A DNA stretch of 41,943 nt, taken from contig LRSL01000075.1 of assembly GCA_001563335.1 (NCBI GenBank), positions 1-41,943 of the forward strand. The letters are read 5' to 3'. The position numbers and the translations under genes were made by a program. This document shows positions 1 through 41,943 of this stretch, piece by piece; the stretch's first letter is position 1; the number at the start of each line of letters is the position of its first letter. The DNA is from Candidatus Thorarchaeota archaeon SMTZ1-45 (GTDB lineage Archaea; Asgardarchaeota; Thorarchaeia; Thorarchaeales; Thorarchaeaceae). Under the pieces are notes generated by a model. That model was not told the DNA's origin. It was given only the letters and a program-made list of their open reading frames with translations, and did no database searches.

Positions 1-1127
1 CGATTACAACCGAGAGCTTGGCGGGGGTTGACTTGTTTATTGCCACTTGTGCTAGTACAGCCTACACTGCGGATGAACTGACGGCAATTACCAATTGGGC
101 AAATAGTGGGAACAAAGCATTACTCCTCACAGGAAGGGGTGATCATGCCTCAAGTTCAACTAATACAGCATATCCTGATGCTCTCTTAGCGGCAATAAGC
201 TCTAACATCAGAAATAATGATGATAATGTCTACATGGAAGGAACATACAATGCGTGGACTAACGATTTGACTGTAATTCCAGCTCCAGAAGAAACTGTGA
301 ATCTTACAGCGTTTGTAAGCACAATGACTTTCTTCTCACCAAGCAGCCTTTACTTCCTAGATGATGGTCCAGTGCTTCCGATCATCTATGCGGATGTTAC
401 AGGATACCAGACTAATCAGGAACCACCTAGTCCTACAGTCATTTATGATAATGTCATGGATGGACAATGGGGTAATCAAATACCATTAGCTGCAGCAGAG
501 GAGATTGGAAGTACAAGATTGCTTGTTACAGGAACGACATTCTTTAGTGACTATGATTATGGAAAACCACAATTCGATAATATTCAATTATTGGAGAACT
601 TTTTGGATTGGTCAGTGGGTAATCGTTCTGAGTGGAGCATTTTAGATGTGGATGAAGTGGGACCAAGAATCGGAGATATCAGCTGGGACCCAGCATCTCC
701 TGATAATGGAGAAAAGGTGAATGTTTCAGCCACAGTTACAGATCCTAGTGGAGTAGTCAGAGTCTATCTGAAGTACAATAATGGAACACATGATGTATCA
801 TTGACGATGACTTCAGAGGGTGGCGGACTATACTCTGGTGAGATCTCTGATGTTTCAAGTGGTTCTTTGTCCTTTTATGTCGAAGCAGTTGATAATTCAG
901 ATAATGTAGCAATACGAGCATCATTCACAATCACATGGACTGCCCCAACTACAACAACTACAACTCCAACAGACACCACAACGACAGAGGCGCCTACAAC
1001 ATCTACAACTCCAACAGAAACTCCAACTGCAATCCCACCTCCAGATGACATGATACTCGTACTAGGCATCGGGGGAGCTATAATAGTCCTCATAGTCATT
1101 GTTGTAATAGTAAAAATGCGACGATGA
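1..1127 (+). CDS. 5'-partial membrane-anchored surface protein (GldG/GIFT-like domain, Ig-like domain, Thr/Pro linker, C-terminal TM)
   Basis: Frame is open back to the window edge. RLLVTG..FSD...DN..L..N..W pattern, Ig-like beta domain (VSATVTDPSGV...YVEAVD), TTTTTTPT linker, hydrophobic helix followed by KMRR. Confidence 0.7.
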   Translation, partial: ITTESLAGVDLFIATCASTAYTADELTAITNWANSGNKALLLTGRGDHASSSTNTAYPDALLAAISSNIRNNDDNVYMEGTYNAWTNDLTVIPAPEETVNLTAFVSTMTFFSPSSLYFLDDGPVLPIIYADVTGYQTNQEPPSPTVIYDNVMDGQWGNQIPLAAAEEIGSTRLLVTGTTFFSDYDYGKPQFDNIQLLENFLDWSVGNRSEWSILDVDEVGPRIGDISWDPASPDNGEKVNVSATVTDPSGVVRVYLKYNNGTHDVSLTMTSEGGGLYSGEISDVSSGSLSFYVEAVDNSDNVAIRASFTITWTAPTTTTTTPTDTTTTEAPTTSTTPTETPTAIPPPDDMILVLGIGGAIIVLIVIVVIVKMRR

Positions 1128-1143
1128 ATTTAGACTAAAATAT

Positions 1144-1180
1144 GTGGCCAGGAAGTAGCCTGGTCACTACTCTTCTTTTT
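1144..1180 (+). terminator. Hairpin plus T-tract terminator
   Basis: GTGGCCAGG/CCTGGTCAC stem followed by TCTTCTTTTT, just after the stop at 1127. Confidence 0.6.
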
Positions 1181-1240
1181 CATTACTCGTCGATTTAACT
1201 GGCAAAAAGCAGCAAACCATTCGATTTCCACACAGTCCTG

Positions 1241-1273
1241 TATAAAAATCGGATTCGCATATGTTCATATGCG
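1241..1273 (+). promoter_or_regulatory. TATA box followed by a perfect inverted repeat (operator candidate)
   Basis: TATAAAAA at 1241-1248; CGCATATG-TT-CATATGCG at 1256-1273. Confidence 0.45.
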
Positions 1274-1318
1274 TAGGGGAGATGTGTTTTGCATCAATCT
1301 AGAGAGAGGGTAAGCAAA

Positions 1319-1954
1319 ATGTCTTACGGGTTGGACGCCAACGACCTGGAAAGAGAGATAGAGATAGGTATAGTCAGTGCTTTTGGGTGGGCAGTCATAG
1401 AGTTTGAGGCTGTGCTATTTCAGAAGTTTATTGTAATGTCAGGTCCTAGATCACTGATAACTGAGGATATGTTCAGAAAGTACCTAATGAACATGGAAGC
1501 AAAGGGATATGTTACCCCAGTTAATTTTCAAGGGAAAAGAGCATGGAAACGTCAGGTCATTGAAGCAGATATTGAAGAACCAGCAATGACTCCAGAAGAA
1601 GTGAAAGAGTTCATAGTAAAAGCTCATGCAGCCATGAAAAAAGAAAAGAAACGAGAAGTGTCAAGTGAGCACCGTGTGCAGGAGTCTAAGAAACTAGCAG
1701 AGAGAATCGTTCGAACTCTTGAACAAGTAATGCCAAAAACAAAAAAAGCCCCCTGGGAACCATCACTCATTGACCATGTTGAGGGCCTGCATAGAGCACT
1801 TATCGAGTCGAAGGATGAGTATCTCCGTTACCTAAAGAAGAATATTCCACGTGCATACGAACCAATGAAAAAGGTGCTCAATTCTAGTGGAGAAGAGATG
1901 CTCCTTCTTAGTCTAAGAATGATTGAATCCGGTCAACGAGTTTATCCACCATAG
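1319..1954 (+). CDS. Hypothetical protein, possible N-terminal winged helix
   Basis: ATG at 1319 after a GAGGGT RBS. Helix-helix-'LMNMEAKGYV'-beta-hairpin pattern resembles wHTH. Confidence 0.55.
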   Translation: MSYGLDANDLEREIEIGIVSAFGWAVIEFEAVLFQKFIVMSGPRSLITEDMFRKYLMNMEAKGYVTPVNFQGKRAWKRQVIEADIEEPAMTPEEVKEFIVKAHAAMKKEKKREVSSEHRVQESKKLAERIVRTLEQVMPKTKKAPWEPSLIDHVEGLHRALIESKDEYLRYLKKNIPRAYEPMKKVLNSSGEEMLLLSLRMIESGQRVYPP

Positions 1955-1974
1955 TGGAAAACAATGGAAATGAG

Positions 1975-1995
1975 GTGATGGGGAAAACCCATCAC
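1975..1995. terminator. Hairpin between convergent genes
   Basis: GTGATGGG-GAAAA-CCCATCAC, perfect 8-bp stem. Confidence 0.5.
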
Positions 1996-2005
1996 AATAT
2001 AGAAT

Positions 2006-3367
2006 CTATTGACCGACAAGTTCAGTCTTGGGGAAAGCGATGGAGGGAACTATCTTCTTGTCATGCACCTCAAGATTGTTTGCTACTTGCAAGTCACCCT
2101 TAATGGAGTCGAAGAGATTTCCTACCCATAATGCATACTTAATCTGATCTCCAAGCTCACCATTTCGGATGATTCTGGCGTTACGAACCTCATTTGAGAA
2201 AGCTCCAGACATTGAATCAACCAATGGATATGCAAAGTGTTCGATGTAGACGCCTCGTTTGATTTCACTGATTAAATCCTCAACAGATTTGGAACTTGGT
2301 TTGATTTCCATTGTAGTTCCTGCGCACACTGCAGCTATAGAAAACCTTCCAGCGAGCTCTCGAGGAGTTCTTCGAATTCCATTGCCTGTTGGTTGCATAT
2401 CCACTTGATAGGCATTGTAGCTGTCAAAGAGATATGATTGAAGAACACCATGTTCCAAAATGGGTGTTTTTTGTGTTGGAACACCTTCATCGTCCACAAT
2501 GCTACTTAGGAGTCCTTTTTCTGAAAGCCCATTATCATAGATTGTCAGGTTCTCACTCGCTACCTTTTCACCCATTTTATCTGACCAAGGGCTAGATCGT
2601 TTGTTGACATTCTCTCCTGAAACAGCAAATGCAACTAATTGATACATTATCTCAGACCCTTCGCTTGGGGTGAGAATAGCTACTGCGTCATCCCACTTTT
2701 GCTTGAAAGGTTTAGCTTTCAGAACACTCAATGCTTGGGCTCTCAGTTTTTCTCCAATCTTACCAAAGTCGATAGCACCTATCTCTCGAGACCAACATCT
2801 TTGAACTCCTTCCCCAACATTTCTATTATCTTCAGACTTAGCTGTAAAGAATCCAAATATCAAAGTACCTTGAGACCCTGTGTTCACTCCAAGTGAATTA
2901 TTGATATGATAGTGAATTGAACTTGCGCGGAGAGATCCATTTGGAACTGTAACATTATTTGATGAGGCAGCTTTGACTACTTCCATAGCTTTGTCCATAA
3001 GCAACTCACTGTCAGCGAGTGCAGTTTCTTTATCATGGAACTTATCTAGGGAGCCTGATGCTTTCTTCGGATCTGGTAAAGACTCAAACTTCGGATCCGC
3101 GTTACTCGCTTTTGCCAAAGCTTTTGCCCGTTCCACAACATCAGTGGGAGTTTCTTGGGCAAGAGTGGAGCTTGTGAATCCAATTTGTTTTCCAATAATG
3201 CATTTCAAACCAATTCCTGCCTCAATCATAGAACCGCCAATCTTTGGAATACCATCATCAATGTAGATACTGGAAGTTTTTACTGTCACTGCATATACTT
3301 CCGCTTGAGTTGCGCCACTCTTTTCAGCTAATGACACAGTCTTTTCAGCGATGTCATCAATTTTCAT
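2006..3367 (-). CDS. pmbA: TldE/PmbA family protein
   Basis: DDEGVP, GVLQSYL, PTGNG and GAFS motifs; no HExxxH. ATG at 3367 directly after the tldD stop, with a GGAGGTG RBS. Confidence 0.85.
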   Translation of the reverse strand: MKIDDIAEKTVSLAEKSGATQAEVYAVTVKTSSIYIDDGIPKIGGSMIEAGIGLKCIIGKQIGFTSSTLAQETPTDVVERAKALAKASNADPKFESLPDPKKASGSLDKFHDKETALADSELLMDKAMEVVKAASSNNVTVPNGSLRASSIHYHINNSLGVNTGSQGTLIFGFFTAKSEDNRNVGEGVQRCWSREIGAIDFGKIGEKLRAQALSVLKAKPFKQKWDDAVAILTPSEGSEIMYQLVAFAVSGENVNKRSSPWSDKMGEKVASENLTIYDNGLSEKGLLSSIVDDEGVPTQKTPILEHGVLQSYLFDSYNAYQVDMQPTGNGIRRTPRELAGRFSIAAVCAGTTMEIKPSSKSVEDLISEIKRGVYIEHFAYPLVDSMSGAFSNEVRNARIIRNGELGDQIKYALWVGNLFDSIKGDLQVANNLEVHDKKIVPSIAFPKTELVGQ

Positions 3368-3368
3368 T

Positions 3369-4757
3369 TCAGCCACCTCCAACCACCATCTTGGCTCGCA
3401 TATGTGGGCCTCCGCTGGAAACGGAAAGGAAATCTTCCTCTCCTTTGCCACATGTGCCACCCCAAAATTCTAGTTCATCACCAACTGCATCAACAGTCTT
3501 TAAGATGTCAATAACTTTGCCCGCTAGACTCATACTGCGGACTAATTTAGTAGCTTCTCCATTCTTAATGATGTATCCTTTTAGTGCTGAACATTGAACA
3601 CCGCCACCCACAACATCCTCCATACCTGACATAGCCTTGATAACATAGAGGCCCTCTTTCGTGTCCGCGATTATTTCATCGTCTTTCCAGTGGCCTTTGT
3701 CGAAGAAGGTGTTTGTCATTCTAGCAAATATTCGCCTGTTGTAATCTTGAGCACGTCCATTTCCAGTGGGATTCACGCCCATCAATATTGCAGTTTCAAG
3801 AGTGTGCAAATAACCCTTGAAGACTCCATTCTCAATAATCATTGTTCGTGATGCAGGTGTACCTTCAGAATCAAATGGGAAACTCCCACTAACATCCTTT
3901 AATGTACCGTCATCCACCATTGTAACATGCTCTGTTCCAAGTTGTTTTCCAACCTGTCCGGTCAAGAAAGACCTTCCTTTAACGACCTCGTCAGCTTCAC
4001 TAGCATGCCCACAAACTTCGTGAGCAATCAGTCCTGATATTGCCCCATCAACTACAACAGTCATATTACCTGATGGTGGCTTTTCAGCTGAAAGAAGTTC
4101 GATAGCACCTTTCGAACATTCTGCACCAAATAGGTCTGGATCAATCTGCTGGATTAGCTCATAACCAACTCGACCACCTTTCACGTCATAATCAAAGTGC
4201 ATCTTATCACCCTGTCGGGCAATTGGTTGCACAACTGCTAATGTCCGAAGCTCATCCCACTCAAGACGAGACCCAGCAGTGTTAACAAGTCGATATACTC
4301 TCTTTGCATCGTTGTAGACTGAGTTGGTATTAACAATACGGTCATCAGTCTTTTGTCCCTTATCAAGAGCCATAACAAAATCTAATTTCTCTTCTGTTGA
4401 TACTTGCGCCGGATTTATTTTACTCTCTTGCCAAATAGTCTTCTCAATTGGTTTGATTTCAGAAAAATCTAGTTTCTTTCGAGAGAATTTAGCATTTGCC
4501 TTTGCACTCTTCACAGCATCTGTGAGTAGATTACGACAGATTTCAGCAGATAGTGTTTCAGATGTTGAAGCCATTCCCCAACATTCACCAACTAATGCCC
4601 GGACTACAGTACCTCCTTTTGTTGCTCTACTGAATCTCCGAAGATCTCCATTGACCACCATTATCTGGGTGGATGCATGGAATTCCTGACGAATATCAGC
4701 AAAAGTAACGTCTTTTTCAGATAGATCATCTATGACCTTGGCCATCATATCTAGCAT
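3369..4757 (-). CDS. tldD: TldD family metalloprotease
   Basis: HEVCGH metal motif, FDSEG, TGNGRA, RMTNT, CGKG, GGPH. Confidence 0.92.
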   Translation of the reverse strand: MLDMMAKVIDDLSEKDVTFADIRQEFHASTQIMVVNGDLRRFSRATKGGTVVRALVGECWGMASTSETLSAEICRNLLTDAVKSAKANAKFSRKKLDFSEIKPIEKTIWQESKINPAQVSTEEKLDFVMALDKGQKTDDRIVNTNSVYNDAKRVYRLVNTAGSRLEWDELRTLAVVQPIARQGDKMHFDYDVKGGRVGYELIQQIDPDLFGAECSKGAIELLSAEKPPSGNMTVVVDGAISGLIAHEVCGHASEADEVVKGRSFLTGQVGKQLGTEHVTMVDDGTLKDVSGSFPFDSEGTPASRTMIIENGVFKGYLHTLETAILMGVNPTGNGRAQDYNRRIFARMTNTFFDKGHWKDDEIIADTKEGLYVIKAMSGMEDVVGGGVQCSALKGYIIKNGEATKLVRSMSLAGKVIDILKTVDAVGDELEFWGGTCGKGEEDFLSVSSGGPHMRAKMVVGGG

Positions 4758-4841
4758 TGAGCTTCACTAGCGTTTGCGATTTTTGTTAAAGAGATAAGTC
4801 TTTGGAGGTCAGCAAGCTGACTGCTAGAAGGATATGATATG

Positions 4842-5774
4842 TTAGAAGTAAAGCTTTCCCTTCATAACTGTGATTCCAGTTCCACTCACTTTGACTTGAT
4901 CAATTCCTTCCTGATTACCACGGACTTCAACGAAGATTTTCCCTGGTCTCTCCACATAATGACCTTGCTCAATAACAATACTTGTCACAGGATAGGTTGC
5001 TTCCATCAGACCATACTTGATGATGTAGCTTCCAAGACTGCCAGCTGCTGAACCGGATACTGGATCTTCATATACACCTAACGCAGGAGCAAAATGTCTT
5101 ACTTGCGCATCAGATGTAGGTTCGCGTGTGTCCCTTGTGAAAACACTCAGTGAAACGTAATCTGAACCTGATTGCAACTCTTTCAGTCGCGCCCAATTTG
5201 GTTTGATCCTATCTAGTGACCTACTCGTAGAAACAGGAATCATTAGATGTGGAGTTCCAGTACTAACAGTCTGGAGAGGATTTGGAGAATGGATATCAGC
5301 CAATGAAAGTCCCAATGCGTCAACATAGTCCTTAGGATCATAGGTATCCATGAATTGTGGTTTCTTGTGCGTAATCTGAATCTCATGTTGTCTGGTTGAT
5401 TCATTCCTCACAATTTCAACATCCAGAATACCTGTGCTGATTTCCAGACGGACCATTGTCACATCACTGACCAAATCAATACTACCTTCTTCGACTAGCG
5501 CATGAAATGCAGCTATAGTTGGATGTCCAGAGAAGCCTATCTCACTTTTTGGCGTCATATACCGAAAGCGAAAATCCGCCCCTTGAGATTTAGAAACAAA
5601 TACTGTTTCTCTCACGTTCATCTCACGTGCAATCTTATGCATATTTCTTTCACTCACATGATCAGCATTTAACACCACAGCTGCTGGATTTCCTCCAAAT
5701 GGTTTATCGGTGAATGTATCAACCTGGATTACATCAAGAGCATGTTTTTTGAACATGGACATCAACTTGTGCAT
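4842..5774 (-). CDS. PhzF family isomerase
   Basis: DTFTDKPFGGNPAAVV, ETVF, GHPT, EDPVSGSA. Confidence 0.9.
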   Translation of the reverse strand: MHKLMSMFKKHALDVIQVDTFTDKPFGGNPAAVVLNADHVSERNMHKIAREMNVRETVFVSKSQGADFRFRYMTPKSEIGFSGHPTIAAFHALVEEGSIDLVSDVTMVRLEISTGILDVEIVRNESTRQHEIQITHKKPQFMDTYDPKDYVDALGLSLADIHSPNPLQTVSTGTPHLMIPVSTSRSLDRIKPNWARLKELQSGSDYVSLSVFTRDTREPTSDAQVRHFAPALGVYEDPVSGSAAGSLGSYIIKYGLMEATYPVTSIVIEQGHYVERPGKIFVEVRGNQEGIDQVKVSGTGITVMKGKLYF

Positions 5775-5824
5775 AATTCGTTCAGTGACTAATTAAGAAT
5801 TCCATGGGTACTGCGAGATTCCAA

Positions 5825-6098
5825 TCAAGATTTTTTTCGCTCCATGTGACGAGAGAAGTTCTCTTTGTGTGCTGAATGATCAAACACATGGTCAGCTGGA
5901 ATAATCTTAGCTGGTCCAAATCTCACCTTGGTAGGCTCAAAATCACAATCTAGAAGTGTTGCAACCCACATATCCCGACCTGGTTTCAAAGCAGCTCCAT
6001 TAGTGTAGTTCGACCTGTGCCTACCTATATGATGACTATAGACATAGAAAGTTAGCGACAGGAATATTCCAAACCCGGTCAAATAGAGAATCAACATG
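5825..6098 (-). CDS. Small protein with N-terminal TM helix
   Basis: Hydrophobic first ~22 aa. AAACCTTAAAA TATA-like element at about 6125-6135. Start codon uncertain (about 6098-6109). Confidence 0.45.
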
Positions 6099-6222
6099 TT
6101 TGTTAACAATTGTGAATTTATTTGTTTTAAGGTTTCTGTTAGTGTGTTTGAAATTTTGATTCTTTGTCGTTAATGATTAATAACGGAGGACACCCATAAC
6201 TGAACTAAAGGTAGTTATCATT

Positions 6223-6858
6223 ATGTCACTCGTTGCTGCTCGTGATCACGTACGAAATAATCTATTGGAATTCACAAGGACCGCATTCAGTATGATTCCA
6301 CCAATTGATAATCCATGTATTCTTGACATAGGTTGTGGGACAGGAGTTCAAACGATTGAGCTTGCTAAGATTAGCAATGGAAAAGTTACGGCCATAGATA
6401 TCGATGCAAAAGCTCTTGATATTCTACGACATAAAGCCAAAGATGCCGGTGTGTCTGACAGGATTTCAATAATGGAATTATCAATGTTGAAACTCAATAA
6501 TCTTAACGAGATCTATGACATAATTTGGGCGGAAGGCTCTATCTTCATTGTTGGTTTCGAGAATGGTCTAAGAGATTGGAAACGATTACTAACTAGAGAT
6601 GGTTTTCTTGTTGTCCATGATGAGGACACTGACGTAGATACGAAGCTGCAATTAATTGAGAAACATGGGTATCAAGAAATAGGTCTGATTGAGATTTCTC
6701 ATGATGAATGGTGGAAAAAATACTATGCACCTCTTGGAAATCTCTTAGGTAAGATGGGAATTAACGGTGATAATGAAAAATCTCTGAAAGACGAAATTAA
6801 TATGTTCAGGAAAACCCGTATGGGTTCTATCTTTTTTATACTACAATCCAAATCTTAA
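6223..6858 (+). CDS. Class I SAM-dependent methyltransferase
   Basis: ILDIGCGTG motif I, AIDI, YDIIWAEGS. Confidence 0.9.
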   Translation: MSLVAARDHVRNNLLEFTRTAFSMIPPIDNPCILDIGCGTGVQTIELAKISNGKVTAIDIDAKALDILRHKAKDAGVSDRISIMELSMLKLNNLNEIYDIIWAEGSIFIVGFENGLRDWKRLLTRDGFLVVHDEDTDVDTKLQLIEKHGYQEIGLIEISHDEWWKKYYAPLGNLLGKMGINGDNEKSLKDEINMFRKTRMGSIFFILQSKS

Positions 6859-6875
6859 CCAAATGAAGAGAGGGT

Positions 6876-6957
6876 GGCGAGCATATGGGAATCGTGGTAG
6901 GAGGGGGGAGTTTCGTAATTGAGGGCATGTAACGAAAAACTAGCCCACACGCTCGCC
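6876..6957 (-). ncRNA. Candidate ~82-nt small RNA closed by a 14-bp terminal stem
   Basis: GGCGAGCGUGUGGG/CCCAUAUGCUCGCC pairs fully (2 G-U) only on the minus strand. ATAAATA about 20-26 nt upstream. Confidence 0.5.
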
Positions 6958-7203
6958 TTTGCTTTTACTTTAAGAGTATTTATGCCCGGCTAGTCCTACT
7001 TAGAGTGATATTAATTCTATATTGAACTTATTAAAGTTTGTTTTGGTACTGAGATAATTCACAAAATTAGAGCGCGCCAAACTAGATTAAAATGCATTTA
7101 TTTCACAGAGATTTCTTCATTATTTCTCGATTTCGATTTGAAAGCTTTTTTATTAAAGTCAAAGAATTCATGACGATAAAATATTAGAATAGAAAAAGAT
7201 GTG

Positions 7204-7239
7204 AAGGTGTGTGCCTTTCAAGAGAGGCACAATCACCTT
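7204..7239 (-). terminator. Hairpin terminator downstream of tes
   Basis: AAGGTG-TGTGCCT/AGGCACA-CACCTT, followed by CUUUUUCU on the minus strand. Confidence 0.55.
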
Positions 7240-7250
7240 TTGCTTCGAAT

Positions 7251-8903
7251 CTACGCTTCACTGTTATAGGGTTTTGAGATACTATCTTCTTCAACTTGGT
7301 TTGGTTTGTGACCCGCACGCCATTCCTCAATTGTCTTGGAAAACTTCTTCTCAACCCTAGAACGGTGAATTGTATTCATTGTGCAGAACGGTATAATTCT
7401 TCCATCTGGAACAGAATAATTGATGTCACAATGCTGAACACGTTCAAGGTCGAAATTGTAAGGATCTTGGAAATGCATCATGCCGACCATGATAATACGT
7501 CTCATCAGCTTTGCCAAGGATTCATAGTCACCACGATTTAGAAATGCGCTTAGAAGGTCCTTAATGAGACCTTTCTTCTTGATGTGACGAGCACCTGCTG
7601 CAAGTTTTGCTTTGGCTCGTGTACTTGCGCCTCTTGCTCCATCAGCATAGAGATTGGCGATTTCTTCAAGAAGTACAAGGAATTTATCAACATCAATCAA
7701 GTCTGTAATTGGTTTATAGTCACCATCATCATCAATGTAGATGAAAGTAGCCATTCCACATGCGAAGTGCGAACTCAGTTCGAGATCAGGACCTCCTTTG
7801 ATTAAGCCAAGTGCACGACCAACAGGCATCATAGAAGGCACTGGATACCATTCAGTGTGTGGAATCTTACCACCAGTTTGTTTTTCAATAAGATGAATTG
7901 CATCGGGAATTGTAATTCGCATCTCGTGGCGAGCCGCATGATCAATTCGTCCAGTGATACTCACAGGTTGGAAGTTAACGCATCTAATTACGTCACGGTT
8001 TTCCACAGCAAATTCAATTATACCACCCAGCTGATCTTCATTGACGCCACGAACAACAGTAGGCACTAAAACAAGAGATTCCATACCAACCTCACGCGCG
8101 TTTTGAACAGCTTGTTTCTTGAGAGGAAGCAGATTAGTTCCACGAGCAGCAAGATAAGGTTCTGGAGTAATGCCATCAAACTGCATGTAAATGGTCGATA
8201 GACCAGCATCACGGAGTTCCTGTAGGTATTCCTTGCTTTTTCCAATCCTTATTACATTGCTAGCAATCTGGACATGTCTAAAACCAAGCTGCTTTGCCCA
8301 TTTGATGTACTGTGGCAAGTGCTTGCTAACAGTTGGCTCGCCTCCTGCAAATTGAATTGCTGGAGCGGGAACTGGCAGATTAGTTCGAAGATTCTTCATC
8401 ATATCAAAGACTTCTTGTGGTTCTGGTTCATAGACTGTGCCACCCTCAGCAGCAACTGCAAAACATATTGGACATCGAAGATTACATCTATTAGTCACAT
8501 CTAAAAGAGCCAACGCAGTGTGTGATTTATGCTCAGGACATTGACCGCAGTCTTCTGGACAACCCTTCACGGTTTCTGTTCGAGGATTATCAAGCCCAAT
8601 TGATTTATACCACCATTTCTGGGCCTTCTTGAACATCTCAGCATCGCCCCAATATACATCAATAAACTCTCCATGCTCCTCGCAGGTCTTCTTGTACATA
8701 ACCTTACCATCTTCTTCATACAAGGTAGCCTCAATAACATGGACATTGTCATCAGTCAGGAAACATTCGGGGCATATAGATTCGGTCTTGTATGGAAGTT
8801 CCTTGACTGGGTATCTCTCAACATGATACCGAGAGATTGGTCCGCCATCTTCATGCTTGATGGGAACTTCAGGGATTCGTTTAATATCATCATCAGTAGC
8901 CAT
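7251..8903 (-). CDS. tes: Tetraether lipid synthase (GDGT-MAS, radical SAM)
   Basis: N-terminal SICPEC...CEEHG, CPEDCGQCPEH, radical-SAM CNLRCPIC, NFQPVS, C-terminal C.I.Y..PDGRIIPFCTMN. Confidence 0.9.
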   Translation of the reverse strand: MATDDDIKRIPEVPIKHEDGGPISRYHVERYPVKELPYKTESICPECFLTDDNVHVIEATLYEEDGKVMYKKTCEEHGEFIDVYWGDAEMFKKAQKWWYKSIGLDNPRTETVKGCPEDCGQCPEHKSHTALALLDVTNRCNLRCPICFAVAAEGGTVYEPEPQEVFDMMKNLRTNLPVPAPAIQFAGGEPTVSKHLPQYIKWAKQLGFRHVQIASNVIRIGKSKEYLQELRDAGLSTIYMQFDGITPEPYLAARGTNLLPLKKQAVQNAREVGMESLVLVPTVVRGVNEDQLGGIIEFAVENRDVIRCVNFQPVSITGRIDHAARHEMRITIPDAIHLIEKQTGGKIPHTEWYPVPSMMPVGRALGLIKGGPDLELSSHFACGMATFIYIDDDGDYKPITDLIDVDKFLVLLEEIANLYADGARGASTRAKAKLAAGARHIKKKGLIKDLLSAFLNRGDYESLAKLMRRIIMVGMMHFQDPYNFDLERVQHCDINYSVPDGRIIPFCTMNTIHRSRVEKKFSKTIEEWRAGHKPNQVEEDSISKPYNSEA

Positions 8904-9022
8904 AATAATTCACTCCATGACCACATGGAACCACCACTGAACAGGGTGGCATTCACACAGAGGGTTGGAAAAAATCAGAATATAAGTTTAATCCGATGTT
9001 TCCGAATATGTAGAGTGTGCTG

Positions 9023-9343
9023 TTACTCCTCGTCATCGTCGGTTAGAACATACCCCTCAGTAAATCCTCCACGTGCAAGAAGCTTAGTGTGACGCTGGAG
9101 TTCTAGGAAAGCAGGATCAGCTTTTCGTAGCTTGAGAAGGGTATCGATAGCCTCCTGAATGTCAACAAGTTCTTCAGTATCACCAGAAAAAAGGAACTCC
9201 TTTGCTTCTTCAACTATTTTTTCCCGTAGAAGCACATCAAGCTCATCAGGACCAGCTATTCGAACCTTCGGATTTCCACCATTTTCACGGATTAATTCCG
9301 GCACTTTGTCCCGTACTAGTTTTTCTTTCAAGACGACCACCAA
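9023..9343 (-). CDS. MazG-like nucleoside triphosphate pyrophosphohydrolase (COG4997-type)
   Basis: KLVRDKVPE, KIVEEAKE, EELVDI, RGGF. Confidence 0.85.
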   Translation of the reverse strand: MVVVLKEKLVRDKVPELIRENGGNPKVRIAGPDELDVLLREKIVEEAKEFLFSGDTEELVDIQEAIDTLLKLRKADPAFLELQRHTKLLARGGFTEGYVLTDDDEE

Positions 9344-9347
9344 TTTC

Positions 9348-10031
9348 CTATTTCAAAGCAAGAGCAACTTCAACCTGATATTTCGCTGTTTCAAGTAATG
9401 ACTCAGCAGCAGCGGTGATTGCTCCAGGAAGAACTGTTGTCCATGGAGCTTCAGCATCTCGAGATGTGGATTCAGTCATAGCTGAGAAAGGTAGAAACTT
9501 AACTTCATACGAATCATCAAAGGAGATGGTTCCCTGCCATTGACCCTCACCGTCAACAATTTCATAGGTTGGAAGGAATTTCTTCATTTCCTCAGGAACA
9601 ATGGCATTCCAGAAAATTGACATTCCATTGAATTGCCTAGGATTTCCAATTGCTAGGGTGTAAGTATCCATGGTTGCTGTTGCAGTGACGAGTTTGTATA
9701 GAATCCCAATATGACAGTTCAGACACTGATTGAACTCGAGTCCATCTCCTGAAGAATCTACATATGCAATTCCATTTTTCTCAATATTATCATCATTACA
9801 GTGAACGCAAAGGTTCATACCCCATCTTACTTCAAGATGTTCACTGAATGGACCTTCAATGAATCGGTCTGCAGCTTCTTCAAAGGCAGATCTTGCAGCC
9901 TCTATTCCATCTTGGTCAATCTTTGTTCGAATAGCCTGCCAAACCTCAAGAGGGTTTTGCCAAAGCACATTGAAAATCATATCTGCGAGTTTATCAAGAG
10001 ACCTTTCTTCTAGTGCACTCATCGCAAACAC
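9348..10031 (-). CDS. Hypothetical protein with CxxC...CxxC zinc site
   Basis: 227-aa ORF with CVHC and CLNC; ends 4 nt before the MazG-like gene. Confidence 0.6.
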   Translation of the reverse strand: MFAMSALEERSLDKLADMIFNVLWQNPLEVWQAIRTKIDQDGIEAARSAFEEAADRFIEGPFSEHLEVRWGMNLCVHCNDDNIEKNGIAYVDSSGDGLEFNQCLNCHIGILYKLVTATATMDTYTLAIGNPRQFNGMSIFWNAIVPEEMKKFLPTYEIVDGEGQWQGTISFDDSYEVKFLPFSAMTESTSRDAEAPWTTVLPGAITAAAESLLETAKYQVEVALALK

Positions 10032-10288
10032 TTCATTAAAGATGGTTTAGAGGTTTCAATTAAACATTGGTTGGACCTCCTGATGGTCAAAAGATTTTAA
10101 CCTAAGGTTTTTTAACTGAGTCAAGACGAGTAACCAGAGAGCTAATAGGTGAGAAAAGGATGGATTGCCAAATCAACTAAACCAGAAAACCATCCCTCTA
10201 GTCTGGATAATATCTTGTTCTCGCCTCTAAGATGCTTAGTCACATTTTGTTATTACCCGTACAATTTTCTCAATGGGAGGATACTGAC

Positions 10289-13200
10289 ATGAGTCCATTA
10301 CCAAAGCGATATGATCCACAGACCTTGGAAACAGAAGTGCTTGATTCCTGGCAAAAGAAAGACATCTACAAGAAGACAATAGAGCTTAGAAATTCAGGAC
10401 CTAGGTGGAATTTCCTAGAGGGTCCACCCACTACAAATGGCTTCATGCATGTTGGCCATGCTCGAGGTCGTGCTATGAAGGATGCACAACTTCGTTATAT
10501 GACAATGAAAGGTTTCAATGTTTGGAGGCGAGGTGGTTGGGATATGCAAGGACTTCCTGTTGAGCTAGAAGTAGAGAGAAATGAAGGTATAGACCAGAAG
10601 GGGTTGATAGAATCAAATCTTGGCATGGATGTCTTCGTACAGAAATGCAAGGAGTTGGTAGATTATTACCTTGAAGGATGGGTGAATGATTCTATTAGAC
10701 TTGGTCTATGGTTAGACTATCCCTCTGCATATCAGACTCGTAGGGATGATTACATAGAACATGTATGGTACTTGCTTAAAATGGCAAATGAAAGAGGTCT
10801 TTTGGGGAGAGGATATAGAGTCAACCCAATGTGCCCTCGTTGCGTCACTGCATTATCAGGTCATGAGGTTTCTCAAGGATATCAGACAAAAGAGGACCCG
10901 TCAATATACGTGAAGTTCAAGCTCGTTGGAAAAGACAAGGAGTATCTTGTGATATGGACCACAACGCCATTCACTTTGATATCAAATGAGATGGTTTCGG
11001 TCCACCCTAATATGAAGTATGTGAAAGTCGATGTTGATGGTGAGTTGTGGTGGCTTGTTGAGGATCTTGTTGAAGAGGTCATGCGGAAATCAGGGGTAGA
11101 CTCCTACAAGATAGTTGAGTCTGTAACTGGAAGTGAGATGCTTGGATGGAAATATGAACACCCTTTCAGAAACGAGGTGCCATTTCACCAAGAACATGAT
11201 GAAGAATACATGCATGCTGTGGTTACAGGGACCCATGTAACAGTCGAAGATGGTACCGGTCTTGTTCATACTGCACCAGGATTTGGACCAGATGACTTCA
11301 ATGTTGGGCGTGAATTCAATGTACCAGTATTAGCACCAGTCACTTCGTCTGGGAGATTCACTGACGAAGTGCCAATGTTCAAAGGAAGGATGGTTTTTGA
11401 TACAAATCCTGAAGTTCCAAGAATGTTGCAGGACAAAGGGTTGCTTGTCCACGAGGAAATAATATTACACGAATACCCTCACTGCTGGAGATGCGACACA
11501 CCACTCGTGTATTTGGCAGACAATACTCAATGGTTTCTGAAAATGACTGGAGTCAGGGACAATCTTGTGGAATCCAATAGGAATGTGGATTGGACTCCTG
11601 ATTGGGCTGGAAGTGGCCGTTTTGGTGACTGGCTTGCGAACGCTGATGATTGGTGCATATCACGCTCCAGAGTCTGGGGGTCTCCTCTTCCAGTTTGGGT
11701 CTGTGATGATTGCCAAGCTGAAGTTGTAGTTGGTTCAAGAAAGGAATTGAAAGAACGAGCTATAAAGTTCCCTGATGAGTTTGAAATGCACAGACCGTGG
11801 GTGGATGAGGTTGTTTTGTCCTGCGAGAAGTGTGGTGGTGAAATGCATAGAGAAGAGTTTGTAACAGATTGTTGGTTAGACTCAGGAATAGCTCATACAG
11901 CAAGTGTCGATTATCTCAAAGATCCATCCTTACATAAAGAGCTCTATCCATTTGATTTCATAACTGAGGCTGTAGATCAATCACGTGGATGGTTCTACAG
12001 CCTTCTTTACACTGCAGTGGTTTTACATGGCAATGCCCCCTTCAAAGCATGTGTTAGTCAAGAGCATGTCCTTGATGCAGAAGGAGGGAAAATGAGCAAG
12101 TCCCGTGGAAATGTCGTTTGGGCGAAAGATGCATTCAATGACATAGGAGCAGACCCATTCAGAGTGTTTGTCCTAACTCGCTCAGCTTCATGGTCACGAA
12201 TGAACTATGATCCAAAAGAGATAGACCTCACAAGGAAGAAACTCGATGTTCTTTGGAATGTTGCTCTGTTTGCTGAAACGTACATGGACTTGGATAATTT
12301 CAAGTATGATGAAAAAAGAATGAGGAAAGCATTGGAAAAAGCAGATCTAGAGGACAAATGGTTACTCTCACGAGTGCAGAGTGTTGTAGAGGACTATAGA
12401 GTCAATATGGACAAATACCTCTGGCATCACGCTGGTCGCGTTTTATTGGATTTTATATCAGAAGACCTAAGCAGAGTGTATCTTCCTCTTGTGAAGAAAC
12501 GAGTATGGCTTGACAGTGATGATCCCAAGAAAGTAATGGCATATGATGTCATGTACTATACCCTCCAGACATTCTTGAGATGTTTCAATGTTTTCACACC
12601 TTTTTTGGCGGAGAAGTTGCACACTGAGTTCCTAACACGTTTTGCAGACGGTTTACCAGAATCAATAAACATGATGTGGATGCCTGAGCCTGATGACAGT
12701 CTTTCCGACAAAGAATTGGAAGCCACATTTGAAGTACTTCAAGAACTAAGGAGTGCATCAAGTCACGCACGAAATAAGAAAGGAGTTAAACTAAGACATC
12801 CAGTGGCTAAGGTCACATTCATAGCAGAAAGTAAAGAAACTGCGAAGAGGGCAGAGAGCCTCACCGAACTTCTCAGGGATGATCTGAATACAAGAGAATT
12901 TGAAGTACTTCTCACTGATGTCATGGCGGAATTTACAACGCTGACTATGAAACCCAACTATAAAACTCTTGGACCCAAGTATAAAGGTATGATGAAGCAA
13001 CTGGTATCAGCTCTTGAGAGGGTTGATGCAGTAAAACTGCGGGCGGACTTGGAAAAAGGAAAAGCCAGTGTTTCTGTTAACGGGAAAAAGCTAAGCCTCG
13101 AGGCTGGTGATGTCGAGTTTGAAGAAACTCTCCCAGACCACCTCAGCTATGCGGAAGATAAAATCGGCAAAGTCTACGTAGATGTTACACGTACTAGGGA

Positions 13201-13486
13201 GTTGGAGGCAGAAGGGCTGGTCAGAGATGTCATAAGAAGAGTCCAAGTGATGAGAAAGGAACTTGATTTGAAGGTTGAACAATCCATAGATGTTCTTTTA
13301 GTGTTTTCTGAGGATGATTCAATGGAACTCTCAAAGATGTTTGAGGCTTATTTAGCCAATGAAGTACGCGCTGAGTCGCTGGAGATGGATGGACCAAGTG
13401 CTAAACCAAAATGGAAAGATTATTCATATGTCAAAGAATGGGAAATAGACGATTTGAAGCTGAAGGTGGGTATGAGTCCTAAGTAG
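10289..13486 (+). CDS. ileS: Isoleucine--tRNA ligase (archaeal/eukaryotic type)
   Basis: EGPP, HVGH, WTTTP, GTGLVH, WCISR, KMSKS. GGAGG RBS before ATG 10289. Confidence 0.97.
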   Translation: MSPLPKRYDPQTLETEVLDSWQKKDIYKKTIELRNSGPRWNFLEGPPTTNGFMHVGHARGRAMKDAQLRYMTMKGFNVWRRGGWDMQGLPVELEVERNEGIDQKGLIESNLGMDVFVQKCKELVDYYLEGWVNDSIRLGLWLDYPSAYQTRRDDYIEHVWYLLKMANERGLLGRGYRVNPMCPRCVTALSGHEVSQGYQTKEDPSIYVKFKLVGKDKEYLVIWTTTPFTLISNEMVSVHPNMKYVKVDVDGELWWLVEDLVEEVMRKSGVDSYKIVESVTGSEMLGWKYEHPFRNEVPFHQEHDEEYMHAVVTGTHVTVEDGTGLVHTAPGFGPDDFNVGREFNVPVLAPVTSSGRFTDEVPMFKGRMVFDTNPEVPRMLQDKGLLVHEEIILHEYPHCWRCDTPLVYLADNTQWFLKMTGVRDNLVESNRNVDWTPDWAGSGRFGDWLANADDWCISRSRVWGSPLPVWVCDDCQAEVVVGSRKELKERAIKFPDEFEMHRPWVDEVVLSCEKCGGEMHREEFVTDCWLDSGIAHTASVDYLKDPSLHKELYPFDFITEAVDQSRGWFYSLLYTAVVLHGNAPFKACVSQEHVLDAEGGKMSKSRGNVVWAKDAFNDIGADPFRVFVLTRSASWSRMNYDPKEIDLTRKKLDVLWNVALFAETYMDLDNFKYDEKRMRKALEKADLEDKWLLSRVQSVVEDYRVNMDKYLWHHAGRVLLDFISEDLSRVYLPLVKKRVWLDSDDPKKVMAYDVMYYTLQTFLRCFNVFTPFLAEKLHTEFLTRFADGLPESINMMWMPEPDDSLSDKELEATFEVLQELRSASSHARNKKGVKLRHPVAKVTFIAESKETAKRAESLTELLRDDLNTREFEVLLTDVMAEFTTLTMKPNYKTLGPKYKGMMKQLVSALERVDAVKLRADLEKGKASVSVNGKKLSLEAGDVEFEETLPDHLSYAEDKIGKVYVDVTRTRELEAEGLVRDVIRRVQVMRKELDLKVEQSIDVLLVFSEDDSMELSKMFEAYLANEVRAESLEMDGPSAKPKWKDYSYVKEWEIDDLKLKVGMSPK

Positions 13487-13490
13487 ATGA

Positions 13491-14819
13491 CTAGACAGGG
13501 CTTTTGCCCCTAGTAAGTACCTCAATCATCGTGTGGAAAACTTTCGCATTCTCCTTGATTGATTCGATTGAAACCCATTCATTCGCTCCATGAACATTGT
13601 CACCACGAGGACCAAAATCAAACAAGTCAGCTCCTTCTCCTGCAAAGTAACGTGCGTCAGAACCTCCAAACCCTTCGACTATTCTGTAGGATATCCCTTC
13701 CTTCTCAAGAGCCCATCTAGCAGCCCTTATGAGTCTTGAATTGGGATCACAGTCCACATAACCAACTCCAGAATAAACCTGAAGTGAGAATATCTCTACT
13801 CGATTTCTTAATGAGGCTTCAAAAGCAGCTTTGACTGTTTCACCATCATTCGTCATTGACCTGACATCAACATATAGGGTCCAGAGGTCATTTTCTTTTG
13901 ACAGAATGTTTGGACAAATATTGGTGCCTTTATCTGATGGTTTTGTTGGAAAAGCAGTGTGAGAGAGTGCAAGTAAAGATCGCATCATGTCTGTCAATGC
14001 TACATCATAAGACAACTCAATACCTGACTTGTCAGGATGAATTACATCCAGTTCAATCCAGTCAGGAACCACATTGCCCTTCAGAAAAGCGCCTCGGACC
14101 GTTTCTACAACAGATTTGGGATTAAGATCAAGATATTTTGATGCGGCAATCATCGCGTGTCTATCTACACCAAATCTCAGATAGGCACTGTGTCTTGTGT
14201 TGGTTCCATATGTCTGGGTTTCAACCTTCACCGTTTCCCTTTGACCTTTGATTTTCTCCATTCTTTCTTTTACTTTGATGAAAGTGGGTAGGATGTTCCT
14301 TCTCCTGTGAATAATGTCTTGACCATTTCCATCAGCAATGACAACATAATCAGGAAAGAGACCCTGTTTTATCAGGTAATCTTTCAATACTCCAGCACCT
14401 TGACGGCCACCTATTTCTTCGTCCCCCGTAACTGCAATCATAATTGTGCATGGAAAATCAGACTCTGCAATTTTCTCAGCGAGTAATAGGAGTGAAACAA
14501 TATTCCCCTTATCATCACAGGTCCCTCTACCATAAGCTCTATCACCATCAAGCTTCAACTTTAGAGGGTCAGAGTCCCATCCATCTCCAAATGGAACAAC
14601 ATCAAAGTGGGCTAAGAAGAGAATTTTGAATTGACCATGACCACGTCTTGCTAGGGATGTTGTGTATCCTTCTGATTCTATAATTTCTGTATGAAAACCA
14701 AATTCACTCAGAATTCTATTAATGAATTCAGGACAAGTTCGAGGTGCTTTCATATCATCATTATTTCTTGTGTCAAAGGCAACAAGAGTTTCTAGAAGTT
14801 CAACGGGGTCAAGAGGCAT
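13491..14819 (-). CDS. M20 family metallopeptidase/deacylase (DapE/ArgE-like)
   Basis: AHFDVVP, GRGTCDDKG, DEEIGG, GGSDA, HGANE. Confidence 0.88.
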   Translation of the reverse strand: MPLDPVELLETLVAFDTRNNDDMKAPRTCPEFINRILSEFGFHTEIIESEGYTTSLARRGHGQFKILFLAHFDVVPFGDGWDSDPLKLKLDGDRAYGRGTCDDKGNIVSLLLLAEKIAESDFPCTIMIAVTGDEEIGGRQGAGVLKDYLIKQGLFPDYVVIADGNGQDIIHRRRNILPTFIKVKERMEKIKGQRETVKVETQTYGTNTRHSAYLRFGVDRHAMIAASKYLDLNPKSVVETVRGAFLKGNVVPDWIELDVIHPDKSGIELSYDVALTDMMRSLLALSHTAFPTKPSDKGTNICPNILSKENDLWTLYVDVRSMTNDGETVKAAFEASLRNRVEIFSLQVYSGVGYVDCDPNSRLIRAARWALEKEGISYRIVEGFGGSDARYFAGEGADLFDFGPRGDNVHGANEWVSIESIKENAKVFHTMIEVLTRGKSPV

Positions 14820-14938
14820 CGCAATCAGATGGACTACAGACTAAGAGAGTCAAAAGTTTATCCTATCAAGCTATTGTCAAAATAAAAAGCTTGGACAAGG
14901 GACAATCAAAAGACTGCCCCTTGCATCTTTAAACCGAT

Positions 14939-17152
14939 TTATGTTCGCTTGTAGATCCATCTGTTCCAAGAGCTGAGGCTTGGCATTTCTTCAGGCAATC
15001 CTTTCCGAGCTCTTATCTCTAAGATGATCTCTTCCTGCATGTTACCGGGCAAGGGTTCGAATCCTCGAAACTCATAACCAAAGAAACTGCGACCAGCAGT
15101 TGCACTTCGGAACTCATCTGCAATACCGATAGTTTCTGCAGTAGGGAGAGTACCTTTCACTGTGACTGTGTCTTCTTCTCCTTCGATTGTCACTATCTGG
15201 CCTCGATGACCGGTGAGGACCTTGATGACTTGTCCTTGTGTATCAGTTGGGGTCTTGATATCAGTATTCAAGACTGGTTCGTAGAGTCCTGGTCTACCGG
15301 TGAGAAAACCCATGTTCAGTCCAGCACTTACCATCGTAGCAACTTCACTATAACCTGTGTGAGCTGGGTCGGTATGGACAGTAGCATCAGTAAGGACTAC
15401 CTTTACACCCATTATAGGTTCTTTCGCAATTGGGCCACCTTCGATGAAATCTCGGAAAGTTGTTTGTAGGTATGAGAAGATACGATCAAACCTCTGAACA
15501 CCACTCATTGCATCAACTAGCATTGAGGATTCATAGATATCCAGAATCTTACGAGCCTCTTTTGCATCCCAACCAGCTTCATCTCGAAGAATGGCTGCAC
15601 GCTCGCGATCAGGCATTTCTGCAGTAATCTTCTTCTTCCTGATGAGTTCAATTGTCTTTTCATCGAGAGGTTCAAGATACATTCGAATCCTGTTGTGTCC
15701 GTTTGGAGACTTTGTGTGGAACTCGTCACCTCGCTCAGTCATCTTTTCTCGGTACACGATAATCGGTTCTGAAACTTTGATCTTCACCTGCTCATTGATT
15801 CTTTTAGTCAGAATCTCGATCTGGAGTGGGTCAATACCATCAAGACGATACTCACCAGATTCTTTGTCATGTATGAATCTAGCTGTTGGGTCAGCCATAA
15901 TCCACTTGGATACAACTTCTCCGAGTTTGGCAATTTCTTGAGGATCAATAGGTTTGATGCTACGACTTACAACAGGTTCGCTCACATATTCAATAGCCTC
16001 GAAGCCCTTCATGTCAGAACCTGGAGTTACAAATGTTTCACCACTTGGACATATGAAGCCAAAGACGGAGAATAGGTTACCAGCAGGCACCTCATCCATG
16101 TCAAGAATATCAGTAATCTCTTGGACACCTAGTCGCTTGACCTTGGCGTTCTGTCTCATGTTGACAAGCTGAATCTCCTGACCAGATTTGATTGTTCCAG
16201 AGAACACTCTACCAATCAGAGTGGGTCTCTTGCTCTTGGGATCAATGAAGATTTTTGTAATCATTCCAAGCAGAGGTCCCTTCGGATCGCAGTCCAAAAG
16301 AGCCGTACCCTCTAAACTGTCTAGGTTTCCTGACCAAATTCGAGGTATCTTGTATTTCTGAGCTTCTTTTGGATTTGGCAGATGTTTTACAATCATCTCA
16401 AGGAGTGCATCATCTAATGGGAGGTTATCTCTGAGCCAGCGATCATCGCCTTCATTGTATTTCTCAAAGACAACTGTGGGTTTGATGTTCTTCTTTTCTA
16501 GGGTCTTCATTGTGAAAGCCCAGCCAGTCTTTGCGCTTCCAATGGCAACACTACCCTCTTGGAAACTGACTCTCCAGTCAAGTGCATATTCCTTTGGAGC
16601 AACCTTCTTGATGAGCTCATTCACCTTGGCGATGATGATGTCAATGCGTTCGTAGACTTTTGCTGGTGGAAGCTTGAGCTCATTGATGAGTCGGTCTACT
16701 TTGTTAATGAACAGGACCGGTTTGCATGCCTCACCACCCACTGCTAAGCGAATATTTGTTTCAGTCTGTGTCATTACGCCCTCGAGGGCATCTACAAGAA
16801 TAACTGCACCATCACTGGCACGTAGTGCCCTTGAAACCTCCCCTGTGAATGAGAGGTGTCCAGGAGTGTCTGACAACTGAACGAGATACTCCTCGCCTTC
16901 AACCTCGAAGTTAAGCAGCACGACTGAGGTAAAGATAGTGATACCTCGCTCTTGCTCTTCTTCGTCACTGTCTGTCATGAGAGCTTGTCCAGCAGCAGCA
17001 TCACTCATAAGACCAGCCCGACGCATCAGATAGTCGGTTGTTGTGGTCTTTCCGTGGTCAATGTGAGCGCTGATTGATATTATCCTCTTGTGCTCAAAAT
17101 CGTCTGAAAGAATGAGCCTCTTGATTGCATCTGGCTCTTTGATCTTAACCAT
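14939..17152 (-). CDS. Elongation factor 2 paralog (aEF-2p-like)
   Basis: AHIDHGKTT, ERGITI, DTPGH, NKVD and EF-2 domains IV-V. Diphthamide loop reads HTDPAHTG. Not in a ribosomal operon. AGGAGA RBS favours ATG 17152. Confidence 0.88.
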   Translation of the reverse strand: MVKIKEPDAIKRLILSDDFEHKRIISISAHIDHGKTTTTDYLMRRAGLMSDAAAGQALMTDSDEEEQERGITIFTSVVLLNFEVEGEEYLVQLSDTPGHLSFTGEVSRALRASDGAVILVDALEGVMTQTETNIRLAVGGEACKPVLFINKVDRLINELKLPPAKVYERIDIIIAKVNELIKKVAPKEYALDWRVSFQEGSVAIGSAKTGWAFTMKTLEKKNIKPTVVFEKYNEGDDRWLRDNLPLDDALLEMIVKHLPNPKEAQKYKIPRIWSGNLDSLEGTALLDCDPKGPLLGMITKIFIDPKSKRPTLIGRVFSGTIKSGQEIQLVNMRQNAKVKRLGVQEITDILDMDEVPAGNLFSVFGFICPSGETFVTPGSDMKGFEAIEYVSEPVVSRSIKPIDPQEIAKLGEVVSKWIMADPTARFIHDKESGEYRLDGIDPLQIEILTKRINEQVKIKVSEPIIVYREKMTERGDEFHTKSPNGHNRIRMYLEPLDEKTIELIRKKKITAEMPDRERAAILRDEAGWDAKEARKILDIYESSMLVDAMSGVQRFDRIFSYLQTTFRDFIEGGPIAKEPIMGVKVVLTDATVHTDPAHTGYSEVATMVSAGLNMGFLTGRPGLYEPVLNTDIKTPTDTQGQVIKVLTGHRGQIVTIEGEEDTVTVKGTLPTAETIGIADEFRSATAGRSFFGYEFRGFEPLPGNMQEEIILEIRARKGLPEEMPSLSSWNRWIYKRT

Positions 17153-17378
17153 TAGGATGTCTCCTTGTAATTTAGTTTGTTGTCCCCTCGTGATATTGTT
17201 CAATAGCATGTCCCCAACTGTCCATTATCACACGAGAGAACTCGTCGGGGTTACCAGCATACTCACTGGTGGCTTGCGCGACCTCGCGTGTGGATGATTA
17301 AAAGTATTTCTACAGGGGAATTACTGAAAGACAATGAAGTTTGACAAGTTTTTTCTGTGCTAAAGTTTCCTACATCTT

Positions 17379-17816
17379 ATGACATACTTGTACAACACAG
17401 GTAGAGATGTTCTTTCTATTATGGGGATATGTTTAGGACCTGTAATTTTGATTATGGGGCTTCTGATGTATTATCTCGTTGGATATATGATCGGTATTGG
17501 GTTTCAGTTGATATTCCTAGCAATAGCTTTTATCGGATTTGGTTTATTTGCAGCAGGGCTTGGACTCTATCCTAGCATGAGGAAACGAGCTAAGCTGTGG
17601 AAAAAGGTCCTCGAGATTGCAGCTGTTGAAAAGGAGGTCACTATTTCTGATTTGCATATTCGTACAGGAATTGATTCTGAAGAGGTGAGAAAGATTTTAG
17701 CTCACTGTCTGATGAATGGCATTCTCTTTGGATATATTGAGGGGGACCTCTTTGTTCGTGATACTTCAGCTCGACCGTTTCGATATAAGAGTCCTACTGG
17801 ACTCTTTAGCGAGTGA
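17379..17816 (+). CDS. Two-TM membrane protein with C-terminal PCI/winged-helix-like domain
   Basis: Two hydrophobic helices, then VTISDL...GID.EEV.KIL...LMNGILFGYIEG. Confidence 0.65.
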   Translation: MTYLYNTGRDVLSIMGICLGPVILIMGLLMYYLVGYMIGIGFQLIFLAIAFIGFGLFAAGLGLYPSMRKRAKLWKKVLEIAAVEKEVTISDLHIRTGIDSEEVRKILAHCLMNGILFGYIEGDLFVRDTSARPFRYKSPTGLFSE

Positions 17817-17824
17817 GCAAGAAA

Positions 17825-18604
17825 CTATCGATGTGCAATGACCACCATTCGCTCAGAGTTTGCTGCGTATGGAAGTCGTGGGAGAATGTGTTGTCCATAG
17901 AATTCTACCTTCGAGAACCCAATTTCTTCAAGCATCTCTCGAATCTCAAGCGCAGTATACATCCGAATATCATTATTTGACAGAGCATCTTGGTCCATCA
18001 AGACTATTCGGTCCTCTTCCATGTCAAAGAACATCGCTGGTCGACCAGTAAGAACGCCAGCGTGTGCATCTAACACATGGGGTTCATTTAGTAAAAAGCC
18101 CCCCTCAAGTTGTGTCCAAGTCTTCTGGAACTTAGGAAGATTATATGGATTCATAAGGTCCAGTAATAAACAGCCATCATCTTTTAGTGCATGAAATGCG
18201 CCCATCAAGACACGTTTGTTTTCTTCATGGTTAAAGAATCCAAAACTGTGACTTAGCATAACTGCCGCTTTGAACTGAGATTCAAACGACATGTCACGCA
18301 TATCACCAGTATAGAAGTTTACTTCCACCTTTTCATCCTTGGCTCTTTTCTTTGCTACATCAATCAAGGATTGTGCAATGTCAAAGGCAGTGACTTTTAG
18401 ACCTCGTTTGGCAAACTCAATTGAATGGTCTCCTGCACCACAGGCAATGTCTAGAATCTCATTTCCCTTCTTAAGAGTAAAAACCTCGATGATGAAGGCT
18501 ACAACGAGTTTATCATACTGCTCGATTCCTTGAATTGCCCGACGATGTCGGACTCGGAATATTTCAGCCCAGAACTCGTCCCAGCCAAGCTCTACCTTCT
18601 CCAT
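17825..18604 (-). CDS. Class I SAM-dependent methyltransferase
   Basis: ILDIACGAGDH, GDMR, SFGFF. Confidence 0.9.
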   Translation of the reverse strand: MEKVELGWDEFWAEIFRVRHRRAIQGIEQYDKLVVAFIIEVFTLKKGNEILDIACGAGDHSIEFAKRGLKVTAFDIAQSLIDVAKKRAKDEKVEVNFYTGDMRDMSFESQFKAAVMLSHSFGFFNHEENKRVLMGAFHALKDDGCLLLDLMNPYNLPKFQKTWTQLEGGFLLNEPHVLDAHAGVLTGRPAMFFDMEEDRIVLMDQDALSNNDIRMYTALEIREMLEEIGFSKVEFYGQHILPRLPYAANSERMVVIAHR

Positions 18605-18679
18605 TGATTCACACTTCCATTAATTGCGGTGATTGGACTCGGATATGAAGATTGTCATGACTGTTGATTGAGCAAGAAG

Positions 18680-18802
18680 GAGAATTTGGAGAGAATCCGC
18701 ACCTGTCTTCTCCGCCGGGAGGGACGCAGACTCAGTAACAGGAAACTCGAAATGAGCATAACCTACGGATTCGTTCTCCACCTGAAGTGAAGGCGAGTTC
18801 TC
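18680..18802 (+). ncRNA. Candidate ~123-nt multibranch structured RNA with K-loop
   Basis: Nested stems GAGAAUUUG/CGAGUUCUC and GAAUCCG/CGGAUUC; CCU-GA-AGU-GA-AGG K-loop. Confidence 0.45.
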
Positions 18803-19049
18803 TAAAAAACCTTTAGGTTATTCATAAATTTGAATTTATTTTAAATAATAGAAAGGATTTCCGATTTTTTGGAACGATTTTGTAAAAGAGGTCTTCTTGG
18901 GAAAAAAATCGAATTTTCAACGAATTTTCACATCTAATTGTGCAGCATAGACTCCAGGTCTTCCAAATAAGAGCCTTTCAAGATTAATAGCAGCGTAAAA
19001 ATGACTCCAAGAAATGTGAATTGTGAATAAGATCGTGTCTATGAGAAAC

Positions 19050-19125
19050 TGGTAGCCCCGCCAGGATTTGAACCTAGGTCCGGTGGGCCAGAACCACCGA
19101 TGCTGGACCACTACACCACGGGGCT
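19050..19125 (-). tRNA. tRNA-Gln(CUG), intronless, CCA encoded
   Basis: Acceptor AGCCCCG/CGGGGCT (A1-U72 as in archaeal Gln), anticodon arm GGTGG-TTCTGGC-CCACC, T-loop TTCAAAT, ACCA end. Confidence 0.97.
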
Positions 19126-19206
19126 ATGAGTGGCTCGGGAGTGAATTGTGCATTTTTCTTCTTTTCGGTTGTGAAACAGAAACAGAACCAAAATATTAGG
19201 ATGAAG

Positions 19207-20019
19207 TTAGATACCCACCTTGAAAATAAGTGCATCTCGGAGTACTCGTTGAAACATCCGTAGAAGGTTTTTGCCTTCAGTTGCAATTGTGTCAAATACT
19301 GGATATCCCTCTAAGTCCAACATCTGGACTATGTAGTCAATTGGTAAAGCATTGGGAAGGTCTCTTTTGTTCATGGCTACTATAATGGGTAATGTTGCCA
19401 TTCGGTCTGTACCAAGTGCAATTCTCAGCTCCTGTACCGATGCCAAGTTCTCATTCATTTGTTCAGGTGTTGAGTCCGCCATGAAGATGATTCCATCGCA
19501 ATCGCGGAGAACTTTGATTCTTTGGCTAGCATGTCGCCTCTGTCCAGCAACTGTAAATACATCAAAGACAATCCTCTCGCTGGCTGAAACAGGTACAAAG
19601 TCAAAGAAAGTTGTTCGCCCAAGCTCATCAGAGATTTCTATAATCTTCCCTTTTGCCAATGACCTAACATTGGCAAATAACCACCTCAGCGCTGTAGTCT
19701 TACCGGAAAGGGAAGGACCATAGAATACAATCTTGATATGGACCCTACCCAGTTCATCACGCTTCAGAACGTGACCTGGAACAATCTCGGCTGCACTTTG
19801 AGGTTTGATACGTGCGTGTCGAGCATGTTCAGCTGTGACTTTGGGGTCAAAACTAACATCTTCAGCGGAGGCGATCAATGTACCCATAGGTGCTGGGGTT
19901 GGTTCCACCATCACTGGTTTCGTAGGTGCTAAACCTACATCAGCACTAGGTTCCACTATTGGTTCTTCTTCCTCTTTGGGCTTTTTAGAACGCCCCATTA
20001 ATCTGCGAAATACAGACAA
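19207..20019 (-). CDS. MglA-like small GTPase with N-terminal extension
   Basis: KIVFYGPSLSGKTT, RTTFFDF, TVAGQ, NKRD. Confidence 0.88.
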   Translation of the reverse strand: MSVFRRLMGRSKKPKEEEEPIVEPSADVGLAPTKPVMVEPTPAPMGTLIASAEDVSFDPKVTAEHARHARIKPQSAAEIVPGHVLKRDELGRVHIKIVFYGPSLSGKTTALRWLFANVRSLAKGKIIEISDELGRTTFFDFVPVSASERIVFDVFTVAGQRRHASQRIKVLRDCDGIIFMADSTPEQMNENLASVQELRIALGTDRMATLPIIVAMNKRDLPNALPIDYIVQMLDLEGYPVFDTIATEGKNLLRMFQRVLRDALIFKVGI

Positions 20020-20120
20020 TCGCCTCTCCAGAATTTACGATGCTGATATTAGTCTTAAATCTTGGGGGGATTTTATCCGCAGTGACCTTTATCAATAGAA
20101 AGCCACAGGCATGATTCATT

Positions 20121-21245
20121 ATGACTGCATTGATTGACCAGGAATTCATCTCTACCAAATGGCCAACTCTCAGCAAGATGATCTATTTGGATAATGCTTC
20201 CGTAGGCATTCCTCCAATTGACACGTTTAATGCAATGAAACAATATCTAGAAGATAGATCTGAGGCTATTGGAGAGTTCGAGGATACTCTAAATTCATTC
20301 AAAGAGATTCGACAAAACCTGGCAAAGTTGTTGGGTGGTGATTATAGTCAATATGGCTTTGTGCCAAGTACAAGCGAAGGAATAAACTCCATTGCTCACA
20401 GTGTTGAGTATCCCATAGGTTCAAATGTTGTCATTTGCGACCTTGAATTTCCAGCTAACTATGTTCCCTGGCAAAATGCAAGTAGATTTTATGGTTTTGA
20501 ACTGAGAGTAGTCAAGTCTAGAAATGGTGCAGTTTCACTTAAGGGATTTAGTGGGCAAGTAGATGAAAAAACCAAGATCATCGCTATCAGTCAAATCCAG
20601 TTTGGTTCAGGTTATAGATCAGATTTGGCAGAGCTTTCGAAACTCGCACATGATAATTCTGCTCTAATTGTAGCAGATATCATCCAAGCAGCAGGATGTT
20701 TTGACACTGACTTGTCTAAGCTTGGAGTGGACTTTGCTACTGGACAAGCTGCAAAGTGGATGTTGGGACCCATTGGAGCAGGTTACATCTATGTCAACGA
20801 ATCCGTGATTAATGAACTTCAACCTCGATTCTTAGGCTGGTGGGGAGTTGAGAATCTGATGGAATTTGAATACTTTGAACGAGTTCCATTTCCTGATGCA
20901 CGGAAGTTCCAAGTAGGTTCTCCTGCAATGATTGCCTACGTTGGATTTCTAGAGTCACTTAAGGTGCTCCTCCAAATTGATGGGAAGACAAGAGAGAGAG
21001 TAGCTATGGACAATGCAGACTATCTAAGACAAAGACTTTTAGAAATCAATATCCCATTCTATGATTTTGGTCAAAACCATAATTCATCTATAGTTTCATG
21101 TAAACCAAATGATGTGGAGAAACTACACGAGGATCTCTTGAAGGATAGAATTCATTGCTCTGTTAGAAATGGGAGATTAAGAATCTCACCACATTTCTAC
21201 AACAACCATGCAGAGATTGACAGATTAATAGAGTATCTGAGGTGA
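20121..21245 (+). CDS. Class V PLP aminotransferase-fold enzyme
   Basis: YLDNAS, DIIQAAG, AAKWMLGP (PLP Lys), RISPHFYN. Confidence 0.88.
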   Translation: MTALIDQEFISTKWPTLSKMIYLDNASVGIPPIDTFNAMKQYLEDRSEAIGEFEDTLNSFKEIRQNLAKLLGGDYSQYGFVPSTSEGINSIAHSVEYPIGSNVVICDLEFPANYVPWQNASRFYGFELRVVKSRNGAVSLKGFSGQVDEKTKIIAISQIQFGSGYRSDLAELSKLAHDNSALIVADIIQAAGCFDTDLSKLGVDFATGQAAKWMLGPIGAGYIYVNESVINELQPRFLGWWGVENLMEFEYFERVPFPDARKFQVGSPAMIAYVGFLESLKVLLQIDGKTRERVAMDNADYLRQRLLEINIPFYDFGQNHNSSIVSCKPNDVEKLHEDLLKDRIHCSVRNGRLRISPHFYNNHAEIDRLIEYLR

Positions 21246-21249
21246 TTTT

Positions 21250-21933
21250 ATGCTTGATCAGATAACGGACTCAATTTATTTCATTGTCAGCCGATCTTTC
21301 GACTCAAACATCAGCTATATCAAATCAGGAGATCATGAGATTTTAATCGATACAGGAACAGGTCTTTATGCCTCTTCTCTGGACAAGGATCTACAATCCC
21401 AGGGATCTTCACTTGAAAGAATTACTGATGTTGTCCTTACCCACTGTCATATTGATCATATTGGTGGTGTCATCCCCCTGTTGGAAAGAGGTTCGCCCAA
21501 GCTCTATCTTCACAAGGCTGAAGCTGTGCCAATCAATAGTGGAGATATGAGTCAAACACTTGGTGCTACATTTGGAGCAGACCTACCACCAATCAAAATC
21601 GATGTGTTATTAGATGAAGGAAGTTTGATTGATTTTGGCGAAATAAAGCTGAGAGTATTTCACACCCCGGGACACTCTGAAGGGAGTATAGTAATGCAAG
21701 TGGAGGGATCTGGGATTCTCTTCACAGGAGATACATTATTCCCTGGAGGTAGTTTTGGGAGAGTTGATTTCCCCACAGGAAGTCCTGAGAAACTTGTTGC
21801 ATCTCTTAAACGAATTTCAGAAATGGATTTTGAGATTGGTCTTCCTGGACACATGAATGCTATGATGTATAATGCTAGAAAATCTGCACTCACATCCTAT
21901 CAAATGGCTAAAAATTGGTTCGGGATAAGGTAA
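21250..21933 (+). CDS. Metallo-beta-lactamase-fold hydrolase
   Basis: THCHIDH, HTPGHS, FTGD, PGH. Confidence 0.92.
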   Translation: MLDQITDSIYFIVSRSFDSNISYIKSGDHEILIDTGTGLYASSLDKDLQSQGSSLERITDVVLTHCHIDHIGGVIPLLERGSPKLYLHKAEAVPINSGDMSQTLGATFGADLPPIKIDVLLDEGSLIDFGEIKLRVFHTPGHSEGSIVMQVEGSGILFTGDTLFPGGSFGRVDFPTGSPEKLVASLKRISEMDFEIGLPGHMNAMMYNARKSALTSYQMAKNWFGIR

Positions 21934-22136
21934 ATGACAATCAAAATGGCGATTGTAATACTGAGATAATGTCCCATATTCTACTAAGTAAAGAATATAT
22001 GAGATAAATCGATTGAACGTGAGTACCGATGGTGGCTATAACAGTGGAAAAGCCGTCGGAGTATATGTTCAAAACGGACACTCCAGCCATTTAAATGGCA
22101 GGGAGTTAAACAGAAAAGGACAAAAACAGTCCATCG

Positions 22137-22985
22137 GTGGGTGTGGAATACTTGGCAGACTCTTCTCGTGACTTGGACGAACTCCTTAAGGAGTTCAAGC
22201 CCGAGAAGAAAGCACGTTTTCAAGCCTTTGACAAAGTAGTCAATGCTCTCAATACACCCAGCCAGTCACTATTTGTACTAGACAATGATAATGAGGTAGA
22301 TACGTTCCAAAGAGAATTCAATCAATTCCTAGTATCTACCGGAAGAATGGAAGATGGAGGAGAACTTCCATACTATATGGTTCGAATTGGGTACGATGGA
22401 GATATGTTGGATGACATGTTTCGACTGATTGTATCAAATGAATCTGAAAACTTCAAACCAGCCTCCCTTGATGTAAACATGCTTTATTCCAAACAAGCGA
22501 TTTTCCAGCACCTCTACCAATTAATAACGAAGGAGAAATACATCATATTCCATATTCCAGAATTCCCTCTGGCATATTATTTCGAAACTGCTGTTGTCGT
22601 TGATGTTGAAGACCTGTCAGATGTCATGGATCCTACAGTTCATGATGATACAATCATTCGATATCTCAATGACCTTCGTGAACAGGGAACAGAGGAACAT
22701 AGGAAGACGTATAGCTTCTTCTATAGAATTAGTACATCTTTGTTAATGGAATTCTCGAATGTCTTTCTTGTTGCTCCAACTGCTGGAATGAATAGACACA
22801 TGTGTGTCACCAGCTGGCGAACTCAAACACTTCTTCTTGGATTTAGTCCACTTACTTGGTCATCAGGTAGTTTTCGAGTCTTTGACCTCAGTGGCAGAGA
22901 TATTGATGCAAGATGGGCATATCCTGCACCACAGTCAGATGATCCAAGAATCAAGCAATATACACGTATTGTTCCCTTCGAGTAA
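22137..22985 (+). CDS. Hypothetical protein
   Basis: 282-aa ORF with protein-like composition; start uncertain; no recognised motif. Confidence 0.55.
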   Translation: MGVEYLADSSRDLDELLKEFKPEKKARFQAFDKVVNALNTPSQSLFVLDNDNEVDTFQREFNQFLVSTGRMEDGGELPYYMVRIGYDGDMLDDMFRLIVSNESENFKPASLDVNMLYSKQAIFQHLYQLITKEKYIIFHIPEFPLAYYFETAVVVDVEDLSDVMDPTVHDDTIIRYLNDLREQGTEEHRKTYSFFYRISTSLLMEFSNVFLVAPTAGMNRHMCVTSWRTQTLLLGFSPLTWSSGSFRVFDLSGRDIDARWAYPAPQSDDPRIKQYTRIVPFE

Positions 22986-23100
22986 TGGGACACATCTTGT
23001 GGTTTGTCAATAAATGGGTAAATATGTAATATATATACACGTATATACCCATCACTGAATGTATAAAGAATATTTAATACGCAACCAAATAGAGAAGGAA

Positions 23101-24042
23101 TTGACTGACACCTTGACAACACAACAGGATTCAGTACAGACAGCAAAGGCATTCGTGCCAGGTCATATTACTGGGATCTTTCGTATCTTTGACGAGTATG
23201 ATGATCCCCTCCGTTGTGGTTCAATGGGTGCGGGATTCTCAGTGACCATCGGAACAGTCACTTCTGTGTCTGTGGTGGATCACCCAACACTAGAGATTAC
23301 AACTGAATACAACAAACAAAGTGTAGATGCAAAAGTCACAAAGACGGTGGTACAGAGATTGGCTGAAGAATACGAGAGGACGCTCAGAGTTCATGTCGAG
23401 CATGATTCCTCTCTTATTATTGGAGCTGGTTTTGGAGCCTCTGGAGCAGGCGCTTTAGGCACAGCTCTTGCTTTCAGTCATCTACTTGATCATGATATTG
23501 AATATGAAAAGGCTGCAGGGTTCGCACACACTGCTGAGATTATGAACCATACAGGTCTAGGAGATGTACTTGCACAGACTGTTGGTGGGATTGAAGTACG
23601 ACTTCAAGCTGGTGGTCCAGGTATAGGGAAGATTAAGAGGATTGAGCACCAAGACGCGCTACAAGCAGTCCTTGCTGGTGCCCCAGGGCTCGAAACTTCA
23701 AAAGTTCTGACCAATCCTTCATCGCGAGCACGAATCAATTCAATTGGTGACAGATTAGTATCAAGAATCATAGATGATCCAAGAATTGAAATCCTAATTG
23801 AGTGTTCTCGCGAATTTTCTGAAAAGATAGGATTGAGAACTACTAGAGTGGAGCAAGCACTAGCCAATCTTGATAATGTTGGACTTTTCAACTCTAGTAT
23901 GGTCATGTTGGGTGACTCTGTGTTCTGTTTCTGTTATGAACAAGAAACAAAAATTGCACAGGAGATCCTACTACAATATTGGAACAATTCTGAAGTGTTT
24001 GTATCCAAGATTGCCCCAGAGGGTGGGAGGTTGCTCAGTTGA
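23101..24042 (+). CDS. pok: Pantoate kinase
   Basis: AFVPGHITGIF, GS.GAG, GHMP motif GAGFGASGA, TGLGDV, MLGDSVF. Start approximate. Confidence 0.9.
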   Translation: MTDTLTTQQDSVQTAKAFVPGHITGIFRIFDEYDDPLRCGSMGAGFSVTIGTVTSVSVVDHPTLEITTEYNKQSVDAKVTKTVVQRLAEEYERTLRVHVEHDSSLIIGAGFGASGAGALGTALAFSHLLDHDIEYEKAAGFAHTAEIMNHTGLGDVLAQTVGGIEVRLQAGGPGIGKIKRIEHQDALQAVLAGAPGLETSKVLTNPSSRARINSIGDRLVSRIIDDPRIEILIECSREFSEKIGLRTTRVEQALANLDNVGLFNSSMVMLGDSVFCFCYEQETKIAQEILLQYWNNSEVFVSKIAPEGGRLLS

Positions 24043-24851
24043 CAAAAATCGAAATACCTCTAAACCATCCAAGAAGGATTTCATTGGAAACAAGGGAGAG
24101 AGTAATTGAGGGGCATGAGTCAAACATTGTTGCCACTGCAGGTCTATTAGCCCATGGAAGAGGTGAGGCTTTCGACTACCTGATAGGTGAAAAAACCACT
24201 GAGCTTGCAGAGCATGCTATTCGTGCAGCAGTGGCAGCTATGCTATCTGCTGACCATCCAGTAATAAGCGTGAATGGTAATGTATGTTCACTTGTACCAG
24301 AAGATATTGTGAAGCTATCAAAGATTTGTAATGCACCCTTGGAGATTAATTTGTTCTACTATCGTAAGGAACGTGAAGATGCAATTAAGAGAGCTCTTAT
24401 GGAAGTAGGTGCAAAAGAAATACTAGGTACTCATGATCGACCTTCGGCCATAATCCCTGAGCTAAGCAGTAATCGTAGAAAAGTGGATCCCAATGGAATT
24501 GGAGCAGCTGATGTAATTCTGGTCCCACTAGAAGATGGTGATAGAACTGAGGCATTGAAGGCCATAGGAAAATTCGTTATAACAATCGATTTGAACCCGA
24601 TGAGTAGAACTGCAATTCATTCAGATATTACCATTGTCGACAACATAACTCGAGCCTTACCTTTGATGGTAGAAAAAGCACGAGATATGAAGAAGCTTGC
24701 CAAGGATGAACTTCGTAAGATCACAAGGGGATTTGATAATTCTGAGAATCTTGCCATGTCAGTACAGATAATAATGAAACATCTCGAGGAAAGTGCCAAT
24801 AACATTGGCAAACTAAGAACTAAATTCAAAGCTGGAGCGAATTATAAATGA
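24039..24851 (+). CDS. pps: Phosphopantothenate synthetase
   Basis: HPR..SL, AHGRGEAFDYLIGE, VPLEDGDR, IDLNP.SRT. Overlaps the pok stop. Confidence 0.95.
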   Translation: MTKIEIPLNHPRRISLETRERVIEGHESNIVATAGLLAHGRGEAFDYLIGEKTTELAEHAIRAAVAAMLSADHPVISVNGNVCSLVPEDIVKLSKICNAPLEINLFYYRKEREDAIKRALMEVGAKEILGTHDRPSAIIPELSSNRRKVDPNGIGAADVILVPLEDGDRTEALKAIGKFVITIDLNPMSRTAIHSDITIVDNITRALPLMVEKARDMKKLAKDELRKITRGFDNSENLAMSVQIIMKHLEESANNIGKLRTKFKAGANYK

Positions 24852-25834
24852 AGATTGTTGTTGTGGGGTCAGGAGCCATTGGAAGTCTTTATGGAGCATT
24901 CCTGAGTCGACTTAAAGACACAGAGGTCATCCTAATAGGTAGGAATCCTCACGTATCTGCAATTCAGTCCAAAGGTCTTATGATTAAGGGAATCCTTGGA
25001 GACCATTTCTTCAAGCTTAAGGCTATGAAACATGCATCTGAAGTAGACAAGGCGGATCTTGTAATTGTCACAACAAAGACTTATGACACGCTCACAGCGG
25101 CGAAGAGTGCAAAACATCTCATTGATGGTGGAGCATCAATGCTCCTGATTCAAAATGGTCTCGGGACTGAAGACTTGGTAGCTAAAGCTCTCCATACTAC
25201 CAAAGTCTTACGAGCAACAACTTGTATGGGGGCACTTAAAACATCACCTGGAGTTGTTACAGCCACAGGTTGCGGCCTCACAGAGATTGGTTCAAGATTT
25301 CATGAGAACTATGAGCTAGTAGAAAAGCTTGAAGCAATGTTGAAACAGGTGGGTTTCGATGTTCGTTCGAGTGACAATATCGAAGGAGTCGTTTGGACTA
25401 AGACCCTTGTTAATTGTGGTATCAACCCTGTTGGCGCTTTGACTGGGCTTTCTAATGGAGAAGTCTACAAGAATAAGGCACTTCGTGGCTTGATTGTTAG
25501 ACTTGTGGAAGAAGCAGTCAAAGTTGTGAAAGCTTTAAACATAGAACTCACAACAGAGGATCCTGTTAGATACGCACTCGGAACAGCTAAAGCAACAGGG
25601 AACAACATTAACTCAATGCTCCAAGATCTCCAAGCAGGAAAACGAACAGAGATAGATGCGATAACTGGCGAGATTATCAGATTGGCGAAAGAACATGGTA
25701 TTGATACGCCATCGAATGAGGCGGTCTATGCTCTTGTCAAAGCTCTTGAATCTAGGTGCATCGAAGAAGGCAAGCAGCTATCTGATTTGGACATTCTTGC
25801 TGTTGATGACCTTGTTGAGGCTATAACAAGGTGA
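24848..25834 (+). CDS. panE: Ketopantoate reductase
   Basis: GSGAIG, QNGLG, W.K..VN..INP, SMLQD...K.TEID. Confidence 0.93.
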   Translation: MKIVVVGSGAIGSLYGAFLSRLKDTEVILIGRNPHVSAIQSKGLMIKGILGDHFFKLKAMKHASEVDKADLVIVTTKTYDTLTAAKSAKHLIDGGASMLLIQNGLGTEDLVAKALHTTKVLRATTCMGALKTSPGVVTATGCGLTEIGSRFHENYELVEKLEAMLKQVGFDVRSSDNIEGVVWTKTLVNCGINPVGALTGLSNGEVYKNKALRGLIVRLVEEAVKVVKALNIELTTEDPVRYALGTAKATGNNINSMLQDLQAGKRTEIDAITGEIIRLAKEHGIDTPSNEAVYALVKALESRCIEEGKQLSDLDILAVDDLVEAITR

Positions 25835-27081
25835 TTGCCTTGGTCGACCATACATCCAAGCTTATCAAAGGAACTCTAAGTAACCTACTGGAAGGAAAGA
25901 CAATTGCGCTTGGAATCACCGGGAGTGTAGGAGCAGTTGAATGCGTTGCCTTGGCTCGTACACTAATGCGTCATGGAGCTGAAGTTCAAACAGTAATGAG
26001 TCGCATGGCTCAAAGAATCATCCACCCGCATCTTATGGAGTGGGCTACGGGTAATCCAGTCATTACTGAACTCACAGGGCAAATTGAGCACATTACACTC
26101 GCAGGCAAACACGAGAGTCACGTCGATTTACTTCTAATTGCCCCTTCGACAGCCAATACAATTGGTAAAATTGCAAATGGTATAGATGATACACCGGTTA
26201 CAACTACGGCTTCGTCAGCAATAGGTGCACGAATTCCAATGATAATTGTACCAGCTATGCATGAATCAATGTATGATCATCCCGTAGTGATTGAGAACAT
26301 TGAGAAGTTGAGGAGGATGGGAATCACAATTGTTTCACCACGAATGGAAGAAGCGAAAGCAAAGATTCCAGAGGTGAGAACAATCGTGGAACATGTCCTG
26401 AAAGTATTGGGACCGAGAGACCTCGAAGGAAAACATTTCATCGTCACAGCAGGACCAACAAGAGGATGGATAGATAGAGTTCGATATGTAACAAATCCAT
26501 CTACAGGAAAAATGGGTATTGCTGTAGCTGGAGAGTTGATTAGAAGAGGAGCTACTGTGAGTCTGGTCTTGGGTCCGACTACAGAACAGGGTCCAGATCT
26601 CGCAGATATTCATAGAGTGTCAACATCAGCGGAGATGCTCGACACTGTGATGTCTCAGCTTTCAGCTCGTAAAACGGATGCTTTCATATCTACGGCAGCT
26701 GTTCTTGATTATGTTCCATCTAAGAAAGAAGATAGTAAGATGGCATCAGGTACAGAGAGCCTCAATATCGAACTCATACCCACAAAGAAAATCATTGAAG
26801 AAGCTAGGAAAACACACAAAGATCTGTTCATCGTTGGGTTCAAGGTTGAATCAGGAGTCACGGATGAAGAACTTGCAAAGAGAGCAATGATAAAAATTGA
26901 AAGAGGAATATGCGATCTTGTTGTGGCAAATGACGAACAGAGAAAAGGTGTTGCGTTCGGAACAGACACAAATGCTGTTTTGATTGTTGGCACTAATGGC
27001 TATACGAAGAGTGTAGAGCTTGCCCCTAAGATTGTGATAGCACGTCACATTGTTGATGAAATAGTTCAGAGAATGAAATGA
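25831..27081 (+). CDS. coaBC: Phosphopantothenoylcysteine decarboxylase/ligase
   Basis: GITGSV, APSTANT, PAMHESM, TAGPT, TNPSTGKMG, VGFK.E, VVAND. Confidence 0.95.
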   Translation: MIALVDHTSKLIKGTLSNLLEGKTIALGITGSVGAVECVALARTLMRHGAEVQTVMSRMAQRIIHPHLMEWATGNPVITELTGQIEHITLAGKHESHVDLLLIAPSTANTIGKIANGIDDTPVTTTASSAIGARIPMIIVPAMHESMYDHPVVIENIEKLRRMGITIVSPRMEEAKAKIPEVRTIVEHVLKVLGPRDLEGKHFIVTAGPTRGWIDRVRYVTNPSTGKMGIAVAGELIRRGATVSLVLGPTTEQGPDLADIHRVSTSAEMLDTVMSQLSARKTDAFISTAAVLDYVPSKKEDSKMASGTESLNIELIPTKKIIEEARKTHKDLFIVGFKVESGVTDEELAKRAMIKIERGICDLVVANDEQRKGVAFGTDTNAVLIVGTNGYTKSVELAPKIVIARHIVDEIVQRMK

Positions 27082-27085
27082 TGCA

Positions 27086-27448
27086 TCATAGTATCTCGAG
27101 TAGAGAATCCGCAATTCTTCTCATATCTACAAAGATTAGACCAATTTGAGCATCAGCTTTAGCTAGTACAAGAAGAAGTGCATTTTCACCAACAGATGTA
27201 AGAAGAGTGTATCCTTTTTCGCCTTTGACATAGACTTCCTTGAAGTTGCCACGGTCCAACTCCGTCGTTGCTTTCTCACCAAGTGATAATAAACCAGCAC
27301 TTATTGCAGCCACCCTTTCCTGCTCAGTTTCAGGTAAAGCGGATGAAATCATCAAACCATCAGCTGAAACAAGAGCTGCACCCTCTACACCTGGTACTGT
27401 TTCAAAATCACGAATAGTTTTGTTGATGTTATCCACACGACTGGACAT
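27086..27448 (-). CDS. Roadblock/LC7 (MglB-like) protein
   Basis: GVEGAALVSADGLMISS, VAAISA, V.VKGEKGY, GLIF. ATG at 27448. Confidence 0.92.
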   Translation of the reverse strand: MSSRVDNINKTIRDFETVPGVEGAALVSADGLMISSALPETEQERVAAISAGLLSLGEKATTELDRGNFKEVYVKGEKGYTLLTSVGENALLLVLAKADAQIGLIFVDMRRIADSLLEIL

Positions 27449-27551
27449 ACTTGCACCCTCTAACAATCCGAACAAACGCTAGTCTGTGGCCTTTCTATAA
27501 TAACTTATTGCATCTCTTGATTTTTGGATTACTTGATTGTCATTTATATCT

Positions 27552-30500
27552 CTAGACTCCAAAGTACTCCTTCACATCAGATTTGCTGTCCTTTTCTCTC
27601 TGCAAAGCTTCTTTCTGCTTGTCTTCAGGAGAACTATCTCTTTTCCAACCTATACTATCACCACGTCGTTTCTTCCAATAGACCCATCCACCAACCACAA
27701 TGACCAGACCACCTCCAATAATACCAAGCATAACCCATGGAAACGGTCGAATAAGTATGAATTGTTCTATTGAAAGAGTGAGTGTGTCATAGCCAGCTTT
27801 GGAGGCTATGAAATATAGGTCAAATTGACCTGTATTCGCTTGGGTCCATCCACCTGTTAAAAGAATACTGTAGAATCCATTACCAGTTTCTATAGCAGTG
27901 ACTTGACTGGAGTTTAACCATATATCAAGATCTGCTGACTCAATAGGTGCCCCTACAATGTCGGTCAATTCAATAAAGATAGTAACATCATCACCTGCCC
28001 AGATTATTCTCTGACTTAGGGTTACACTCTCAAGCGTGATTGAGGGAATAACACTCCAATAGACAGCATTCTCGATTGTAGTGTTTTGGTTCGCCCCAGA
28101 CGGGAATGTAGTAGAAAAGGCCACCTTGCCCGAACCCACTGCTCCAGCGACTATCACAGGATTCAATCCATCAGTAGCAAGAACAGTTAGGTTGGCCCAA
28201 ACAGATGAAAAATGACCAGTATAATTGATAGTAGAACTCAATGCATTGGGAGAGGTCAGAAGTGGATGTGTTGCATCCACAATTGTGATTGATGTCCCAG
28301 ACCCAGTAGCTTCATACGACATAGGCCAAGGCAACCATGGTATTGATTCAGAAACTCCAAAGAGGACTAAGACTCCACCATTTCGTACATACGCATCTAG
28401 TACATTGCTGGATGATGAAAGGCTTGGTCCTAGAACATCCAAAGTATCTGGTTCAACAAGAACAATATGTCTTAGCGGAAGTAGTCGTAGAAACTCTGTG
28501 TAATTTGATACTTCATAGTAATCGAAGACGACACTCAAAGAGGTCAATGTAGAGGGCAGATATGAGGAAACACCAAGTGCTGCAACGACACCTATTCCTT
28601 GCCCAGGAACATGACCATCGAATGAACTTGTCAGAGGATTGACTGCTGCAACATGAGGAGAAGTGACTGGCTCATAAAGCTGAACTGAAGGATCGCCAAA
28701 TAGAATCTGTTGATTGGCATAATCACGTGGATCGCGTCCAATCAAGGGATCAGAGTAGTCTATCGAAGTTGTTGTAAGACCATACGAAAGTGCTTCAGAT
28801 ATCGTTGAACCAGCACACAAGGATTGAGTAAGGAGGACTGAGAGCATTCCTGCTGGACGGAAATAGACTGTTCTAGGGGCAGCTGTAACAGCTACTGCAC
28901 CGTGCTCCATCAACATTAGAGGCATTTCAGTTCCTCCAAGAAGACATGCAGTCAGTATGATGATAGGACTACCAATATTCCCAATTGCAGCATCTAGATC
29001 ATGTGATGATTTTGTTACATGATTTGCTAGTTCCTCCGGGAATGCAACAGGATTGACAAGGCTATATGAATCGGAGGGACTCTCTCTAATTGTGAGACTT
29101 TCCTCAAAACCGTATGGAGCGTCAGCATTCCTTAGTGAAAAGTATCCAACACCATATGGACGGTCTGGAGGGTCTCGTGGTAATTCAGTTAGTGTTCCGT
29201 GTGTACTCAATGACCACAAAGCCACTTGAGAGTCAAGGGTTTGAAAAACCTCATTTTGCCCCACATGACTCTCAATGGAGAAACCTGCAGCCTCGAGTGC
29301 ATCGGTTGTGTTTTCTATCTGGTATAGAACATGATAATCGTAGTTATTATCGATAAAGCTGTCACCATCAGTATATGCATACATGCTCACCAAGGAAGTA
29401 TCTGATTGGTCAGCAGTGAGGAATAGAAAACGGTGTAAAAGCCCTCGGTTGATAAGAATAGAAGCTGTGGTTGATTTAGTTGCAGGTATCCGACCAGGAT
29501 TGAAATGAGACTGAAGAGACCTATCAAAACTCAGAGGAAGAAGAGATGCAGGAGAAATGACAACAATTGGCTGAGAAAATGTTGAGTTATAGGCTCCTCT
29601 TGATGTTAGGAATGCTTCAAAACTAGCCTCAGATTCCATCATTGAATACTTATTTGGTATCCGTTCATCATACCATCCATTTTCAGCTCGATTCTCATAT
29701 TTATTGATGACATAGATGTTATTGATTTCAGGACCAATCAAATACGGAGCCCATGTTTCTTGGGCTCGTGTTGTCAGTTCATTATTGGTACCGCAGAGCG
29801 AAAACACTGGACTACCATGAACTGCTGCAGAGAAAGCGGCTGGGGCAAAGAACTCATTTCCATTACCAACTGGCACAGTGACTACAACATCTCTAGAGCC
29901 TGATAGAGATGCTATCGCTGATGTCACAAGTGGATAACTGATCAGATTGTTAAGAGCCCCATATGAACTTAGTAGAGCTGCGAGGGAACCATCTTGAAGA
30001 TTAGATGGGTCAACGAGATACAAGTTCGACACATTTAGGCGAGTAAGTGCCCAGTCTGTTTCAGTTGGTATCTGGTCTTCATAGACATAAAGTAAAGGTG
30101 CGTTTAGAAGTGATGCAAGAACAGCAGCATTTGCGGCAGATTCCATATAGAATTCAAGATCAGTGGGGAGGCTCGATATTGTCCATGAGAGGTTGATATT
30201 ATTCTGTTCTTCATTCGCGTTCATCCAAGCTGCAATTATTGTCCAATCTCCAGGCATAGGGTATGGTAGCCTAATAATTTCTCTACCAGGGTTTGAAAGG
30301 ATACTTCCAGCAGGTGCCCACATCGCAAGCCTGCCAGTCGGGTCTATGAGAGCAAGGTTGAGGTCAGTTGCTACGTTATCCCATTGGAGTGATACATTCA
30401 TCCATTTCGCATTTACCGGTACGGAGACAGTTCGTGCGTACCCTGGGTGACAGACTACCTCATTGTCCATAGTGGTTGTACCCGCTATATCACGTGTAAT

Positions 30501-31361
30501 ATTCATTGTCCAAGTGCCATCCGCAACTTTTGGCAACCAGAAATTCAAAGGCACAGGAGCTACAACATATCCGACTTGTCTCGAGAAGTAGATCTGATTC
30601 CAGACAGAATAGTCCACAATTTCCCCATAAGGATCTATAAGCTCATGCGTAAGGAGCTCACTGCCAGTCCAATTGAACCTACCTTCAAGCCAGACTGCCC
30701 ATGAGGGCGGTGTAAAATTGATACTTGAAGGCGCCCCATATGTAACAGTTCCGCCAAACTCCAATATCTCTGATGCTTGATTCTGTAAAACGTGGGTAGC
30801 ACCACCAGTGATTGTTGAAGGTGTGTCATAATTCTCTTTCAACAACCCAATCACTGCGGTTGAACTACTACTCCATGCATTAGCTGCAAGCAATGATGCA
30901 ATCTCAGCGGCTGAAGAACCTGTAATTCGAGGATATATTTTGACACCAACATCCTGTTGTAGTTGTGAAAGATAGTTCTCGGAGAAATCACCAATTGCAA
31001 TTGCCTGTGTTACTCCACCATCTAGACTAAGATAGTCTGACCAATCTTCTAAGAGCCAAGACTCGCTCGGTGAACCTTCACTATAAATCAGAGGAGAAAT
31101 ATATTGAGTGTCATTGAAGTAGAAGACTGAAGTTGGAACAGCCGCCATATATGCAAACTCATCGACATATGAAGCGGGATTTGGTGAAACGAAGGCAACC
31201 CTTGCTAGTGGGACTTGGTCTGTTGGGACACCGCTCAGAATATGGCTTTTAGATACAGGGCTAAAAATAGAGAGTAAATAGTATCCAGATATTGGACCAA
31301 GCGACCCAACCATGAGAGCAATGAAAAGATAGGCAAGTGTTTTTTTCCTAGAGTTAGTCAT
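27552..31361 (-). CDS. Large cell-surface protein: CW_binding_2-like repeats, PPC-like beta domains, C25/gingipain (caspase-fold) protease domain, Ig domain, C-terminal TM
   Basis: N-terminal signal/TM after RKK; 'AAVLASLLNAPLLYV'; DLNLALIDPTG; PGRIP, STHG (His), TAC (Cys), LFGDP; TM followed by KKRR. Confidence 0.75.
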   Translation of the reverse strand: MTNSRKKTLAYLFIALMVGSLGPISGYYLLSIFSPVSKSHILSGVPTDQVPLARVAFVSPNPASYVDEFAYMAAVPTSVFYFNDTQYISPLIYSEGSPSESWLLEDWSDYLSLDGGVTQAIAIGDFSENYLSQLQQDVGVKIYPRITGSSAAEIASLLAANAWSSSSTAVIGLLKENYDTPSTITGGATHVLQNQASEILEFGGTVTYGAPSSINFTPPSWAVWLEGRFNWTGSELLTHELIDPYGEIVDYSVWNQIYFSRQVGYVVAPVPLNFWLPKVADGTWTMNITRDIAGTTTMDNEVVCHPGYARTVSVPVNAKWMNVSLQWDNVATDLNLALIDPTGRLAMWAPAGSILSNPGREIIRLPYPMPGDWTIIAAWMNANEEQNNINLSWTISSLPTDLEFYMESAANAAVLASLLNAPLLYVYEDQIPTETDWALTRLNVSNLYLVDPSNLQDGSLAALLSSYGALNNLISYPLVTSAIASLSGSRDVVVTVPVGNGNEFFAPAAFSAAVHGSPVFSLCGTNNELTTRAQETWAPYLIGPEINNIYVINKYENRAENGWYDERIPNKYSMMESEASFEAFLTSRGAYNSTFSQPIVVISPASLLPLSFDRSLQSHFNPGRIPATKSTTASILINRGLLHRFLFLTADQSDTSLVSMYAYTDGDSFIDNNYDYHVLYQIENTTDALEAAGFSIESHVGQNEVFQTLDSQVALWSLSTHGTLTELPRDPPDRPYGVGYFSLRNADAPYGFEESLTIRESPSDSYSLVNPVAFPEELANHVTKSSHDLDAAIGNIGSPIIILTACLLGGTEMPLMLMEHGAVAVTAAPRTVYFRPAGMLSVLLTQSLCAGSTISEALSYGLTTTSIDYSDPLIGRDPRDYANQQILFGDPSVQLYEPVTSPHVAAVNPLTSSFDGHVPGQGIGVVAALGVSSYLPSTLTSLSVVFDYYEVSNYTEFLRLLPLRHIVLVEPDTLDVLGPSLSSSSNVLDAYVRNGGVLVLFGVSESIPWLPWPMSYEATGSGTSITIVDATHPLLTSPNALSSTINYTGHFSSVWANLTVLATDGLNPVIVAGAVGSGKVAFSTTFPSGANQNTTIENAVYWSVIPSITLESVTLSQRIIWAGDDVTIFIELTDIVGAPIESADLDIWLNSSQVTAIETGNGFYSILLTGGWTQANTGQFDLYFIASKAGYDTLTLSIEQFILIRPFPWVMLGIIGGGLVIVVGGWVYWKKRRGDSIGWKRDSSPEDKQKEALQREKDSKSDVKEYFGV

Positions 31362-31462
31362 TAGGGGAGCACTCCGATAGAATTCACTATGACGAGGAAA
31401 TCTTAGTAAATAGAGTTTTCCCGTGGAAAACACCTAGCATTCAATTCAATGGTTTAGACAAT

Positions 31463-32329
31463 TTATTCATCCGCCTGAAACTCGAGAAGATCCTCGTCAA
31501 AATCATCATCGTCGCCTTCTTCTTCGTCAGTCTCTTCAGGCAATGCATCTGTTAATTCATCAATTACCCGCCGAAGCCTGCGGCGGGTGCTTTTTGGAAC
31601 ATCCCACATCTTTTGTTCCGCACGTTCAAGGACCTCTCTAGCTATATCGAATATCTCGGATTCGTAGTAATTCTGAGCTGCTTCTACAAAGAGCTCAGCC
31701 GCTTTCTTTTGATTGCCTGATGTTTCAGCAATATCACCGAGAAGTGAGCAAGCATCTGCAATCCCAGATTTATCATCAATCTCTCGGTAGACCTTCAAAG
31801 CTTTCTTGATTGTGGTTTCTGCTTCAGTCCAGTCTTCTTTGTCAGCATAGGCTGCACCCATATCCATAATAACGCTTGCAACGCCTTGCTCGTTCTCAAG
31901 TGATTTGTAAGCACGTTGAGCCTTTTTGAAGTGCTCCATGGCAGTTTCAAAGCTTCCTTGACCCAAGCTTGCCAAAGCTAGACCATAGATTGCATCAGCA
32001 GCACCACTCTCATTCGAAGTTTTCTCAAACATCTTTCTAGCAGATTCGAGCGTGGCAATTGCTTCATCCCATTGCTCCAAGTTAATCCGTGCGACTCCAA
32101 GGTTGTACATCGTGTCACAGATACCAGTTTCATCATTCAATTCTTTATAGATCTTTAAAGAGTCTTCAAAGCATTTGTGAGCCTCTTCAAATTCTGCTAC
32201 AGACATGTAGATATTACCAACTGCATTGAACATCTTTGCGGCTGTATCTTTTTCCCCAGCTTCTAGAGCTGAAGCAGCTTGTTCTAAAATTTCCGCAGGG
32301 TCGACATCTTCTAAATCTTCTTCGCTCAT
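31463..32329 (-). CDS. TPR-repeat protein with acidic termini
   Basis: About 40-aa repeats (G.IY....EEA..CFE.SL.IY.EL.D..G). AGGTGA RBS before ATG 32329. Confidence 0.88.
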   Translation of the reverse strand: MSEEDLEDVDPAEILEQAASALEAGEKDTAAKMFNAVGNIYMSVAEFEEAHKCFEDSLKIYKELNDETGICDTMYNLGVARINLEQWDEAIATLESARKMFEKTSNESGAADAIYGLALASLGQGSFETAMEHFKKAQRAYKSLENEQGVASVIMDMGAAYADKEDWTEAETTIKKALKVYREIDDKSGIADACSLLGDIAETSGNQKKAAELFVEAAQNYYESEIFDIAREVLERAEQKMWDVPKSTRRRLRRVIDELTDALPEETDEEEGDDDDFDEDLLEFQADE

Positions 32330-32455
32330 CAGGCTCACCTGAAATCATCATCGTTGGCGGGCTATATCGTTTTTGATTCTTTCTGAAAGACCGTATACTT
32401 TACACTGACATACATAGAAATAGCGCCAGATAGGGAGAATCTGGCTAAAACATAA

Positions 32456-33157
32456 CTAACGAGGCATCAATAGTACAGGATTCTCAAGGAGTGGTTTCAC
32501 AGAGTCCTTAACAAAGAACTGCTCATCGCCCACCTGCACTTCTAACAACTTTCTCAACTCAAATCTGCGGAGGTAGCCAACAGCTTGTTCACGTTCCAAG
32601 TTCAAATCCTTCATCAACTTATTCAGACCTTTCCTATCACCACTGTATTCAGCAAATTTGGAAAAGACAGAACTCCATTGCATCATCACTAAATAAAGAA
32701 GTGTTCGGAGCATGCTATCGACATTTTCTCCAGTTTTAGCTGAAACAGGAAAAACTGGAAGACCAGCAAGAAATCGAAGATTCTTTCGGAGTTGATCGAT
32801 AGGTCTGGATTCCGGCATGTCCTGTTTATTGGCGGCTACCACACAAGGCACACCTGGTAGGAAGAAGGCAATCTCTCTGAAAAACAACTTTGCGCGGGCA
32901 TCAGATTCAGGGTCGACAGAATCAACAACAAAAATGATTCCATCTGCACCTTCACTTAGTATCTTCCGCATAGTACGAAAACGGAGTAGTCCAGGGGTGC
33001 CAAACATAAAGACATTCAACCCATCTACGTTTGCAAGACCATGGTCCATAGCAATTGTAGTACCCCTACGTTCAACGTTGATGCATGCACCGTTAGTAAT
33101 GTGGTGAATCATCTTACTTTTGCCAGCTTCATAGGGACCTGTCACGACAATCTTCAT
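32456..33157 (-). CDS. MglA/CvnD-like small GTPase with C-terminal wHTH-like extension
   Basis: KIVVTGPYEAGKS, TTIAMDHG, FGTPGL, NKQD, SAK. AAACCTTATAA TATA at about 33213-33223. Confidence 0.85.
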   Translation of the reverse strand: MKIVVTGPYEAGKSKMIHHITNGACINVERRGTTIAMDHGLANVDGLNVFMFGTPGLLRFRTMRKILSEGADGIIFVVDSVDPESDARAKLFFREIAFFLPGVPCVVAANKQDMPESRPIDQLRKNLRFLAGLPVFPVSAKTGENVDSMLRTLLYLVMMQWSSVFSKFAEYSGDRKGLNKLMKDLNLEREQAVGYLRRFELRKLLEVQVGDEQFFVKDSVKPLLENPVLLMPR

Positions 33158-33303
33158 GCGACCACCGAATCCTCATGCCGTTTCGTTGTATTTCCAGTAT
33201 TCTGATGCTCATTATAAGGTTTGTAGTGCTATTATTGGTCTGATAAAAACAGGTGCCAGATAATTTCTTTGATACCGTACACTCTAAAAATCAGTGACAT
33301 GAT

Positions 33304-33380
33304 GAGACCGTCCGCTCGCAACGGCAGTCCTCAAACAGGGATCCCAAGGGCTTGCCCAGTCATCATGGGAACTCGGTCTC
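33304..33380 (-). promoter_or_regulatory. SECIS-like element (kink-turn, eukaryote-type AUGA/GA core) overlapping the selD stop
   Basis: UCC-CAU-GAU-GACUGGG-CAAG-CC(CUUG)GG-AU-CCCUGUU-UGA-GGA: 3-nt bulge, tandem G.A/A.G, U.U, apical AA; closed by GAGACCG/CGGUCUC. Confidence 0.7.
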
Positions 33381-34409
33381 GATAAACTGAACTTCTTGCG
33401 CAAGTCTAGCGCAAGGTGATCCTTTAGGTTTAACAACTTCACCAACAAGCCAACAAGGCAGATTCTTCTCCTTCAGGAACCCACGAAACTCATCCTCTTT
33501 GTTGGCATCTAAGAATACAAGCATTCCACCTGCAGTTTCAGCGCCATACCCAGTTGAGAGTCTGTGACCAAAGAACTCTGCGAGCTGAAGAGTACCATGA
33601 ATAATAGGAATCTGATTGATGACAACATCAACACCACTTAGTGAGCTGACATTTCCAGCATGCCCGAGAAGGCCGAATCCTGTCACATCAGTAGCAGCAT
33701 TCACTCCAACTTCTTGCATTGCTTGAGCTACTTCAAGGTTGCTGAATGTCATCACTCTAACAGCCACATCCTGCATTCGTTTCAGGTCAGATTCCTTGAA
33801 TTTAGATAAGAGAACATCACGTTTCTCATCTTGGAGGTCTCTATACGATCTCATCGCTGATTGTATCCCCAATGGTTTTGTCAGAAGAATCACATCACCA
33901 ACCTTAGCACCGTGCGAATAGACAATATCACGCGGATGAGCGACGCCAAGTGCAATCCCTCCAAAGACCGGGCAAGGATTCGTGATTGTCTGACCACCTG
34001 AGAGCTTTGCTCCATGACGCTCCATGAAACTCTTCATTCCTTTGAGGACTCCAACAACAATCTCTTGAGGCAGATCCTTAGGATAAGCTAAGAAAGCCTG
34101 CAGTGAAAGAATGTTGGTGACACCCATAGCGAAGACATCATTCGTAGCATTACACGCTATAATCTCACCTTGTATGAAAGGGTCATCGTGAATGGGTGTG
34201 AAAATATCCACATTTTCTACAATAGCCACATCTTCGTTAATAATGCGGACCACAGCATCATCGCCTATTTCCTGGGTTGTTGTAGAACCAGTAGGAAGTA
34301 GATCAGCTACTTGTAGAAGGCGAGTGAGATCATCTTGTGTGACCTTGCAGCTTCAACCATGAGAAGTTACCATTGCAGTTAGTCGTACTTCCCGCACTCG
34401 GTGACTCAT
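33363..34409 (-). CDS. selD: Selenophosphate synthetase, selenocysteine-containing (in-frame UGA at 34353-34355)
   Basis: Upstream frame reads RLTAMVTSHG-UGA-SCK...GDDAVV, then DIFTP, NDVFAMG, LTKPLG, TDVTGFGLLGH, ETAGGML. Start is ATG 34409 or GTG 34397. Confidence 0.95.
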
Positions 34410-34548
34410 CCTCCTTCAATTTCAAGGCAATTTTGCCCATTTCAAATCTATAGGAAGCGAGTAATAAGATTCTGGGTCAGGCTCACTTCACAAGCCTTAT
34501 AGCCATAGTAACGAAGCGATGCACCATACTACGAGAGTGTGATTAGAG

Positions 34549-35994
34549 TTGGATATCAAGAAGGTTTCAGAAAACATCCATGAAATTCCAAAAAACACAC
34601 AACCTTGTATGAAGGTCCCAGTTATAATATTTGCTTCAGATAGTCTTGTTCGAAAAATGAGGCAAGACGCGACCTTTCAACAAGCAGCAAATGCAGCATG
34701 CCTGCCAGGCATTTACAAGCATAGTATTGTGCTACCAGATGGTCATCAGGGTTATGGATTCCCTATAGGTGGAGTTGCTGCAACAGATTATGAATCAGGT
34801 GTGATTTCGCCAGGTGGTGTTGGTTATGACATCAACTGTGGGGTGCGTGTGTTAAGAACTAATTTAGATGAGAAGGATGTTCGGCCAAAGCTTAGGTCCC
34901 TAATTGACCAACTCTTCGAAGATGTGCCTACGGGGGTAGGGAAGCAAGGTAAGATTGATCTTAAAAATCATCGAGGAGTAGATGAGGTTCTTGTTAACGG
35001 ATCAAATTGGGCAGTGGAACAGGGATATGGATGGGAGGAGGACTTGGCTCACCAAGAGGCAAATGGAAAACTCGATATCGCAAATCCTTCGGACGTTCCG
35101 GAATCTGCCAAAAGCCGAGGTGTCAAACAAAGCGGCACTCTTGGATCAGGCAATCATTTTCTTGAGATTCAGGTGGTTGACGACATCTATGATGAAGAAG
35201 CAGCCAAGTTAATGGGTATCACTCGAAAGAAGCAAGTAATGATTATGATTCATAGCGGGTCTCGTGGTCTCGGACATCAGGTTTGCTCAGAATTCATCAA
35301 AATAATGACTCATGCAATGAGAAAATATAACATTGAAGTACCGGATCGAGAACTTTGTAGTGCACCTACAACCTCAAAGGAAGGACAGGCTTATCTGGGT
35401 GCAATGAGTGCAGCAGCAAATTATGCATTCGCAAATCGACAAACAATGACGCATTGGACAAGAGAGGCATTTGCGAAAGTGATGGGTAGCTCCCCTGAAG
35501 ATTTGGATATGGGACTAATTTACGATGTTGCTCATAATATGGGAAAGGTTGAGGAGCATGAAATTAATGGCAAGAGGACTAAGGTTGTGGTTCATAGAAA
35601 AGGTGCAACTCGAGCATTTCCACCAAGTCATCCTGAAGTCCCATTAAAGTATCGAGATATCGGACAGCCAGTTATCATACCAGGGACAATGGGTACTGCA
35701 TCTTACATCCTCATAGGAAACGAAAAGGCAATGGACTTGACGTGGGGTTCAACTGCTCATGGTGCAGGTCGGTTCTTAAGCCGTGCGAAGGCAAAGAAAC
35801 GATTCTTTGGGAAAGAGGTTCAGGAAGACCTTGCGCAGGAAGGGATTATAGTGAGAGCTACTAAGGGCATAGTAATTGCTGAAGAAGCACCAGGAGCCTA
35901 CAAAGACGTAGATGAAGTCGTAAAAGTATCTGATGCTGTAGGAATAGCAACGAAAGCTGTAAGACTACGCCCCATCGGAGTCATCAAAGGGTGA
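34549..35994 (+). CDS. rtcB: tRNA-splicing ligase RtcB
   Basis: PDGHQGYGFPIGG, GYDINCG, GSGNHF, HSGSRG, HRKGATRA, HGAGR, EEAPGAYK. Confidence 0.97.
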   Translation: MDIKKVSENIHEIPKNTQPCMKVPVIIFASDSLVRKMRQDATFQQAANAACLPGIYKHSIVLPDGHQGYGFPIGGVAATDYESGVISPGGVGYDINCGVRVLRTNLDEKDVRPKLRSLIDQLFEDVPTGVGKQGKIDLKNHRGVDEVLVNGSNWAVEQGYGWEEDLAHQEANGKLDIANPSDVPESAKSRGVKQSGTLGSGNHFLEIQVVDDIYDEEAAKLMGITRKKQVMIMIHSGSRGLGHQVCSEFIKIMTHAMRKYNIEVPDRELCSAPTTSKEGQAYLGAMSAAANYAFANRQTMTHWTREAFAKVMGSSPEDLDMGLIYDVAHNMGKVEEHEINGKRTKVVVHRKGATRAFPPSHPEVPLKYRDIGQPVIIPGTMGTASYILIGNEKAMDLTWGSTAHGAGRFLSRAKAKKRFFGKEVQEDLAQEGIIVRATKGIVIAEEAPGAYKDVDEVVKVSDAVGIATKAVRLRPIGVIKG

Positions 35995-36912
35995 GATTCT
36001 CGATCTTTCACGGGCTGCAATATCTGCCAAAACAAGAGCGATTCCAAACAGAATCACAAGAAATCCGATAATGGTTGTTGGCCCTGGAATCTGCAAGAAA
36101 ATTAGTGCAGCAAGAATTGCGGCGCCTATAGGTTCCCCAAGCACAGCTGAAGATACCACATAAGCTGGTACCTTTGTTAGAAGGTAATTATTGACAGAAT
36201 GGCCGAGAACAGTTGGAAAGATTGCCAGAGCTATGAAAATAGCGACTTCGGCAGGTTCGAATACTAGTAAGTTCAAATTAAATGTAACACAAATGGGAAT
36301 TGTAGAAAGTGCAGCTATGAAATAGATTATTGAAGTGTAGACGGTAATTGGCATATCTTTGGCAAATCGCCGACCTCCGATGAAATACATAGCAAGGAAG
36401 ACAGCTCCTGAAAGAGCAAGAAGGTCTCCGCTCAATGCCAAAGCTCCACTTCCTCCGAAATCACCCCAAGCCAGAAAGATCGCACCAGCCAAGGCAATAA
36501 GGATTCCAGCCCAAGATTTTCTTCGCAAAGATTCCCCAAGAAATAGACTTGAGAGAATTGCGGTAAAGATTGGAGATGAATCAACTAAGACCACACTTGC
36601 GGCAACAGTTGTCATAGTGAGCGATTGAAACCATGTACAAAAATGGAGCGACAATGTTATTCCGATTGCTGCAAGCCAATAATAATTCTCCTTTGTAACT
36701 ACCTTATTTAGTGACTTATAATCACCTCTTAAAGCTCCAATCGAAGCCATGAAAACAGCTCCGTATAGTGTTCTCCAAAAGACAATCACAAAAGGATGAG
36801 AAGAACTGAAGAGAATGAGAATACTTGCGCTTGACACCATCGTGACTGACAGAATTAATAATGGAATGACTTGCTTCTTGCTACTTGATGAATCAATAAG
36901 CGATTCAGCCAT
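35965..36912 (-). CDS. EamA/DMT family transporter
   Basis: About 10 TM helices in two repeats, FLGE, GD.LAL, EPI.A. Confidence 0.9.
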   Translation of the reverse strand: MAESLIDSSSSKKQVIPLLILSVTMVSSASILILFSSSHPFVIVFWRTLYGAVFMASIGALRGDYKSLNKVVTKENYYWLAAIGITLSLHFCTWFQSLTMTTVAASVVLVDSSPIFTAILSSLFLGESLRRKSWAGILIALAGAIFLAWGDFGGSGALALSGDLLALSGAVFLAMYFIGGRRFAKDMPITVYTSIIYFIAALSTIPICVTFNLNLLVFEPAEVAIFIALAIFPTVLGHSVNNYLLTKVPAYVVSSAVLGEPIGAAILAALIFLQIPGPTTIIGFLVILFGIALVLADIAARERSRISPFDDSDGA

Positions 36913-36916
36913 AGCC

Positions 36917-37420
36917 CTACACCTTTACCTGATGACTGCCTGAACCGCACCCAAGACATTTCAGACCATCCTCAAGTGCTTCTGCAACTTGAGCCTCACA
37001 AACAGGACATTTCTGAACTATCAAGTTCTCAAGATTGTGAGTCCGAAGTATTTTCTCAACATCATCCAGTGTGTTGTATTCAATGAGTACTTTGCCATCA
37101 GCTCCACGAACCATTTTTGACAGAGACTCAACTTCACCATGGAAAAACATCAAGACTGGTTTTACAAGGTCAATCGCTAGCATGATTTCCATTCCTACAC
37201 CGAGAGAAGGATTTGAAACTTCAGCAATTACAAAGTCGGACATTCTTACATTATGAACATCTCGTCTGTAAATTTCTTCAGGTGAAGCAGGACCAAGGAA
37301 TTGAGGCGCAAAGACAGCAAGTCCCAAGTCTTCAAGAATGGCTACAACTTTGGTGCAAAAATCATCTTTTCTTGCGGACTCTTTGATGATTGGAGCTGAC
37401 AAATAGACTAGCACCATCAT
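36917..37420 (-). CDS. Nucleoside 2-deoxyribosyltransferase/Rcl-like N-glycosidase with C-terminal zinc ribbon
   Basis: VYLSAP, IYRRD, SD.VIAEV, SLGVGMEI, S.MV; CPVC...CLGC. Confidence 0.8.
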   Translation of the reverse strand: MMVLVYLSAPIIKESARKDDFCTKVVAILEDLGLAVFAPQFLGPASPEEIYRRDVHNVRMSDFVIAEVSNPSLGVGMEIMLAIDLVKPVLMFFHGEVESLSKMVRGADGKVLIEYNTLDDVEKILRTHNLENLIVQKCPVCEAQVAEALEDGLKCLGCGSGSHQVKV

Positions 37421-37449
37421 GGAACCTCTTGTTATCCTAATTTTAATCG

Positions 37450-37809
37450 TTAATCTTCAGAATCTTTGGATTCAGTGGCTGAACCTATTTCAGATATGGA
37501 TGGAACAGATCCATCATCTACGAGAATTTCATATTTTCCAGAACGGCCAAGAGATAGTTGAACCTTGCCTCTCCATTCTTTTGCCCACCCATCGACGATC
37601 TTAATCACTTTCCCTGCAGAAAGATCAGAGCCTTCGCCAAATCCCCAGAGAGAAAGAATTGTGGATCCTGTACCATCAGCCACAAGAACCTCTGTGAGTT
37701 GAGTTTTCCTCCCTGTTCGAGTATTAATCATCTTGGGTGGTGCCACCGATACAATACGGACAACTAAATCCGTTACATTCTTCCCTGGTTCAACTTCTGA
37801 TAATTTCAA
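37450..37809 (-). CDS. Single OB-fold ssDNA-binding protein (SSB/RPA-like)
   Basis: LVADGTGS..LSLW, GWAKEWRGKVQLSLGR.G, acidic tail. TTG at 37809 after GAGGG. Confidence 0.85.
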   Translation of the reverse strand: MKLSEVEPGKNVTDLVVRIVSVAPPKMINTRTGRKTQLTEVLVADGTGSTILSLWGFGEGSDLSAGKVIKIVDGWAKEWRGKVQLSLGRSGKYEILVDDGSVPSISEIGSATESKDSED

Positions 37810-37868
37810 GCAGATTCCCTCAATGTAGCTGCAACATACTAGCAAATCAGTCTTTCCGCTTGTTAAAA

Positions 37869-39677
37869 CTAGTCTTTATTCTTCTCTTCTTCATCTAAAG
37901 CAAGTAACCGCTCAAGCTCAGCAAGCGTTTCACCATTAAGTGGGAGATACGAATCATCTTCCTTATCAATCCCCTCTACTTTGGTGGATGCAGTACCACC
38001 CACTGAACGGTCTAGAGGACCTAGAATGGTTTCAAGCTCTTCAAGTGATTCAGCATCAAGCTCTTCTGTATAATCAGGTTCATTTTCAAGAGGTATAACC
38101 TCATCACTCCCAATTGCTTGAAGTGCTGTGTCTAACTCCTCTTCTGATGCTTGTTCAATCTCTGTTGCTATGATATCATCAAAATCATCAGTTTCAAGAG
38201 CCTCAAAGATGATGTCCTTAGCCATCTTTATTGCATCTGTGTTCTCTTCAACTACAAGTTCTGGAGTTGTAACATCAATAGCTATCTCAGCGGTTTCAGG
38301 CGCAAATTCTGTTGACACTGGTTCAGGCGCAGCTTCAGCTCTAACTTCTTCGAGCTGAGAAGGCTCAACCACAATCTCTTCTTTTGGTTCAAAAGTTACC
38401 TCAGGTTCAGCAGTAACTTCCTCTTTGAATTCAACCTCAGGTATTGGTTCCAATACTGGTTCTGAATCTATTTGAATTCCTACCTCTCCTTGACCCTCTA
38501 TAATTTCAGGTATGGGGAAATCGATTTCCTCTGAAGCATCAGCCGCTACTTCTATTTCTTCCTCAATGATAGTTTCTTCTGTTACTTCTATATCTTCTTC
38601 AATAATCTCATACTCATCAAGATCTTCAATTACATGACCTTCCTCATCCACAAAGACCTCTTCAATGACTTCCACTGTTTCGTACTCTTCTTCTTCTTCG
38701 ATCTCTTCCTCTTCTTCTTCTACATATTTCTCTTCAAGTCCTGCTACTTCTTCAGCTTCAACTCTAGCTATCGCTTCCTCTGTAGCTACATCAGTGAATT
38801 TCAATAACTCAGAAGCAGGTAAATCAGGAAGAGCAACACCAACATATTGTGCTGCCGCTGTCATCAAGATGCGCAACATCTCATCTCGACGATCTTTGTC
38901 AATTGCTACCATTGGGTAGGTTGGAATCCCAAGAATCTTCTGAACAACTTCAGGTTTCATGGCATTGGGCTTGTCCTGTTTGTTCGCCATGGCAAAAACT
39001 GGAACTTTAGGAGCATCTCGTTTTATTAACTTGAGAATGTCCTTACTGATGATTACATTTCTTAGAGTTGAATCACATACTAAAAAGATAACATCTGCGC
39101 CATGAAAGTAAAAACGCCATAGAGTACGAAAACGCTCCTGACCAGCGAAGTCCCATAGGACCAATGAGTAGTTCCCAAAGCGAATATTCTCAACTGTTTC
39201 AAGATTCAATGCTATTGTTGGAACATACTGGAGAGGAGGTGTATCTCCTAGAAGGAGATGTAGCGTGGTAGTCTTACCAACACCACCCTCTCCCACAAGT
39301 GCAATCTTGAGTCTGGTTGTTACAGAGGGTTCTATGAGAGCGGCATAATTCTTAACTGCACCTTCAATGCCATGCTTTTTGAAGGTCTTTGTAATTGCCT
39401 TTATAGCCAGGTCTATCTTTTCATAGGTATTTGCTTCATCCTCGCCCTTATCAGTTACAAAGACAAGAACAGAATCTTCAATCCAATCTTTTCCAAGAAA
39501 CTTATGATCTCCAATAATCAAAGGAAGTTCTGAAACTTGGCCATGATCTGTTCTTAGTTCCTCCCTAGTGGATATGAACTCATTCAATGCATCTTCTTTC
39601 ACCCAGACTGGCCAGTATTGGGTTGTGGCGATTATTTGTCGTGTTGATATGCGAACGAGGAAGGTATTGTGAATCAC
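37869..39677 (-). CDS. Longin-like domain + Arf/Rab-like small GTPase + ~300-aa acidic tail
   Basis: GEGGVGKTT, YVPTI, WDFAGQERFRTLW, NKQD; N-terminal longin-like pattern; Glu-rich C-terminal half. Confidence 0.85.
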   Translation of the reverse strand: MIHNTFLVRISTRQIIATTQYWPVWVKEDALNEFISTREELRTDHGQVSELPLIIGDHKFLGKDWIEDSVLVFVTDKGEDEANTYEKIDLAIKAITKTFKKHGIEGAVKNYAALIEPSVTTRLKIALVGEGGVGKTTTLHLLLGDTPPLQYVPTIALNLETVENIRFGNYSLVLWDFAGQERFRTLWRFYFHGADVIFLVCDSTLRNVIISKDILKLIKRDAPKVPVFAMANKQDKPNAMKPEVVQKILGIPTYPMVAIDKDRRDEMLRILMTAAAQYVGVALPDLPASELLKFTDVATEEAIARVEAEEVAGLEEKYVEEEEEEIEEEEEYETVEVIEEVFVDEEGHVIEDLDEYEIIEEDIEVTEETIIEEEIEVAADASEEIDFPIPEIIEGQGEVGIQIDSEPVLEPIPEVEFKEEVTAEPEVTFEPKEEIVVEPSQLEEVRAEAAPEPVSTEFAPETAEIAIDVTTPELVVEENTDAIKMAKDIIFEALETDDFDDIIATEIEQASEEELDTALQAIGSDEVIPLENEPDYTEELDAESLEELETILGPLDRSVGGTASTKVEGIDKEDDSYLPLNGETLAELERLLALDEEEKNKD

Positions 39678-39817
39678 TTCAGCATCACCAAGTTCAATCA
39701 GAGCGGGACTCTAGGTTTCTGAAACCTTTTTGATAGTAAGTCAATCCTTTAGGTATAGATTAAGCTGTGCTGTGTGTATATTTTGATATTCTGTGTATCT
39801 ATCAGTGGCCATTCTGA

Positions 39818-40045
39818 GAAAAATGTTGGAGCGGGGGTCCGCCAACGCGAACCGTCCGCATCCGTGGAGCACTTCCTAACAGGATGCAAGGATAAAATTA
39901 CATGCGCAAGACATGCCCAACGGTGGGCAATAGGGACCTAGAACTCACTTTGGGACCGTGTTTGCTGCGAGTTCCTTGTTTCTTTCGAAACATGACGGGG
40001 GAAGTCCATGCACCCTTGTTACGAAGGTTCATTAGCTCGATGAAC
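39818..40045 (-). ncRNA. Candidate ~225-nt multi-hairpin RNA
   Basis: At least 7 tandem hairpins in a GC-richer island with AT-rich flanks. GAAA tetraloop and G-U pairs favour the minus strand. Ends in a U-tract. Confidence 0.6.
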
Positions 40046-40237
40046 AAAATACCATAAGAAGCTTTCTAGGTTTTTGCGGAATATGTCCTAATCGATTTTC
40101 ACTGATATTATTACAGAATCATCTAATGCAAATTGAAGAAATCATAGTGGTGTAAAAGATTTGATTTTTTCAGAAAGATTTCACTTCATACTCATTAACA
40201 TTTATACAATCTAAGTGCTGCAGATTTATACTATCGA

Positions 40238-41377
40238 TTATCGTGGAAAGTTGTCTCTGAGCAAACGCAGATGATGATGTACCATCTCCATCTGTTTAGG
40301 ATCATCAGGTGTCTTCTCAAGATCTGTGACAAGTGTCTGAAGGAAATATTCTGGGAAGAATAGTCTGACCCTAATATCATTTAGTAGAAACAACCATTTG
40401 TCATATTCTCCAGATGCACCTTTACGTCTCTTTTCAGAGATAATCCTGAACTTCTTGAGTGTCTGAATAGCAGACTTCAACTCTTTTGGTGGAATAGCAA
40501 GTGTCGCTTCTAGTTCAGAAATATTAACTGGTCTTCTTCTTAGCTCGCTTAGTGTATCATAGCAATCTGGATCAGCAAGCACTTGAGCAACAGATACTGT
40601 ATCCTCTGGTGTCTTTTGCCATTCTGTTAGGAATTCCAAAACCTCAGACTTGTATTCAGCAGCAAGCTCTGGATCTAATACACTGCTAGCTGCCTCCATA
40701 GCTATTAGTGGTGGAGCCCGGAAAACCTCAAGATCTTTGATCATAAAAACACAGGTTCTTCCTATCTCATCAACCCACTCAGTCTTAACAAGACCAAGTT
40801 CCTCAAATGGTGCAATGACTGAATCTACACTCACACTTGGCAATCCAGTGACCATTTTAAGCCATTCTTCGAGTTCCTCCTTAGAAATGCCGCCTTTCCA
40901 GAGCTTTGGAAATACAGCTCGAGAAACCTCATCTGAGAAAAGCCGTGCAAGACGTGATTCGTCTGTCATTCCTGCAAGTCTGATAATTCGACGGTACGTA
41001 TTATCGAGCTCAGTCTGTAGTTCAGCATCGGTCATAGCAACGACTGCATTTGTAAGTGGTGTGACGACTGAAGTGATAGCAGCTTCGTAGGTCTTAGGAT
41101 CTTCTGAAGGTGTTAGAAGAAGGGAAACACAATATTGTTCCTCTTCCCTGACAACTCCAGTATAGTAGGAAGCTACACCATATTCTTCGCCACCTATCCT
41201 AACACTTAATGATGAGAATCCAGCAGTGGCATCACCCATAGCATGTGATGTGAAAATACGCATGATCTCAGTGTTTAGATCTTCCCTATAATAGTCCGCA
41301 AAGTCCGCAGGAACTTTCGCCTTTAAGACAGCACCTATTTTTGAGTCCCAATCTATGAGCAGCATCGCAACGGGCAT
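40238..41377 (-). CDS. Longin/uDENN-like domain plus two winged-helix-like domains
   Basis: MLLIDWDSKIGAVLKAKVP uDENN-type start; ISKEELEEWL...PFEELGLV and VNISELE...IQTLKKFRII wHTH patterns. Confidence 0.65.
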   Translation of the reverse strand: MPVAMLLIDWDSKIGAVLKAKVPADFADYYREDLNTEIMRIFTSHAMGDATAGFSSLSVRIGGEEYGVASYYTGVVREEEQYCVSLLLTPSEDPKTYEAAITSVVTPLTNAVVAMTDAELQTELDNTYRRIIRLAGMTDESRLARLFSDEVSRAVFPKLWKGGISKEELEEWLKMVTGLPSVSVDSVIAPFEELGLVKTEWVDEIGRTCVFMIKDLEVFRAPPLIAMEAASSVLDPELAAEYKSEVLEFLTEWQKTPEDTVSVAQVLADPDCYDTLSELRRRPVNISELEATLAIPPKELKSAIQTLKKFRIISEKRRKGASGEYDKWLFLLNDIRVRLFFPEYFLQTLVTDLEKTPDDPKQMEMVHHHLRLLRDNFPR

Positions 41378-41539
41378 TTTTCTTCTCTCCGGGTCCCTAG
41401 AGTAAGGTTAGACAAAGCCAGATTGATTTAGGATGCAGGGGGCCAGCCTAAAAAACCTTGTCTTATTTGGTTCCGACTATTAGAATTTTCGACTTGTTCA
41501 GCGCTTTTTGGAGAAGAGTTTCACTATAAAATGAGGCAT

Positions 41540-41943
41540 TTATTCGGTCAGTATTATCGTATCTGTAACAATATCGTATATTTCATCAACAACTTCAACG
41601 AGTGGTTTTGTGGCGTCAATCACTTCAAAGTTCCCACTATCGTTCTCAGCTATTTCAAGATACGTTTGACGGACTTTGACGAGACGATCTAATTTTTCAA
41701 ACTGAAGATTGGCTATTCCAGTTCTTCCAGTAGCACGTTCTAATCCAATCTCAGCAGGAACATCAAGAATGAAAACGACATCTGGTTCGGGAGCTGAGAT
41801 GTCCTCACGATTTCTTTGAAGAATTTCTTTCCAGTGTAGATCCATGACAGTTGATTGATATGCACCAGTTGCGAAAAAGTACCGGTCTAATAGAACAACC
41901 TTTCCGCCCTCCAGCGCAGGTCTTATTCGGTTGATAATATGCC
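41540..41943 (-). CDS. tmk: Thymidylate kinase (5'-partial)
   Basis: Frame is open to the window end: IRPALEGGKVVLLDRYFF..GAYQ, PDVVFILDV. Confidence 0.92.
   Translation of the reverse strand, partial: HIINRIRPALEGGKVVLLDRYFFATGAYQSTVMDLHWKEILQRNREDISAPEPDVVFILDVPAEIGLERATGRTGIANLQFEKLDRLVKVRQTYLEIAENDSGNFEVIDATKPLVEVVDEIYDIVTDTIILTE

Follow-up and report, generated by a model that had tools for sequence, protein, structure and literature searches.

The window, by which we mean the whole stretch of 41,943 nt from Candidatus Thorarchaeota archaeon SMTZ1-45 analyzed here, carries near its end two protein-coding genes on the minus strand, separated by a spacer that holds a structured element. 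The features of this locus are the following:

37869-39677, minus strand: GTPase gene (602 aa), residues 121-259 of its product forming a GTPase domain of the Arf/Roc/Ras type
39755-39802, minus strand: conserved block containing AAATATACAC, between the RNA and the GTPase gene and outside the RNA
39819-39823, minus strand: U5 run, a possible terminator, weakly conserved
39819-40030, minus strand: RNA gene of ~210 nt, both ends inferred
40053-40070, minus strand: BRE/TATA-like box CCTAGAAAGCTTCTTATG, ~23 nt upstream of helix H1, a putative promoter
40238-41377, minus strand: 379-aa gene, without a Pfam family
41387-41399, minus strand: candidate target, UAGGGACC (41392-41399) beside GGAG (41387-41390), in the 5' leader of the 379-aa gene

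Residues 1-118 of the GTPase resemble, at TM 0.72-0.83, the longin-type folds of adaptor sigma and delta-COP, and the preliminary description of this locus, which had placed an RNA of multiple hairpins between two longin genes, was thus right about this neighbor. The element forms an island of G+C content 0.51-0.52 (39800-39999) within an A+T-rich spacer (0.27-0.31 at 40050-40249). As had been stated for the interval 39818-40045, no open reading frame of 60 aa or more overlaps it, the longest being 55, 51 and 49 aa. A small protein-coding gene was rejected as an explanation, since all frames are broken by a 17-nt optional hairpin and by further variable hairpins.

Comparison among related loci points to a common fold. 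The plus-strand model of the element (R1), applied to 58 homologs, showed compensatory changes in 39 of 46 pairs and 87.6% of cells paired, which fell to 37-49% when partners were slid by 1-3 columns, and its minus-strand mirror (R3), aligned on 62 matches, showed compensatory changes in 41 of 46 pairs and 89.0% of cells paired, both alignments having been fitted to the model, so that the counts are biased towards it. With R3, none of 500 shuffles reached the observed pairing, and slid partners paired in 35-48% of cells. RNAalifold, run on a plain MAFFT alignment of the genus, independently recovered H2, H4 and the sub-helices b to d of H1. Folding of the minus-strand sequence 40030..39818 by itself gave a minimum free energy (MFE) of -76.4 kcal/mol (z -3.36), a value beaten by 1 of 200 shuffles, and the architecture of this single-sequence structure is that of the comparative model. 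An all-against-all search for column covariation on the MAFFT alignment was too noisy for use. Taken together, these comparisons of aligned sequences support four helices, H1-H4. In this architecture, H1 encloses a junction with H2, H3 and an optional GAAA hairpin, and a separate hairpin, H4, then follows. Read along the minus strand, the parts of the RNA are:

40005-40030, minus strand: 5' strand of H1, the closing helix, which is long and irregular and comprises sub-helices b, c and d
39993-40004, minus strand: junction J1/2, single-stranded in both the MFE and the consensus structure, with CUUCCCCCGUCA, a C-rich box
39977-39992, minus strand: optional hairpin with a GAAA tetraloop, a 17-nt indel that is not a multiple of three
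39940-39975, minus strand: hairpin H2 (39975-39967 with 39948-39940), 99.7% of cells paired
39950-39961, minus strand: invariant box of the H2 loop, ACACGGUCCCAA
39933-39941, minus strand: junction J2/3, with the second GGUCCC box (CUAGGUCCC)
39914-39929, minus strand: hairpin H3, 93.3% of cells paired, with compensatory changes in 4 of 4 pairs
39892-39910, minus strand: junction J3/1, near-invariant CUUGCGCAU followed by a U-rich tract
39867-39892, minus strand: 3' strand of H1, pairing with 40005-40030
39828-39863, minus strand: H4, a G+C-rich 3' hairpin outside the junction closed by H1, 96.9% and 95.3% of cells paired

The sub-helices of H1 had 86.5-92.9% of cells paired and compensatory changes in 17 of 17 pairs. 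The sequence of H3 is wholly different among clades, as are parts of H1, and the hairpin is always formed; in H2, one genus (g17) has replaced AACUC/GAGUU by AACCU/AGGUU. Hairpins also come and go: the GAAA hairpin is present in 5 of 15 same-genus sequences, and many relatives carry an inserted cUUCGg arm in H4. Among 61 distinct homologs, CCCCGUC of J1/2 was found in 57, ACGGUCCC of the H2 loop in 52 and CUUGCGCA of J3/1 in 55, and GUCCC occurred at least twice in 54. Both the GUCCC boxes and CCCCGUC are unpaired in the MFE and consensus structures.

Three of the eight stems that had been proposed from the sequence of the window (39940-48/39967-75, 39914-19/39924-29 and 39977-82/39987-92) have cross-species support. 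Four others (40014-17/40024-27, 39991-96/40004-10, 39858-63/39882-87 and 39825-29/39842-46) were not upheld, their bases lying in H1, in H4 or in conserved junctions. In the window, 40027-32/40040-45, the remaining stem, forms a genuine hairpin of 6 bp; it varies in other sequences, and its position is between the promoter-like box and the presumed start of the RNA. H1 (40030-40005/39892-39867) and H4 (39863-39828) did not appear in that list of stems. The two copies of GGUCCC that had been noted are indeed there, at 39951-39956 and 39934-39939 of the minus strand. The pseudoknot proposed between them and a 3' GGACC is unsupported, because the GGACC is part of H4 and, in 7 of 15 same-genus sequences, is replaced by GAACC or GAGCC. 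A U-rich single strand between hairpins, described as resembling an Sm/Lsm site, is indeed present (AAUUUUAU, 39892-39899), as is the U5 run at the end of the element (39819-39823). The tract in J3/1 is kept U-rich in all clades compared and varies in exact sequence, with no canonical Sm-site consensus conserved among these clades; binding of SmAP there is a guess.

The RNA is very probably transcribed from the minus strand. Read on the plus strand, H4 contains 50 A·C and 8 G·U cells, and the same excess of A·C over G·U recurs in H4b (23 versus 1), H4c (23 versus 1), H1d (18 versus 6) and H1b (21 versus 10). On the minus strand, an invariant U in H4 is instead partnered alternately by A and G (G·U/A-U), which is the signature of a minus-strand RNA. 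Every robust helix pairs better in this orientation, as illustrated by H4 (96.9% and 95.3% versus 90.7% and 89.2% of cells paired) and H3 (93.3% versus 85.2%). The cUUCGg tetraloop occurs in 15 of 61 homologs on the minus strand and in 0 of 61 on the plus strand, where it reads CCGAAG, and the GAAA loop of the optional hairpin exists on the minus strand only. A covariance model of the minus strand scored higher in 29 of 44 divergent homologs (mean +1.2 bits), and that of the plus strand in 15 of 44, one clade favoring the plus strand by 1-7 bits. Two further counter-signals were found. In the clades outside genus 1, an extra stem contains a U·G that never varies and that would be C·A if the minus strand were transcribed, and at the top pair of H2, 12 G·U and 0 A·C cells were counted on the plus strand. 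The orientation implied in the preliminary description was the minus strand, which wobble pairs, tetraloops and per-helix pairing all favor.

An RNA made from the plus strand, divergent from the GTPase gene and ending at GGTTTTT (40069-40075), would have a TATA-like TATATTTT at 39778-39785 and a T5 run after the conserved CATATGAAGCTTTCTAGG in the genus of the window; the structure also covaries when modeled on this strand, and an outermost helix, GUGGA with UUCAC, shows 61 G·U and 6 A·C cells there. That helix is only 53% Watson-Crick and, with 58.6% of cells paired on the minus strand, was dropped from the model; its position is probably at or before the transcription start. The plus-strand RNA is also contradicted by the excess of A·C in the well-aligned helices and by the cUUCGg arms, the T5 run occurs in one genus only, and for the upstream block a role as the GTPase promoter is the better explanation, leaving this orientation highly improbable. 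We also compared native with permuted duplex energies for pairing of the CATATGAAGCTTTCTAGG "tail" on the plus strand, and found nothing of note with the leader (z -0.56), J2/3 (z -0.1) or J3/4 (z -0.74); with J4/2, z was -2.1 and 7 of 500 permutations were as low. This pairing is moot, because the box is read here as a promoter of the minus strand.

The distribution of the element was followed in metagenome-assembled genomes (MAGs), to which all genomes used here belong. The element is single-copy in the genome of the window, and multicopy behavior of the kind expected of a MITE, which had been named as a refuting observation, was thus not seen. By BLASTN, 19 of the 24 other genomes in the genus carried it, and none of 16 genomes from beyond the genus did. 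A profile scan of all loci collected, 80 of which had been fetched around the 379-aa gene, gave 87 matches, representing 67 distinct sequences, and in every one of the 87 the element lay directly downstream of the 379-aa gene. We then used a core covariance model of 113 positions (R2), together with a trimmed genus model. The R2 search matched 22 of 26 Thorarchaeaceae genomes in 11 of 14 genera, with one match per genome, and gave 0 matches in 124 genomes of 26 other Asgard families. With filters off, one further genus was found to carry the element at the syntenic site (G088, 33.8 bits), and the syntenic stretch of G052 reached 10.6 bits only; those of another family genome (G160) and of a genome of the sister family (G025) had no match at E<=1. 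In G042, the contig ends at the 379-aa gene. G010 has two syntenic copies on separate contigs, and because its contamination is estimated at 7%, these probably reflect a strain mixture.

The neighboring genes have a wider range. The family of the 379-aa protein was found in 112 of 151 Asgard genomes, far beyond the range of the RNA, and in the sister family the 379-aa and GTPase genes lie 127 nt apart with no RNA element between them. Given that the pair exists there without the RNA and that the 379-aa family occurs across the phylum, the gene pair is the older, and the RNA was inserted into it later, in Thorarchaeaceae only.

We compared the locus with all 4227 covariance models of Rfam 15. 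At the gathering threshold, the only match in the whole window was a tRNA at 19053-19125. When the region 39650-40260 was searched at E<=10, six matches of 12-22 bits were returned, against gathering thresholds of 42-90, and none is credible; 15 homologous loci gave five weak matches, none at the position of the RNA. The Rfam comparison proposed in the preliminary description has therefore returned no family for the element, either in the window or in 15 relatives. No ribozyme family and no riboswitch in Rfam matched the element, and ARAGORN predicted 0 tRNA or tmRNA genes in 39600-40300. Archaeal RNase P RNA (RF00373) and archaeal SRP RNA (RF01857) were rejected as identities: the genome's own copies lie at C11:6966-7304 (168.5 bits) and C24:47149-47457 (85.5 bits, E 1.6e-19), respectively, and neither family matches here at E<=10. 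A look-alike of an RNase P motif, GGAAGUCC, has lost its U in 10 of 15 same-genus sequences. Other likenesses considered on the plus strand (the CR-I region of RNase P/MRP, U6 snRNA and a K-turn) were likewise discarded, being without an Rfam match; the critical U is missing in 10 of 15 sequences and the GA pairs are unconserved. Literature searches on non-coding RNA of Thorarchaeota and Asgard archaea, at the level of titles and abstracts, turned up no such RNA. Because no covariance model matches, the element lies outside the known RNA families. The reading as a novel non-coding RNA is borne out by this absence of an Rfam match together with covariation, a single syntenic copy and conservation across one family, and on these comparative grounds we regard the element as a real, new structured RNA gene of no described family, specific to Thorarchaeaceae.

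Covariance-model matches cover the span 39819-40030 in 61 homologous loci, and a promoter-like box lies upstream of 59 of 61 homologs. Its A/T-rich half varies (TTCATATG, TTCTTATG, ATTATATG or CTATATAT) behind a purine-rich AGAAAG. The distance from the box to the model start ranges from 10 to 78 nt; on re-reading by eye, the true H1 or an extra 5' hairpin is never closer than ~17-24 nt to the box. In the same genome, TAGAAC..TTTTTATT, a similar sequence, precedes the RNase P RNA by ~24 nt, and boxes of the TTTTTAGG type belong to the SRP RNA and the 379-aa gene. Because of its spacing to H1 and the like boxes at these three genes, we infer that the box is a BRE/TATA promoter, which would place the 5' end of the RNA ~23 nt downstream, near 40030. 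The 3' end is uncertain and may lie at the U5 run: within 20 nt after H4, runs of at least five, four and three T were found in 9, 24 and 38 of 61 homologs, respectively. The conserved block at 39755-39802 is probably the promoter of the GTPase gene.

The position of the element raises an alternative: a 5' leader acting in cis on the longin-Arf GTPase gene, similar to a riboswitch or attenuator, with H4 and the U-run as a terminator. A regulatory leader for this gene had already been suggested in the preliminary description. The element lies on the same strand as that gene and, in 42 of the 54 loci holding both, 113-240 nt upstream of its start; in the window, H4 is a strong hairpin followed by U5, and the conserved junction core is aptamer-like. 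The gap is ~300-315 nt in another 6 loci and 1,140-1,190 nt in the remaining 6. In two of these long-gap loci, which we examined, it is filled by a convergent gene for a GNAT acetyltransferase of 314-320 aa, and at both the RNA and its promoter box are retained, and a TATA-like ACATATACA, similar to the AAATATACAC of the block at 39755-39802, stands beside the GTPase gene instead. The element is thus not always part of a 5' UTR of the GTPase gene, given these 6 of 54 loci and the promoter-like block that intervenes between RNA and gene. The RNA has a promoter-like box of its own, the sequence of H4 is conserved, which is untypical of a terminator stem, the U-run is weak, and the sister family has the two genes 127 nt apart without such an element. 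Inspection by eye found no convincing alternative pairing that could serve as a switch. Because the RNA is kept where the GNAT gene intervenes, we favor an RNA that stands alone over a GTPase leader and consider the leader improbable.

Our favored reading, held with some reservation, is that the element is a single-copy non-coding RNA gene of ~210 nt on the minus strand, running from ~40030 to ~39820 under its own promoter, and that its product would act in trans as a stand-alone regulator. A candidate target lies close by. The leader of the 379-aa gene reads ..CUCUAGGGACCCGGAGAGAAGAAAAAUG, and UAGGGACC (41399-41392) within it is the exact complement of GGUCCCUA in J2/3. In 64 of 75 distinct orthologous leaders, GGGAC immediately precedes the ribosome-binding site GGAG, its position being -18 to -21, and it is absent from the sister-family locus, which is without the RNA; the 11 leaders that lack it include two at RNA-bearing loci, L078 and L054. 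Throughout the window's genome, GGGAC-N1-2-GGAG occurs 28 times and is no commoner than ten control words, which occur 11-62 times. When start regions were ranked for 4038 open reading frames of at least 100 aa in that genome, the 379-aa leader was the only one with GGGAC-N0-3-GGAG. By duplex energy with J2/3 it ranked 5th of 4038 (-18.3 kcal/mol; mean -7.5, sd 2.9), and its rank was 95th for the H2 loop and 1193rd for J1/2. Allowing for three segments and two neighboring genes, a rank this high has a chance of ~0.007, for a match that had been noticed before testing. The complementarity between RNA and leader has a core of only 6-8 bp, and by eye the flanking positions mismatch in many clades. 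Because the boxes of the RNA are invariant, covariation between RNA and target cannot be shown.

The likeliest mechanism, which we put forward tentatively from these complementarities, is antisense: in the leader of the 379-aa gene, the GGGAC next to the Shine-Dalgarno GGAG would be bound by the exposed GGUCCC boxes, and this pairing would tune translation of the 379-aa protein relative to the partner longin-Arf GTPase gene; the C-rich, unpaired boxes of the RNA (GUCCC and CCCCGUC) have the character of such a seed. The rest of the fold may serve stability or protein binding, perhaps of SmAP at the U-rich tract. A more specific version, in which a riboregulator assisted by Lsm/SmAP, or a small RNP, masks the ribosome-binding site of the 379-aa (longin-like) gene and so sets its ratio to the longin-Arf GTPase, is speculative. 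If it were true, an RNA layer of control would act on an archaeal forerunner of the trafficking GTPase modules of eukaryotes, and Thorarchaeaceae would have inserted a dedicated riboregulator within an Asgard-wide gene pair.

A different role is that of a ribozyme, or of a scaffold RNA bound by protein; the conserved junctions would then be protein sites or an active site, and the complementarity to the leader would be coincidental. We rate this as rather unlikely, and yet it is a serious rival, as is protein binding or another activity in general, because the fold is more elaborate and conserved than simple antisense pairing needs. Invariant junctions and H2 loop, covarying helices and hairpins that come and go form a pattern that RNP RNAs and ribozymes typically show; in size and in its multi-helix junction the element is similar to SRP and RNase P RNAs, and the complementarity to the target is short and was found post hoc. 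On such a view, the rank of 5 in 4038 and the loss of the GGGAC box in the family without the RNA would both be chance; no Rfam ribozyme matches, and the 379-aa family extends far beyond the range of the RNA (112/151 genomes).

Several known systems share features with the RNA. With RNAs bound by Sm/Lsm (SmAP) proteins it has in common a single-stranded U-rich tract beside a helix (39892-39899) and, in the genus, a U-rich 3' end, and it differs in that the canonical Sm-site consensus is unconserved, so that SmAP binding here is conjectural. Riboswitch and attenuator leaders likewise have a junction core that is conserved, a G+C-rich hairpin at the end with U residues after it and, mostly, a same-strand gene downstream; the element differs from them by its own promoter box, and between it and the GTPase gene stand another promoter-like block and, in certain genera, a convergent gene. 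Archaeal SRP and RNase P RNAs are of the same size class and are also single-copy, with a closing helix around two hairpins and their own promoter, but both are encoded elsewhere in this genome and neither model matches here at E<=10.

The nearest analogs in working principle, drawn upon here for comparison, may be bacterial small RNAs with C-rich boxes and archaeal small RNAs that bind leaders. RsaE/RoxS and RNAIII of Firmicutes are base-pairing small RNAs whose unpaired C-rich boxes mask G-rich ribosome-binding sites. The RNA resembles them in having two to three unpaired UCCC-type boxes in loops and junctions, in a predicted pairing with a G-rich ribosome-binding site and in being, presumably, a separate gene under its own promoter. 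It differs in being archaeal, in its length of ~210 nt with a covarying four-helix fold and further invariant boxes, and in that its target is predicted; it has no sequence or covariance-model similarity to the Rfam families of this type. Small RNAs of Methanosarcina, Haloferax and Sulfolobus that pair with leaders are mostly short and weakly structured, and are conserved within a genus or less. The RNA is like such trans-acting RNAs in its intergenic position, its BRE/TATA promoter and the proposed masking of a ribosome-binding site, and unlike them in its conservation across at least 12 genera with strong covariation.

The predicted target is testable, in that it offers a defined RNA and a defined assay for Asgard enrichments or heterologous systems. 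The family-wide consensus could seed an Rfam family and improve the annotation of ~60 MAGs, and in these genomes the RNA sits within a conserved pair of genes for eukaryote-like trafficking components.

The 379-aa protein encoded upstream of the RNA (window 40238-41377, minus strand) matches no family in Pfam. Its identity among genera of the RNA-bearing family is 84-99%, and relatives are present in 112 of the 151 Asgard genomes, with at most nine matches per genome. Its usual neighbour is a longin-GTPase gene; this also holds for the sister family that lacks the RNA, where GTPase identity is 34%. The two genes look like a conserved Asgard gene pair. The GTPase of the window (37869-39677, minus strand) has a three-part architecture.

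Parts of the GTPase
Residues 1-118, longin-like N-terminal domain
Residues 121-259, Arf/Roc-like G domain
About 300 aa, C-terminal tail, very long, acidic, of low complexity and E/D/I-rich

Comparison of the 80-nt stretches upstream of the 379-aa gene revealed a box conserved in most loci, about 70-80 nt 5' of the start.

Box upstream of the 379-aa gene
Window 41430-41460, minus strand, GGTTTTTTAGG

GGTTTTTTAGG is likely the TATA box of this gene, which would make the 5' leader about 45 nt long, with the GGGAC box, the candidate RNA target adjoining the GGAG ribosome-binding site, inside it.

In several genera, the spacer that separates the 3' end of the 379-aa gene from the promoter box of the RNA carries repeated, partly palindromic CTGCGA/TCGCAG words, as in CTGCGATTTCC ... 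CTGCGATAATTCC and TGCGAATATC ... GATATTCGCA. The counterpart in the window, at about 40097-40150, is degenerate. These words may represent transcription factor binding sites.

CTGCGA/TCGCAG words 5' of the promoter box, in minus-strand sense, at four homologous loci
L034, 4205-4260
L081, 4215-4300
L045, 4190-4235
L062, 1745-1800

On the other side of the RNA, a convergent gene for a two-domain GNAT acetyltransferase is inserted before the GTPase gene at two loci, and four more (L078, L089, L092 and L103) share the gap size of these two.

Inserted GNAT acetyltransferase genes
L091, 4556-5518, minus strand, Pfam PF00583, E = 3e-25
L098, 5151-6095, minus strand, Pfam PF00583, E = 1e-20

In one genus member (L014/L085, genome G022), a stretch of about 25 nt from the GUGAAUCUUCAUGA segment is duplicated at the 5' edge of H1, the long closing helix of the RNA. 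The sole Rfam match in the window is a tRNA gene (19053-19125, minus strand; RF00005, 52.4 bits). The SRP RNA of the same genome (G000, contig C24, 47149-47457) scores 85.5 bits against an Rfam gathering score of 96.5, and would therefore be missed by standard annotation.
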